Origin: an uncultured Flavobacteriaceae bacterium
GTDB taxonomy: Bacteria > Bacteroidota > Bacteroidia > Flavobacteriales > Flavobacteriaceae
Assembly (NCBI GenBank): GCA_963700435.1
Contig: CAVOXM010000006.1
Coordinates: 224,683-288,682, forward strand
Length of the DNA: 64,000 bases
Reading direction: 5' to 3'
Shown here: positions 1 to 64,000 of the stretch, piece after piece
Numbering within the stretch: position 1 is the first letter of the stretch
Layout: each line of letters opens with the position of its first letter
Notes under the pieces: model-generated
The model's input: the letters and a program-made list of their open reading frames with translations, nothing else
Databases searched by the model: none
What the model was told of the DNA's origin: nothing
Translations under genes and position numbers: made by a program

Positions 1-872
1 GTCCCTTAAAATTTGAGGAGTTCGAAGCCTTGCAGAACCAGGTGATCTATGTCAGCGCCACCCCCGCGGATTACGAACTGCAGTTGAGCCAAGGCGTTTA
101 TGTGGAACAGGTCATCAGGCCGACCGGTCTGTTGGATCCGATCATCGAGGTAAGGCCAAGCCTGAACCAAATCGACGACTTGGTGGAAGAAATTCAATTG
201 CGGGTGGAGAAGGATGAGAGGACACTGGTGACCACCTTGACCAAGCGCATGGCCGAGGAGTTGGCAAAATACTTGGCAAGGATCAATGTGCGCTGCAGGT
301 ATATCCATAGCGATGTGGATACCCTTGAAAGGGTGGAAATCATGCAAGACCTTAGAAAAGGTGTTTTTGACGTTTTGATCGGTGTCAATTTGTTGCGGGA
401 AGGATTAGATCTGCCGGAGGTATCCCTGGTGGCCATCCTGGACGCCGATAAAGAAGGTTTTTTGCGTAGTAACCGATCATTGACGCAGACCGTGGGCAGG
501 GCGGCCAGGCATCTCAGTGGAAAGGCCATTATGTATGCCGATAAAATCACTGCCAGCATGCAGCGCACCATCGATGAGACCATTTACAGACGGGAGAAAC
601 AAACCGCATACAACCTGGAACATAACATTACCCCTACGGCATTGAACAAAAGTCTTGACAATGTCCTAGCAAAAAATTCGGTGTCGACCTATCATTTTCA
701 GAAAGAGGAACTCAGGGCGGCCGAACCGGATTTGGAGTACCTTACCAAGGATCAGATCGAAAAATTGATTCGCGACAAAAGGAAAGCCATGGAAAAGGCG
801 GCCAAGGAATTGGATTTTATGCAAGCCGCTAAATTGAGGGACGAGATCAAAATGTTACAGGAGCAAGATTGA
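1..872 (+). CDS. uvrB: Excinuclease ABC subunit B, C-terminal part (gene starts before the window)
   Basis: Motifs [50 protein letters not shown] and a C-terminal UVR domain ([11 protein letters not shown]). Confidence 0.98.
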
Positions 873-1004
873 GCATACCGTTTAAAAACGCAGCCCGGAA
901 TACATTTACATCAGGTGATTTCTTTAAGTCATTTTATACCTAAAGTACTATATTGACTTAGTATTGAATTATTTAACATCAATTTTTAGATTGGTCTAAA
1001 AAAT

Positions 1005-2585
1005 ATGCTTTACATGGGCTTCCTTTTATTCAAACGTTTTATCGTAAATGGCCATAAGCCCCCAGCCTTCCTCTTGACCGGATGTTTTCTATTCATGTTT
1101 GGTACATGCGCCTGGGCTCAAGATTTTAAGGGTTCGCCTTTGGCCCGGGCGGCCCACGCGAAATTCCCGGAAGCGGTCTCAGCACTTATTTCTTTTTTGG
1201 CGCTCCCCAACGACGGGCATTTTCCCGATCAGGTTCAAAACAATTTGGCCTGGAGCAGGGAAGCTTTTGAGGCGCTGGATTTTAAGGTGCAGGTATTGCC
1301 GACGAAAGGCGCACCCCTACTTTTCGCCGAAAAGTATTATGGCACAAAAAATAAAACCATTTTGTTTTACCTTCAAATCGACGGGCAGCCGGTGGATCGG
1401 TCAAAATGGAGCCAGCCCGATCCCTTTATTGCGGTCATAAAAGCGAAAGACAGCCTAACAGATACCTGGCAGATTCTGGATCGGGAGGAATTGGGAACCG
1501 AATTCAATCCCGATTGGCGCCTGTTTGCGCGATCGGTCTCGGACTCCAAAGGCCCGGCCATGGCCTTTATCAGTGCCCTGGACATCTTGAGGGACCAAAA
1601 AGTGAAACCCCGGTTCAACATCAAGGTAATCATGGATTTTCAGGAAGAAATGGGCTCCCCCTATTTGGCCGACGCGGTCGGGAAATACAAGGAACTTCTC
1701 GGTGCGGATATGATCTTGATCATGGATGGCACCCGTCATCCTTCGAACTTGCCCACGCTTACCTACGGCGCCAGGGGCATTGCCACCGCTACCTTAAAGG
1801 TTTTTGGACCTGTTTATCCATTGCATAGCGGGCAGTATGGTAATTTCGCGCCCAATCCCGTATTCGAGACCGCCCGCCTGCTGGCCGGACTTAAAGACGA
1901 AAATGGCAGGGTGACCTTGCCGGGTTTTTATGATGGCATACACATTTCCGAAAAGGAAAAGAAACTCCTGAACCAAGTACCCGAAGACGTTGAACGACTC
2001 AAAACCAGCCTTGGCATTTCAAGGACCGATGCCATTGGCTCCACGTATCAAGAAGCATTGCAATTCCCCACTTTGAACATTAGGGGATTGCAATCTGCCT
2101 GGGTGGGCACCGAAGTTCGCACCGTAATACCGTCGGAGGTAATCACGGAATTCGATATGCGCCTGGTCCCCGAAACGGATGGAAAAAAGTTGATGGAGCT
2201 GTTGAAAAGCCATATTGCCCAGCAGGGCTACCATTTGGTGGATTCGATGCCCACGGCAAAAGAAAGAAAAACCTATCCCAAACTGGCTTCCTTTCATTAC
2301 CGCCTGGGCTCCCAACCTTTTAGAACCGATATGGACTCCCCCACCGGGGAATTTTTAAATCGGGCGATGTCCAAGGTTTTTGGGGATCAGGTGGTAAACA
2401 TGCGTACTACCGGGGGATCGCAACCCATCGCTCCTTTTATCAATACCTTGCGCATTCCGGCGGTTTCGATAAGAATACCCAATCCGGACAACAGCATCCA
2501 CGCACCGAACGAAAACCTGCGATTGGGCAATTTTTATGAGGGCATATTGAGTTGTTTGGCCATTCTGGAGGAACCTTTCCGATAA
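1005..2585 (+). CDS. M20/M25/M40 family metallo-hydrolase, probably exported
   Basis: Family-like motifs DGQPVD, ARSVSDSKG, FQEEMGS, HSGQYGN, NSIHAPNEN; hydrophobic N-terminus. The true start may be downstream. Confidence 0.85.
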   Translation: MLYMGFLLFKRFIVNGHKPPAFLLTGCFLFMFGTCAWAQDFKGSPLARAAHAKFPEAVSALISFLALPNDGHFPDQVQNNLAWSREAFEALDFKVQVLPTKGAPLLFAEKYYGTKNKTILFYLQIDGQPVDRSKWSQPDPFIAVIKAKDSLTDTWQILDREELGTEFNPDWRLFARSVSDSKGPAMAFISALDILRDQKVKPRFNIKVIMDFQEEMGSPYLADAVGKYKELLGADMILIMDGTRHPSNLPTLTYGARGIATATLKVFGPVYPLHSGQYGNFAPNPVFETARLLAGLKDENGRVTLPGFYDGIHISEKEKKLLNQVPEDVERLKTSLGISRTDAIGSTYQEALQFPTLNIRGLQSAWVGTEVRTVIPSEVITEFDMRLVPETDGKKLMELLKSHIAQQGYHLVDSMPTAKERKTYPKLASFHYRLGSQPFRTDMDSPTGEFLNRAMSKVFGDQVVNMRTTGGSQPIAPFINTLRIPAVSIRIPNPDNSIHAPNENLRLGNFYEGILSCLAILEEPFR

Positions 2586-2620
2586 AAAAGCGCCCCTACC
2601 CATGGGGTAAGGACGCCTTT
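2584..2620. terminator. Bidirectional intrinsic terminator between the M20 gene and hsp20
   Basis: A-tract followed by a GC-rich hairpin (gcgcccctaccc..gggtaaggacgc) and T residues, between convergent genes. Confidence 0.75.
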
Positions 2621-2672
2621 CAACTAACCAACTTAACCAACCATTATGAAATTCCACCGAGCGGTGGATACT
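2584..2672 (-). ncRNA. Candidate 3'UTR-derived small RNA of hsp20
   Basis: Hairpin TCCACC/GGTGGA, then UUUCAUAAUGGUUGGUUAAGUUGGUUAGUUG, then the terminator. Sequence architecture only. Confidence 0.35.
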
Positions 2673-2690
2673 CACAATATCTAAATTCCG

Positions 2691-3116
2691 TTACGACAAT
2701 TGGATCATTCTTTTGGGCTTTGGCAAGGCCTCGGCTTTTTTGGGAAGTGTCAATTTCAAAATACCGTCTTCATACTTGGCCCCAATTTTATCGGCATTGA
2801 TCGTTTTGGGCAAGGTGAAGGATCTTTTGAAAGAATTATGCACAAATTCCCGTCTGGTGTAATTTTCTTCTTCTTTGGACGAATCAGATTTAGATTCGTA
2901 GGAAATGGTCAACAGTTCGTTTTCCACTTCGATATGGAAATCCTCTTTTTTTCTGCCGGGAACGGCTAGTTCCAAACCAAAATCCTTCTCATTTTCCTTG
3001 ATATTGACCGCGGGTAGGGCATTGGAAAGGTTCTCTAAGCCGCCAAACCAATCTGGTCTAAAAAGTTCGTTCATCAAGGAAGGAAATACCAGGTCGTTTC
3101 TTTTTACTATACTCAT
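2691..3116 (-). CDS. Hsp20/alpha-crystallin small heat shock protein
   Basis: Motifs PAVNIKE, LAVPG, RREF..SFKRSFTLP, AKYEDGILKLTLPK. Confidence 0.96.
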   Translation of the reverse strand: MSIVKRNDLVFPSLMNELFRPDWFGGLENLSNALPAVNIKENEKDFGLELAVPGRKKEDFHIEVENELLTISYESKSDSSKEEENYTRREFVHNSFKRSFTLPKTINADKIGAKYEDGILKLTLPKKAEALPKPKRMIQLS

Positions 3117-3168
3117 GGCTATAAAATTTTAAAGTTGTTATTATTTTAATTAAGTTCTTCATTGCAAA

Positions 3169-3184
3169 AGCAAATCCCATACCA
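3169..3184 (-). promoter_or_regulatory. sigma54-like -24/-12 promoter of hsp20
   Basis: Minus strand TGGTATGGGATTTGCT matches TGGCACG-N4-TTGCW with correct GG-N10-GC spacing. Confidence 0.6.
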
Positions 3185-3477
3185 CGTCGATAAATCTGCC
3201 TTTATGTCGGTGTTTTATACATAAAAGATGTCGTTTTGTCGCTTTTTGATGGATTTTCAACCTTTTGCCCTTGCGATTGCCCCAAGAAATTTATTAAAGG
3301 GCATTTCCTGGAATATCACTACCGTTGAGAAAATCGCAAGCGTAAAGGGAATTCATTTGAAGCGGCTTGGGAAAAAATAGTGCCTCTCTTTCTTGATTAC
3401 CCAAAATATTCAAGCAAAATGGGCGATGCCCTTACCATCGTTCGTCAATAAATGATAACTTGCCAAAAAATGAGGTC

Positions 3478-3858
3478 ATGAGCAATAACGATGTGTTTAA
3501 AAAACTTAGGGTAGCCCTGATGCTTAGGGACGATGATATCGTGGACATTCTAAAATTGGTCGACTTCAAAATAAGCAAAACCGAACTGAGCGCTTTTTTC
3601 AGAAAGGAGGACCATCCCAACTATGTAGCCTGTGGCGATCAAATCCTTCGGAATTTTTTGAATGGTCTGGTCATCTATTTAAGGGGCACCAAAGAGCACC
3701 CCAAGTATCCGGGCGATGTCCTCGGAAAAAATAAAAAGGGTACTAAAACGCCCTCGGGCGGGAGCAAGACCTCCAAACCAAGTTTCAAGACGCAACAACA
3801 ACATCGGATGGAAAAGGAAGTGAGTCCGGTGCGTTATAAAAACAAAAAAAAATCCTGA
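3478..3858 (+). CDS. DUF1456 (YehS-like) family protein
   Basis: MSNNDVFKKLRVAL...ELSAFFRKEDHPNY..CGDQILRNFLNGL, followed by a basic low-complexity tail. Confidence 0.85.
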   Translation: MSNNDVFKKLRVALMLRDDDIVDILKLVDFKISKTELSAFFRKEDHPNYVACGDQILRNFLNGLVIYLRGTKEHPKYPGDVLGKNKKGTKTPSGGSKTSKPSFKTQQQHRMEKEVSPVRYKNKKKS

Positions 3859-3901
3859 GCCTTTTAATCAGACCCAGGATTTTTGAACTACAATAAAGGT
3901 A

Positions 3902-4240
3902 TTAGGCCGAAATCGATACCGATACGGTATATTTCTTTCCTTCCTCAAAAGAGGACAAATCCACTTCATGGTAATTAAGGCTTGCCTTGATAAAGGCATC
4001 CAAGGTTGCGTCATCCGTGTCGACGGACAGTACCACGATTTCCCTTTCACTGTTCAAGGTAAACAACACCTGGGCGGTTTTGCCCTGTTCATCGGAGCTG
4101 AAATTGTTATTCCTCAGCAGATCTTTGATCTGTTCGGATAGGCTTTTGGAAGGATCCTTTCCCATAGTGGGATTATTGGCCAATATACTTCCAGTGGAAA
4201 GTAGCATTGCAGCTACCAGTAACAAACTGATTTTTCTCAT
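3902..4240 (-). CDS. Small secreted hypothetical protein
   Basis: Sec signal peptide MRKISLLLVAAMLLSTGSILA and an A-rich leader. Confidence 0.8.
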   Translation of the reverse strand: MRKISLLLVAAMLLSTGSILANNPTMGKDPSKSLSEQIKDLLRNNNFSSDEQGKTAQVLFTLNSEREIVVLSVDTDDATLDAFIKASLNYHEVDLSSFEEGKKYTVSVSISA

Positions 4241-4284
4241 GATTTTTGTTTTTTAATTGATGATTAATTGATGAATTACTTAAA

Positions 4285-4311
4285 AGACGCCCTACTTCTG
4301 GGAATGTTACA
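4285..4311 (-). promoter_or_regulatory. ECF-sigma-type promoter candidate
   Basis: Minus strand TGTAAC-N15-GCGTCT (AAC-N16-CGTC), 45 nt upstream of the 4240 start codon. Confidence 0.45.
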
Positions 4312-4410
4312 GATATTTCCATTTTTAACACATTTTTAATGGAATACCATAGTCCGGTAGGTCCGGGAGAGGGGGCGATCGGTTTTGGCAAGATCTTCAT
4401 TACAGGCCGT

Positions 4411-4437
4411 AAAAAAAGCCGTACAAGGTACGGCTTT
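4411..4437 (-). terminator. Terminator of sucC
   Basis: aaaaaaagccgtac-aag-gtacggcttt hairpin with a U-tract on the minus strand. Confidence 0.8.
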
Positions 4438-4462
4438 ATAGAATTTATGGATATGACCAAGA

Positions 4463-5656
4463 CTAGGCAAGGACCGCCTTTACCTTATCGGCCGCTTCCT
4501 GGAACTGAACGGCGGAATGTACGGCCAAACCGGAGTTGTCGATGATTTCCTTTGCCAACTCCGCATTGGTACCCTGCAACCTTACGATGATGGGTACTTT
4601 TATGGCATCCCCCATATTCTTGTAGGCATCCACTATGCCATGGGCCACCCGGTCACACCTTACAATGCCTCCGAAGATGTTGATCAATATCGCTTTCACC
4701 GCAGGATCTTTCAAGATAATGCGAAAAGCTTCCTCAACCCTTTTGGCATCGGCCGTTCCACCAACGTCCAAGAAGTTGGCGGGCTCTCCTCCGGCCATTT
4801 TGATCAAATCCATGGTTGCCATGGCCAGTCCGGCACCGTTGACCATACAACCAACGTTACCGTCGAGGTCTACGTAATTCAGGCCTACTTCCCGGGCTTC
4901 CACCTCTATCGGGTTTTCTTCCCTCAAATCGCGCATCTCGGCATAGGCCTTTCTGCGGTAAAGGGCATTATCGTCGATCGATACTTTGGCGTCGACTGCA
5001 AGGATTTTATCATCGGAAGTCTTTAAGACCGGGTTGATTTCGAACATGTTCGAATCACTCTCCACATAGGCTTTATATAAGGAGGTCACAAACTTGGTCA
5101 TTTCCTTAAAGGCATTGCCTGAAAGACCGAGGTTGAACGCGATCTTTCGGGCCTGAAAAGGCAAAATGCCGGTTGCCGGATTGATTTCCTCAGTAAATAT
5201 TAAATGGGGCGTTTTTTCGGCCACTTCCTCTATATCCATCCCCCCTTCCGTGGAATACATGATCATATTTCGAGCGGTTCCACGGTTGAGCAGCACCGAC
5301 ATATAGAACTCCTTGGTATCGCTGGGCCCAGGATAATAAACATCTTCCGCTATCAAAACCTTGTGTACCCTTTTACCCTGTGCAGAGGTTTGCGGGGTAA
5401 TCAGGTTCATCCCGATGATCTTTCCAGCAATCTCTTCTACCTCCTTCAGGTTTTTGGCCAATTTGACCCCACCGCCTTTTCCCCTGCCACCTGCATGCAC
5501 CTGTGCTTTGATGACGTGCCATCCTGTCCCGGTTTCCGCGGTAAGTTGTTTTGCGGCTTCCACGGCCTCCTTGGCATTGTGCGCTACGATGCCGCGCTGG
5601 ATACGCACACCAAAACTGGCCAAAATTTCTTTTCCTTGGTATTCATGAAGGTTCAT
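4463..5656 (-). CDS. sucC: Succinyl-CoA ligase (ADP-forming) beta subunit
   Basis: Motifs MNLHEYQGK, KAQVHAGGRGKGGGV, EINP, VNGAGLAMATMD, NIFGGIVRCD. Confidence 0.98.
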   Translation of the reverse strand: MNLHEYQGKEILASFGVRIQRGIVAHNAKEAVEAAKQLTAETGTGWHVIKAQVHAGGRGKGGGVKLAKNLKEVEEIAGKIIGMNLITPQTSAQGKRVHKVLIAEDVYYPGPSDTKEFYMSVLLNRGTARNMIMYSTEGGMDIEEVAEKTPHLIFTEEINPATGILPFQARKIAFNLGLSGNAFKEMTKFVTSLYKAYVESDSNMFEINPVLKTSDDKILAVDAKVSIDDNALYRRKAYAEMRDLREENPIEVEAREVGLNYVDLDGNVGCMVNGAGLAMATMDLIKMAGGEPANFLDVGGTADAKRVEEAFRIILKDPAVKAILINIFGGIVRCDRVAHGIVDAYKNMGDAIKVPIIVRLQGTNAELAKEIIDNSGLAVHSAVQFQEAADKVKAVLA

Positions 5657-5818
5657 ATGTGAGGTGTCTTTAGGTTTGGAAGCAAAAATAGCAAACGATT
5701 CGGATTTACACTAATCATTGGAACATCAAGCTGGTGGAGATTATGTTCTTGTGGGTCCAAATTGGGTATTACATTTCATGAATGCAACCGTCAGGGGGCG
5801 GTGAGCAGCCGTTAAGGA

Positions 5819-6463
5819 CTAGTTGTACCCCTCGATACCCTCAAAATCCAAGGGGTCGAAATTCTTGAAATCCCCATTCAGGGCGATGGTCTTTTTGGTC
5901 CGTTCCACTTCATTCAAAATGGCAATCGTGGTGTTCAAATGCCTTTTGATATAGTTCAATCGGTCACGCTCACCGGGAATGAGCAAAAGTTCATATTCCT
6001 GTTCCATCGACAAGCCCATTTTATGCGCCAGTACAAAGCTGTGGAACTTGTCGACCGATATAGGCGTGAATGGCACATCCATTAAGGCATAGAGTTCCTG
6101 AATACCGACCAGTACTTGCTGTCTCAATTCAGGCTCGGAATCGTTGGTATTATCCAAAAACGCAACTTCTCCGCCGGCATAAAGCTTGCCCGGCAATTGG
6201 TTCTCAAAGGACAGTATTTTGAAGACCTGACGTGCCACACAAGTCACGTCCATTTCCCCTCCGGCATAGGTATTCACTACCTCGACCAACTGTACTTCCG
6301 TTCCATAGGCAAGACCGTTACTGATATAAACCGGAATTCCAAAGGTGATCGCCTCAGCCCTGCAGTCGAGTATCAACTGCTTGTACCGTTCCTCAAAAAT
6401 ATGCAAGGGAACGGTCTCACCCGGGAAGAATATCGAACGCAATGGAAAAAAAGGAAGTTTCAT
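5819..6463 (-). CDS. Stand-alone LON peptidase substrate-binding (N-terminal) domain protein
   Basis: Begins LPFFPL..FFPGETVPLHIFEERYKQL; no AAA+ or protease domain. Confidence 0.88.
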   Translation of the reverse strand: MKLPFFPLRSIFFPGETVPLHIFEERYKQLILDCRAEAITFGIPVYISNGLAYGTEVQLVEVVNTYAGGEMDVTCVARQVFKILSFENQLPGKLYAGGEVAFLDNTNDSEPELRQQVLVGIQELYALMDVPFTPISVDKFHSFVLAHKMGLSMEQEYELLLIPGERDRLNYIKRHLNTTIAILNEVERTKKTIALNGDFKNFDPLDFEGIEGYN

Positions 6464-6694
6464 GAAATGGATTTAATTTAATTGGCATCAACGGCTTAAG
6501 GAAGTGCTGACCATTCGAAAAGCCATCGGTTTAAGGAAAAGTCAATACGCTTTAAAATTACAACAGTTCATGCAGTTTGCAAAAGGAATCTTATTGTTTC
6601 ATACGTAACAATTTGTTGTATTTATTAATAATCGCCGGGATTTTTTGTACATCACGAACGATCCACTTAGATTTGCCCAAAATTATGGTGCATT

Positions 6695-7936
6695 ATGAAG
6701 AATGAAGACTTGCTTAAGATTGCAAAAACCTTTGGTGATCCCGTCTATGTTTATGATTCCGAAAAAATCATTTCCCAATTCGATCGACTGACCAAGGCTT
6801 TCAGCAGTGTAAAAAAATTAAGGCTCAACTACGCGGCAAAAGCGCTCTCCAATATCAGTATCTTAAAATTGATGAACAGTTTGGGCAGCGGTTTGGATAC
6901 CGTTTCCATCCAAGAGGTAAGACTGGGTTTAATGGCCGGATTCGATCCCGAATCGATCATCTTTACGCCCAATGGGGTTTCCCTGGAGGAAATAGAGCAA
7001 GCTGCCGAACTGGGCGTCCGGATCAATATAGACAACCTGTCGATTTTGGAACAGTTCGGAGGTAAGCACCCCGATACACCGGTATGCATCAGAATCAATC
7101 CACATGTGATGGCAGGGGGCAATTCGAATATCTCCGTGGGACATATCGACTCCAAGTTCGGTATCAGCATCCACCAAATACCGCACCTGTTGCGCATTGT
7201 GAACCTGACCAAAATGAACATCAATGGCATACACATGCATACCGGCAGCGATATCTTGGACATCGATGTATTTTTGTATGCCTCCGAAATTCTGTTCGAA
7301 ACCGCCAAACATTTTAAAAACCTTGATTTTATTGATTTTGGAAGCGGTTTCAAGGTTCCTTATAAAGCGGGTGACATCGAGACCAATGTGGAGGAACTGG
7401 GTAAAAAACTGGGATCGAGATTCAATGAATTTTGTGAAGAATATGGCAAGGATTTGACCCTTGCTTTTGAACCGGGCAAATTTTTGGTGAGCGAGGCCGG
7501 TTATTTCCTGGCCAAGGTCAATGTGGTGAAGCAGACCACCTCAACGGTTTTCGCGAGTGTTGACAGCGGCTTCAACCATTTGATTCGTCCGATGCTCTAT
7601 GGGGCATCGCACCAGATCATCAACATATCCAATCCCGAGGGCAGGGAAAGATTTTATTCGGTGGTCGGCTATATCTGTGAAACAGACACTTTTGCCAGCA
7701 ACAGGCGCATCAACGAAATTTCGGAAGGGGATATTCTCTGTTTCAAAAATGCAGGGGCCTACTGTTTTACCATGGCGAGCAACTACAACTCCAGGTATCG
7801 ACCGCCGGAAGTACTCTGGCACAAAGGCAAGGCCGTCCTGATCCGGGAAAGGGAGACCTTCGAAGATCTTATCCAAAATCAAGTGGATGTCAAAGATCTG
7901 TTTTCCCCAAAAAAGGAGAAGGTAGCCGTAAAATAA
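6695..7936 (+). CDS. lysA: Diaminopimelate decarboxylase
   Basis: PLP lysine in YAAKA; motifs SKFGI, HMHTGS, EPGKFLV, GYICETD, GAYCFTMASNYN. Promoter TAGATTTG at 6668-6675. Confidence 0.97.
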   Translation: MKNEDLLKIAKTFGDPVYVYDSEKIISQFDRLTKAFSSVKKLRLNYAAKALSNISILKLMNSLGSGLDTVSIQEVRLGLMAGFDPESIIFTPNGVSLEEIEQAAELGVRINIDNLSILEQFGGKHPDTPVCIRINPHVMAGGNSNISVGHIDSKFGISIHQIPHLLRIVNLTKMNINGIHMHTGSDILDIDVFLYASEILFETAKHFKNLDFIDFGSGFKVPYKAGDIETNVEELGKKLGSRFNEFCEEYGKDLTLAFEPGKFLVSEAGYFLAKVNVVKQTTSTVFASVDSGFNHLIRPMLYGASHQIINISNPEGRERFYSVVGYICETDTFASNRRINEISEGDILCFKNAGAYCFTMASNYNSRYRPPEVLWHKGKAVLIRERETFEDLIQNQVDVKDLFSPKKEKVAVK

Positions 7937-7996
7937 TCTTGCTTTTTTTTCGTTAGCTTTGTAGTCATTTAGGGACCTATCCCTCAAAAACATGCA

Positions 7997-8530
7997 ATGA
8001 AAAAAGTTTTACGATCCTTATTTACAAGCGGAATTTTACTGGGATTGTTATTGGTCGTAGTCGAAACCAATGCCCAATCGGTAAATTGGTTGAGCTGGAA
8101 TGAGGCGGCCAAACTGGCCGAGACCGATACCACCCCAAAAAAGATTTTCATCGATATCTATACCGATTGGTGCGGATGGTGTAAAAAAATGGATGCGGAT
8201 ACCTTCCAAAATCCTGAAGTTGCGGCCTATATGGCCAAAAATTTCTATATGGTGAAGTTGGATGGAGAAGGCAAGGAACCCATCGTATTCAAAGGTAAAA
8301 CCTACAAATTTGTCCCATCTGGAAGAAAAGGTTACCATGAATTCGCCGCGGCTTTGATGCAGGGCAGAATGAGTTATCCCACCACCGTATTCCTAGATGA
8401 AAAATTGAACATGCTTTCCCCGGTGCCCGGTTACCAAAAACCGGAACCCTTTTTGAATATCGCCCGCTATTTTGGGGATGACATCTATAAAGAGAAAGAC
8501 TGGAAGGCCTATTCCAGTAACGGAAAATAA
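7997..8530 (+). CDS. Exported thioredoxin-family protein
   Basis: Signal peptide, WCGWCKKMD CxxC motif and a YPT cis-Pro loop. Confidence 0.9.
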   Translation: MKKVLRSLFTSGILLGLLLVVVETNAQSVNWLSWNEAAKLAETDTTPKKIFIDIYTDWCGWCKKMDADTFQNPEVAAYMAKNFYMVKLDGEGKEPIVFKGKTYKFVPSGRKGYHEFAAALMQGRMSYPTTVFLDEKLNMLSPVPGYQKPEPFLNIARYFGDDIYKEKDWKAYSSNGK

Positions 8531-8542
8531 CCAGCCGATCAT

Positions 8543-9187
8543 TTACGACTTCTGCGCCACCGTGGCATATTGCAGGTAAAACATATCCATCGCCGTGAAC
8601 AGGAAGGGAATGTTATACAGATAGGGTTTTATCGATCTGGTCCGATTGATGCCCTCATGACTCACGACCTTATAGCCCAAGGTGGAGTACATCCGTACGA
8701 TGCTTTTTTTGGTAAAGAACCTTAGGTGGGTCTGGTCAAAAATACCGTGCGACTCGTAGGGCCAGTCTTTTTGAAGCATTATTTTTTTGAAGGCATCGTG
8801 ATACCTGATGTTGGGAATCGAACTGATGACGACCCCCCTGCCCGTCAACTTGTTCTTCAATGCCTTCAGAACGAGATAGGGATCCACCAAATGTTCCAGG
8901 ACATCGTTGCAATAGATCACATCAAAATAATCATCGGGAAGTTCTTTCAAAAAATCCTCACAAGGGCCTATAAAAACCTTATCCAGTTTATTCATGGCCT
9001 CCTTGCCGGGCCCGGGCATCAGCTCGATGCCCCAAGCCTCCAAATCATACTTTTTTTTGATTTGGGCCGCGAAACTGCCCCCGCCGCAACCGATATCCAA
9101 TAATGTATTTGCCGTGTTGGGCATATAGGCCATCATCTCCGGGCGACCATGGCTAAAATAATCGTCGTCTTTGTTATCGTAATCCAT
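8543..9187 (-). CDS. Class I SAM-dependent methyltransferase
   Basis: Motifs LLDIGCGGG, FDVIYCNDVLEHL, THLRFFT. Confidence 0.9.
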   Translation of the reverse strand: MDYDNKDDDYFSHGRPEMMAYMPNTANTLLDIGCGGGSFAAQIKKKYDLEAWGIELMPGPGKEAMNKLDKVFIGPCEDFLKELPDDYFDVIYCNDVLEHLVDPYLVLKALKNKLTGRGVVISSIPNIRYHDAFKKIMLQKDWPYESHGIFDQTHLRFFTKKSIVRMYSTLGYKVVSHEGINRTRSIKPYLYNIPFLFTAMDMFYLQYATVAQKS

Positions 9188-9193
9188 AACTGC

Positions 9194-10666
9194 TTATCGG
9201 CTATAGTTGGGCGATTCGTTGGTAATGGTCACATCATGGGGATGGCTTTCATTGATCCCGCTGGCCGTGATCTTCACAAAACGCCCAGTTCGCTGCAAGG
9301 TTGCGATATCTTTGGCGCCACAATACCCCATTCCGGCACGAAGCCCCCCCACGAATTGATGGATGCTCTCATACAAATCGCCTTTATAGGGGACGCGTCC
9401 AACTATCCCTTCGGGCACCAATTTTTTGATATCATCCTCCACGTCCTGGAAGTAACGGTCTTTACTGCCTTCCTTCATGGCCTCCACCGATCCCATCCCT
9501 CGATATGACTTGAATTTTCGTCCCTCGTAGATAATCGTTTCCCCAGGGGATTCTTTGGTTCCGGCCAACAGCGATCCAAGCATTACGGTATCGGCTCCCG
9601 CTGCGAGTGCTTTGGGGATGTCGCCGGTGTAACGGATGCCCCCATCGGCGATGACGGGAACCCCGCTGCCCTGTATCGCGGCAGCTACCTCCAGCACCGC
9701 CGAGAATTGGGGAAAGCCCACCCCGGCAACCACGCGTGTGGTACAGATCGACCCCGGTCCGATGCCTACCTTGACGGCATCGGCTCCGGCAGCGACCAAG
9801 TATTTGGCCGCCTCCCCTGTGGCAATGTTGCCCACGATGACCTCCAGGTCGGGAAATTTTCCCTTCACCTCCTTAAGGATGCCCACGACCCCTTTGGTAT
9901 GGCCATGTGCCGTATCGATGACCACGGCATCCACGCCGGCGGCTACCAGAGCCTCTGCCCGTTCAAGGGCATCGGAGGTGACCCCGATGGCGGCAGCCAC
10001 CCTTAAGCGTCCGTATTGGTCTTTATTGGCGTTGGGTTTTTGGGTGAGTTTGGTAATATCGCGAAAGGTGATCAAGCCTACCAATTTGTAGTCCTTATCG
10101 ACCACAGGCAATTTCTCGATCTTATTTTCCTGCAGGATGCCCTCTGCCTGCTCCAAGGAAGTGCCCTCGCTTACGGTGACCAAATTTTTGCTGGTCATCA
10201 CCTCGGCGATGGGGCGCTGGTTGTTTTTTTCAAATCGCAGGTCCCTATTGGTTACGATCCCGATCAGTTTTCCACTATTATCGACTATCGGGATGCCACC
10301 GATACTGAATTCGGCCATATTGGCCTTGGCATCCTTCACCAGGGCTGAGGTGGGCAGTGTGACGGGATCGATGATCATCCCGCTTTCGGCCCTTTTTACC
10401 TTGCGCACCTTCATGGCTTGCTGTTCAATCGACATGTTTTTGTGCAATACCCCTATGCCGCCCTCTTGGGCCATGGCGATGGCCATACGCGATTCGGTCA
10501 CCGTATCCATGGCCGCTGATACGATGGGCACGTTGATGACAATGTTCCTTGTGAATTTGGATTGGATGTTGACCTCTCGGGGCAGTACCTCGGAAAAAGC
10601 GGGGACCAAGAGCACGTCGTCGTAGGTGAGACCTTCGCCGACAATTTTATTTAGGTGGGCTTGCAT
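9194..10666 (-). CDS. guaB: IMP dehydrogenase
   Basis: [11 protein letters not shown], a CBS pair, [19 protein letters not shown]. Promoter TACATTTG at 10690-10697. Confidence 0.98.
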
Positions 10667-10819
10667 GGCAATTATCGATTAATTGCGTGCAAATGTATGG
10701 ATTTTAATTGGGATTCCCCTTGGCGCCAACTTTAGAATATTGCTGATTTCATCTGTTGGCCGTGAATACAAATGATTACAGCCTTGGTTCTCCCTTCTGA
10801 AAGGATATTAGGTTGAAAA

Positions 10820-10908
10820 TTATTTTTATTTATTCTAAATAAGCTTTGCATATTTCAAAAAGCCGATTAATTTTGCGCCAACCTATTATTCTTAATCAGT
10901 CTAAATAA
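10820..10908 (+). promoter_or_regulatory. Promoter (TTTG 10845-48 / TAATTTTG 10868-75) flanked by two 23-bp Fur-like boxes
   Basis: TTATTTTTATTTATTCTAAATAA (10820-42) and TTATTCTTAATCAGTCTAAATAA (10886-908), upstream of an iron-type TonB-dependent transporter. Confidence 0.6.
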
Positions 10909-13128
10909 ATGAAATACCCGATACTGTTACTGGCCATGGCGGCCCTCCTCGATTTAAAGGCGCAGTCGTTTCCCCAACCGCAAGACTCAACCCTGATAGA
11001 ACTAAATGAGGTGGTCATCTCGGCGAACACGATCTTGGGCAGCAAGTTCCAAGCCAAAAACCGAACTGGATCTGCCTATTATATTTCCCCTCAAGAATTG
11101 AAAAAATTCAACAACACCGACATCAACCGGGTCCTTAGAACCGTACCGGGGGTGAATATTTATGAAGAGGATGGCTTCGGACTTCGCCCCAATATCAGTT
11201 TAAGGGGAACTTCGCCGGAACGCAGCTCCAAAATCACCCTTATGGAAGATGGTGTCCTTATCGCTCCTGCTCCATACAGTGCCCCGGCCGCTTATTATTT
11301 TCCATCCGTTGCGAGAATGGCCGCCGTGGAAATCCTGAAGGGCAGCAGCCAAATACAATATGGTCCGTTTACAACGGGAGGCGCCATCAATATGCTCTCC
11401 ACCCCCATTCCCGAAACTTTAAATGCCGAAGTCATTGCAGGCTATGGAAGTTTCAACAGCAGCAGACTCCAAGCGGTTATCGGAGACAGCAGAGAGTACT
11501 TTGGCTATTCGGTGTCTTACCTCAACTTTGATTCCGATGGTTTTAAATATATCGGTCAAGAAAACAATACCGGATTTGATAAAAACGACCTGGTGGCCAA
11601 ATTTCGGGTGAATTCCCTTGAAAATCAACCGACCTATCAGGCTTTCGAGGTCAAATTTCAATATGCCGATGAAATATCGAATGAAACCTATCTTGGGCTC
11701 ACGGAAACAGATTTTGAACAGACTCCTTTCAGACGGTATGAAGCTTCACAAAAAGATCAAATGAAGAACGACCACATTCAAGTCATGGCCACGCACTTCC
11801 TGAAAGTCAATACTTCGTTTACAATGACCACTTCTGGCTATTTTAACGGATTTAGCAGAAACTGGTACAAATTGGATTATCTGATCCTAAACGACCAAAA
11901 ACAAGGCCTTGCCAATATTTTGAACGACCCCGTCGGCCTTTCCACTTTTTATCAAACCTTGAACGGAACGAACAACAGCCCCGATAATGCCCTGTTCGTT
12001 AAAGCCAACAACCGGGAATATACCTCCAAAGGCCTTCAGTCCAAATTGGATTACCGTTGGGGAGACAACAAAGCTTTTCATGAAATCGAAATTGGTATCA
12101 GATATCATTTGGATGAGGAAGATCGATTTCAATGGGTAGATGGCTATAACATCATCGAGGGTACAATGAACCTGACCAGTGCCGGGACACCCGGAACAGA
12201 CGCCAATAGGATAAGCGATGCCAAGGCATTGGCAACCTATGCCGCCTATAAACTGAAATATAACGACCTAACCTTGACGCCTGGCCTGCGCTATGAGGAC
12301 ATTGCACTGGGCAGAAAAGATTATGGGGTCAACGACGTGAGCCGAAGCGGACAGAACCTTGCCGAACGGGAAAACAGGGTGCGCGTTTTTATGCCTGGAA
12401 TGGGTTTTAACTACAATTTCGATAACCTATCGCTTTTTGGCGGCCTGCACAAAGGATTCTCGCCCCCTTCGAACCAAGTAGGTCAAAAAGCGGAGCAAAG
12501 CGTGAACTATGAATTGGGTTCCCGATTTAGCTGGGACGGATTTTCAGGCGAAATCGTTGCCTTTTACAACGATTACAGCAACCTGTTGGGGAGCGACCTT
12601 GCCGCTACGGGCGGTACGGGAAGCCTTGAACAGTTCAACGCGGGGGAGGTTAATGTGAGCGGCATGGAAATGCTTTTCAATTATGATTTCCTGAAACGGG
12701 ATACGAAATTTTCCCTACCCCTTACGGTGGGCTATACTTATACCGATACGGAGTTCCTTAACAGTTTCGGAAGTGCGGACGATCTGTGGGGCACGGTTAC
12801 CGTTGGTGACGAACTACCCTACATTTCCAAACACCAATTCAATATGGCCGTAACCCTGGAACATCAAAAATTTGAAATCAACTTGAACGGACGCTTCAAC
12901 GGAAAATTCCGGACCCAAGCGGGTTCAGGCCCAATCCCTCCGGAAGAATTGGTGGCTTCCAATTTCATCATTGATTTATCGGGAAAGTACCGTTATAGCA
13001 ATAACCTTAGTTTTACCGCGAATATCATCAATGTACTGGATGAATCCTATGCGGTTGCAAGGGTACCTGCCGGACTTCGTCCCGGGCATCCTTTTGGCAT
13101 CTATGCGGGAATTGCCCTGAATTACTGA
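10909..13128 (+). CDS. TonB-dependent receptor, FecA-like (iron)
   Basis: Signal peptide, LNEVVISA TonB box, plug motif EEDGFGLRPNISLRG..RSSKITLMEDG, C-terminal aromatic residue. Confidence 0.92.
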   Translation: MKYPILLLAMAALLDLKAQSFPQPQDSTLIELNEVVISANTILGSKFQAKNRTGSAYYISPQELKKFNNTDINRVLRTVPGVNIYEEDGFGLRPNISLRGTSPERSSKITLMEDGVLIAPAPYSAPAAYYFPSVARMAAVEILKGSSQIQYGPFTTGGAINMLSTPIPETLNAEVIAGYGSFNSSRLQAVIGDSREYFGYSVSYLNFDSDGFKYIGQENNTGFDKNDLVAKFRVNSLENQPTYQAFEVKFQYADEISNETYLGLTETDFEQTPFRRYEASQKDQMKNDHIQVMATHFLKVNTSFTMTTSGYFNGFSRNWYKLDYLILNDQKQGLANILNDPVGLSTFYQTLNGTNNSPDNALFVKANNREYTSKGLQSKLDYRWGDNKAFHEIEIGIRYHLDEEDRFQWVDGYNIIEGTMNLTSAGTPGTDANRISDAKALATYAAYKLKYNDLTLTPGLRYEDIALGRKDYGVNDVSRSGQNLAERENRVRVFMPGMGFNYNFDNLSLFGGLHKGFSPPSNQVGQKAEQSVNYELGSRFSWDGFSGEIVAFYNDYSNLLGSDLAATGGTGSLEQFNAGEVNVSGMEMLFNYDFLKRDTKFSLPLTVGYTYTDTEFLNSFGSADDLWGTVTVGDELPYISKHQFNMAVTLEHQKFEINLNGRFNGKFRTQAGSGPIPPEELVASNFIIDLSGKYRYSNNLSFTANIINVLDESYAVARVPAGLRPGHPFGIYAGIALNY

Positions 13129-13166
13129 GATCAAGGCCCACAAAGTTGAAGGACAATTCCAGGATA

Positions 13167-16028
13167 TTATTTGGCCAACAAGGAATCAAGCAATGTCAGC
13201 GGGCCGGTATCCTCTTTGGTCAACCGCTTTTTCAATGCTTTTAATGCAATATCGGAAGCTTTGTTGTTCAAGGCGGCGACCCTGTGCATCGCAAAACTCA
13301 AAAAATGGGGATCCTTGGCAAGTTCAGCCATGCGCAGCAAACGATCGGCATCCAAGGTTGCCAGAGGTTCCATGGCATACCAAAGCATCAGCGGAATATT
13401 GTGGTCTTCAAAATCTTCCGGATGCCCTACAAGGGCAGTGAGCACCTCCCACCGCTGGCCTAGGGCCAATCTTTGCATAGCAGCTGCCAGATACAGCCGT
13501 ACCAAGGCCGATCTGTCCTTGTTGGCCATTTCAACAAAACGCTGCAAACTGGTCTTGGATACATTTTTATCCTCTGCCAACAGTTGCACCGCCCAACTCC
13601 TGATGTATTCGTCCCCATTTCCCAAAAGATCGTTCAAGTCCGTTTCGCTGAGTCCGCCCGTCACGTGAAGCGCCCATAATGCCCTTAATTTACGGGGCAC
13701 ATCGGGATGGTTCGCCAAAATTTCTTTCAGCGCCCTATGCACCTCAGGGTTGGGACCGCGCTCCTGAAGGATGGTACGTGCCTGTCGCACATACCACTCG
13801 TTCGGATTCAATTGATAATTCACCAATTCCATATCCGAAGCCTGAGAAAGATCGACCCGTACCCAGGTATCGTTCTTGTGGCTTATCTTAAAGATGCGGC
13901 CCAAGGTTTTGTCGTGCACATCGGGATTGGGGCTGTGACATTGGTTTTTGTCGTACCAATCGATGGCGAAAACCGACCCACTGGGGCCATATTTCATGTT
14001 GAGCCATTGCGACCACGAGTCGTTCATCAAGATAAAATCTTTGTTGTGCGATGCGATATAACCCGAGCCCGACCGGGATAGTTGGTCATTGTTGAGTCTA
14101 GACCCATTGATGTTGTTCATAAAAATCGAGTTCCGGTATGCTTCGGGCCAGGAATCGCCACCCAGATAAATCATGGCCCCGGCATGTGCATGTCCGCCCC
14201 CGGCCGCAGCCGATCTAAAATTACCCGCATGCGGACCTCGATCGCCCAACCAGTGGACATGATCGCCAATGGTTTTGATATCATCGTAGGTATACGGATT
14301 GAAATGTTCGCCTGCCTGTCGTTCAAAGCGGGCCCCCTGGACGATATTGAACATATGGGGTATGACGCATACCGTGATGAACGCATGACCAAAATCATTG
14401 AAATCGATGCCCCAAGGATTACTGGTACCTTCGGCAAAAACTTCAAACCGTTTTTTGGTGGGATGGTATCGCCATACCCCGGCGTTCATTCCGGTGCGCT
14501 GCCCATCGGCAGCCCCGGGCTTGCCGATATTCGAATGGGTGAATACTCCTTGTAAGCCATATAGCCAACCATCCGGGCCCCATCTGAGGTTGTTGAGCAC
14601 CTCGTGGGTATCATCCAGGCCCCAACCATCCAAGAGTTTTTGGGGCGGTCCTGCGGGTTTGTCCTTCTCGGCATCTATAGGTATGTACAGCAAGTACGGG
14701 GCCGCACAGAGCCATACACCTCCCATCCCAACCTCGATGCCACTGATAAGGTTAAGACCTTCGGCAAAAATTTTTCTGTTGTCCAAGGTACCGTTGCCAT
14801 CGGTATCCTCAAAAATAAGGATGCGGTCTTTACCCGCGCCTTCCGCGGCGGGCACCGGATAGGTATGTGCTTCGACTACCCACAGCCTCCCCCGTGAATC
14901 GATCGTAAAACTGATGGGGCGAACGACATCGGGTTCGGCAGCGGCAAGGGTAATCTTAAAATCGGGGGGCATTGCCATGGCATTGGCGGCGTCCTTCCCG
15001 GAAAGTCCGGAATTTATTATAGGATCCAAGGGCGGCAGCACGATGATATCGTCTTGATTCAGTTCATTGGGAAAATAAGGTCGGCCGGGGTAGAACAAAA
15101 AATCATCAAAACTGATGTGTGCCCATTGATCATCCCCGATATAGGGAATCGGCGATATCCCGGTCTCATTGTCGACGATACGAACAAAGATTTCCTTTCC
15201 CAAAAATGGGGCCATGTCGATAACGACGGGTTGCATTGTGGCACGGCCTTGCCCTGTGGACTTAAAAATGACCTCATTGTTGTCGGCCAGCACAACCTCA
15301 ACACGTGTGTCTGCCAAGGCACCGCCCGAGATCTTAAAAGACGCAAACGGTTGGCTTACCTCAAAGGGAATGGAGGTGAGCGTGCCTTTTCGTTGATAAT
15401 CCTTGGTGCCACCACTGCTCAGGTAATAATCCCCATCAAATCCAACGGTCACGCCCTCCTCATAGACTGCGGAAGAAATGCTATAGGGATTTTTAAAGGC
15501 GTCCCCGCTAGCCGTCCAGTCGATCAGGGTACCCCTTTCAAAACCCAGGTTCAGGGGTCTTCCATTCTTCCAGGGCACTTTGCCCTCAACCACCGGACCT
15601 GCAAGGTTGCCCTCAACAATTTCAAACCTGCCCACCATGCCTGCAGCCCTATGACCCGGAACCGTGCAATAATAGGTATCGTCGTTTTCTGCCCAAAATG
15701 TGATGCTGGTCGTTGATCCCTTTTCGAGCAAGGTGCCGCTTTTGATCTCCAATTTTTCCATGGCGATATCATGGGTCATGGTTTCCCCATTTATAATGGT
15801 AATGCGCACACGATCCCCTTTGTTGGCCCTTAAAATAGGGTTTCTGGTACCATCGGTGGCAAAATAGCCCAGCATGCTGGCTTCAAGTGCATATTCACGA
15901 TCTATGATCGTGGAATCGCGCAATTGGTTTTCGGAGGAATCCTCCTTTATCGTTGGCCTGCAGCGGATGAATGCACTTAAGAGGATCAAAAACAGACAGC
16001 CAAAGGCAATTGAACGGTATTTTTTCAT
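13167..16028 (-). CDS. Lipoprotein: cupredoxin + CBM-like domain + PVC-type membrane-bound dehydrogenase propeller + HEAT-like repeats
   Basis: Lipoprotein-type signal ending SAFIRC; type-1 Cu ligands H..YYCTVPGHRAAGM; TIGR02604-like AAEPDVVRPISFTIDSRGRLWVVE and NNLRWGPDGWLYG; no CxxCH. Confidence 0.85.
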   Translation of the reverse strand: MKKYRSIAFGCLFLILLSAFIRCRPTIKEDSSENQLRDSTIIDREYALEASMLGYFATDGTRNPILRANKGDRVRITIINGETMTHDIAMEKLEIKSGTLLEKGSTTSITFWAENDDTYYCTVPGHRAAGMVGRFEIVEGNLAGPVVEGKVPWKNGRPLNLGFERGTLIDWTASGDAFKNPYSISSAVYEEGVTVGFDGDYYLSSGGTKDYQRKGTLTSIPFEVSQPFASFKISGGALADTRVEVVLADNNEVIFKSTGQGRATMQPVVIDMAPFLGKEIFVRIVDNETGISPIPYIGDDQWAHISFDDFLFYPGRPYFPNELNQDDIIVLPPLDPIINSGLSGKDAANAMAMPPDFKITLAAAEPDVVRPISFTIDSRGRLWVVEAHTYPVPAAEGAGKDRILIFEDTDGNGTLDNRKIFAEGLNLISGIEVGMGGVWLCAAPYLLYIPIDAEKDKPAGPPQKLLDGWGLDDTHEVLNNLRWGPDGWLYGLQGVFTHSNIGKPGAADGQRTGMNAGVWRYHPTKKRFEVFAEGTSNPWGIDFNDFGHAFITVCVIPHMFNIVQGARFERQAGEHFNPYTYDDIKTIGDHVHWLGDRGPHAGNFRSAAAGGGHAHAGAMIYLGGDSWPEAYRNSIFMNNINGSRLNNDQLSRSGSGYIASHNKDFILMNDSWSQWLNMKYGPSGSVFAIDWYDKNQCHSPNPDVHDKTLGRIFKISHKNDTWVRVDLSQASDMELVNYQLNPNEWYVRQARTILQERGPNPEVHRALKEILANHPDVPRKLRALWALHVTGGLSETDLNDLLGNGDEYIRSWAVQLLAEDKNVSKTSLQRFVEMANKDRSALVRLYLAAAMQRLALGQRWEVLTALVGHPEDFEDHNIPLMLWYAMEPLATLDADRLLRMAELAKDPHFLSFAMHRVAALNNKASDIALKALKKRLTKEDTGPLTLLDSLLAK

Positions 16029-16081
16029 TTTGGTGGGTTGCGTTTTAGGCTTTTCATAAAAAATAATGAGCAATGCAATGT

Positions 16082-16717
16082 TTATTCGAGTTCTTCTATT
16101 CTGATCTCTTTAAAGTACACCTGTGCCTTGCCACCTCCATGGATCTGTAAACCAATAAGCCCGGATTGTGGGATACCGAGATCCGTTTCGGTATAGTCAA
16201 CGGTTTGATGGCCATTGATGTATAAACGTATCCTACGGTCTTCGGCCCTTATCTCATAATCGTTCCATTCATCGATTTTGATCCATTTCATGACCTGAAC
16301 GGAATCGGGAGCCATCAAGGTCTTGTTCCTGCGTGATTCATCGTAAAGGCTTGCCCAATACCCTTCGCCCCAATCTGCTTGATACCCGCTCATTTCGTAC
16401 TGTGGATCGACCAGTCGCGTACTTCGAAATTGAATCCCCGAATTGATGAACCCTTCGCTTCCGGTCAATTTTATCTTGAGCTTCAACACAAAATTGGAGT
16501 ATGGGCGATCTGTACAAAGGAAATCGTTGTTGGGAACCACATTCTTCAGCGAGCCCCCTAAGATGATGCCCTTTTCAATGCGCCAGGTACTGAGGGTATC
16601 GCCCTCCCATCCCTTAAACGTTTTACCGTTGAAAAGCGGTTTTGCCTGGCCCATGATCGGGGAATGACCTGATAACAACATCAACAACAGATTACAACTG
16701 ATCAGGAATGCTTTCAT
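16082..16717 (-). CDS. DUF1080 (3-keto-disaccharide hydrolase-like) exported protein
   Basis: Motifs LFNGKTFKGW, NFVLKLK, NSGIQFRS, GYQAD, EWNDYEI, GLIGLQIHG; signal peptide. Confidence 0.92.
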   Translation of the reverse strand: MKAFLISCNLLLMLLSGHSPIMGQAKPLFNGKTFKGWEGDTLSTWRIEKGIILGGSLKNVVPNNDFLCTDRPYSNFVLKLKIKLTGSEGFINSGIQFRSTRLVDPQYEMSGYQADWGEGYWASLYDESRRNKTLMAPDSVQVMKWIKIDEWNDYEIRAEDRRIRLYINGHQTVDYTETDLGIPQSGLIGLQIHGGGKAQVYFKEIRIEELE

Positions 16718-16954
16718 AGAGCGTATCTTTATATATATCCAACAAGAACAAAAAGTCCGGTAGCACGACACGACAATCCAAATGCAAGCACGGAAGTTGT
16801 TCGCGCCTGACCGCAGTCGCCCATCCGACCGTATTAAAAATAGAGATTAAATTCTGATTATCGGCACTGACCTTTGGCTTTCATACCCTTATAAGTGGAA
16901 AAGCCAACACTATAATTTGGGAAGGCTATAACAACAAATAAATGGGGTGGTGGA

Positions 16955-17821
16955 TCAAGAATACTTCGAAAACAAATCGCTTGCTTTGTTGAATGCCGCT
17001 TCAAAAGCCATCCATTTGACGCCTGTATCGACCTTTTTGGACGTAAAATAAGACAGCATTTTTTCGGTGGGCATATTTCCCGTAAGTTCATCCTTGGCCA
17101 TGGGGCAACCACCGAAACCCTGCACCGCACCATCATATCTTCGGCAGCCGGCAACGAAAGCGGCATCGACTTTTTCCTTCCATTTGCTGGGGGTGGTGTG
17201 CAGGTGCGCCCCAAACTCGATATCGGGGTATTGGGGAATCAGGTTTGAAAAAAGATAGGAGATGTTATCGGGAGTTGAGGTACCCACCGTATCGGAAAGC
17301 GATAGGATGCGGGCTCCCATTGCGGCCAATCGCTCTGTCCATTCCCCCACGACCTCCACACTCCATGGATCTCCATAAGGATTGCCAAAGCCCATCGAAA
17401 TATAGGTGACCACCTCTTTGCCCGCATCATTGGCCAAAAGGAATATTTCCCTCAAGGTCTCTACCGATTGGGCAATGGTGCTATGGGTATTCCGCATTTG
17501 AAAGTTTTCCGATATGGAAAAAGGGTATCCCAGGTAATCGATCGCCCCAAAACCGCAGGCATCTCGGGCACCGCGAACATTCGCCACGATCGCCAAAAGC
17601 TTGCTTTCGGTATGGGTCAAATCGAGTTGTGAAATGACTTCGGCCGTATCGGCCATTTGGGGTATGGCTCTGGGAGAGACGAAACTGCCGAAATCGATGG
17701 TATCAAAACCACAGCCCAGCAAAGCCTGCAGGTAAGCAACCTTTTGATCAGTGGGAATAAATGACTTTATGCCCTGCATGGCATCCCTTGGGCATTCTAT
17801 GATCTTGATCCTATCGGACAT
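16955..17821 (-). CDS. Hydroxymethylglutaryl-CoA lyase
   Basis: Motifs IIECPRDAMQG, SFVSPRAIPQMAD, LSLSDTVG, AHLH, GFGGCP, GNMPTE. Confidence 0.93.
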   Translation of the reverse strand: MSDRIKIIECPRDAMQGIKSFIPTDQKVAYLQALLGCGFDTIDFGSFVSPRAIPQMADTAEVISQLDLTHTESKLLAIVANVRGARDACGFGAIDYLGYPFSISENFQMRNTHSTIAQSVETLREIFLLANDAGKEVVTYISMGFGNPYGDPWSVEVVGEWTERLAAMGARILSLSDTVGTSTPDNISYLFSNLIPQYPDIEFGAHLHTTPSKWKEKVDAAFVAGCRRYDGAVQGFGGCPMAKDELTGNMPTEKMLSYFTSKKVDTGVKWMAFEAAFNKASDLFSKYS

Positions 17822-17853
17822 GTATACCGTTTTGTGCTACCTCAAAATTAGCA

Positions 17854-18480
17854 CTATTTATCTGATAATAACAGATAGGTTCCTATGCCGACAAAGACCA
17901 CGATTTGGAGCCATTTCAGAAATGTGCCTGCCCCTGAATGCCCTGAAAGGTATTTGGCGATGGAACCGCTTAGCACGGCTATCAAACTGAATACGATGGC
18001 GGAAACGAGCATAAAAAGCAGTCCTAAAATATAAAACTGCGCTATGGTCCCCATGGTGTTGCTGAAGAGAAAGCCAGGGAAAAATGCCAAAAAGAAAATG
18101 GTGACCTTAGGGTTCAGCACGTTCATGATAAACCCTTGTTTATAGAGCTGGCCCAGCCCCTTTTTCGGCAGTCGTTCAGAAGAGAGCTTGAGGGAAGCTT
18201 CGGAACGATAGACCTGGAAAGCCAAATAAAAGAGATAGAGCGCACCCAACAATTTAATGATGAAAAACAAATAAGGGTTTGCCTTGATCAAGGCGGATAC
18301 CCCGAAGGCCAATAGGGTGGTATGCACCAAACAGCCCGAAATCAAACCCGCAACCGTCGCCAAGCCGTACTGTTTACCGTTGGTGATGCTTTGCAGCAAC
18401 ACATAAATATTATCGGGGCCCGGGGAGATGGCAAGGGCCGCGGTGGCAAGCATGAAGGCGTAAAGGATATTATAGTCCAA
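17854..18480 (-). CDS. LysE family translocator
   Basis: Motifs ISPGPD, LGALYL, GFIMNVLNPK. Start approximate. Confidence 0.92.
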   Translation of the reverse strand: MDYNILYAFMLATAALAISPGPDNIYVLLQSITNGKQYGLATVAGLISGCLVHTTLLAFGVSALIKANPYLFFIIKLLGALYLFYLAFQVYRSEASLKLSSERLPKKGLGQLYKQGFIMNVLNPKVTIFFLAFFPGFLFSNTMGTIAQFYILGLLFMLVSAIVFSLIAVLSGSIAKYLSGHSGAGTFLKWLQIVVFVGIGTYLLLSDK

Positions 18481-18584
18481 CTTAGACGATTTAGGGCCAT
18501 TGGCCAATTTGTCGACCAGCAAATATGCAACAAAACCATGTGGAATGTATGGCTGTTTTTGTTATCTTCCGAAAAATTTTTAAA

Positions 18585-19010
18585 ATGAAACCGATCTATC
18601 TGGCCATTACCCTATTTGTGACTTTCTCTTCGTTAACACTGATCTCTTTCAATTCGAACGAACGTACACAAGAAAAAACCAACCTAACCATGCAAAAAGA
18701 CAGTGTTTTACGCCATGTCGTGCTTTTCAAGTTCAATGAGGGCTCCACCGCCGAGGACATTAAGGAGATTGAAATGGCCTTTAAGGCGCTTCCCTCCAAA
18801 ATTTCGGAAATAAAAGGATTGGAATGGGGCTTGAACAACAGTCCGGAAGGCCTCAATAAAGGTTTTACCCATTGCTTTTTTCTTACTTTCGACAGCGAAG
18901 AAGGTCGGGCCACGTATCTGCCACATCCAGACCACAAAGCCTTCGGCGCATTGCTGGGTCCGCATTTGGCCGATGTTTTGGTAGTCGATTATTGGGCTTC
19001 GGAAGAATAG
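18585..19010 (+). CDS. Dabb family (stress-responsive A/B barrel) protein with signal peptide
   Basis: Motifs LRHVVLFKF, GFTHCFFLTF, YLPHPDH, VVDYW. Confidence 0.92.
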   Translation: MKPIYLAITLFVTFSSLTLISFNSNERTQEKTNLTMQKDSVLRHVVLFKFNEGSTAEDIKEIEMAFKALPSKISEIKGLEWGLNNSPEGLNKGFTHCFFLTFDSEEGRATYLPHPDHKAFGALLGPHLADVLVVDYWASEE

Positions 19011-19059
19011 CGTTGGCAACAAACAGCTTGTCTTGTTGGGGTGCTTAAGCCAATACCCA

Positions 19060-20109
19060 TCAATGGAGCGTTGATGCCTCAAGTATGGCTTTGTTGATTT
19101 TTTTCACCAACCCGGGCCCTTCATATACAAAGCCCGTCCATATTTGTACCAAATCGGCACCGGCATGTAGTTTTTCGAGGGCATCTTCTGGAGAATGGAT
19201 ACCGCCCACGCCAATGATGGGAAACGATTTGCCGCTTTTTTCAGCGAGAAATCGAATGACTTCCGTACTCCTTACCCGCAGGGGTTTGCCACTCAGTCCC
19301 CCTTTTTCCTCAGTATTCACCAGATCCGATTTCAGATCGCGGCGCTCGATGGTGGTATTGGTAGCAATGACCCCGTCTATTTTGGTAAGCTGAACTATTT
19401 CGATGATATCGATCAATTGCCCATCACTAAGGTCTGGGGCTATTTTCAAGAGGATAGGCTTTTCAATGCCCGTTCCGAGGCGCGTTGCCACTTTGGTGTT
19501 CTCCTTTTTGAGCTCCATGAGCAGGCCCGTCAACGGTGCCTTATCCTGAAGCTCCCTCAGTCCGGGCGTGTTCGGGGAACTCACGTTGATTACAAAATAA
19601 TCGACATGTTCAAAAAGCGCATCAAAACAGATCAGATAATCTTTGATGGCATCCTCATTTGCGGTGTCTTTATTTTTTCCAATATTGCCCCCAATCAAGA
19701 CCCTATGTTTTTTCTTCAACCTTTCCACCGCATCAAAAACGCCAAGGTTGTTGAAGCCCATCCTGTTGATAATCGCTTTATCGGCACGAAGCCTGAACAG
19801 TCTTTTCTTTGGGTTTCCAATTTGTGGTTTTGGGGTCAGGGTCCCGATTTCGATAAACCCAAATCCAAAATCGCTCAACTCATTGTATAGTTTGGCGTCT
19901 TTATCAAAACCGGCGGCCAGTCCAACGGGATTAGGGAAGCGGATACCGAAAACTTCACGCTCCAATCTTTTATCGTGGATTACATAAAACTTTCGAAAAA
20001 GACCGGAAAAACCAATTTTTGAAATGATCTTAATGAGCCTAAAGCTAAAGTGGTGCACCCATTCCGCATCCAGTTGGAACAAGATTGGCCTTAGGATATA
20101 TTTGTACAT
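19060..20109 (-). CDS. pyrD: Quinone-dependent dihydroorotate dehydrogenase
   Basis: Motifs [40 protein letters not shown]. Confidence 0.97.
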
Positions 20110-20195
20110 AAAAATTTAAAGATTTCGCCAAAAATACAAACTCGGCACGGGTATTTGGAAAGTCAACGGCTATTTTATCAACAGTGGAGCGTTAA

Positions 20196-20639
20196 TTACT
20201 TGGGGGCGATACTATCTTGATAAACCATTGGGACAACGTAAATGGGTTCCCTTAAGGCTTCTTTGCAGAGCAACAGGTAGCGTTGGTATTGTTTTTCATT
20301 GAATGCGGACAACAATTTCGTATCCGTTTCCCTTGCAAGACCCACCAGTTCTTGCTGTAGGGCCTTGTACTTCACGGCCAGTTTCATCAAATCCTCCTCA
20401 GTGGATTGCGGATGTTCCTTGAACAATTGCTGTATGGCGTCGACCACTTTTTTTTCGGAGATGGCGTAATGGCCCCTTAATGAGTCCATCAGTCCTTTTT
20501 GGGAAGCGTTAAGTTGAAAATTGGAAATAATGGCTTCTGTATCCTTTCCGCCTATCCCCAAGGAGCAATCCTGGGCTACCAGGCCAACATGGGAGAGCAA
20601 AAACAACAACATCGATCCAATATATCTTAAGTACCCCAT
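20196..20639 (-). CDS. Secreted helical hypothetical protein
   Basis: Signal-peptide-like N-terminus and a clean ORF. Confidence 0.7.
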   Translation of the reverse strand: MGYLRYIGSMLLFLLSHVGLVAQDCSLGIGGKDTEAIISNFQLNASQKGLMDSLRGHYAISEKKVVDAIQQLFKEHPQSTEEDLMKLAVKYKALQQELVGLARETDTKLLSAFNEKQYQRYLLLCKEALREPIYVVPMVYQDSIAPK

Positions 20640-20705
20640 AACCTCTTTTGATTTCGCCGGTAACATTTGCTATATAAACAGTATTTTTATTCAAAAATTA
20701 TACCA

Positions 20706-21942
20706 ATGCAACACATTATCGATCGTTTTATAAGCTATGTTACCATCGATACGCAGAGCGATCCCGGTTCCGATAGTACCCCAAGTACGGAAAAACAATG
20801 GAAACTTGCAGATTTATTGGTAGATGAACTTATGAGCATTGGAATGGAAGAGGTGACCATTGATGAGAACGCCTATATTATGGCCACCTTGCCGAGCAAC
20901 TTGGAATATGAAGTTCCCGTTATCGGGTTTATCTCCCATTTCGACACCTCGCCCGATTTCACCGCTACCGATGTAAAGCCGCAGGGTCGTTCCCGATTAT
21001 GATGGGAACGATATCGAGCTGAACGCCGAGGTGGTACTTTCCCCAAGGTATTTTGATGACCTGCTGTTATACAAAGGGCAGACTTTGATCACCACCGACG
21101 GCACCACCCTTTTGGGGGCTGATGACAAAGCGGGTATTACCGAAATAGTTTGCGCCATGGAATACCTCCTTGCACATCCTGAAATCAAGCATGGCAAAGT
21201 GCGGGTGGGATTCACACCCGACGAGGAAATTGGTCGTGGCGCCCACCGATTCGATGTCAAGAAATTCGGTGCCGATTGGGCATATACCATGGACGGAAGC
21301 CAAATCGGGGAACTCGAATACGAAAATTTCAACGCTGCAAGGGCGAAAGTGACCATAAAGGGCAAGAGCGTGCATCCCGGTTACGCCAAAAATAAAATGG
21401 TGAATGCGATTAGTATAGCCAATGAATTTATGGGAATCCTGCCGCCCGAAGAAACGCCGCAACATACCGAGGGCAGGGAAGGTTTTTTTCATGTCAACCA
21501 TATGAAGGGGGAAATTGAGCATGCAGAATTTGAAATGATCATCAGGGACCACGACCGGGAACATTTCAAGAAACGCAAACAATTGTTGGTGGACATCACC
21601 GAAAAGTTGAATATGGTTTATGGCGATTGCATCACCCTTGAAATAAAAGATCAATATTTCAATATGCGCGAAAAAGTGGAACCCGTATACCATATCGTGG
21701 AACTTGCCAAGGAAGCCATGGAAGCAGTTGGCATTGCCCCGATCATTAAACCGATCCGAGGGGGCACCGATGGTTCACAACTGAGTTTTAAGGGGCTTCC
21801 CTGCCCCAATATCTTTGCGGGCGGCCATAATTTTCACGGCAAATTTGAATATGTTCCCGTAGAAAGCATGCAAAAAGCGGTTGACGTTATCGTAAAAATT
21901 TGCGAACTTGTGGGAAACAAAGCCGCATATATCAAAAAATAA
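20706..21942 (+). CDS. pepT: Peptidase T, one frameshift near 20985 (probable sequencing error)
   Basis: [13 protein letters not shown] and SHFDTSPD in the first frame; [30 protein letters not shown] in the second. An extra G in cagggtc joins them. Confidence 0.93.
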
Positions 21943-21994
21943 CGCATTTCCTTGGCAGCCATTTCACCAAGGCTTGAAAACCATCAACTGCCCA

Positions 21995-22591
21995 ATGGAT
22001 ATTTCTGAAAAAACGGAAGCCTATTTCGCCAAAGAGCGTCCCTTTAAATCGGGGCTTGCCCTCTTGAGGGAATTGGCGCTTAAAACCGAACTTCAGGAAA
22101 CCTTCAAATGGAGTACTCCGGTTTACACCATAGATGGAAAGAACGTGCTGGGGATTACTTCCTTCAAAGATCATTTTGGCGTTTGGTTCTTCAACGGGGT
22201 CTTTTTAAAAGACCCGAAAAATGTGATGGTCAATGCCCAAGAAGGCAAAACCAAATCGATGCGGCACTGGAAATTCACTCCGTGGATCAAATCAATCAAA
22301 GGGAGGTACTTTCCTATATGGAAGAAGCGATTGAAAACCAGAAAAAGGGACTTGTTCGAACGCGCAAAAACGGCCCAGAGCCAAAAATGACGGTACCCAT
22401 ACTCTTGGCATCGGCATTGAAAAAAAACGAACTGGCTAAAAGGAATTTCGAGGCCCTCCCTCCTTATAAACAAAATGAATATTCGGAATATATCACCACC
22501 GCAAAACAAGAAAAGACCAAACTTTCCCGTTTGGAAAAAATACTCCCGATGATCATGTGAAGGAATCGGCTTTAACGATAAATACCGATAA
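21995..22591 (+). CDS. YdeI/OmpD-associated family protein (frameshifted near 22280 and 22558)
   Basis: ETFKWSTPVYT and WFFNGVFLKD, then FEALPPYKQNEYSEYITTAKQEKT, and tail GIGFNDKYR. Confidence 0.85.
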
Positions 22592-22665
22592 CGGCCCAAC
22601 CCCTATGCGATCCATGGCGATTCGATAAGCCGGTAATCCATGCCCAGCGTTGTCAAACAGACGGG

Positions 22666-24011
22666 TTAGAGCATCGGCAATTCCCAGCCATTCTGATAAT
22701 GGGCACGGATATATTGGTTGGCCGCATCTTCCCGGAAAGCGCCGCGTTGTTCGTCCCAGTAAATCCGTTGCCCGTTTTAAAAGCCACGTTCCCCATATGG
22801 GAGACCAGTGCGGCATCATATCCAACTTTTATGGGGGCGGTCAAGATCGAACGGTCACGGCTTTTTACGGCTTCTATGAAGTTGACGGTATGCAGATCGA
22901 GGCCAACACCCTCCCTTTTCACGACCGGAATCCTTTCCATCTTATCGACGCCCTCTTTGTCCCAACCCATAAACTCCTTTTCGGGAATCACTTCCCATCC
23001 GCCTCGGTCGAGCACCAAAGTACCGTTGTTGCCGATAAATGCAATGCCATGATTTCTACCATAATTACCGCCATCGATACCCGTGGCATGTTCCCACAAG
23101 ATGGAGAAACCATCATACTCGAAAACGGTCTGCAAACTGTCGGGGGTTTCCGAAGCATCATCGGGATAAGCGAATTTACCTCCTATGGCCATTACCGATT
23201 TTGGCGTACCGGCCTTCATCCCGTATAGGGCGTAGTCGATCAAATGCACGCCCCAATCGGTCATCAAGCCTCCGGCGTAGTCCCAAAACCACCTAAAGTT
23301 AAAATGAAAACGGTTTGCATTGAAGGGTCGCTGCGTGGCAGGTCCCAGCCACATATTATAATCCACCCCTGCAGGGGCCGCACTGTCGGCCAAGACGGGA
23401 ACCGGTTTCATCCATCCCTGATAGGCCCAGGCTTTCGCCAAACGAATGTTGCCCAATTTTCCGGAATGCACATATTCAATGGCATCGACGAAATGGGGTT
23501 GACTGCGCTGCCATTGCCCGACCTGGACCATACGATCACTGGCGTTCACATGGTTGAGCATGATATCGGCTTCTTGGATGGAATTGGCGATCGGTTTTTC
23601 GCAATACACATCCTTCCCTGCTTTCAGGGCATCGGTCAGAATTAAACAATGCCAATGGTCGGGGGTGCCGATGATCACGACATCGATATCCTTGTTCTCC
23701 AATAGTTTTCTATAGTCCTTGTACCACTTGGGCTTTTTTATTCCGGCCTTTTCCAGATCTGCGGTGCGTTTTGCGAGCACACTGTCATCCACGTCGCAAA
23801 GGGCGATTACATTCACCTCGTTGATTTTCAGCATCGAACTCAAGTCGGAAAAGCCCATCCCGTTACAGCCAACAAGGCCTACATTGATCTGGTCGTTGGC
23901 GCCTACTTTTTTGCGCATTTGTGCCAGTAGGTCCATAGGGAATAAAAAAGCGGCTCCCGTGCCGGCCAAAGCCAACCCGCTCTGCTTGATAAAGTGTCTT
24001 CTGTTGTGCAT
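22666..24011 (-). CDS. Tat-exported Gfo/Idh/MocA oxidoreductase (frameshift near the C-terminus)
   Basis: NRRHFIK twin-arginine signal; GLVGCNGMG, TPDHWH, YCEKP, DWGVHLID; shifted-frame tail YQNGWELPML-stop. Confidence 0.92.
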
Positions 24012-24118
24012 CGTAAAGGTTTTATTGTTGCTTGAAGATAAGTAAATTTCAATAAAGATGTACAAAAAAAGCACCGATCCGGAGCGGATGGTGCTTGTAT
24101 CTTGATCGATTTAAAGAT

Positions 24119-24406
24119 CTACTTTTTGGCCGGGGCGTTCAGCTTTTTGCTCAATTCCATGGAAATGGCCGATTTATCGAATTTCAACTTCCCCGCCATG
24201 GTCTCCAATATGCAGGAAGCATCGTTGTCGTTCAATTCCATTATTTTTCCGTGGAGTCCGCTTTTGGTGATGACACGGTCGCCCTTTTTCAATTCTGCCG
24301 CAAACTTTCTTTCGTCCTTCTGTCGCTTCATCTGTGGTCGTATCATAAAAAAATACGCTACCACAAATATTAAAATCATCGGCAAGAACTGTCCAATATC
24401 TCCCAT
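24119..24406 (-). CDS. yajC: Preprotein translocase subunit YajC
   Basis: YFFMIRPQMKRQK and LKKGDRVITKSGLHG. Confidence 0.95.
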   Translation of the reverse strand: MGDIGQFLPMILIFVVAYFFMIRPQMKRQKDERKFAAELKKGDRVITKSGLHGKIMELNDNDASCILETMAGKLKFDKSAISMELSKKLNAPAKK

Positions 24407-24431
24407 ATAACTATTTGGTTAGTGCTTGTTT

Positions 24432-24908
24432 TTATTGTGACACCGGGCCTGCTTGTGGGCCACCGCCTTTGGGGTTCACAAAAGCTTGGATCCTCAATTG
24501 CTCTTGGCCCTTTTCTGTATTTGCGGTAACGGTAATGGTCTTGGTCACTTGATTTTGACCGGAACCATTAAATTTCACCAATAATTCACCTTTTCCACCT
24601 GGGGCCACCGGTTCTTTGGTCCAAGTAGGGATGGTGCAGCCACAAGAACTTTTGGCATCCGTGATGATCAATGGCGCGTTGCCGGTGTTGGTGAACGTAA
24701 ATAAGGTTTCCTGCGGGGCATTTTGTTCAATCGTTCCAAAATCGTGTACTTGCTTGTCGAAGGTCATCACTGGAACTTGTTTGGCAGCGGCGTCCCTTTC
24801 GGCAGCCACGGCCACATTTTCGGTGTTGATCTTGTTCGCTGCATTTTCTTTGCAGGAAATAAAACCGAGCATTGCAATGGCACTAAAAGCCAAAAATATT
24901 CTTTTCAT
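24432..24908 (-). CDS. DUF1573 domain lipoprotein
   Basis: Lipobox FISC; HDFGTI, FTNTGNAPLII, SCGCT. Confidence 0.92.
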   Translation of the reverse strand: MKRIFLAFSAIAMLGFISCKENAANKINTENVAVAAERDAAAKQVPVMTFDKQVHDFGTIEQNAPQETLFTFTNTGNAPLIITDAKSSCGCTIPTWTKEPVAPGGKGELLVKFNGSGQNQVTKTITVTANTEKGQEQLRIQAFVNPKGGGPQAGPVSQ

Positions 24909-24950
24909 AAGTTTAATTTTATTATTTCCACGCAAAATTAAAGAATTAAT

Positions 24951-25899
24951 TTATAATAAGCCCCTACCCACCTTTTTTAGTTTACCCTCGGTTTTATATT
25001 CCCTGACCAACTTGTCCAGAATACCGTTGATGAAGATACTGCTCTTCGGGGTGGAATATTCCTTGGCGATTTCCAGGAACTCATTGATGGTGACCTTTTC
25101 CGGGATGGAAGGAAAATTGAGCAATTCGCAAATGGCCATTTTCAGAAGGATGGCGTCTATCTCGGCAATCCTGTCCTTATCCCAGTTGGGCGTTTTCCCC
25201 TCGATCTCCTTTTCCCACTGTGCATTGTTCAACAGGGTCTTTGCCAATAATTTTTGGGCGAAAACCATGTCTTCATCATCTTTTAACAGTCGTGGCAAGA
25301 AGAAGGTTTCGCTTTGCGTCGCCTTTACTTTTTTCAATTGCTTCAGAATAAAGGTATTCACAATGGGCAGATCGTCTACCCAGGTGAGCTTATCGTCTTC
25401 AAAATAGGCATAGATCTTTTCATTCGGGGCTATCACCTCCCTGAACAGATCGATGATCACTTTTTTGTCCGCTTCATAGGAACGCTCCTTGGCGTTCATA
25501 TATGCCTCATAAATATCGCTGTCTACAATGGCATTGTAGATCAACTTGACGTACTCTTCATTCAGGTACCAATTTCGCAATTTGCGATTGAGGAGTTCCT
25601 CCCTTAAGGGCTTATTGTTCGGAAATCTGGGTCAACAATTGGTTTTCGGCGAATTTCTCCTTGACGGGAAAAGCATCAGATCGGTTGGCCAGAGTATTTT
25701 TTTGAAGAGAGTTCGAGTTGGCTTTTGGCCCTGTCCTGAATTTCAATCAAAAGACTGAGCAATAGCAAGTAGAGCGTATACATATTTTCGATACTTGCCC
25801 TAAGAATTTTTCCTGTTTCTCCAGGGAATCGTCCTTTGATTGGGTCAATGCATAGATGCATTGCATTACCTTCACCCGAATATGCCTTCTTGTAAGCAT
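24951..25899 (-). CDS. nusB: Transcription antitermination factor NusB (several frameshifts in the 5' third)
   Basis: Start MLTRRHIRVKVMQ at 25899; C-terminus WDKDRIAEID..VTINEFLEIAKEYSTPKSSIFINGILD. Confidence 0.92.
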
Positions 25900-26146
25900 T
25901 TTAAAAGAACTTTATTGAAATGGATTGAACCGTATAAGCCGACAAAAATAGGAATCTATTTTCAATCCCGACCCGTGCTTGGTGTTATTGTCGCAAAAAA
26001 AGAAATCCGCGAAATCCGATCGATAAGTTTTGTTTGGGGGGTATCGGGCAAGCGAACCAAGGACCATTTCTTGATTTTTCTTTTTACACAGCCCTTGTGA
26101 GGGAGTATATATGGACTTATCTTTGGTGACCGATCTACCATTTTGG

Positions 26147-27901
26147 ATGAAAGAATTAAGACACCTTAATAAATACTTCAGGAAATACTGGTTAAAATTG
26201 TTTATTGGGGTGATCATAACGATCATCGCCCGGATTTTTTCTTTGGTGATGCCGTCTTATGTAAAAAATTCCATAGCGGTAATCGAGAAATTTTCGGCCT
26301 CCATCATTCAGGAAGCGGAAGCGCGTGAACTGCTTTTACAATATATTCTGATCATTCTGGGAACCGCACTGCTATCGGGTTTCTTCACTTTTTGGATGCG
26401 ACAAACGATTATCAACGTCTCTCGATATATCGAATATGACCTCAAAAACGAAGTCTTCGATCATTACCTCTATCTCAATCTCGACTTTTACAAAAGAAAC
26501 CGGACCGGTGACCTCATGAACCGGATCAGCGAGGATATCAATCAGGTGCGCATGTACGCCGGACCGGCGATCATGTACGGCATGAACGCCCTGACCTTGT
26601 TCGTCTGCCTGATTCCCCTGATGTTTATCAAAGCCCCTACCCTTGCCTTTTACACCATAGCGCCTTTTCCGATCCTGTCATTTTTAATATACAAGATCAG
26701 CAAGATCATTCATAGGAGAAGTACGAGGGTACAAGCTTTTCTATCGAAGCTATCGACCTTTACCCAAGAATCGTTTTCGGGCGTAGCCGTGATCAAGGCC
26801 TATGCCCTGGAACCAAGGATACATGCGGAGGTAAGCGCTCTGGCCATTGAAGGCAAAAATAAAAGTGTAGATCTGGCCAAGGTCGACGCTTGGTTTTTTC
26901 CCTTGATGATCTTGCTGATCGGGGTGAGCAATATTTTTGTGATCTATATCGGCGGCAAACAGTACATGAACGGCGAAATAACCTCGGTAGGCGTTATTGC
27001 CGAGTTCATTCTCTATGTAAACATGCTGACCTGGCCTGTCGCTATCGTGGGTTGGCTAACCTCCATGGTACAACGGGCAGAGGCTTCGCAGAAAAGGATC
27101 AATGAGTTCCTCAAGGTTCAACCCAGCATAAAAAATGAAGTTGAACAGGAAACGCCCATTCAGGGCAAAATTGAATTCAAAGATGTCAGCTTCACCTATG
27201 AAGACACCAATATAACCGCGATCAATAATCTTTCATTCACGATCAACCAAGGGGAAACAGTCGCTATTTTGGGTAAAACCGGTTCTGGAAAATCGACGAT
27301 CCTGGATCTTATCGCACGTCTATACGACGTGACTTCCGGTGAAATCCTCATCGATGGGGTGCCGATCAGGGACTTAAACCTGAACAGCTTGAGGAGCGCC
27401 ATCGGGGCGGTTCCCCAAGACGCTTTTCTTTTTTCGGACACCATTGCCAACAATATCAAATTCGGCAAAGACAATGCCAGCATGGATGAAGTGATCGAGG
27501 TTGCGAAAAAAGCGGTCGTACACGAAAACATCATCAGCTTTTCAAAGCAGTATGAGACCATCCTAGGAGAGCGGGGCATCACCTTGAGCGGCGGACAAAA
27601 ACAAAGGGTCTCCATTGCACGAGCCCTTTTGAAAGACCCAAATATTTATCTTTTCGACGATTGCTTGTCGGCGGTTGACACAGAAACGGAAGAAGTAATT
27701 TTAAGCAACCTGAAACAGGCATCGCAAAACAAGACCACCCTGATCGTTAGCCATAGGGTTTCTTCCGCAAAAAATGCCGACAAAGTATTGGTTTTGGAAA
27801 ACGGCAGACTCATCCAACAGGGTACACATGAAATATTGAACGCTACCGAAGGCTATTATAAGGAGCTCTATATGAACCAGCTTTCCGAGAAAGAAAACTA
27901 A
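26147..27901 (+). CDS. ABC transporter, fused permease/ATPase (MsbA/MdlA-like exporter)
   Basis: Transmembrane domain plus GKTGSGKS, LSGGQKQR, LFDDCLSAVD. Confidence 0.95.
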   Translation: MKELRHLNKYFRKYWLKLFIGVIITIIARIFSLVMPSYVKNSIAVIEKFSASIIQEAEARELLLQYILIILGTALLSGFFTFWMRQTIINVSRYIEYDLKNEVFDHYLYLNLDFYKRNRTGDLMNRISEDINQVRMYAGPAIMYGMNALTLFVCLIPLMFIKAPTLAFYTIAPFPILSFLIYKISKIIHRRSTRVQAFLSKLSTFTQESFSGVAVIKAYALEPRIHAEVSALAIEGKNKSVDLAKVDAWFFPLMILLIGVSNIFVIYIGGKQYMNGEITSVGVIAEFILYVNMLTWPVAIVGWLTSMVQRAEASQKRINEFLKVQPSIKNEVEQETPIQGKIEFKDVSFTYEDTNITAINNLSFTINQGETVAILGKTGSGKSTILDLIARLYDVTSGEILIDGVPIRDLNLNSLRSAIGAVPQDAFLFSDTIANNIKFGKDNASMDEVIEVAKKAVVHENIISFSKQYETILGERGITLSGGQKQRVSIARALLKDPNIYLFDDCLSAVDTETEEVILSNLKQASQNKTTLIVSHRVSSAKNADKVLVLENGRLIQQGTHEILNATEGYYKELYMNQLSEKEN

Positions 27902-27979
27902 AAAATTGTTGTCCAAACCGCTTTTTTTTTTCATTTTTGATAGATTAACACCTAATTAAACAACTAGAAACAATAAGAA

Positions 27980-28360
27980 ATGGGCGAAAGAAACATTGAG
28001 GATCAGGAGGAAATTTATTCCAAAGTGCTAAGGGCAGGAAGAAGAACTTATTTTTTTGATGTCAGAAGCACTAAAGCAGGTGACTATTACCTAACGATCA
28101 CCGAAAGCAAGAAATTCACGCATGACGATGGTTCCTTTCATTATAAAAAACACAAAATATATCTCTATAAAGAAGATTTCGAGGCTTTCAGGGAACATGT
28201 TGAGGAAATGATGGATTATATCATCAACGAAAAAGGTTCAGAGGTCATTTCGGAAAGGCACCAAAAAGACTTCAAGAAGGAGGAAGAAGCAGGATTTAGC
28301 GAAAATGGGGAGGTCTCCCCAACCGATAAGTTTACCGATATCGATTTCGATGATATTTAG
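27980..28360 (+). CDS. PUR-family DNA/RNA-binding protein (DUF3276)
   Basis: IYSKVLRAGRRTYFFDVR..YLTITESKK..KHKIYLYKEDF. Confidence 0.92.
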   Translation: MGERNIEDQEEIYSKVLRAGRRTYFFDVRSTKAGDYYLTITESKKFTHDDGSFHYKKHKIYLYKEDFEAFREHVEEMMDYIINEKGSEVISERHQKDFKKEEEAGFSENGEVSPTDKFTDIDFDDI

Positions 28361-28454
28361 AGGTAATCCACATCTTAGACAAACAGTGTATCAACGGCCT
28401 TCTAATTATGGGCCGTTTTTTATATATTAAACCCAGACGCAAACCCCTTTGTAA

Positions 28455-30978
28455 ATGAAAAGATTATTCCTTTTGACGGCTATTCATTTTCTGCCAAGGC
28501 ATTATTGCCCAAGAAAAAGTGGAGCTGAACTATTACCTCCCCCAAAATATTACCTATGACCCGAGCATTCCCAAACCTATCGATATCATAGGGCATGAAG
28601 TTGGAGAATGGCACGTGACCCATGATAAATTGATGTTTTATATGCAGACGCTCGCCAGTGTCAGTGATCGTATAACGATTGAAAATCGCGGCTTCACCTT
28701 TGAAGGCAGACCGATACTGTTGCTCACCGTGACTTCCCCAAAAAACCATCAAAATATCGACGGGATTAGAAAGGAACATCTGTCCCTTACTGAAAAGGGG
28801 GGAACCATCGTCGATCTGCAAAAAATGCCCATTGTGGTCTACCAAGGTTTTTCGGTACATGGCAATGAGCCCAGCGGCGCGAACGCCGGCTTGGCCTATG
28901 CCTATTACCTGGCCGCTGCCCAAGGACCCGAAATCGAAAAAATGTTGGAGAACACGATCATCCTTATGGATCCCTCCTTCAATCCAGATGGATTGCAACG
29001 CTTTGCCTATTGGGCCAATACGAATAAAAGCGAAAACCTCAATCCAGATGGGAATGAAAGGGAATACCACGAAGTTTGGCCCGGAGGCCGAACCAACCAT
29101 TATTGGTTCGACATCAATAGGGACTGGCTGCCCGTACAATTGCCAGAGAGCAGGGCCCGCATTACAACATTTCATAAATGGATGCCCAATATCTTGACCG
29201 ACCATCATGAAATGGGCACCAATTCCACCTTCTTTTTTCAACCCGGGGAACCCACAAGGGTGCATCCGTTGACCCCTAAGATCAACCAAGAACTCACGAA
29301 GGAGATCGGGACCTACCATGCAAAGGCCTTGGATAAAATCGGGTCTTTGTATTATTCCGAAGAAGATTACGACGATTACTATTATGGCAAAGGATCCACC
29401 TTCCCCGATGTGAACGGCTGCATCGGAATCCTTTTCGAGCAGGCCAGTTCACGGGGCCATGTGCAGGAAAGCGACAACGGCTTGCTGACCTTTCCCTTTA
29501 CCATCCGAAATCAATTTACCACCGCCCTTTCTACCATCGAGGCGGCCCAGAACATGCGTGAAAAAATTCTGAAATACCAAAGGGATTATTTTGAGGAACT
29601 CAGAAATGAGGCCACCAAAAACAAAACCAAGGCCTTGGTGTTCGGCGATAGCAAAGATGCCAACAAAGCTTGGCACCTGGCCGAGATATTGAGTCGGCAT
29701 GGGATAAAATTCCATGAATTGGCCAATGACGCCACTATCAATGGCAAAACCTTTGCCAAGAACAATAGCTATGTGGTGCCCATGGATCAAAAGAATCCGC
29801 GGTTGATTCAGGCCATGTTCGAAAAAAGAACCACCTTCACCGATAGCCTTTTCTATGACATCTCCGCCTGGACCTTCCCCTTGGCCTTCGATCTAGATTA
29901 TACGGAAGTGACCTCCATGGCAAACGCCGGACCCGAAATCGGCGATTTTGAAGCCCTTGACGGGAGGCGTTGACCGGGAAAGCGACTATGCCTACTTTTC
30001 GAGTGGAACGATTATTATACCCCAAAGGCCCTCAACGCCATTTTGAACAAAGACATTCGCGCCAAAGTCGCAAAAGGACCCTTTCGCCTGGAGGGGCAGG
30101 CTTATGACTATGGCACCATCATGGTTCCTGTACAAAATCAAACTTTAAACAAAAAGGCGCTGCATGATTTTTTGAATGAAGTCGCCAAAGCAGCCAAAAT
30201 AAAAATTACGGCGGTGGGAACGGGACTTACCCAGGGGATCGACCTGGGCAGCAATGATTTTGAGGCCTTGAAGAAACAAGAAGTCGGACTTCTGGTGGGC
30301 AATGGTATCGCGAGCAACGATGCGGGTGAGATATGGCACCTATTCGACCAACGATACGACATGAAACTCACGAAGTTGGATACCGATTATTTCAATCGCA
30401 TTGACCTCAGCCGTTACACGGCCATTATAATTCCCAATTCGTGGGGTGAATCTTTGGATAAGAAAACCGCCGACAAACTTAAGGAATGGGTTAAAGATGG
30501 CGGTACTGCTATCGGTTATTTAAGGGCTGCGGAATGGTTCGAAAAAAACGAAATGATGAAATTAAGCTTTAAAAAGGACAGCCTCGTTGCGAAAAACATA
30601 TCCTATGCGCAAAAACGCGACTTTCTAGGGGCCCAGGTTACCGGAGGTGCCATTTTTGAGGCCGCCCTCGATCGTTCACACCCAATCGGCTATGGCTACA
30701 AAAACGATAGGATTGCCTTGTTCAGGGATTCCAACGTTTATCTGGATCCGGAAAAGGACAGCTACAATAACCCATTGAGGTATGTGCAAAACCCGTTGTT
30801 GAGCGGTTATATCTCCGAAGAAAATCTCAAGCTACTCCAAAATAGCGTCCCCTTTCAAGTACAAAAATTGGGGAAGGGAAACGTGATCGTTTTTACCGAT
30901 AACACCAATTTCAGGGCTTTCTGGTATGGGACCAATAAATTATTGATGAATGCCATATTTTTTGGGGGAATGATGTAA
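28455..30978 (+). CDS. M14 zinc carboxypeptidase (frameshifts near 28490 and 29965)
   Basis: Motifs SVHGNEPSG, NPDG, DINRDW, DHHEM; the C-terminal part continues in ORF 30043-30978. Confidence 0.9.
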
Positions 30979-31013
30979 ATATCCCTCCATTGGGCCTTAC
31001 CCCGGGTAAGGGG

Positions 31014-31379
31014 TTATTTTTCTTGGGCAGGTTTCAAATTCTCTTGAATGCGGAACCTGATGATTTTATCAATCAATGGCCAGGGCATGGGCTGGTTCAA
31101 TGGAAACTGAATGGATCCCTTGCCGGTCTTGTACCCTTCGAGTTCTTTCCTGAAGGCCATATTGCCTGAAGGTAGCGCATAGAGGCCAATATGGTTTTTA
31201 AAAGCGGCAAAATAGATCAGGTCTCTGCCATAGAGTCGAAATGCCGGCATCCCGTACGCGATTTTTTCCTTGGCTTCCGGTGCCGCTTCATGAATGGCCT
31301 CCCTTAATTCTTGAAGCACCTCCTGTACCGGCTTGGGAAAACCGGTGATATAGGCATCCATGTTTTCAGGTTTCTCCAT
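31014..31379 (-). CDS. DUF1801 (YdhG-like) protein
   Basis: EKIAYGMPAF, YFAAFKNHIGLY, GKGSIQFP. Confidence 0.9.
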   Translation of the reverse strand: MEKPENMDAYITGFPKPVQEVLQELREAIHEAAPEAKEKIAYGMPAFRLYGRDLIYFAAFKNHIGLYALPSGNMAFRKELEGYKTGKGSIQFPLNQPMPWPLIDKIIRFRIQENLKPAQEK

Positions 31380-31387
31380 GGCTCATT

Positions 31388-32227
31388 TTAAGCGTTTTCC
31401 AATTGATTCAATTCGAGCTTTTTCATCCCCAACAAGACCTTCATGACCCGCTCCGATTTGGCGGGATCGCCCATCAACTTGCCCAGGTTGGATGGAACCA
31501 CCTGCCATGAAAACCCAAATTTATCCTTGAGCCAGCCACATCTGCCTTCTTCACCACCCACCGTTAAGTGATTCCAGTAATAGTCGATTTCTTCCTGATC
31601 CCCGCATTCGATGACCAACGATAGGCCTTCTGAAAAGTGCAGATCATGGGACAATCCGCTATCCATTAGTATGAACTTTTGATTTGACAGACTGAATTGG
31701 GCGTGTGCTATTTTACCACTTTGAAGGGTATCGGTTTCGTCATAACGATGGATGAAACGCAGTTGGGAATCGGGGAATATGGCTGTATAGTGTTTGATGG
31801 CCTCATCGCCCCGGCCAAATTGTGCCCCTGTTAACATGAGGGCCGGAATGATTTTCTGCCCAAAATCAGCTACTTTGCCCAGAGACAATTGCCAAGATAC
31901 GCCATAACCATCCTGAACCCAGCCATACCTTTCGCTCCAGTCGTAGCGGTCGAGCGGCATCATCACCATACCATCTTCCTTAAGTCTTTCCCATAGGCCA
32001 TCGATTTCCTGTCCGGTTTCACAGGTAACATAGAACGACATACTGGCATTGGGCTTAAACAGTGGCCCGCCGTTCAAGGCCATGAAACGATGGCCGCCCA
32101 GTTCAAAACCAACGACAACCGGGTTGACCGAACTGATCGTGGCATCCTTGAACACGGAGCAATAAAATTCAGCTGCTTCTTTGGCATTGCCATCGAACCA
32201 AATACAAGGGTAAATTTTATTTGACAT
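31388..32227 (-). CDS. Two-domain VOC/PhnB-like (3-dmu-9_3-mt) protein
   Basis: IYPCIWFDGNAKEAAEFY, ALNGGP, and a duplicated GW(V/L)xD(x)(Y/F)G.SWQ motif. Confidence 0.9.
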   Translation of the reverse strand: MSNKIYPCIWFDGNAKEAAEFYCSVFKDATISSVNPVVVGFELGGHRFMALNGGPLFKPNASMSFYVTCETGQEIDGLWERLKEDGMVMMPLDRYDWSERYGWVQDGYGVSWQLSLGKVADFGQKIIPALMLTGAQFGRGDEAIKHYTAIFPDSQLRFIHRYDETDTLQSGKIAHAQFSLSNQKFILMDSGLSHDLHFSEGLSLVIECGDQEEIDYYWNHLTVGGEEGRCGWLKDKFGFSWQVVPSNLGKLMGDPAKSERVMKVLLGMKKLELNQLENA

Positions 32228-32229
32228 CT

Positions 32230-32655
32230 TCAAATCGGTTCGGATTCGACATAGCGCTTAAAATTATCCAAGATGGCCTGCCATCCGTTTTTTTGCATTT
32301 CAAGGGGGTTGGTCCCTTCCGCTTCGAAGGTTTCCGTGATTTGGGTTTTACCCGCTGCCTCCATGAACCCGATAGCGACCATTCGCCCATCGCCTAAAGT
32401 AAAGGTGAGTTTATGGTTCGGTTCCACTTCGTTATAGATGCCCCAAAAATCAAATCCGAAGCTACCGTCTTTGGCCTCCATCCTGTAGTTGAACTTGCCT
32501 CCGACGCAAAGTTGGTTTTCGGCCTTTGGGGTATGCCAATCGGCGGAAGCACGGTTCCATTTTTTAACATGCTGGGGCTCGGTCCAATACGCCCACACCA
32601 AGGGAACGGGCGCTTCTACCGTGGTTTTAACCGTAATTTGCTTCGGATTGCCCAT
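32230..32655 (-). CDS. SRPBCC (AHSA1-like) family protein
   Basis: VWAYWTEPQHVKKWN, GGKFNYRMEAKDGSFGFDF, GWQAILDNFK. Confidence 0.92.
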   Translation of the reverse strand: MGNPKQITVKTTVEAPVPLVWAYWTEPQHVKKWNRASADWHTPKAENQLCVGGKFNYRMEAKDGSFGFDFWGIYNEVEPNHKLTFTLGDGRMVAIGFMEAAGKTQITETFEAEGTNPLEMQKNGWQAILDNFKRYVESEPI

Positions 32656-32761
32656 AGGTCAAATAATGATCGAATGCTACCTAATGGCCTGCATTCAAGG
32701 GGTTTATCCCATTAAAGATAAGGGCATTCGAACTTATTTCCTATCAATACGGGAGAATTAT

Positions 32762-33808
32762 TTATGCCCATTTAACATAGGTCCAATTCAACAGAAAGTG
32801 ACCTGCCACGATGATCATTGCAGTTTGGGGGTTGACCAACAAAGCCAGGCAAAAGCCTAGGATCAGGTAATAAACAGGTACCGCCAAAAGGGCATAGCCA
32901 AAACGAAAAGTGGCCATGAACTCGGGTTCCCAAACCTTACGCTTTAACCAAAACTTCCAGCCCAGCACTACCGGCAGGTTCAACAGGCAGAACAGGGCGA
33001 AGAACAAGCGGGCCGGTATTTTTTTTTGCCTTTTTTTTTGTTGGATTGGCTCAGGTTTCCCTGCCACAAGGCGCGTAAAAGCGGTATTTACTTCCTTGGG
33101 ATTCAAATAATCCACCCCCCTTGCATCCAGTTGTACGACCCAATGGTCGTATTCGCCCAAATCCTCAATGTGGGTGGTCAGTGCCATAAGCTTGCCCTTA
33201 ACGGCCTTTTTTACACGCTGGGTAGTAGTGGGAAGGTCATCGTCATCGAATAATTTCCGTAGCGAAAGGGCATCCCCGTAATGAACCGCCACCTGATCTG
33301 GGAATTCGGTGGCCCGTTTATAGTTGAACCCGACCGGAAGCATATATAGTTCCAGGTCAGGAGATAGGTTTTGAGCCATGAACAAAATGCGAATAAAGCC
33401 GTTGCTCAAAGGGCGAACCCTTCTTTTTAGGTTATGGTTGGCTTCCGGAAAAATAACGATTGCCTCCCCTTGGGCGAGCAATCGGGCACACCGTGCGAAT
33501 ATTACCTCGTTTTGCCGAATGGTGTCCCTGCCATCCCGAATACGATAAACGGGCATCATTTGTAAATAACTGAAAAATCGGTTGAGCCATGGATTGGTGA
33601 AGACATCGGAACGCGTTAAAAAATAGGGTCTCCTATCGCAACTGACCGCAATGAGCAATACGTCGAGGAGGGCATTTTGGTGATTGGGCAAAAAAAGGAC
33701 GGGTCGGTCGGCAGGAATCTTTTCCTTGCCCTGTAGTTCGATCTTCCCATAATAGAAGTATAAACTGTACTTGATCCAAAACTTTAATATCCCGTAACCG
33801 ATCTTCAT
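32762..33808 (-). CDS. Lysophospholipid/glycerol acyltransferase family protein
   Basis: NHQNALLD (HxxxxD), IFPEA, and C-terminal transmembrane helices. Confidence 0.9.
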   Translation of the reverse strand: MKIGYGILKFWIKYSLYFYYGKIELQGKEKIPADRPVLFLPNHQNALLDVLLIAVSCDRRPYFLTRSDVFTNPWLNRFFSYLQMMPVYRIRDGRDTIRQNEVIFARCARLLAQGEAIVIFPEANHNLKRRVRPLSNGFIRILFMAQNLSPDLELYMLPVGFNYKRATEFPDQVAVHYGDALSLRKLFDDDDLPTTTQRVKKAVKGKLMALTTHIEDLGEYDHWVVQLDARGVDYLNPKEVNTAFTRLVAGKPEPIQQKKRQKKIPARLFFALFCLLNLPVVLGWKFWLKRKVWEPEFMATFRFGYALLAVPVYYLILGFCLALLVNPQTAMIIVAGHFLLNWTYVKWA

Positions 33809-34728
33809 CTGGCCAATTCTTCATTTTCAAAAGCGCGATAGCCCCATACGCCGGCCAACAGCAAACCTGAAACCAAATGCCAAATCCCCCAAAATGCCGC
33901 AACGAGTGCCATACCGCCCAAACCATCGAAAAAGGTAAAGATGAGCAAAAGACCCAGCCCAGAATTTTGGATTCCCGTTTCGATGGTGACCGATCTTACA
34001 TCCCTTTCGGGCAATCTGAATCCTTTGGCGATTGTAAATCCAGCCGACAAAGCCAAAAGGTTGTGCAGCACCACGATCCAAAACACATACCAAACATATT
34101 CCATGAAAATATCACGGTTGTTATAAAATGCCATAAAAATTAAGGATACAAAAAACATCAAGGAAACCATTTTGAGGAGTTTGCCCATTCTTCGGGCCTG
34201 TTTGGGCCAATAATGGTTCACTGTCATGCCCAAAATCAATGGAATCAGAAGCAGCAAAGAGACCACCTTCACCATTTGCAAGGGTGAGATGGCGATTTCC
34301 CTTAAAATGTCGGCCGATGGCCCATATAGCGACCCCCAAAATTGCAGGTTCAGGGGGGTAAAAACCACTGCGAACAAAGTCGCGAAAGCAGTAAGGCTTA
34401 TCGAAAGGGCGGTATTTCCCTTCGCCAAATGGGTCATAAAATTAGAAACATTTCCACCGGGACAAGCCGCAACCATGAACATTCCCAAAGCCATGCTCGC
34501 CATGGGCTGTATGGCAATCACCAAAACGAAGGTCAAGGCCGGCAGCAACACAAATTGACCAAAGATACCTACCAAAATCGACTTGGGTTTTTTGACTATG
34601 CCCTTGAAATCGTAAGGGGAAATATGCAAGGCGATACTGAACATCACCAGGGCCAGGGCAATATTCAATACCCATTGTGCCTCGGCATCAAAGTTGATAT
34701 GAACGATATCTAATAGATTTTCACTCAA
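33805..34728 (-). CDS. Bile acid:sodium symporter family transporter
   Basis: GQFVLLP, ACPGGNVSN, ETGIQNSG. Start approximate. Confidence 0.92.
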   Translation of the reverse strand: MSENLLDIVHINFDAEAQWVLNIALALVMFSIALHISPYDFKGIVKKPKSILVGIFGQFVLLPALTFVLVIAIQPMASMALGMFMVAACPGGNVSNFMTHLAKGNTALSISLTAFATLFAVVFTPLNLQFWGSLYGPSADILREIAISPLQMVKVVSLLLLIPLILGMTVNHYWPKQARRMGKLLKMVSLMFFVSLIFMAFYNNRDIFMEYVWYVFWIVVLHNLLALSAGFTIAKGFRLPERDVRSVTIETGIQNSGLGLLLIFTFFDGLGGMALVAAFWGIWHLVSGLLLAGVWGYRAFENEELAR

Positions 34729-34732
34729 TATT

Positions 34733-35071
34733 TCATGCGATTTTAAGTCCATTATCCACCCGTTCTTCCGGCAGGAGCAAAACAACGTCTTGGCCATCGA
34801 CCGCACCCAATATAAGACATTCACTCATAAAGTTTGCGATTTGTTTCTTTGGAAAATTAAGCACGGCCGCCACTTGTTTGCCCAACAACTGTGATTTGGC
34901 ATAACGCTTTGTCAGTTGCGCCGATGACTTTTTTATGCCTATGTCCGGTCCAAAATCGATCTTGATCTGATAGGACGCATTTAGGGCTTCGGGAAATTCA
35001 TTCACTTCAATGATGGTACCGACGCGGATATCCACTTTTTCAAAGTCGGCCCATTGGATGGTTTCCTTCAT
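34733..35071 (-). CDS. tRNA-binding protein / CsaA-like chaperone
   Basis: FEKVDIRVGTI, KSSAQLT, NFPKKQIANFMSECLILG. Confidence 0.9.
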   Translation of the reverse strand: MKETIQWADFEKVDIRVGTIIEVNEFPEALNASYQIKIDFGPDIGIKKSSAQLTKRYAKSQLLGKQVAAVLNFPKKQIANFMSECLILGAVDGQDVVLLLPEERVDNGLKIA

Positions 35072-35181
35072 TTCGATTCTATTTTAAGTAAGATTTTTTT
35101 GTCAAACTGCAGTTAAATATAGCGTTTATGGCAAAATAATTCCAAATACCTTTAACTTTATGGAAAGCAAAAAAGTGAAAA

Positions 35182-35742
35182 ATGGCGAGAACGGCCAGTA
35201 ATATGTTGCCTCTGGGCACAAAGGCGCCCGATTTTAGTTTAAAGGACACGGTCAGTGAAAAATTCTTGGGACTCACAGCCTTAAAGGGAAACAAGGGCAC
35301 CCTGATCATGTTCATTTGCAACCATTGCCCCTTTGTGATCCATGTGAACCCCATGATAAGCGCATTGGCCAAATTATATCAAGCCAAAGGAATAGCATTT
35401 GTGGCCATTTCAAGCAACGATATCGAAAACTACCCCCAAGACGCACCCCATCTGATGAAAATAAAGGCCAACGAAGCCGGTTATACGTTTCCCTATCTAT
35501 ATGATGCCACCCAAGCAGTGGCAAAAGCCTATCAAGCCGCATGTACCCCAGATTTCTATTTGTTCGATGGGCAGCTGGAATTGGTATATCGGGGACAACT
35601 CGATGCTTCCCGACCGGGCAATGGCATACCGCTTGATGGCCACGATCTGAGACAGGCCATGGACGCCCTATTGCAGGGAAGCCCGATCGATCCGGTTCAG
35701 AAACCCAGTATTGGCTGTAATATAAAGTGGAAAGCCCACTGA
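35182..35742 (+). CDS. Thioredoxin-like (AhpC/TSA) family protein
   Basis: FICNHCPFV, AACTPDF, PSIGCNIKW. Confidence 0.92.
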   Translation: MARTASNMLPLGTKAPDFSLKDTVSEKFLGLTALKGNKGTLIMFICNHCPFVIHVNPMISALAKLYQAKGIAFVAISSNDIENYPQDAPHLMKIKANEAGYTFPYLYDATQAVAKAYQAACTPDFYLFDGQLELVYRGQLDASRPGNGIPLDGHDLRQAMDALLQGSPIDPVQKPSIGCNIKWKAH

Positions 35743-35748
35743 ACGGCC

Positions 35749-36318
35749 ATGGCAATCGAAACTCCGCGGAACCCTAAAAAAGGCTCGATTTCAAATATCA
35801 GCATCAAACCTTTGGAGGTAAGCCTTTACCAAACCTATATCGAGGTCGGTGTGCTGGCCTATCGACAACATTACCTGCATTTATGGGAGGATCAAAATCC
35901 GGAGCCCTATATCAACATTTCATTTACCCTTGAAGTGCTCCGAAACGAAGCCCTGAACAGCGATACCAAATTATTCCTGATTTATAAGGACGCCTTGGCG
36001 ATCGGGATTTTAAAAATCAACCTTGATCATGCTGTGGACCAACATGCATCCAAGGAAGTGCTTTTATTGGACAAGATTTATATAATGAAAGCGTATTCGG
36101 GACAGGGCGTGGGGAAAAAGGTTTTGGATTTTGTAGAGAACCTGGCAAGGTCATCCAACAAAAAAATAATCACCTTGGATACCATGAAAAATGGCCCCGC
36201 ACTCGATTTTTACAAAAAAAACGGTTTTGAGATCTTAAAAGAAATACGGCTTGGATTTGCTACGATCAAGGACGACCAACGCGGCATGTATGTGATGTTC
36301 AAGAACCTAAGGCCATGA
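35749..36318 (+). CDS. GNAT family N-acetyltransferase
   Basis: LDKIYI, SGQGVGK, ALDFYKKNGF. Confidence 0.88.
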   Translation: MAIETPRNPKKGSISNISIKPLEVSLYQTYIEVGVLAYRQHYLHLWEDQNPEPYINISFTLEVLRNEALNSDTKLFLIYKDALAIGILKINLDHAVDQHASKEVLLLDKIYIMKAYSGQGVGKKVLDFVENLARSSNKKIITLDTMKNGPALDFYKKNGFEILKEIRLGFATIKDDQRGMYVMFKNLRP

Positions 36319-36321
36319 TGG

Positions 36322-36852
36322 TCACAGCCAGCCCTCCCTTTCCAGCAATCCCTTGATATGTGCGAGATGATGGTTTCCATGCCATGCATAGCGGCCCACA
36401 TTTTCCTCAAGGGACGTTTCCATTTGGCTATCCGGATGGATAAAAGTCCGCTTTAATTCGCTGGTCGAAAGGCCCTTCAGCAAATACACCAATTTATGGT
36501 GCACCGCCTTGAGATGGTCCAATGAGGGTTGAATCGGCGCAGTACGACTGTCAAAAAGGTTTGCCCAGGCCTTCTCATCGTAGGCCTTGATCACCGGACG
36601 ATCTTCGGTCATTGCCCATTTAAATCTGGTATAGCTGTTATGGTGGCTGTCGGCGATATGATGCACCAGCTGGCGCACCGTCCATCCTCCTGGTCGGTAA
36701 GGGGTGCCCAACTGTATATCATCAAGTGGTTGTACCAGCGGTTGCAGGCGCTGCGGAAGGGTTTCCAAGGCCAGAATCCATTCCCTGATCTGGGCGCCAT
36801 CGATTTGGGACGGCCGTACGAATTTTCCGATTGGGTATTGCAGTTCTTCCAT
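36322..36852 (-). CDS. YfiT-family (DinB superfamily) bacillithiol S-transferase-like protein
   Basis: LQYPIG, TPYRPGGWTVRQLVHHIADSH, YAWHGNHHLAHI. Confidence 0.92.
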   Translation of the reverse strand: MEELQYPIGKFVRPSQIDGAQIREWILALETLPQRLQPLVQPLDDIQLGTPYRPGGWTVRQLVHHIADSHHNSYTRFKWAMTEDRPVIKAYDEKAWANLFDSRTAPIQPSLDHLKAVHHKLVYLLKGLSTSELKRTFIHPDSQMETSLEENVGRYAWHGNHHLAHIKGLLEREGWL

Positions 36853-36997
36853 AAAAGTCATCATTATTAATTCGGAATAAAGTTAACCCTCTTTTAAGGA
36901 TACTTTCGACCAAAACTTAAATCAAGGTCTGTTTTCCCGGAGAAGGCCTTAAAATTTAATACTTTTTTAACCCTAAAAATATTCGAGTATGATTTAA

Positions 36998-37014
36998 TCT
37001 ACTAAATTTGTAGA
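36998..37014 (+). promoter_or_regulatory. Palindrome overlapping the -7 promoter element of the peroxiredoxin gene
   Basis: TCTAC-TAAATTT-GTAGA contains TAAATTTG (37003-37010). Confidence 0.5.
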
Positions 37015-37044
37015 GTAATAATATTTAATTAAAACTCTATAAAA

Positions 37045-37683
37045 ATGGCTACGATACGTTTGGGAGATACCGCTCCTAATTTTACAGCGAACAGTTCAAT
37101 GGGAACCATTAATTTTTATGATTATTTGGGAGACGACTGGGGGATTCTATTTTCCCATCCTGCCGATTTTACCCCGGTTTGTACGACGGAGTTGGGTACG
37201 GCTGCCAAATTCAAAGGGGAATTCGACAAAAGGAACGTTAAAATGTTGGCATTAAGTGTTGATGGATCAACCTCCCATGCGGCTTGGATCAAGGATATCA
37301 ACGAGGTTCAACATACCACGGTGAATTTCCCGATCATTGCGGATGAAGACAGAAAGGTCTCCGATCTTTACGATATGATACATCCGAAGGCAAACGACAC
37401 CCTAACCGTACGATCGGTGTTCATCGTCGCTCCCGATAAAACGGTAAAACTCATACTCACCTATCCCGCCTCCACGGGTCGCAATTTTTATGAGCTGCTC
37501 CGTGTCATCGATTCCTTGCAGCTAACCGCCTACCATAAGGTGGCCACCCCCGCCAATTGGGAGCACGGCCAGGATGTGGTTGTCAGTCCATCGATCTCTA
37601 CATCGGAAGCCAGGAAAATATTTACCAAAGGGGTGGAGGAAATAAAACCTTATTTGAGAATGACACCTGATCCGACGGTCTGA
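37045..37683 (+). CDS. 1-Cys peroxiredoxin (Prx6)
   Basis: FSHPADFTPVCTTE, YPASTGRNF, ATPANW. Confidence 0.95.
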   Translation: MATIRLGDTAPNFTANSSMGTINFYDYLGDDWGILFSHPADFTPVCTTELGTAAKFKGEFDKRNVKMLALSVDGSTSHAAWIKDINEVQHTTVNFPIIADEDRKVSDLYDMIHPKANDTLTVRSVFIVAPDKTVKLILTYPASTGRNFYELLRVIDSLQLTAYHKVATPANWEHGQDVVVSPSISTSEARKIFTKGVEEIKPYLRMTPDPTV

Positions 37684-37857
37684 TACATCGGTTTAAAAGC
37701 AATTTTACCGATAATGATTTACATCGATCGGCGCGGTTTATTTATGAAGAATAGCCCGTTGCCGTTGAAGCAAAAAGAAATATATCGGGCAAAACAGCAT
37801 GCGTTTAAAAAATTTAACACTATCTTCGCAACTTAATTAATATTTAATTTTTTTATT

Positions 37858-38052
37858 ATGAGTAAAGGAACAGTAAAATTCTTCAATGATTCTAAAGGGT
37901 ACGGCTTTATCACTGAAGATGGTTCAAGCGAAGATCACTTTGTACACATTTCCGGTTTAATCGACGAAATTCGTGAAGGTGACGTTGTAGAATTTGAACT
38001 ACAACAAGGTAAAAAAGGACTAAACGCGGTAAATGTGAAAGTTATAGACTAG
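37858..38052 (+). CDS. Cold-shock protein
   Basis: GTVKFFN..KGYGFI (RNP1) and FVHIS (RNP2). Confidence 0.96.
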   Translation: MSKGTVKFFNDSKGYGFITEDGSSEDHFVHISGLIDEIREGDVVEFELQQGKKGLNAVNVKVID

Positions 38053-38077
38053 GAACGCATAAACTTTTTTAATACAG

Positions 38078-38105
38078 AGCCTCGACATTTGTCGGGGCTT
38101 TTTTA
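38078..38105 (+). terminator. Terminator of the cold-shock gene
   Basis: agcctcgaca-tt-tgtcggggct followed by a T-tract. Confidence 0.85.
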
Positions 38106-38327
38106 TGTTGAATCCATACTTTTATTCAAAAGATCAAAACTTTGTTGTAATTTATACGCAACCATCGTTCTTTTGGGCATCTTTTAAAAAAATCATTTGC
38201 CTCCCCCTGCACAAGATGCAAATAAAAGTGTCTTGACCAGTTTATATTTTTTATTTCCCCTACGCATCACGCTTATCGATTGAGTCGTCTTTGTTGCCAT
38301 TAATCATCTTAAAAAATCAGTACAGGA

Positions 38328-38414
38328 ATGATTACATTTTTTGCTATCATGTCAGCCTTGGTATTCGTCAATGTCATGTTACTGCTTATCAGTACCGGAG
38401 ACAAAAAGAAATGA
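38328..38414 (+). CDS. Small membrane peptide A (28 aa) MITFFAIMSALVFVNVMLLLISTGDKKK
   Basis: Hand translation; aligns without gaps to three other peptides in the window. Confidence 0.7.
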   Translation: MITFFAIMSALVFVNVMLLLISTGDKKK

Positions 38415-38643
38415 AGTACCAATAAAATAATTGCCCCCTTTTTAAAGTTGGTCAGCCACAAACTTCCTTTTATGGCTTTTTTTGATCGGTTTCAATCTAA
38501 AATAGTCAGCAACTGATAGGTCATGCCCCTTAGCGGGTTTTCCTTGCATTTTCCTCAACAATTTGGTCACTTTTATAATATAAATGGATTTTTTTCGTTA
38601 GCAACAAGATGATTTTCAATCCCAATCCTGTAGCCAAGAATCC

Positions 38644-38733
38644 ATGAGTATGTTTCTTTGCATTTTAACTTTTCTGATCTTCCTTAATGTTTTATTGCTG
38701 CGATATAGCGCAGTGGATGTCGATACGCTTTAG
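38644..38733 (+). CDS. Small membrane peptide B (29 aa) MSMFLCILTFLIFLNVLLLRYSAVDVDTL
   Basis: Hand translation; shares F4/L11/N15/S22. Confidence 0.65.
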   Translation: MSMFLCILTFLIFLNVLLLRYSAVDVDTL

Positions 38734-38811
38734 CCATACCCGGAGGTAGGGTTTTTCGCCAACAGGTTGTTTTAGATTAAAGGGCATATGGCCCAAAAAA
38801 ACAATTCCTAT

Positions 38812-38916
38812 ATGATTTCTTTTTTCGGTGTGCTGTTGGGCTTGGTTTTGATCAATACGATATTGCTCTTCTTGAGTCTTGATGGCCTTGGTAAATCGTC
38901 CAAGGATAAAGCATAA
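38812..38916 (+). CDS. Small membrane peptide C (34 aa) MISFFGVLLGLVLINTILLFLSLDGLGKSSKDKA
   Basis: Hand translation; shares F4/L11/N15/S22. An in-frame upstream ATG exists at 38788. Confidence 0.7.
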   Translation: MISFFGVLLGLVLINTILLFLSLDGLGKSSKDKA

Positions 38917-38940
38917 ATGGCGTACTCGGCAGACCGTAAC

Positions 38941-38972
38941 AAAAAAAACACCTTCGTCGAAGGTGCTTATTT
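38941..38972. terminator. Bidirectional terminator between the peptide cluster and the PPIase gene
   Basis: A-tract + caccttcg-t-cgaaggtg + T-rich tail. Confidence 0.75.
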
Positions 38973-39018
38973 AAAGAACGTTTCGCTCAACATATTTTGA
39001 AATTCCCAGCGATCAACA

Positions 39019-39944
39019 TCAATTGATGCCCATCAATTCGACATCGAAGATCAGGATAGCATTCGGAGGAATGACACCGCCGGCCCCTGCACTTCCGTAA
39101 GCAAGATCGGAAGGTATCACAAACCTCGCCTTATCCCCTACTTTTAAGAGTCCGATTCCTTCATCCCAACCTGGAATGACCTGACCTACGCCCAATTGAA
39201 AATCGATCGGTTGCTTTCTTTTATAGGACGAATCAAAAACCTGCCCCGACAGCAGAGATCCTTCGTAGTGAACCGAAACCTCTTGTCCTTTTTCGGCCTT
39301 GGCACCATTTCCTTTTTGTATGATTTTATATCTAAGGCCGCTAGGGGTTTCATCGAAACCGGCGCCACCTTGTTCAATTCTTCTTTTTGTTTTTCACTTT
39401 CTGTCGCGATTCTTTTGGCCTTCGTACTTTCAAAGTCCCAAAGGCATCGAGTGCATCCCAATCCTTGCGGCTGACCGACCTTTAAATTTCAAGGCTCCAC
39501 CACATCGTCTTGGGCAATGGCATCAACGACTTCCTGGCCTTCCACCACTTGCCCGAAAACGGTATGTTTATTGTCTAGCCAAGGGGTGGCCACATGGGTG
39601 ATGAAAAACTGGCTTCCATTGGTCCCGGGACCGGCATTGGCCATGGATAGCACCCCGGGCCCGCTATGTTTTAGGTCTGGATGAAATTCGTCATCAAATT
39701 TATATCCTGGGTCTCCGGTACCGGTTCCCTTGGGACACCCCCCTGAATCATGAAATCGGGAATAACGCGATGGAATTTTAATCCGTCGTAGTAGGGCGTT
39801 CCTTCCGGTTTCACCGGAATTTTTCTTTAAGCCTTCGGCCAAAGCCACAAAATTTCCCACCGTTCCGGGGGTTTTGTCATGGGTGAGCTTCACCAATATT
39901 TCTCCTTTTGTCGTATTGAATTTCGCGTAGATTCCGTCTTTCAT
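39019..39944 (-). CDS. Peptidyl-prolyl isomerase, cyclophilin-FKBP fusion (several frameshifts)
   Basis: Cyclophilin motifs [14 protein letters not shown] and [19 protein letters not shown]; FKBP motifs [10 protein letters not shown] and [15 protein letters not shown] in shifted frames. Confidence 0.9.
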
Positions 39945-40044
39945 TTCGCTCGTTTTTGATGAGCGGCAAAAATACTGGAATAGTTTGGAGTATGAAAGTC
40001 GATGCATGGAAAGTTTGGCCATTCCTTGGGCAATTGACATGGGC

Positions 40045-41438
40045 TTTAGGCACTCTTCCGCAGTCACACCATATTTATCGAAGAGGTACACCAACGAGGC
40101 CATGGCTCCTGCACCCAATTGCAAGTTCGCGTTGGTTCACAGATTCAAAAGTATCGTTTTCGGCATGATGATGGTCAAAATATCGTTGGGAATCGGGTCG
40201 TAGTCCGGCCAGTACGATGCCATTGGTCTTTAACGGACCAATATCGGCGCCTCCTCCTCTACCATTGGTGAATTCATGTATCAGATAGGGATCAAAAAAC
40301 GGTTTCCACTCCTATTCTCTTAAAATTGTCGGTCGAACAATCGAAGGTAAAACCTCTCGGCGTAAAACCCCCGGAGTCGCTTTCGAGCGCAAAAACATGT
40401 TTTTCATTGTTTTGCCTGGCCATTTCGGCATACTGCTTGCCCCCCTTCAATCCGTTCTCCTCGTTCATAAAGAGTACCACCCGATGGTCCGCAACGGTTT
40501 ATAGTCCCAATTTTTTGAATAAACGAAGTACTTCCATGGCCTGTACACAACCGGCGCCGTCATCATGCGATCCATCGCCCAGATCCCAAGAATCGAGGTG
40601 TCCGCCGATGACCATTATTTCGTTGGGATAAGTGCTTCCCTTGAGTTCCCCGATCACATTGAAGGAATCCACTTCGCCAAAATCCTTGCAGTTCTGTTTA
40701 AAATAAACTTTGGTATCCGGATTCAACTTTAAGGTGGTGCTGAGCATATTGGCTGCCCGGGTACTGATTGCAGCGGCCGGAATTCTCTGGTCTATGGGAA
40801 GGTCGCCGTAGTTCAAGGAACCCGTATGCGGAAAGTCATCGAGCCTGAGGTTCATCGACCTGACTATTACCCCCAATGCACCGAATTTGGCAGCTTCCGA
40901 AGCCCCGGAAGAACGTTGGTCCACCGCTCCGGCGTAAGCTTCGAAAGTATTGATCTTGGTAGGGTCCATTGGCCTGTTGAAAAACACGATCTTGCCCTCG
41001 ATTTTTTCCCTGCCGAATTCTTTTAACTGTTCTGATTCCCTGTACTTCGATCACATTGGCCTTAATGCCGCCCAAAGGCGTCGCGACCGATCCGCCCAAG
41101 GCACAGATGGCCAGGTTGGTGGTGATGCCCGGACTCGTTTCCATGTAAGCAAACTCAGGCGCCCCGCGCACCCATTTGGGTACTTTGACAGGTTGCAGCC
41201 ATACCCGATCCAAATTGAGGGAGTCGAGCCGCGATTTGGTATAATCGATGGCCAGTTGGGCCTCGACCGATCCTGAAAGCCTGCCCCCGATTTGATTGGA
41301 GAGATAATTGAGCCAGTCGTAGGCTTTGCCTTCCCTTAGGGAAGCATCATAAATTGCCCTGATCTGTTTTTCGTCATCGACCTGTCCATAACATTGTCCA
41401 ATGATCGACAACACCAGCAACACCATCATTTTCTTCAT
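40045..41438 (-). CDS. M28 family exported peptidase (carboxypeptidase Q-like); frameshifted, 3' end approximate
   Basis: IGGRLSGS, GGHLDSWD, HDDGAGC, NEENGL, ESDSG, GADIGPL and DSQRYFDHHH across frames. Confidence 0.88.
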
Positions 41439-42319
41439 ACTTTTCCTTTTTCCAACTGCTCTTTATAATATTCCAGATTGGCTTTTACCTTGTCGCTCAA
41501 TTCAGGCTCCTTGATATCTTTGAATTTCGTCAATTCCTGCAAAAGGATTGATGCCACGATCAATCGCGAGGCGGTTTTATTATCGGCAGGGATCACGAAC
41601 CAAGGTGCCTGCCGGGTTGAAGTGCGATTGATGGCCTCTTCATAGTATTTTTGATAAGAATCCCACAGTTCGCGTTCTTCGAGGTCATCGGGCGAAAACT
41701 TCCAGTTCTTAACCCTTTTCTCAAGCCTTCTTAGCAAGCGTTTACGTTGTTCTTCCCTAGACAGGTGCAGAAAGAACTTAAAGATCAATGTACCGTGTTC
41801 GGCAAGGTGCTGTTCGAAATTGATGATCTGCTCGAAACGCTTGTCCCAAAACTTCTGGTCGATGTCGCTCACCTCATTTATTCCAGGGATATTCTCTGCC
41901 ATGATATATTGGGGATGCACCCGCGTAACCAGTACGTTTTCATAATGGGTGCGATTGAATACTCCGAATTTGCCTTTGGCGGGCAGCGCGATGTAATGCC
42001 TCCAGAGATAGTTGTGTTTCAATTCGAGATCCGTGGGCACTTTAAAACTGGTAACCTCTACGCCACTGATGTTGAAATCCTTGAACACTTCCTTGATGAG
42101 GCTATCTTTCCCAGCGGAATCCATCCCCTGCAGGCATATCAGTACGCTATATTTCCCATGGGCATATAGGACATCCTGAAATTCACCCAAGACCACCCTT
42201 GTTTTTACAAGTTCCTTTTCGAGTTTTTTATCCGACAAGCCAAAGTCTTCATAGGTTGGACGGTCGATCAGTTTTTTAACGTCGGCCACCCGGTACTTGG
42301 TGATATCCACTTTATCCAT
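41435..42319 (-). CDS. ppk2: Polyphosphate kinase 2 family (class III-like)
   Basis: LQGMDSAGKD, FNRTHYENVL, KFFLHLS, WKFSPDD, PWFVIPAD. Confidence 0.93.
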   Translation of the reverse strand: MDKVDITKYRVADVKKLIDRPTYEDFGLSDKKLEKELVKTRVVLGEFQDVLYAHGKYSVLICLQGMDSAGKDSLIKEVFKDFNISGVEVTSFKVPTDLELKHNYLWRHYIALPAKGKFGVFNRTHYENVLVTRVHPQYIMAENIPGINEVSDIDQKFWDKRFEQIINFEQHLAEHGTLIFKFFLHLSREEQRKRLLRRLEKRVKNWKFSPDDLEERELWDSYQKYYEEAINRTSTRQAPWFVIPADNKTASRLIVASILLQELTKFKDIKEPELSDKVKANLEYYKEQLEKGKV

Positions 42320-42506
42320 GGGGGGAATATAAAATATTTTATCGTTTAACGGTACAAATTGTTAAAAAAAAAGGTCGTTCGCCAATGGAATCTTTCGGTT
42401 TATCCAATTTATCCCAGTAGGGCTACCATGTATCGAAAAAACAAGGCATTCGATGCATCGGTTGCGTAACTTTGAACTGTAAAATCCCAAATTTTACCCC
42501 TTTATT

Positions 42507-43220
42507 ATGCATGCAATAAAAACGATACGTTTAATTGGCTTCGCTTTGGCCATTTTGCCCTTCTTGGCCTTCAAGCCCAGCAAAGCCTGTGAATATTCAG
42601 GTTCCAACATCAATTACATCAAGACACAGATCGAAAAAGCCATTTCGCAGAACGATCTTAATCTGGTCCGTTACTATGCCTACAAGGCCCTGGACGGTAT
42701 TGAAAAGTCAAAAAAACAGCTGGATGATTGTGGCTGCCAGCATGCTGCCATTGGTATTGAAGAAAGTGCACATCTACTGAAAAGAGCGGCCAAGGAAAAC
42801 AATTTAAATGGCTCACTGGCATTGCTCGGCAGGTCGTTGGAAAATACAAAGGGCAGTATCGAGGCATTGGATCGGCATGAAGAACATTTGGCCAAACCCA
42901 AAAAAGACATGCTCGCCATGAACATGGTCAGCCCGGCGGACAAGATTCCGGAAGTTCAATTGGAAAACCGATTTTTGCAGGAAAAAATAGATGTTTCCCT
43001 GGAAACATACCGGGAGTCGCTACAAAAAGTGGTGCTGACGGTCGATTGCAAGGAAGCCCGAGCTTTTGCCGATAGAATTTACAAACATTGCGAAAAGGAA
43101 CTTCTGAAACCCAATCAGACCGAAGGGAAGAAATACTACAACCTGCGGACCCAACAAATCACGGCCCAGGCCCTTGAAGAACTCGGCGATTGCGGTATAA
43201 ACGATAGGATGGGCAAATAA
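42507..43220 (+). CDS. Secreted Cys-containing helical hypothetical protein
   Basis: Signal peptide, clean 237-aa ORF, upstream TAACTTTG promoter. Confidence 0.8.
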   Translation: MHAIKTIRLIGFALAILPFLAFKPSKACEYSGSNINYIKTQIEKAISQNDLNLVRYYAYKALDGIEKSKKQLDDCGCQHAAIGIEESAHLLKRAAKENNLNGSLALLGRSLENTKGSIEALDRHEEHLAKPKKDMLAMNMVSPADKIPEVQLENRFLQEKIDVSLETYRESLQKVVLTVDCKEARAFADRIYKHCEKELLKPNQTEGKKYYNLRTQQITAQALEELGDCGINDRMGK

Positions 43221-43269
43221 CCCGAGCCGTATCTTGATGCACATGATTTAGGAAAGGTTTTGTTGTTCT

Positions 43270-44433
43270 TTATTTGCTGGCGAACAACTTCACATCTTTC
43301 TCGGTGACTTCTTTACCTCCTAGGATGATCAGTCGCTCCACCACATTGCGAAGCTCCCTGATATTCCCCGTCCAGTCATAACTTTGCAATAATTTGATCG
43401 CGCCCGCTGAAAATACCTTTGGGGCGATGCCTTGTTCAGAAGCGATTTTTTCGGCGAAATGAGCGATCAATATGGGGATATCATCCCTTCGATCGTTCAA
43501 TGAGGGCACCTTTATCAAAATTACGGCCAAGCGATGGTATAGGTCTTCCCTAAATCTTCCATCCTTGATTTCCTTTTTCAAGTCCTTGTTGGTGGCAGCC
43601 ACTACCCTTACATCGACTTTGATATCTTTATCGCTGCCCACCCTGGAAATTTTGCTCTCCTGCAACGCGCGGAGCACTTTGGCCTGGGCAGAAAGGCTCA
43701 TATCACCGATCTCATCCAGGAAAATGGTCCCGTTATTCGCTGCCTCAAACTTGCCTGCCCGATCTTTTACCGCAGAGGTAAAGGCCCCCTTGACATGACC
43801 GAACAGTTCGCTCTCGATCAATTCTGAGGGTATGGCAGCGCAATTCACTTCAATGAAAGGGGCATTGCTCCTTTGGCTCTTTTCATGGAGCCAATGGGCC
43901 ACCAATTCCTTCCCCGTGCCATTATCGCCCGTAATCAAGACCCTGGCATCGGTAGGCGCCACTTTTTCGATCATCTCCTTGATATTCGCGATTTCATCGC
44001 TCTGGCCCACCATTTCGTAATTCTTGCCTACCTTTTTCTTGAGGATGATATTTTCGACCACCAGTTCCTTTCGGTCCAAGGCGTTTCGCACAGTGGTGAG
44101 CAATCGGTTCAAATCGGGGGGTTTTGAAATATAATCAAACGCACCGGCCCTCATGGTACTGACCGCAGTTTCAAGATCGCCATGCCCTGAAATCATGATG
44201 AACGGTATTTCCGGTTTGAATTTTCGTGCCGCCTCCAGCACCTCTACCCCATCCATCTTGGGCATCTTAATATCACAGAGTACCAGATCGAAATCGTTAT
44301 TTTTGATGGCCTCCAAGCCTTTTAGGCCATCTTCGGCCTCTGCTACCGTATAACTTTCGTTTTCCTCCGTTAGGATCTTTACCAATACCCTTCTGATGGC
44401 CGCCTCATCTTCAATTACCAAAATTCTTGACAT
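43270..44433 (-). CDS. sigma54-type response regulator (REC + AAA+, no C-terminal HTH)
   Basis: LCDIKMP receiver; GDNGTGKE, ESELFGHVKGAFTSA, FLDEIG, RFREDLYHRL, WTGNIREL. Confidence 0.93.
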   Translation of the reverse strand: MSRILVIEDEAAIRRVLVKILTEENESYTVAEAEDGLKGLEAIKNNDFDLVLCDIKMPKMDGVEVLEAARKFKPEIPFIMISGHGDLETAVSTMRAGAFDYISKPPDLNRLLTTVRNALDRKELVVENIILKKKVGKNYEMVGQSDEIANIKEMIEKVAPTDARVLITGDNGTGKELVAHWLHEKSQRSNAPFIEVNCAAIPSELIESELFGHVKGAFTSAVKDRAGKFEAANNGTIFLDEIGDMSLSAQAKVLRALQESKISRVGSDKDIKVDVRVVAATNKDLKKEIKDGRFREDLYHRLAVILIKVPSLNDRRDDIPILIAHFAEKIASEQGIAPKVFSAGAIKLLQSYDWTGNIRELRNVVERLIILGGKEVTEKDVKLFASK

Positions 44434-44444
44434 TTTTTCTTTTT

Positions 44445-45326
44445 TTATAGTCCTATTCTGAAGCCACTCCTAAAATAGAAGCTGGCCTTATCGTTCAAGA
44501 TAAATATATCATTTCTATTCTTATCCCTCAATACGCCCGACTGCAATACCGTATGGCCAAAATAGCCATAAATACCCATGACTTTGGTGATGTTGTATTG
44601 ATAGCCCAGGGTAACCAGCGCTGCCGAGGACGAAATGGAAGAGGCAATCCCGGTATCGGGCAATACCGTCGTATTTTGAAGGTTTACATAATACCCATCC
44701 AAAATAAATTCGGTTTGAAAAGTATGCTTTTCGCTGAAGTGGTATTTCATTCCGGTCTTGGGCACCCCAATGACGTAGGTCCAACTGGGATGAAATCGTT
44801 TCTCATAATATACGACCGGCAGCGGTATCCTCAATGCGACGGTGGAATTGTAGGAAATACCCAGCACCAATCGCATGGGCTTTTCGATATCCTGCCTATC
44901 CTTAAAGGCGCCAATGGTCGCATTGATGGAAAAGTCCCCGTTTTCTATCCCGTTGGTCAAGGTAGAAGCCAGACGTGGGGTGAGTACCCCTACAAATCTC
45001 CAGTCTTTGTTGTGCTTGTATACATAGGCCATATGAAGATCGGCAACATGAAACGTTTTCAGCCCTTCTTCCCCAAAGGGATTATTGAGGGGCAAGTCAT
45101 ATCGCAAGCGATTGTATTCCGATCCTATGATAATGGCGTTCGAATCCTTCACCTTGATGGGCAAATTGACCAATAGTCGGATTCGCGATAAACTGGTCTC
45201 TGCCGAGTTGTTGGGCATGAGCATGTATTCTACCCTAAAAATATCGGGGGTTTGTGCTTGGGAAAAAACCGCACAAAACAGGAGCAAAAATAAACATACG
45301 CTGGTCAATCTTGTCCCAATCCCCAT
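44445..45326 (-). CDS. Outer-membrane beta-barrel protein (DUF6268-like)
   Basis: Signal peptide, amphipathic strands, PLPVVYY motif, terminal FRSGFRIGL. Confidence 0.7.
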   Translation of the reverse strand: MGIGTRLTSVCLFLLLFCAVFSQAQTPDIFRVEYMLMPNNSAETSLSRIRLLVNLPIKVKDSNAIIIGSEYNRLRYDLPLNNPFGEEGLKTFHVADLHMAYVYKHNKDWRFVGVLTPRLASTLTNGIENGDFSINATIGAFKDRQDIEKPMRLVLGISYNSTVALRIPLPVVYYEKRFHPSWTYVIGVPKTGMKYHFSEKHTFQTEFILDGYYVNLQNTTVLPDTGIASSISSSAALVTLGYQYNITKVMGIYGYFGHTVLQSGVLRDKNRNDIFILNDKASFYFRSGFRIGL

Positions 45327-46210
45327 TCCTCAGTTGAGTTTTCTACCGCAGTATGTTGAAACGGGCTTTGCTGAAATACATGCACATCGCGCTGGGGAAA
45401 TGGAATGACCACCCTGTTTTCCCTGAACTTGGCATCAATGGCATAGCGCATCTGGCTTTTTATCCTTGGGTCCCCAAAACTATCAGCGATAAAAAAATTG
45501 AGGGAGAACATCAAGGCAGAATCCCCAAAATCGTCGAATAGCACAAAGGGTTTCGGGTTTTTGAGCACGCCTTTTTGGTTGTTCGCCACGTCTTCCAGAA
45601 TTCTGGTGACCAGCGCTACATTGCTGCCGTATGCGACCCCCACCTTGACCGATTCCCTGGTGGAAGCATGGTTCTGGGTATAATTATAAATGCTGTTGGT
45701 CAAAAAGATATGGTTGGGGATGACCACGACCTTATCATCTCTGGTGAGCGCCCGGGTGGTTCGCAATCGAATTTCGAAGACCTTGGCCACTTTGTCTTCC
45801 ACTTCGATCACATCGCCCACGTGCAGTGACTGATCCATAATGATCAGGACACCGGAAATAATATCCTGAAAAAGATATTGCAACGCAAAGCCCAAACCCA
45901 CGAATAGCGCCGCGGATGCCGTTAGCAAGACGGTTAAATTCACCCCGGAAGTGTGGAGCACCGTGATGATCACGAAGATATACAGCAGGTATTTGAAAAA
46001 ACTGAATATGCTTACGAACTTGTTCTTGTCGGTTTCGGGCAATTTGGCGGTGACCAGCCTCTGCACGATTTTCAAGATAAAGGAGGTGATGATGATACCA
46101 ACAATGATGAGGAGCAACGTTCCCACGCTGATGTTGGCTATTTCACCATCATATAACTTATAATTCAGAAAATCCTTGAACCCTGTTATGATGTTATTCA
46201 ATTGCTCCAT
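45305..46210 (-). CDS. Small-conductance mechanosensitive channel (MscS family)
   Basis: VGLGFALQ, VGDVIE, IRLRTT, IPN, VGVAYGS, IPFPQRD. Confidence 0.94.
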   Translation of the reverse strand: MEQLNNIITGFKDFLNYKLYDGEIANISVGTLLLIIVGIIITSFILKIVQRLVTAKLPETDKNKFVSIFSFFKYLLYIFVIITVLHTSGVNLTVLLTASAALFVGLGFALQYLFQDIISGVLIIMDQSLHVGDVIEVEDKVAKVFEIRLRTTRALTRDDKVVVIPNHIFLTNSIYNYTQNHASTRESVKVGVAYGSNVALVTRILEDVANNQKGVLKNPKPFVLFDDFGDSALMFSLNFFIADSFGDPRIKSQMRYAIDAKFRENRVVIPFPQRDVHVFQQSPFQHTAVENSTEEWGLGQD

Positions 46211-46211
46211 A

Positions 46212-47552
46212 TCAATACTTTAACCATTTGAACAGTTCTTTGTAGGTTGGTCTTTTACCGTACATCAAAATACCTACACGATAAATTTTTGCGGCCAACC
46301 AGACAATGCCTATGAAGGTACCCATCAAAAGTACGATAGAGGTGAGCAACTGCCAAATGGGAACACCCCCTTCTCCGATGCCCCCCGGCAAACGCATCAT
46401 CATTACGATGGGTGATGTAAGCGGGAACAGCGAAAAACCGACGGCTATCGGCCCATGTGGGTTACCAAAAACCGAAAAGAAGCCGACATAGATTGCCAAC
46501 ATCAGCGGAAGAATGATCGGAAAAATAAATTGTTGGGTGTCGGTCTCGTTATCGACTGCAGCACCGATGGCAGCATAAATGGAACTGTATATCAAATAGC
46601 CCAAAACAAAATAGATCAGAAAAAAGCCGATGAGCATCAGCCATGGAATATTAAAGAGCTCCTGGGTGTACAGCATCATCGTATCATTGGCCGACGGAAC
46701 CGCAGGGGCAAAATTCCCGGCAGTTCCGGCGATCAGTCCTTGTCCCGGATCAAGGGTGTCGGATCCTATATCGAATATGGCCAAGGCCAACATCAACAAC
46801 AATCCTGCGGAAACGATCCAAATCGCAAATTGGGTAATGCCCGCCAAAGAGGTTCCTATGATCTTGCCCAGCATCAACTGAAACGGTTTTACCGATGAAA
46901 TGATCACTTCAATGATACGGCTGGTTTTTTCTTCGATCACGCTGCGCATCACGAAACCGCCGTAAATAATGATGAACATCATGATCAGATAACCGAATCC
47001 CCCGCCTATAAATGCTTTGATTTCGTTGATGCCCTTCAGATTCTGCTCTCCGGAAAACGACGCGGTATTGATTTCAAAATGGTTGTCCAGAGCGGCAAGA
47101 TCAGTGGCTGAAACCTCCATTTCTTGGAGTCTTCGCTGACGCAACCGATCTTGGAAAACCGATTCGAGCCTTTCCAATACCAGGGTACTGGGCGCCTCTT
47201 TCGAGTAAAAGAATGAATTTTTGGCCACCGCTTCCAGGTTAGGTGCATCGGGAATGAACAATATTCCCGAATAGCCCATATTTTCGGTCGAATCTTTTGC
47301 CGCTTGCAAGTCGAGGCCGCTAAAACGCACAAACGACATACTTTCGGTGGTATTGAAATCATTGGAGAAATAATCGCTTTCGTTCAAAATGCCGATGACC
47401 CTTTTTTCGCTATCGTTTATTTTGGTCAAATAAGCGATCAAGACCACCATGCCCACCATTAAAATAGGACTGAGAAATGTCATAACCACAAATGACTTGT
47501 TCCTGACTTTGGCCAAATACTCCCGTTTGATGATTAAAAGCAGTTTACCCAT
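46212..47552 (-). CDS. ABC-2 type permease (NatB/YhaP-like)
   Basis: REYLAKVRNKSF, VIEEKTSRIIEVIISSVKP..LMLGKI, AAKIYRVGILMYG. Confidence 0.92.
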   Translation of the reverse strand: MGKLLLIIKREYLAKVRNKSFVVMTFLSPILMVGMVVLIAYLTKINDSEKRVIGILNESDYFSNDFNTTESMSFVRFSGLDLQAAKDSTENMGYSGILFIPDAPNLEAVAKNSFFYSKEAPSTLVLERLESVFQDRLRQRRLQEMEVSATDLAALDNHFEINTASFSGEQNLKGINEIKAFIGGGFGYLIMMFIIIYGGFVMRSVIEEKTSRIIEVIISSVKPFQLMLGKIIGTSLAGITQFAIWIVSAGLLLMLALAIFDIGSDTLDPGQGLIAGTAGNFAPAVPSANDTMMLYTQELFNIPWLMLIGFFLIYFVLGYLIYSSIYAAIGAAVDNETDTQQFIFPIILPLMLAIYVGFFSVFGNPHGPIAVGFSLFPLTSPIVMMMRLPGGIGEGGVPIWQLLTSIVLLMGTFIGIVWLAAKIYRVGILMYGKRPTYKELFKWLKY

Positions 47553-48481
47553 GATTTCCCTTACTTTGAACGGTTTGTATGAATATTTCGTTGGCTGAAG
47601 GAATTTTTTCTTCAAATCGGTTCACGCTGGCCTTGCTCGATAGATAGGACAGCAATTCACGGGAATCATCGGAGTGCATCTGTACCGTGAAGTCGACTTG
47701 GGCCTCTTTGCGATCAAAAGTGGATGTGGTCAGTGTAAATTTTTCGGATATTTCTTTAAGCAACGCCTCCCCGTTCGAGGCGATCAAACCCACCTGAAAC
47801 TTATTGTTTTTATAAGCGCGTTTAATATCGGATAGTTTTCCATCCAGAATTTTCTCTGCTTTATGGATCAATGCGATATACTCACATAGTTCTTCGACCG
47901 ATTCCATCCGATGTGTCGAAAATATAATGGAAGTGCCCTTTTCCTTTAGTTGTAGAATTTCATCTTTTATCAAATTCGCATTGATGGGATCAAAACCACT
48001 GAAGGGCTCATCGAAAATCAACAGTTTCGGTTCGTGCAAAACGGTAACGATAAACTGTATTTTTTGGGCCATGCCCTTTGAAAGTTCCTGGACTTTTTTG
48101 TTCCACCAATCCCCGATGTCGAGCCTCTCGAACCAATACTTCAGTCTTTGTTTGGCCTCCGTCTTGGTCAATCCTTTCAATTGGGCCAGGTACAATACCT
48201 GTTCCCCCACCTTCATACTTTTATACAAGCCCCTTTCTTCCGGCAAATAGCCAATCGACCCGATATGTTCCGGTTTCAGTTTTTCACCGTCAAAATACAC
48301 GGTGCCACTATCGGGATAGGTAATTTGGTTGATGATCCTGATCAGGGTTGTTTTTCCAGCACCATTCGGACCAAGAAGTCCGTATATGCTGTTTTTGGGG
48401 ATTTCCAAGGAAACTTTGTCAAGGGCCCTGAAGGTTCCGAAAGTCTTTAGAAACCGCTTCGGTTACCAAAATAGTATTCAT
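47545..48481 (-). CDS. ABC transporter ATP-binding protein (frameshift near the 5' end)
   Basis: GPNGAGKT, LSKGMAQK, DEPFSGFDP; N-terminus MNTILVTEAVSK lies in another frame. Confidence 0.92.
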
Positions 48482-48654
48482 CAATGCAATTTTGTCAAAG
48501 ATAGAGAAATGGATCTATACGGTTTTGGAAATTAAACGCCAATTCAGTCTGGTAGGTGAAGTTGGGTTTTGGCCTGCAACATCTTGAAATCATCGGTCGA
48601 AGTGCAGGTCAAAACTTGCGTTTGCGACCGGGTAGGACAATACGAATGCTCCTA

Positions 48655-48740
48655 GAAAAACAAAACCCACCCTTAAATGAATAAGGATGGGAAAAAAATT
48701 GCTATGAAAAAGAAAATTAGTATTGGTCTCCCAACACTAG
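48655..48740 (-). ncRNA. Candidate independently transcribed sRNA (~85 nt)
   Basis: Promoter TATATTTG (48743-50), 5' hairpin TAGTGTTGG-GAGA-CCAATACTA, U-rich linker containing UUUUUCAUAGCAA, terminator CCCATCCTTA..TAAGGGTGGG-TTTT. Confidence 0.65.
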
Positions 48741-48782
48741 GCCAAATATACGTTTTTATTTTAAAAATGAAATTAAAATATG

Positions 48783-49898
48783 TTATGAGAACATATCTTT
48801 TACCTTCTCAAAAAAGGATTTGTCGGATTTTTCCGGTTTCGGAACGAAGTTTTCATGGTCTTGCATGCGTTCAAAGAACTCCCGTTGTTCCTTATTGGCA
48901 TCTTTTGGGGTCCAAACATTGATATGCACGAGCAAATCCCCGCTTCCATATCCGTTTAGGTTGGCGATACCCTTGCCCCTCAACCTGAGTATTTTTCCGG
49001 ATTGGATGCCTGCTTCCAATTTGATCCTTACTTTTCCGCCCACCGAGTCGATTTCTTTGGAGGTTCCCAAGACCGCTTCGGAAATGCTGATATAAAGATC
49101 ATAATGTAAATTATCGCCTTCGCGTTTCAAAGTGTCGTGGTCTTCGGTTTCAATGGCTACCAATAAATCCCCAGGGATTCCATTTCCTGGAGCATCGTTG
49201 CCTTTCCCGCTCACCTTGAGCTGCATGCCTTCCTCTACCCCTGCCGGAATTTTGATCGACACGGTTTCTTCCTGAATCTTAAGTCCATCCGCATCCGCAT
49301 CATGTGGTCTTTTATCCAGGATTTGCCCACTGCCACCGCAAACGTTACAGGTTGCTGCGGTCTGCATTCTGCCCAAGATGGTGTTGGTGATTTTGGTCAC
49401 CTGTCCTCGGCCACCACAGGTATTGCAGGTTTTAAAGCTCACGCCCTCCACCTGTACCTTTCGGCGGACCTTTACCTTTTTTTCGACCCCCAGTGCAACT
49501 TCCTCCAGATTCAATTTGACCCGAATTCGAAGATTGCTGCCTTTGACGCGTCGCTGACCCCCTCCAAAACCTCCAAATCCGCTAAAACCTCCGCCGCCAA
49601 AAGCGCTGCCAAAAATATCGCCGAACTGACTGAAAATGTCATCCATGTTCATTCCCCCGCCACCAAAACCACCACCTTCAAAAGCAGCATGGCCGAATTG
49701 GTCGTAGCGTGATTTTTTATCGGGATCGCTCAATACTTCGTAGGCCTCCGCCGCTTTTTTGAAGCGCTCCTCAGCCTTTGCATCACCGGGATTCTTATCG
49801 GGATGGTATTCGATGGCCTTTTTGCGGTAAGCCTTTTTGATTTCCGCCGCGGATGCCCCCTTTTTGATGCCCAAAATGTCGTAAAAATCCTCTTTCAT
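48783..49898 (-). CDS. dnaJ: Chaperone DnaJ
   Basis: J-domain HPD, G/F-rich region and CxxCxGxG repeats. Confidence 0.98.
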   Translation of the reverse strand: MKEDFYDILGIKKGASAAEIKKAYRKKAIEYHPDKNPGDAKAEERFKKAAEAYEVLSDPDKKSRYDQFGHAAFEGGGFGGGGMNMDDIFSQFGDIFGSAFGGGGFSGFGGFGGGQRRVKGSNLRIRVKLNLEEVALGVEKKVKVRRKVQVEGVSFKTCNTCGGRGQVTKITNTILGRMQTAATCNVCGGSGQILDKRPHDADADGLKIQEETVSIKIPAGVEEGMQLKVSGKGNDAPGNGIPGDLLVAIETEDHDTLKREGDNLHYDLYISISEAVLGTSKEIDSVGGKVRIKLEAGIQSGKILRLRGKGIANLNGYGSGDLLVHINVWTPKDANKEQREFFERMQDHENFVPKPEKSDKSFFEKVKDMFS

Positions 49899-49907
49899 AA
49901 ATACGTT

Positions 49908-50464
49908 CTAGTTACCGACCACAACTTTTGGGTGTCGTATAATTTTATCCCCTAACGAAAATCCTTTTTCCACCACATCGATGATCTTTCCTTTCATTTT
50001 TTTGTTCGGGGCCGGAATTTGTGTGATGGCATCGTGCACATCCGGGTCGAAGGCATCACCAGCTTTGGTCCCGATTTCTTGTAACCCCTTCGACCTCAGG
50101 GTCTCTTTAAGTTTGTTATGGATGAGTTCAACACCCTTGAAGGATTCCTGATCAGTACTTTTGGCCAGTTCTTTAGCGGCCCTTTCGAAGTCGTCCAATA
50201 CCGGCAAAAGCGCCACAATTACTTCTTGGCCCGCCGTTCTGAACAATTCCACCCGTTCCTTGGAAGTGCGTTTTTTATAATTCTCGAATTCGGCGAACAA
50301 GCGCAAGAATTTTTCTTTTTCCTTGGCCAGTTCCTCCTGTAATTCCTCTTCTTGGGTCAAAACCCTCGCCCTCTTCCCGTACCTCTTCTTCGTTGTCCTC
50401 CGAATTCAGGGACGAATCGGGAGATTGCTTCGTCCCAATCTTCCTGCTTGTGTATATCACTCAT
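49908..50464 (-). CDS. grpE: Nucleotide exchange factor GrpE (frameshifted N-terminus)
   Basis: LRLFAEFENYKKR, LLPVLDDFERA, FDPDVHDA, IIRHPKVVV. Confidence 0.95.
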
Positions 50465-50496
50465 GAATATCATCTTATTTTAAACCATTCAAGGAT

Positions 50497-50537
50497 GGCA
50501 AAAGTACTGCCAATTTTATTAAAATGTCAAAATGTCA
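50497..50537 (-). promoter_or_regulatory. sigma54-like promoter plus TGACA direct-repeat box of grpE-dnaJ
   Basis: Minus strand TGACATTTTGACA-N12-TGGCAGTACTTTTGCC. Confidence 0.65.
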
Positions 50538-50618
50538 CTTAATAAAATATCCGCACGAGGCGGATAATTACTGAAAAAATGGGTTATGGTGATTGGTTTA
50601 CTCAGATGTATTCCTTTG

Positions 50619-51563
50619 TTAAATGGCTTTGGAGGAATTTGTTCCAGATTTCCCATATAAATCGTCCAGGGCCCTGCAAATATTCTGATATTCAAAAATA
50701 AAACCTTCTTCTTCTATTTTTTTGGAACTCACCCGCTGGCTCGCAAATAATATGTAGGACATTTCTCCCAGGATGCCGTCTTCATCACAATTTTGGGGAT
50801 ATTTGGTAAAATCAAGGGTTTGTTCATGGCCCTTGCCAACTCCTTGGTCAATTTTTGGTTGGTAACCGGATTGGGGCCAACACCGTTGTAGACGCCTTTC
50901 AGTTGATTTTCGATCACGAAAGAGGAACATACCGCGCCAAATCGCCGATATGTATCCAGGATTGCCATTGGCTACCTGTTCCGAAAGCCGCGCCCAAGCC
51001 ATATTTCATCGGCTTTGGCCATCTCAGGCAAGGCCCCACCATTCTGCGACATCACGAGCCCGATGCGTATTTTGGAAAGTGCAAAACCATAAGATTTAAA
51101 GGTATCGACCTCTTTTTCCCACCTTTTCACGACCTCCCCCAAAAAACTGGTATCGACTTCGGGTTCATCCTCTTCATAATAATGGGCCAATGAATTGGGA
51201 TAAATTCCAATTGCGGAGGCCGATACAAATGATTTGATGTTGCTGGTATCGACATAGCTCAACCCTTCGTTCAGGGTGTGGAGTGACTTGATACGGCTAT
51301 TCAATATTTCAGCCTTGTATTTCTTGGTCCAACGGCTCGATATGCTCGCCCCTGCCAAATTGATGATGGCCGTTACCCCTTTAAAACATTCCCGATCGAT
51401 TTCGCCTGTTGACGGATTCCAATAAAAACCCTTATAATTTTCCTTCGACAACCAATTTATCGGCGCTGGTGGTCAAATAATGTACCGAAATACCCTGTTC
51501 ATGGCATAATGCCGTTATTTCACGGCCTATGAGCCCAGTCGCACCTGTAATTAAAATCTTCAT
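50619..51563 (-). CDS. TIGR01777 family NAD-dependent epimerase/oxidoreductase (frameshifted)
   Basis: MKILITGATGLIG, IINLAGA, SASAIGIY, RIGLVM, GVYNGVGPNPVTN across frames. Confidence 0.9.
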
Positions 51564-51679
51564 GGCATCAAAAGTATGGTTTTATAAGAGATCGGATATA
51601 GGTTTAATTTCGATTTAACAGTGTTGGTTAAACTTACGTTAACGTTGGGGAGCGGTTTAATTCCCGCCATAGCTCATTT

Positions 51680-52344
51680 TTAAGACTTTGTCGCGCGCAA
51701 CATTTCACGTTTTCCAGGTGGGCCTGGAAGGCGTTCCACCGTAAAACCGACCGACTGCATCGCCCTTCGCACGCTTCCTTTAGCCGCATAGGTCACCAGA
51801 ACGCCATCGGTCTTCATCGCGTTGAACATTTTCAGGAACAGGGCCTCTGACCAGAGTTCAGGCTGCACCCTGGCACCAAATGCATCGTAGTATACCAGAT
51901 CGTATTTTTCGAGAGTCCGAAATTGTCGCGAAATCCTTTTTTTGCTTATGAAGGACAAAGCAGGTTGTTATGGGAATATCCCGATCCCAAGCCGAAGTAT
52001 GCAGATGGTTGAATTCCCGGGCATGGTCTTCGGCCTGCAAGGCCTGCAGGTAATTGAGTTTTCCGATTTCATTTTCAACCACGGGATAGGCCTCGACGCC
52101 GGTATAATGAATGTTGGTTTGATTCTTCGATCCTTCCAGCAAAGTGATGAAAGCGTTCAGACCCGTACCAAATCCGATTTCAAGGATCGAAAGGCTTGGC
52201 CGGTTCAGTTTATGATAGTCCGTTTTTGATGAAGACATGGTATGCTTCTTGGATGGCGCCATGCCTGGAATGGTAGGTTTCGTCCCAATCCGCCAAATGA
52301 ATGGTGCTCGATCCGTCGGCAGTGGTGATGATTTCGCGTTTCAA
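51680..52344 (-). CDS. mnmD: tRNA mnm5s2U34 methyltransferase MnmD (frameshifted)
   Basis: TADGSSTI, ILEIGFGTGLN, YYDAFGARVQPELW, LPGPPGKREM. Confidence 0.88.
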
Positions 52345-52345
52345 A

Positions 52346-52853
52346 CTATTGCTTTAGGAGCACGCCATCGGCTTCGAACAAATATGTTTTTTTTGGCGCT
52401 GTGATGCCATTGATTTCTTCATCCGATTTTCCGGCGTCTTTTGCGAAGTGTCTTTGGTCATCGAGGCCCATCATTTCAACGAAGGCCAGACCATTGACGA
52501 CCACCTCTTTACCGGTGATGTCCGTTGGCATAAAAAACCCATAATCCTTGAACCTGACCATGGCCTGTTCGCCCATTGGGCAAGGCAACGGTCATCCAAC
52601 ATCCCTTGGCCTTGCATACGTCGGTTACCGGGCATGGAATTTGGTCATGACGGTGTCGCCAACCGACAGCTTTGCAAAAGCTTGAAGCATTTCCGCGTTG
52701 TTTTTGGCCCCAGCATGCATCCATTTCATGGCCAAAAGTCTTGATTTCGGACGATTGCAGCGGACGAATTTATCGATTCCCGGTTGTGGAAATTTGGCCT
52801 TGACAAGCCCATATGGTCATGGTAAAGACAAGTAAAATGTTAATTCTTTTCAT
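52346..52853 (-). CDS. DUF4920 domain lipoprotein (frameshifted)
   Basis: Lipobox IWAC; VCKAKGCWM, VRFKDYGFFMP, HFAKDAG, FEADGV. Confidence 0.85.
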
Positions 52854-52956
52854 ATTTGCCAATATTTTGCCATCAATTGCAAAATTGGTCATTTTTAAAG
52901 GAAAAATGAAGAGCCTGTTGGGATATTTCATTAATTTTATTTGAAATTTTGAAGTA

Positions 52957-54028
52957 ATGAATATTATAGCATCAAATTGTTGTTGAAAAGACCAAATCTT
53001 CAAAGATTGGGCAGGTTGATTTTGATCATTTATCGTTTGGCAATGTATTTTCCGACCATATGCTGGTTTGCGATTATCGGAACGGTGCTTGGGAATCACC
53101 AAAAATTGTTCCTTATCAACCGATAGCGTTAGATCCCGCATCCAAGATTTTCCATTACGGACAATCTATTTTCGAAGGAATGAAGGCTTATAAGGATGAA
53201 GCTGGCAACATTTGGCTTTTTCGTCCGCTTGGACAATCATAAACGATTCAATATTTCTGCCACAAAGGATGGCCATGCCGGAATTGCCAGAAGAATTCTT
53301 TCATGGAGGGCCTCAAAACCTTGTTGCGCTTAGATGAGGCCTGGATACCCAAAAAAGAGGGCAGTTCCCTTTATATCAGGCCTTTTATGTTCGCTTCCGG
53401 CAAAGGTTTTCACGCATCACCTGCCGATGAGTACAAATTCATCATTGCCTGTGCACCTTCCGGGAGCCTATTTTTCCGGAAAGGTCAAGGTCTTGATAGA
53501 AGAGACCTATTCAAGGTCGGCCAACGGGGGTGTTGGTTATGCCAAAGCAGGAGGAAATTATGCAGGGCAGTTTTATCCCACCCAATTGGCGATCCAAAAA
53601 GGCTACAATCAGGTGATCTGGACCGATGACAATACCCATGAATATATCGAGGAAGCCGGTGCCATGAACATCTTTGTGCGCATCAAGGATACGTTGATTA
53701 CCGGCGCCAACCAGTGACCGGATATTGGATGGAATCACCAGAAAAAGTATTTTGGACATCGCCAAAGACGAAGGAATGGAAGACCGAAGTAAGAAAAATT
53801 AACGTGACCGAAGTGGTGGAAGCTGCCAAAAAACGGTACTCTCATGGAAATGTTCGGCGCGGGCACCGCCGCGGTAATCTCCCCTATTTCAGGTTTCGGG
53901 TATCGCAACAATGATTACGAACTTCCCGAACTGGCGAACTAGCTATCGGGGCCAGACTTAAAAAAAGGATTACCGATATACAATATAACCGCACGGAAGA
54001 TCCGTTTGGATGGCGTTATAGGGTATAA
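52957..54028 (+). CDS. ilvE: Branched-chain amino acid aminotransferase (multiple frameshifts)
   Basis: FHYGQSIFEGMKAY, LYIRPF, AKAGGNYA, EEAGAMNIF, ILDGITR and GAGTAAVISP across frames. Confidence 0.92.
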
Positions 54029-54047
54029 TAATCAAAGATTTAAAAAT

Positions 54048-54074
54048 AAAAAAGGGGCCTTGGGCCCCTTTTTA
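54048..54074. terminator. Bidirectional terminator
   Basis: aaaaaggggcc-ttg-ggcccctttt between convergent genes. Confidence 0.88.
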
Positions 54075-54460
54075 TTTATCCAAAACACTTTGAATGTTCG
54101 GCTTTACATAATTAGGCCCTTTAAGAACCTTGCCGTCTTCCCGGTAAATGGGTTTGCCATCATTCCCCAATTTGCTCATGTTACTTCGTTGTATTTCTTC
54201 AAAAACGGCTTCTATCTTATGTTGCATTCCGTGCTCCAAGATGGTGCCACAGAGAATATAGAGCATGTCTCCCAAGCGCATCGGCAACCTCTATGATGTC
54301 GTTGTTGTTGGCCGCTTCCAAATATTCCCTATTTTCTTCGGCCATCAGATCGTAACGTAGTTGGTTCTTTTCCGACACTTAAATCGGCACGCATGGTTTC
54401 GGATACCCCGAGCCCAAATGACATATGGAATAATTCAACGGCAGATATCTTACTTTTCAT
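54072..54460 (-). CDS. MazG-like nucleoside-triphosphate pyrophosphohydrolase (frameshifted)
   Basis: LMAEENREYLEAA, LGDMLYILCG, EIQRSNMSK, YREDGKVLKG. Confidence 0.88.
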
Positions 54461-54503
54461 CGGAAGGGATATTTAAATTAAGTTTTGCACAAAAATAAAA
54501 AAT

Positions 54504-54693
54504 ATGTTCAGCAAAGGACAACTGGTATTTCGCAGTTCTTTTTGTTATCTATCTTCACAGCGATTGTCGCTTATACCTATATTAAGGATAAAAACCTGCA
54601 TCGCCGAAACTATAGCGGTGTTAAATGGGTGGTATTTTTTTCGCGGCATTCATAATTATCCTTTTCTGTATTAAATTTTTGATCAAAAATTAA
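54504..54693 (+). CDS. Small two-TM hypothetical protein (frameshifted, absent from the ORF track)
   Basis: MFSKGQLVF...AYTYIKDKNLHRRNYSGVKW...IKFLIKN assembled across frames; A-rich leader. Confidence 0.55.
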
Positions 54694-54807
54694 CACAAAA
54701 TTTATCTTTACCACAAAAATTAAAGTTTTGACAACATTATTTTAAAATAGCCCGTATATCATAACAATTAACGTAATTTTGCGTTATTCATCCAAAGGGG
54801 GCTAGAA

Positions 54808-54988
54808 ATGTTGACTTTTTTTTCCATACTTTTTATTTTGATCGGCATAAATGCGGTAATAATGTTCTTCTCACTCAACAGCTTCGATTCGAAGGAACGC
54901 AGCAACCAGAACACCGTATCGCTCGCCCGATGACTCCAAAATCTATCCGATAGATTTACTTCCTTCAAAATACAAAAAGGCGATCTAA
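54808..54988 (+). CDS. Small membrane protein D, paralog of peptides A-C (probable frameshift near 54925)
   Basis: MLTFFSILFILIGINAVIMFFSLNS..., with shifted tail SKIYPIDLLPSKYKKAI-stop; promoter TAATTTTG at 54774-81. Confidence 0.7.
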
Positions 54989-55100
54989 TTTTATACCTTC
55001 GTGGGTATGATGGTCGCACGGTAGTTTGAGGATAGCTCAAGACCCTTTCCCTTTTATTATAACGGGCAGGCCAGGTATTGCTTTCTGTTTATCTTTTAAA

Positions 55101-55472
55101 ATGAAACAGTTTTTACTTGTTTTTTTGGGAGGTGGATTCGGCACTTTAGTCCGATATTTGATTTCAAAAAGCCTTAACGGCTATTTCCAACACTTTTTTT
55201 TAGGGACTTTTTTGGTGAATATTACGGGCTGTTTGTTGATCGGGCTTTTATTTGGCCTGTCCTTAAAGGGCCAATGGATGACCCAAAACCAAACCTTGCT
55301 CCTCACTACGGGTTTTTGCGGTGGATTTACCACTTTTTCCGCCTTTGCCCTTGAAAATCATTCCTTGCTCCGATCTGGAGAGTTGTTTTATTTTACTTTC
55401 TATACCCTATTGAGTATTGCAATCGGGGTGGCGGCTGTGGCCATGGGCATTTGGCTGGCCAGATCGCTGTAG
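55101..55472 (+). CDS. crcB: Fluoride efflux channel FluC/CrcB
   Basis: GGGFGTLVRY, GTFLVNITG, TGFCGGFTTFSAF. Confidence 0.96.
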   Translation: MKQFLLVFLGGGFGTLVRYLISKSLNGYFQHFFLGTFLVNITGCLLIGLLFGLSLKGQWMTQNQTLLLTTGFCGGFTTFSAFALENHSLLRSGELFYFTFYTLLSIAIGVAAVAMGIWLARSL

Positions 55473-55640
55473 GTAGTTCTTCGCTTTAATTCACATTCTT
55501 TTACAAAATTTATAGTAGTATCCCTACATTATTGGCAATATGTTAAAAAAAATGACATAACCGTTCATTTTTTTAAGAATTTCATATTTCTGGCTGTTAA
55601 CATTTCGTTAATTAAATAATAAATCAAAGTTTTAATTTAC

Positions 55641-55738
55641 ATACCCCTAAAATTGTGGGGGTATAATTATCATAACCGTAAAAATAATGATAGACCCCCT
55701 CAATTTTATAGGGGGTTAATTTATTTAAAATATATTTG
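55641..55738 (+). promoter_or_regulatory. Two palindromic operators and the -7 promoter of the P-II/amt operon
   Basis: ATACCCC-N10-GGGGTAT (55641-64), ACCCCCT-N9-AGGGGGT (55694-716), TATATTTG (55731-38). Confidence 0.6.
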
Positions 55739-55762
55739 CTGCCGTAATCAAAAATCTAACAA

Positions 55763-56101
55763 ATGAAAAAAATCGAGGCGATTATCAGAAAATCCAAGTT
55801 TGATGAGGTCAAAAAGGCTTTGCATCAAATTGAGGTCAACTTCTTCAGTTACTGGGACGTAACGGGGGTTGGAAACGAAAAACAAGGCCATGTTTACCGC
55901 GGCATCTCCTATAGTACTTCGGACATTCAACGAAGATACTTGTCTATCGTGGTTTCGGACGAATTCGAGGAGCGCACCGTGAATGCGATCCTTGAGGCTG
56001 CCTATACCGGAAACGTGGGAGACGGCAAAATATTTGTCTCAGATATGATCGAAGCATACAGGATAAGGACCAAGGAAAGCGGCCACGCCGGCATCAACTA
56101 A
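55763..56101 (+). CDS. P-II family nitrogen regulator (GlnB/GlnK)
   Basis: MKKIEAIIR, YRG..Y T-loop, TGNVGDGKIFV, RIRT. Confidence 0.96.
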   Translation: MKKIEAIIRKSKFDEVKKALHQIEVNFFSYWDVTGVGNEKQGHVYRGISYSTSDIQRRYLSIVVSDEFEERTVNAILEAAYTGNVGDGKIFVSDMIEAYRIRTKESGHAGIN

Positions 56102-56128
56102 ATTATAAACTAACTAACGACAATAATT

Positions 56129-57373
56129 ATGGACGCAGGATTATTTACAGCTAACAATGTTTGGATGATGATTTGTACCGCTTTGGTATTCTTCATGCAT
56201 TTGGGCTTTTCCTTTTTGGAAATCGGCCTTACCCGACAAAAAAACACGATCAACATATTATTTAAGAATGTATTTATTATTTGTATCGGGCTACTGCTTT
56301 ATTACATCGGTGGCTTTAACTTAATGTACCCCGGGGATTTTAATGGTGTTCTTGGTTTTGCCGGATTCGGACTTGATCCGGGCGAAAATGGCATGACCCC
56401 CGATTACGCAAGTGGTGGTTATACCTATTGGACCGACTTTTTGTTCCAGGCGATGTTCGCCGCAACGGCAGCAACCATCGTTTCCGGAGCAGTTGCCGAA
56501 CGCATCAAGATCGGGCCCTTCATGATATTCACCATCATTTACGTAGGATTGGTCTATCCAATTGTCGGTTCTTGGCAATGGGGAGGCGGATTCCTTTCAT
56601 CACTTGGGGGTGACGAAGGCGGGTTCCACGATTTCGCCGGTTCAACACTGGTACACTCTGTTGGAGGCTGGGCGGCCTTGATCGCCATATACCTTCTGGG
56701 ACCACGAATCGGGAAATTCACCGAGGAGGGTAAAGCACAGGCCATCCCAGGACACAACATTCCTCTGGCCACAGGTGGGGTACTTATCCTCTGGTTGGGC
56801 TGGTTCGGATTCAACGGCGGTTCCGTATTGTCCGCAGATCCCGCAGTTACATCCCTCGTGCTCGTTACCACATCCTTGGCCGCAGCGGCCGGCGGTATTG
56901 GCGCCTTTATATTCTCTTCCATATTGTACAAAAATTATGACCTCACCATGTTCCTCAACGGTATCTTGGGGGGATTGGTAGGAATAACCGCGGGCGCGGA
57001 TTTGATGTCCCCTTTTGAATCGATTTTGATCGGATTGTTGGCAGGCATCATTGTGGTACTCGGGGTTGCATTGATCGATAGATTGAAATTGGACGATCCT
57101 GTAGGTGCCGTTGCGGTTCACTTGATATGCGGTATTTGGGGCACCCTTGCCGTAGGCATCTTAGGGGCCAAAGCCGGTGGAGATCAATTTTTATTCCAGT
57201 TGGCTGGTGTTGGGGCCGCAGCTACCTTCTGTTCGCTGACTGCCTTCATCATCATCATGACTTTGAAAAAGACAATAGGAATTAGGGTTTCCAAGGAAGA
57301 AGAGGTTGAAGGACTCGATATTCACGAACATGGTATGGACGCCTATCCCGATTTTATGAACGAACGACCCTAA
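56129..57373 (+). CDS. amt: Ammonium transporter
   Basis: FQAMFAAT, SGAVAER, DFAGSTLVH, GWFGFNGGS, DDPVGAVAVH (twin His), GLDIHEHG. Confidence 0.97.
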   Translation: MDAGLFTANNVWMMICTALVFFMHLGFSFLEIGLTRQKNTINILFKNVFIICIGLLLYYIGGFNLMYPGDFNGVLGFAGFGLDPGENGMTPDYASGGYTYWTDFLFQAMFAATAATIVSGAVAERIKIGPFMIFTIIYVGLVYPIVGSWQWGGGFLSSLGGDEGGFHDFAGSTLVHSVGGWAALIAIYLLGPRIGKFTEEGKAQAIPGHNIPLATGGVLILWLGWFGFNGGSVLSADPAVTSLVLVTTSLAAAAGGIGAFIFSSILYKNYDLTMFLNGILGGLVGITAGADLMSPFESILIGLLAGIIVVLGVALIDRLKLDDPVGAVAVHLICGIWGTLAVGILGAKAGGDQFLFQLAGVGAAATFCSLTAFIIIMTLKKTIGIRVSKEEEVEGLDIHEHGMDAYPDFMNERP

Positions 57374-57477
57374 AAGCAAACGGAGCGTTCTGCAAAACGC
57401 TCCGTTACCTTGCTTTTCAAAAATTCATTTCAAACAATTCAAACCCTCCCCCATAGGGGACATTTAAATCTAAACTT

Positions 57478-58551
57478 ATGAAAGCATTTAGCAATACAAA
57501 TTACAAAAAAATTCTATTACCGGTGGCATTTATGCTATTCACCGGGGCCACTTTTGCCCAAGAGGAAGAAGAGGACACCACGCCGAAATTTTCACTGAGT
57601 GGAAGTGTTGATGCCTATTACAGGGCCAATTTGAATTCGGCAAACTCCGGCGAAAACTATTCGGCACCGGGAAGTTCGTTTGCCAACCTACCGGGTTTCG
57701 CTTTGGGCATGGCCAACGTCATCGCCAAATATGAAGGCGAAAAAGTGGGCTTTGTTGCCGATCTGGTTTTCGGACCCAGGGGTACCGATGCCGTATTTGC
57801 ATCACCCATGTACTCGAACACGGGCGACATCATCAACCAACTCTATGTGTACTGGAACGTCAGCGACAAAGTGAAGCTGACCTTTGGAAATTTCAATACG
57901 TTCTTGGGTTATGAGGTCATTTCCCCTGTGGCCAATTTCAACTACAGTACGTCTTATCTGTTCTCCTACGGTCCGTTTAGCCATACCGGTCTAAGGGCCG
58001 ATTTTGATCTGGGCAATGACTTTACCGCCATGCTGGCCGTAATGAACCCTACCGATCTTACCGAGTTCAACACCGAAGGCCTCTATACCTATGGGGCACA
58101 ATTGGGATATAGCGGGCAGTTCCTGAATTTGATTTATGGCAAACAGGGGCTCGGATTGGAAAATCTGTTCCAAATCGACTATACCGGCGGGTTCGATGTG
58201 ACCGATACTTTCTTCCTTGGCCTTAACGCATCCTATCAGGATACGGACGGTTCGGGCTTCACCGGAGTGGCCGTTTACCCACAATTGACCACTTCCGACA
58301 ATTTTGCGATCGGACTCAGGGGCGAATATTTTGCCGAAAATGGTTTCTTTGGCGCCTTGGGGGCCACCGACGCGGACGGAGATGCCAGCGTCATCGCGAT
58401 CACCTTGACGGGAAGTGCCACCATCGGCGATCTGATCATCAAACCGGAATTAAGATTGGACAGTGGATCTGAGGATTTCTTCACCAATGCCGACGGCGAA
58501 CCTTTGGGAAGCCTATCGAGCTTCGTATTGGCAGCGATCTACTCCTTTTAA
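57478..58551 (+). CDS. Outer-membrane porin-like beta-barrel (BBP2/DUF1597-like)
   Basis: Signal peptide; SGSVDAYY, GNFNTFLGYEVI..NFNYSTSYLF..GPF.HTG; terminal YSF. Confidence 0.85.
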   Translation: MKAFSNTNYKKILLPVAFMLFTGATFAQEEEEDTTPKFSLSGSVDAYYRANLNSANSGENYSAPGSSFANLPGFALGMANVIAKYEGEKVGFVADLVFGPRGTDAVFASPMYSNTGDIINQLYVYWNVSDKVKLTFGNFNTFLGYEVISPVANFNYSTSYLFSYGPFSHTGLRADFDLGNDFTAMLAVMNPTDLTEFNTEGLYTYGAQLGYSGQFLNLIYGKQGLGLENLFQIDYTGGFDVTDTFFLGLNASYQDTDGSGFTGVAVYPQLTTSDNFAIGLRGEYFAENGFFGALGATDADGDASVIAITLTGSATIGDLIIKPELRLDSGSEDFFTNADGEPLGSLSSFVLAAIYSF

Positions 58552-58592
58552 AAATGAAGTTAATTGGTTGATTGTTATAGTTTGATTTACTT

Positions 58593-58624
58593 TAAAACCC
58601 CGGCCCTTTGGTCGGGGTTTTTTA
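58593..58624. terminator. Bidirectional terminator
   Basis: aaaaccccggcc-cttt-ggtcggggtttttt. Confidence 0.88.
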
Positions 58625-59272
58625 TTCCTTCCCTTGCTTAAATGATTTTACCCCGGCAAAAATGGGAATTTGCAAGGCATTCACACTTGGCACGATCGGA
58701 CAGGAATATTTCTTGTTGTAGGCACAATAGGGGTTATAGGCCCTGTTGAAATCGATAAGGATGGAATCGCCCTTGGGAATCCTTAAATCGAGATATCGAC
58801 CGCCCGCATAGGTTTGGGATCCATTGGTGGCATCGGTAAAGGGCAGGAACAAATAATCTTCAAAACCCTCTTGGAGCATCAATTCCTTGTTTTGGTAAAT
58901 TTCCAACCGGTGCGATTCCCCGTCCAAAGAAAAATGTGCGATGCCATAGACCACTTCTGTAGATTTTCGATCCGTGGTGGTGGGCATCAAAAAGGGCAAG
59001 GCTTCCGGCGTACGCACCAATTTGGCCCATACGATATAGGAAGTATCTGGATCGAAAAAGTCCAATTTCACAAAATCCTTGCGATACCGATCGGGCAAAG
59101 GCGATGTTTCAGGTTCTTTGAACGAAGCGTTGAGTCTTTGTTGGAAGTCCAGGACATCCTCAACGCCGGCGGACATGTTCAGGACAGGCTGCTTTTCCTG
59201 CAGATCGTGGTATTTTTTCTTTTGACCGCATCCCATACAGATCAATAGGAACATTAGCAGTGGAAATCGCAT
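58622..59272 (-). CDS. DUF1684 domain lipoprotein
   Basis: LFLPFTDATNG..TYAGGRYLD and DFNRAYNPYCAYN..YSCP. Confidence 0.92.
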   Translation of the reverse strand: MRFPLLMFLLICMGCGQKKKYHDLQEKQPVLNMSAGVEDVLDFQQRLNASFKEPETSPLPDRYRKDFVKLDFFDPDTSYIVWAKLVRTPEALPFLMPTTTDRKSTEVVYGIAHFSLDGESHRLEIYQNKELMLQEGFEDYLFLPFTDATNGSQTYAGGRYLDLRIPKGDSILIDFNRAYNPYCAYNKKYSCPIVPSVNALQIPIFAGVKSFKQGKE

Positions 59273-59483
59273 CAGCATTTGTTTGGAATGTAAAAATACG
59301 ACATAATCCATTTTTAGCTAGTTTTGAATGCTCGCAACCATAAAATCGCTTTAAAGCCAATGCATCCCATCCGGGCCATCTGGCGACCAACCGCTCCATG
59401 ATTTCGCTTAAAAAAATGAAAAGCCTTGAATCTGGACCACCCCAATGGGCCAAGCCAAGGGTATGCTACAGCCGATCTGATTG

Positions 59484-60720
59484 ATGAAAAAACTGTACCT
59501 ATCGTATATGAATTCCTTCCAGGGCCTCTCCAAAGAAGTCTGGTGGCTGGCCTTAATCACCTTGATCAATAGGGCAGGTACCATGGTAGTGCCGTTCCTA
59601 TCGCTTTACCTTACCCAAAATATGGGCTTTACCCTTGAAAATGTGGGCAGTATCATGACCAGTTTTGGTTTGGGCTCATTGTTGGGCGCCTGGCTGGGCG
59701 GGAAACTCACCGATATTTTGGGGTATTACCGCATTATGCTCATCAGCCTCATCGGTTCGGGGTTTCTCTTTGTCGCAATACAGTTTTTGGAAGGTTTTTG
59801 GCCATTGTGCATCGGTATTTTTGTTTTGATGACCGTTGCCGATGCCTTTCGACCTGCGGCTTTTGTGGCTTTGAGCGCCTATAGCAAACCGGAAAACAAG
59901 ACCAGATCGGTGACCTTGATCAGGCTGGCCATCAATTTGGGTTTTTCTGCGGGACCGGCCTTGGGCGGACTTATTATCGCCACCGTGGGTTACGGCGGCC
60001 TGTTCTGGATCGACGGTACCACCTGTTCCTGGCGGGACTTGATGTTGCTCTTACATTTTGCATCCAAAAAAGACCAAAGTATCGGACGCCATTGGTCAAT
60101 TATGTCCGAAATCGGCCTACGCCGACCGCAAGTACCTTTTGTTTATCGGCAGTATGGTTTTGTTCGGATTTGCTTTCGTGCAGTATTTTTCCACCGTACC
60201 ACTTATACTACAACGAAGCGCATGACTTGAGCGAGTTTCAAATCGGGTTGCTTCTCGCCTTAAACGGTTTTACCATATTCCTTCTCGAAATGCCTTTGAT
60301 CAAGTTTATGGAAGGTCGTTCGGGGTCTAAAATTGGCTATGTGATGATCGGCTTCGGGCTTCTGGCATTCAGTTTCCTGATCCTGAACCTTTCCTCCTGG
60401 ACCGGTGTGTTGGTCATTGGCATGTTGTTGATGACTTTCGGGGAAATGGTCGCATTCCCTTTTTCGAACGCCTTTGCCATGGATCGCGCCAGAAGGGGCA
60501 ATCAGGGAGAGTATATGGCACTTTACAGTATTGCCTTCTCCATTTCCCATATTTTTGGGCATAATTCGGGCATGCGGTCAATTGCCTATTTTGGTTACGA
60601 ACTTACGTGGTACGCCATAGCTTGGTATGTCTATTGGGTATTTTGTTACTTTTATGGCTGAAGAGAAAACCTTAAAAAAACACATGAAAACATTATCATC
60701 GCTTTGTCGTTTGTCATGGT
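59484..60720 (+). CDS. MFS transporter (frameshifted; end approximate)
   Basis: LINRAGTMVVPFLSLYL, GGKLTD, RLAINLGFSAGP, TFGEMVAFP, QGEYMALY. Confidence 0.85.
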
Positions 60721-61420
60721 CACTTGGGCATGTAGTCCCAAAAAGGAAGATCCGAAGGCAACGCACCAAAAAAAAGACCTGCGGATGCCAATGCCGCCGA
60801 ACCTTTACAACGTGGGGTTTTTGATTATGAATGGTACCTATAACACGGAATTTACGGCGCCTTATGACATTTTTCAGCATACCAGTTCCGCGATAACATC
60901 AAGGCCATGAATACTTTCACTGTGGCGAACACCTTAGAGCCGGTTACCACCTTTGAAGGGCTGCGCATCTTGCCCGATTACGACTATACCCAAGAGGGCC
61001 TTCCGACGATAGACATATTGGTGGTGCCCAGCGCCGAACATCATCTAGACACCGATCTCGAGGATGCCCAACTATTGGAATTTGTCCAGAAGGTAGATGC
61101 GAAAGGCACTTTTCGTCACCAGCCATTGCGACGGTGCATTTGTCTTGGCAAAGGCCGGATTGCTCGATAAGGTAGTGTCGACCACCTTTCCCAGCGATAT
61201 TGAAAAATATAGAAAAATGTTTCCGCAATTAAGGGTAAAAGACAGTGTATTGTTCGTCCATGACGGAAAATATATCACCTCCGCGGGAGGTGCCAAGAGC
61301 TTCGAGGCGGCCCTTTATCTTTGTGAGCGTTTATATGGGGCAGCCGTTGCACGATCGATTGCAAAAGGACTCGTCATCGACTGGAACCTCCAAGAAGTGC
61401 CCTGTCTTATTCCTCAATGA
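60684..61420 (+). CDS. DJ-1/PfpI family lipoprotein (frameshifted)
   Basis: NTEFTAPYDIF, DILVVPS, SHCDGAFVLAKAGLL, YITSAG. Confidence 0.85.
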
Positions 61421-62820
61421 TATCGTAACGGGCATCCTGCAAGTACTTTTCGACTATTGCGTTAAACTCGGGGGTAATCCTCAAAAGGGCGGTGTTTTCC
61501 AAGGCATAGAGGGCCGCCTTGTCGGTGTAACCATTTTTCAAAAGCTCCTCCAAATAAAACAAAGCGGTACCATTGTCATCAAAAGCGGCGCTGTCTGGAA
61601 ATCACCTTCAAATAGTACTCATAACCCTTTGGGTCGATGATGGTCTTTAACATATAAAGGAAATTAACGGCTTCAAGGTCAATTGGGGTTTCAGTGATCA
61701 ACAGATCGATGTTGTCCTCGACGAGGGCATTGATAAAACCGCGAAGCCGTTCGCCCATTTGCCGTTCGAAAACGTTGGCACTTTTGCCATATTTGGAAAG
61801 TTCTTCCATCTGATAGTTCCACCAGCCCAGGTTATTATAATTATAAGTGAGCACATCTTCTTCCAAATAATAGGAATAATCTTCCTTGATCAACGATTCC
61901 TTGAAAAATGCACTGTTCTGAGCCCTGATCTGCCCGCGATTCAGTTTGTCCTTCTTCAAGGATTTGTTCAGGTCCTGCAACGAATCGGTGGCCCTGAACG
62001 GACGATAAATTTCCAACATTTCCTCGACAAGATAATTGGCGCGCATAGGATTTTGAGTGGCAACCAACGTGCCCACCATATCCATATTTTGCCGGTAGGT
62101 TTGCTCGATATAGGTACTGTCTTTCAAGGCACTGTCTTTTGTCATGGCAGCCAGTGTAAAAAATTCAAGGGCCCGCGACAAATATGCTGTTGTAGGCCAT
62201 AGGGCCCCTCCTTCAAAAACCAAAAGTTGGTTGGGGAATTTCATTTTACTCAAGGTTTTCCCTACCGAGAGCATTTCCGGGTAATTGTAATCCTCCATGC
62301 CCACAATACCGATAAAATGAAAGGGGTTTTTAATGTTCAAGATCTCAATATTGGTAATCGAAGCCCCACAGGAAATCACCCCTTCTACCCGCTTGATAAA
62401 TGCCGGAATCAAGGAGGCCATGCGCGCGCCACTGGAAAAACCAGCCGTATAAACCCTATCGGCCTCGATCGGCAGCAATTTTGCCACCGACTTGATCAGT
62501 CTGCCGGTAACGAGCACATTGTTGGTTATGGAAAGGGTGTCGCTCAGGTTGTTGGAAGCAGCCAGTATATAACCCTCTTCCTCAGCGGCTTCCCGAAGCA
62601 TCCCAATCGCCTGTCGCCCTTTGCCCTTCATATCAAAGACAAAGACCACGGGCCATAATTTTGAAACCTCAAATCGTTTGGGAAGATATACCGCGAAAGT
62701 CTCCGTCAAGGAATCGTTTACCACCAATGAATCGATAACGAAACCCTTTTTGAGGGTCAACTCTTGGGCCGAGACCAGAAAGAACGTCCCGAAACAGAAT
62801 ACCAATAAAAGTTGTTTCAT
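61407..62820 (-). CDS. Secreted alpha/beta-hydrolase-like protein with helical C-terminus (frameshift near 61590)
   Basis: Signal peptide, WPVVFVFD, nucleophile-elbow-like AGFSSGA; shifted tail ending DIIEE-stop. Confidence 0.75.
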
Positions 62821-62936
62821 ACGCAATTTCGATTATCAAAAATAGGGCCAAAAACCAATAAAAAAAAATTAAGCAATATTTTTAGGCGATCCCTATTGGG
62901 ATTGGGAAAAAAACCTTTGTATTCCTCCAAAACTAC

Positions 62937-63390
62937 TTATGGTTTTCTTTTTTTGATATGCGCATTGCGCACCACGTTCGATAATATAATGTGGGTTCTC
63001 GTTTCGCCATACTGAATCAGCCGATCGATAAACTTCTCAAGATGGAACTGGTCTTTGAGCACCACTTCCATCACAATGTTCTCATTGCCCGGTAATCCGA
63101 TAGCAATTGATCACCTCTTCAAAAGGGGTCACGACGGCCAAGAAAGGCTTTAACTTGCCCATAAATGCGCGAAGGGTTATTATGGCCCTGAGCTGATGTC
63201 CCGTCATTGCATGCGATACCAAGGCATGGTACCCTTCCAGTATGCCCATATCCTCCATTTTCTTGACGCGTTCTGCGACGGCAGGGGGCGTCAAGCCAAC
63301 CTTTCGGCCAATTGTCGCGAAAGATTCGCGCGCATTTTCCTGAAGGCAGGTAAGGATACTCCAGTTCAAATCATCTATCTTTACATTCAA
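62937..63390 (-). CDS. Lrp/AsnC family transcriptional regulator (frameshift near 63087)
   Basis: IDDLNWSIL..LQENAR, VGLTPPAVAERVKKME, CYRITG; continues NENIVMEV in a shifted frame. Confidence 0.92.
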
Positions 63391-63507
63391 AGTTTTATTG
63401 GTTTTTTTATTTGTTTTTAAAGGTAATATTACTAATTAACTATTTATTATAAAGATAAATTTTTAAATTCGAACGTAACTTTATAATAAATTGTTGAAAA
63501 AGAAAAG

Positions 63508-63915
63508 ATGTCCCACAAAAATCTAAAATCGGTACCCATTTATAGGAAAGCATTGGAGCTTTGCCATATGAGCAGGGAAATCGCTTCCTATGTTACCTTC
63601 AATAAAGACCTGCTTAAACTGTACCAATCCCAAAGCCTTAGGGATATCATTGCCGAAGCTTTGCTGACCGATGCCATTTTGATACCACAGCAAATCGCAC
63701 ATGCCGAGTTTTCCCAATCCCATTCCGAACGGATGCGGAGTGCCTCCTTCATCAATATTATGATTCGGAACATCAATTCGTATTGCACGGGGCTTGAAAA
63801 GGATGGCGTCAGGGAAAAGGAGTACTTGAACCTCCTGCGAAAGGAAATCAAAAGCTTTAGGGCATCTTTTAGGAAGTGGCGCAAGAATCTTTCCAGCGAA
63901 GGTTATTGGGGCTAG
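63508..63915 (+). CDS. Four-helix-bundle-like hypothetical protein
   Basis: PIYRKALEL, IPQQIAHAE, EYLNLLRKEIKSFR; divergent from the Lrp gene. Confidence 0.75.
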   Translation: MSHKNLKSVPIYRKALELCHMSREIASYVTFNKDLLKLYQSQSLRDIIAEALLTDAILIPQQIAHAEFSQSHSERMRSASFINIMIRNINSYCTGLEKDGVREKEYLNLLRKEIKSFRASFRKWRKNLSSEGYWG

Positions 63916-64000
63916 TGCAGGCCATTGACCTGTCCTTAATTTCGGAAAAGCCACTGTCATTTCAAGTCCGTTCCCATTATTATATTAATTTTGGTGCTTT

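Follow-up and report, generated by a model that had tools for sequence, protein, structure and literature searches.

Annotation regularly overlooks small membrane proteins. Among the described examples, MgrB (47 aa) is induced by PhoP and inhibits PhoQ, and PmrR (29 aa) is induced by PmrA and inhibits LpxT, both acting inside two-component regulons. TisB, Ibs, Ldr and Fst are type I toxins, TisB being SOS-induced, and a patchy distribution is usual for type I loci; KdpF, CydX and AcrZ are encoded or co-regulated with their complex. MgrB, PmrR and YoaI count as small single-pass proteins inside stress regulons (PMC11429745). A dual-membrane-spanning anti-sigma architecture has been described for Dma1 (PMC10927553); Dma1 and Reo pair with the ECF21 sigma factors Das1 and EcfO in an outer-membrane stress response of Bacteroidales, and the Dma1-Das1/Reo-EcfO regulon is very small, consisting of NigD lipoproteins (PMC10927553, PMC9308784, PMC13114119).

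Here we describe three tandem paralogous membrane peptides, A, B and C, encoded in a window of 64,000 nucleotides (the whole stretch of DNA analysed) from an uncultured bacterium of the Flavobacteriaceae (Table 1). They resemble MgrB, PmrR and YoaI in having no more than 50 residues and one transmembrane helix, in a putative control by envelope stress and in the predicted binding of a membrane protein. They share no sequence similarity with these proteins, the likeness being one of functional class and not of a homologous family; unlike them, they would be controlled by ECF sigma factors and not by two-component systems, and paralogues of a single array seem to answer to different sigma factors.

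Table 1. Features of the peptide array and its surroundings, in window coordinates
Feature	Position	Strand	Details
Cold-shock protein gene (csp), upstream neighbour, separate unit	37858-38052	+	64-aa Csp ORF
Intrinsic terminator of csp	38076-38101	+	11-bp stem, then T run; invariant in relatives
ECF-type promoter motif 1 (ACGCAACC, spacer, GCATCT), putatively for peptide A	38156-38182	+	Strict match and PWM
Putative 5' leader of peptide A; its C-rich blocks are conserved	38190-38327	+	Five-species alignment
Peptide A	38328-38414	+	28 aa, basic tail, ATG start
Conserved upstream box of peptide B, ending CGTTA	38570-38600	+	47-50 nt before ATG
Peptide B	38644-38733	+	29 aa, acidic tail, ATG start
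Promoter-like motif 2 (GTAGGGT-N13-GTTGTT), putatively for peptide C	38746-38771	+	Conserved spacing, multi-genome
Peptide C	38812-38916	+	34 aa, ATG start
Hairpin common to convergent FKBP gene and array, probable two-way terminator	38946-38968	strand-neutral	Conserved in relatives
D-type unlinked paralogue upstream of crcB	54808-54988	+	Reading frame broken in this assembly

A preceding sequence-only reading had proposed three plus-strand ORFs at these positions and selection acting on their products. All three are present with ATG starts, lying between the csp terminator and the hairpin shared with the convergent FKBP gene, and the neighbours at the locus are csp, FKBP, cyclophilin and peroxiredoxin, Csp being 95-100% identical across syntenic loci. 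To an HMM built for a chance control from members of other species, with this genome and its four nearest relatives left out, the ORFs of A, B and C gave 40.4, 27.3 and 18.5 bits. When the gap was shuffled 1000 times with dinucleotides preserved, the top-scoring ORF per shuffle averaged 1.9 bits and peaked at 12.1 bits. One of the results that would have counted against the reading, equally good matches in shuffled T-rich DNA, did not occur: 0/1000 shuffles reached even the weakest of the three. Peptides A-C and a fourth copy, at 54808, were the only good matches in a six-frame search of the 3.36-Mb genome. Comparison within the genus shows saturation at synonymous sites (pS 0.72-0.80) and a pN of 0.23-0.28; pN/pS is 0.37 for A, 0.28 for B and 0.34 for C, values that are upper bounds on dN/dS. 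Variable columns occupy 9/29 second but 27/29 third codon positions in peptide B, and 6/22 against 21/22 in peptide C; orthologues of A-C contain no in-frame stops and their lengths are conserved. These patterns support purifying selection on the three peptides, in agreement with the earlier proposal, and we conclude that A-C are real genes, each encoding a single-pass membrane peptide (28-34 residues). An upstream ATG at 38788 was considered as the start of peptide C and rejected, the start used across the family being ATG 38812; a uORF overlapping the start of peptide B was likewise discounted, its frame being interrupted in relatives by a 1-nt indel.

Peptides A-C align without gaps, and M1, F4, L11, N15, L18, L19 and S22 are invariant among them. 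In a wider set of 37 members drawn from many genera, M1, F4, L11 and N15 do not vary, and L8, L18 and S22 show at least 90% conservation. Each peptide has about 50 residues or fewer and one transmembrane helix, with an uninterrupted hydrophobic stretch of 20 residues and a mean Kyte-Doolittle hydropathy of 2.1-2.6 over residues 2-21. AlphaFold2, given the 37-row alignment, models peptide C as one helix spanning residues 2-29; pLDDT exceeds 90 over residues 1-20. On a helical wheel, positions 4, 11, 15, 18 and 22 all fall within 0-60 degrees, and the tails carry charges of +2 (A), -2 (B) and +1 (C). The structural claims made from the sequence alone are borne out for the gapless alignment of F4, L11, N15, L18-L19 and S22, their disposition on one face, the Asn-centred face as the conserved part of the helix, and two basic tails beside one acidic. 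The presence of an invariant mid-membrane Asn on this conserved face argues for helix-helix association.

The family is widespread in Flavobacteriaceae and has escaped description. Neither Pfam nor NCBIfam gave an above-noise match for A, B, C or an extended C ORF, the ESM Atlas returned only unnamed clusters, below 0.8, and a search of a protein collection retrieved 81 relatives that, where named, are called "hypothetical protein" (Croceibacter, Ulvibacter, Aequorivita, Cellulophaga, Arenibacter); the suggestion of a real family of small membrane proteins without a described match is upheld. The array is present in 14/15 genomes of the same genus, the one genome without it being an 84%-complete assembly in 460 contigs. 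A search of Flavobacteriaceae genomes, as proposed with the original observation, found a member in 193/401 genomes and 159/302 genera sampled (E <= 0.001). None turned up among 258 genomes representing 17 further families of the order, nor in 24 genomes of one large Flavobacteriaceae genus (both at E <= 1e-4). Zobellia uliginosa, which is cultivable, carries the array beside csp, and Maribacter species have it too; judged by named relatives, the window belongs with uncultured Flavobacteriaceae MAGs close to Maribacter.

Within the genus, A (28 aa, basic), B (29 aa, acidic) and C (32-38 aa) are three orthologous subtypes of one family, situated between csp and the convergent FKBP gene and always in the order A-B-C, with A absent from some species. 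Family members occupy three conserved contexts: (i) csp followed by one to three peptides, with FKBP and cyclophilin on the opposite strand, in the genus and at least ten other genera; (ii) a 56-59-aa D type upstream of crcB, P-II and amt; and (iii) a 35-aa acidic-tailed type after a phosphorylase-family gene and a binding-protein-like gene. In genome G010 (locus L008:1181-1267, - strand) peptide B has lost its start codon because two nucleotides are deleted from a T run, and the CGTTA box before it has decayed, with peptides A and C intact; this startless copy is probably a pseudogene. A 55-aa protein from one metagenome contig (P0001) begins like the N-terminal 21 residues of a B-type peptide and continues as a complete C-type peptide; it may be a B-C fusion that occurs in nature, or an artefact created by a deletion. 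This protein hints that subtypes may pair with each other; a search for longer fused forms of the peptides found none, which is weak evidence.

The fourth copy, included as a fourth peptide in the sequence-only reading, is of the D type. Its ORF (54808-54933) specifies 41 aa, and the conserved C-terminal part of its 56-59-aa relatives continues in the +1 frame, indicating either a frameshift or an assembly indel. It follows a TAnnTTTG-type housekeeping promoter and has neither of the motifs described below. Two further genes of this genome are split into two frames and intact in relatives: the FKBP gene (window 39019-39461, - strand) and a FecR gene (contig C1:~558350-558530). With the D copy, these split genes make single-base indel errors likely in the assembly, and the FKBP and FecR interruptions in particular suggest such errors in this MAG.

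We infer from conserved upstream sequences that each of the three array genes has its own promoter region; scans for E. coli-type promoters are not meaningful for this phylum. Motif 1 comprises ACGCAACC, a spacer of 13-16 nt, and CATCT or CGTCT. It precedes 31/35 first-position peptides of contexts 1 and 3 (30 strict matches and one -35 variant) and none of the later-position or D-type peptides. Its AAC / CGTC-like design resembles Bacillus SigM, SigX and SigW sites; the -10 element is mostly CATCT, not the usual CGTC, which counts against the promoter assignment. The transcription start of peptide A, placed from the position of motif 1, would give a leader of roughly 140 nt here, compared with 15-40 nt in other genera. 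A TTCCCC-like box (here at window ~38250-38262) recurs in first-position leaders across genera, lying 25-35 nt before the ATG in loci L036-L062; in its place the 35-aa type has a conserved 5' hairpin (CTTACT ... AGTAAG) just upstream of the ATG.

Strict motif 1 occurs at three sites in this genome, all intergenic and each facing a gene: peptide A, an operon for a lipoprotein and an ECF sigma factor (sigma-1), and a small-RNA-like unit beside recA. With a PWM trained on other genomes, this one being left out, the three sites score 29.6-30.4 bits (30.2 for peptide A), and the next matches, at 25.9 bits or less, lie inside genes. Strict motif 1 is present in 71/76 named species. Upstream of the sigma-1 operon its ACGCAAC core stands at the expected place in 24/24 orthologous loci, and in more distant families without the intervening lipoprotein gene the core is found directly at -54 to -93 before sigma-1. 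For a sigma operon and unlinked genes to carry the same motif is a classical mark of autoregulation through an ECF promoter.

The sigma-1 operon encodes a 140-aa lipoprotein, for which Pfam gave no match (NigD included), sigma-1 itself (Sigma70_r2/r4_2/ECF) and a 522-aa partner matching OMP_b-brl_2 at 33.5 bits. For the partner, AlphaFold2 predicts two N-terminal helices (residues 4-18 and 23-34) followed by a transmembrane one (44-64); a disordered stretch of about 190 residues (65-255) then leads to strands over 279-521, with pLDDT 70-86 for the barrel. As modelled, it has the dual-membrane-spanning (Dma/Reo-like) anti-sigma architecture and is encoded beside an ECF sigma gene. The system would resemble Dma1-Das1 and Reo-EcfO in the cytoplasmic N-terminus, single transmembrane helix, long disordered linker and C-terminal beta-barrel of the anti-sigma factor, in the adjacency of sigma, anti-sigma and lipoprotein genes, and in a very small regulon. 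It differs in that the known members of those regulons are NigD lipoproteins, with no small membrane peptide reported, and the sigma-1 lipoprotein has no NigD domain match. Elsewhere in the genome, a paralogue of sigma-1 with 39% identity, also an ECF sigma gene, lies behind a near-variant of motif 1 (GGCAACC ... CCGTCT; contig C11:~102184-102210), and cross-talk between the two sigma factors is possible.

The small-RNA-like unit occupies about 150 nt behind motif 1, between recA and a rhodanese-family gene (contig C8:100299-100490, equivalent to L063:5300-5490, +; outside the window). Its central helix is conserved, a single-stranded stretch of GCUAUGAAGA does not vary, and its terminator shows compensatory changes; the unit is kept in 8/8 relatives checked, Zobellia included; no conserved ORF or Rfam match was found in it. 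We regard it as a candidate sigma-1-dependent small RNA.

Motif 2 is a different element, composed of GTAGGGT, exactly 13 nt and G-N-TGTT. It lies 38-51 nt before the ATG of C-type peptides, preceding 20/21 of these second-position genes with fixed spacing, and is absent before all first-position and D peptides. Genomes of the genus contain 3-9 copies, against 0-3 for the reversed control. It also occurs between an ECF sigma gene (sigma-2) and the gene for its FecR-type anti-sigma factor, 22-24 nt ahead of the latter, and divergently before a ~420-aa lipoprotein gene of the same locus; both of these placements recur in at least ten genomes of at least six genera. By Pfam, the sigma-2 row reads Sigma70_r2/r4_2, then FecR and FecR_C, then a CarbopepD_reg_2 N-terminus (the last gene read in part), which by gene content has the FecI/FecR-type arrangement for cell-surface signalling: sigma factor, FecR anti-sigma factor and TonB-dependent-transducer-like gene. 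A further match to motif 2, with the 13-nt spacer near-invariant across genera and the same site in most relatives, was seen at contig C2:146216-146241, ~260 nt before a family-2 glycosyltransferase-like ORF. Peptide B is preceded by its own box, whose CGTTA-to-ATG distance is fixed in 12 peptide B loci; all peptide B loci have a TAnnTTTG-like element further upstream, and a PWM of the box singled out no sigma gene.

Most simply, A and C would be members of two different ECF regulons, both trans-envelope and with a single-pass anti-sigma factor. The genes could be real and this assignment still wrong, if the motifs are sites of some other regulator or elements acting at the RNA level. In several genera a housekeeping-like TAnnTTTG box stands immediately before motif 1, and in some genomes a weak hairpin that follows the preceding stop codon overlaps motif 2. 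Such an explanation fits poorly with the bipartite form, fixed spacing and promoter-like distances of both motifs, with the position of motif 1 directly before sigma genes in distant families, and with motif 2 standing before FecR starts and in unrelated contexts. The upstream half of the hairpin at motif 2 is not conserved, for which reason motif 2 was rejected as the 3' half of a terminator hairpin. We consider it unlikely that the motifs are something other than ECF promoters.

Because A and C lie behind apparent promoters of two envelope-stress sigma factors, they are likely to be stress-induced modulators and not toxins or chance ORFs. The reading we favour, with moderate confidence, is that the peptides are stress-induced modulators of the inner membrane, A and C being wired to two ECF systems and the packing of their helices tuning a membrane protein. 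Under this model peptide A would be transcribed from a target promoter of sigma-1, and peptide C from a target promoter of sigma-2, which would be held by the FecR-type anti-sigma factor beside the TonB-dependent-transducer-like gene. When either trans-envelope signalling system fired, the matching peptide would be inserted into the inner membrane, where its F4-L11-N15-L18-S22 face could let it pack with itself or with a partner helix and thereby tune a membrane protein. One candidate partner is the signalling machinery itself, that is, the anti-sigma helix or its intramembrane protease. A more specific version, which we put forward only tentatively and think rather doubtful, makes each paralogue the cognate feedback peptide of one ECF system: docked by its Asn face on the anti-sigma transmembrane helix, or competing at the intramembrane site-2 protease, it would set the gain or duration of the response, and tandem duplication would have diversified a peptide layer of sigma/anti-sigma control.

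The sequence-only reading had left the choice open between modulators and type I toxin-like peptides. The modulator half is favoured by synteny, by the ECF-type promoters and by the fact that an antisense partner was not seen; the toxin half has become the less likely one. As toxins, the peptides would be stress-induced, would depolarise the membrane to slow growth, and would be curbed by an RNA antitoxin. A-C do have the character of small hydrophobic membrane peptides expected of this class, and share with TisB, Ibs, Ldr and Fst their size, hydrophobicity, tandem paralogous copies and a stress-linked expression that is here predicted from promoter motifs; the long leaders in this clade and the small-RNA-like unit behind an ECF-type promoter elsewhere in the genome would also suit such a role. 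Unlike those toxins, no antitoxin RNA was found by Rfam or sequence inspection: Rfam returned nothing real for the gap, and the opposite strand showed no TAnnTTTG-type promoter box on inspection. The predicted duplex of the small-RNA-like unit with the peptide A leader was not above shuffles, in an uninformative test of the A, B and C leaders. The locus itself also argues against toxins, since it is fixed, syntenic and vertically inherited, with three subtypes maintained across many genera under purifying selection, and we judge a toxin role improbable.

We hold it equally improbable that the peptides are constitutive small subunits of a membrane complex, comparable to KdpF, CydX or AcrZ, that happen to lie at this place. 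They share with those proteins a single helix with a conserved polar face, and the D type beside crcB and the 35-aa type of context 3 have fixed neighbours. The comparison with an operon-encoded subunit of the KdpF type, part of the original proposal, does not stand, because no membrane-complex genes are co-encoded with the peptides at the csp locus; moreover, no partner gene is common to the three conserved contexts, and A and C carry alternative-sigma-type motifs and not a housekeeping box.

A leaderless, secreted, bacteriocin-like multi-peptide set such as aureocin A70 would likewise present tandem paralogues of ~30 residues without signal sequences, but is very improbable here given the uninterrupted hydrophobic stretch, mixed-charge tails and lack of an amphipathic cationic design, the absence of exporter or immunity genes adjoining A-C, and vertical inheritance at a fixed locus. 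That the ORFs arose by chance in T-rich intergenic DNA, as their shortness and mostly unannotated state might suggest, is already refuted by the shuffle control, by conservation in the face of saturated synonymous sites and by the family-wide distribution, and retains virtually no probability.

Favouring stress-induced modulators, we regard the apparent promoter wiring of A and C, which the sequence-only reading did not contain, as the main new information. A family found in about half of the Flavobacteriaceae genera sampled has had no curated model, and its paralogues are apparently wired to two different trans-envelope ECF signalling systems. The output of Dma/Reo systems in Bacteroidales is barely understood, being known as NigD lipoproteins of unknown function, vesiculation and toxin protection. 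If the wiring holds, marine flavobacteria would offer a short effector list for a Dma/Reo-type system, comprising a lipoprotein, a 28-aa peptide and a small RNA. Two ECF sigma factors would then have defined promoter motifs, and the array would be a natural example of duplicated micro-proteins split among stress regulons.
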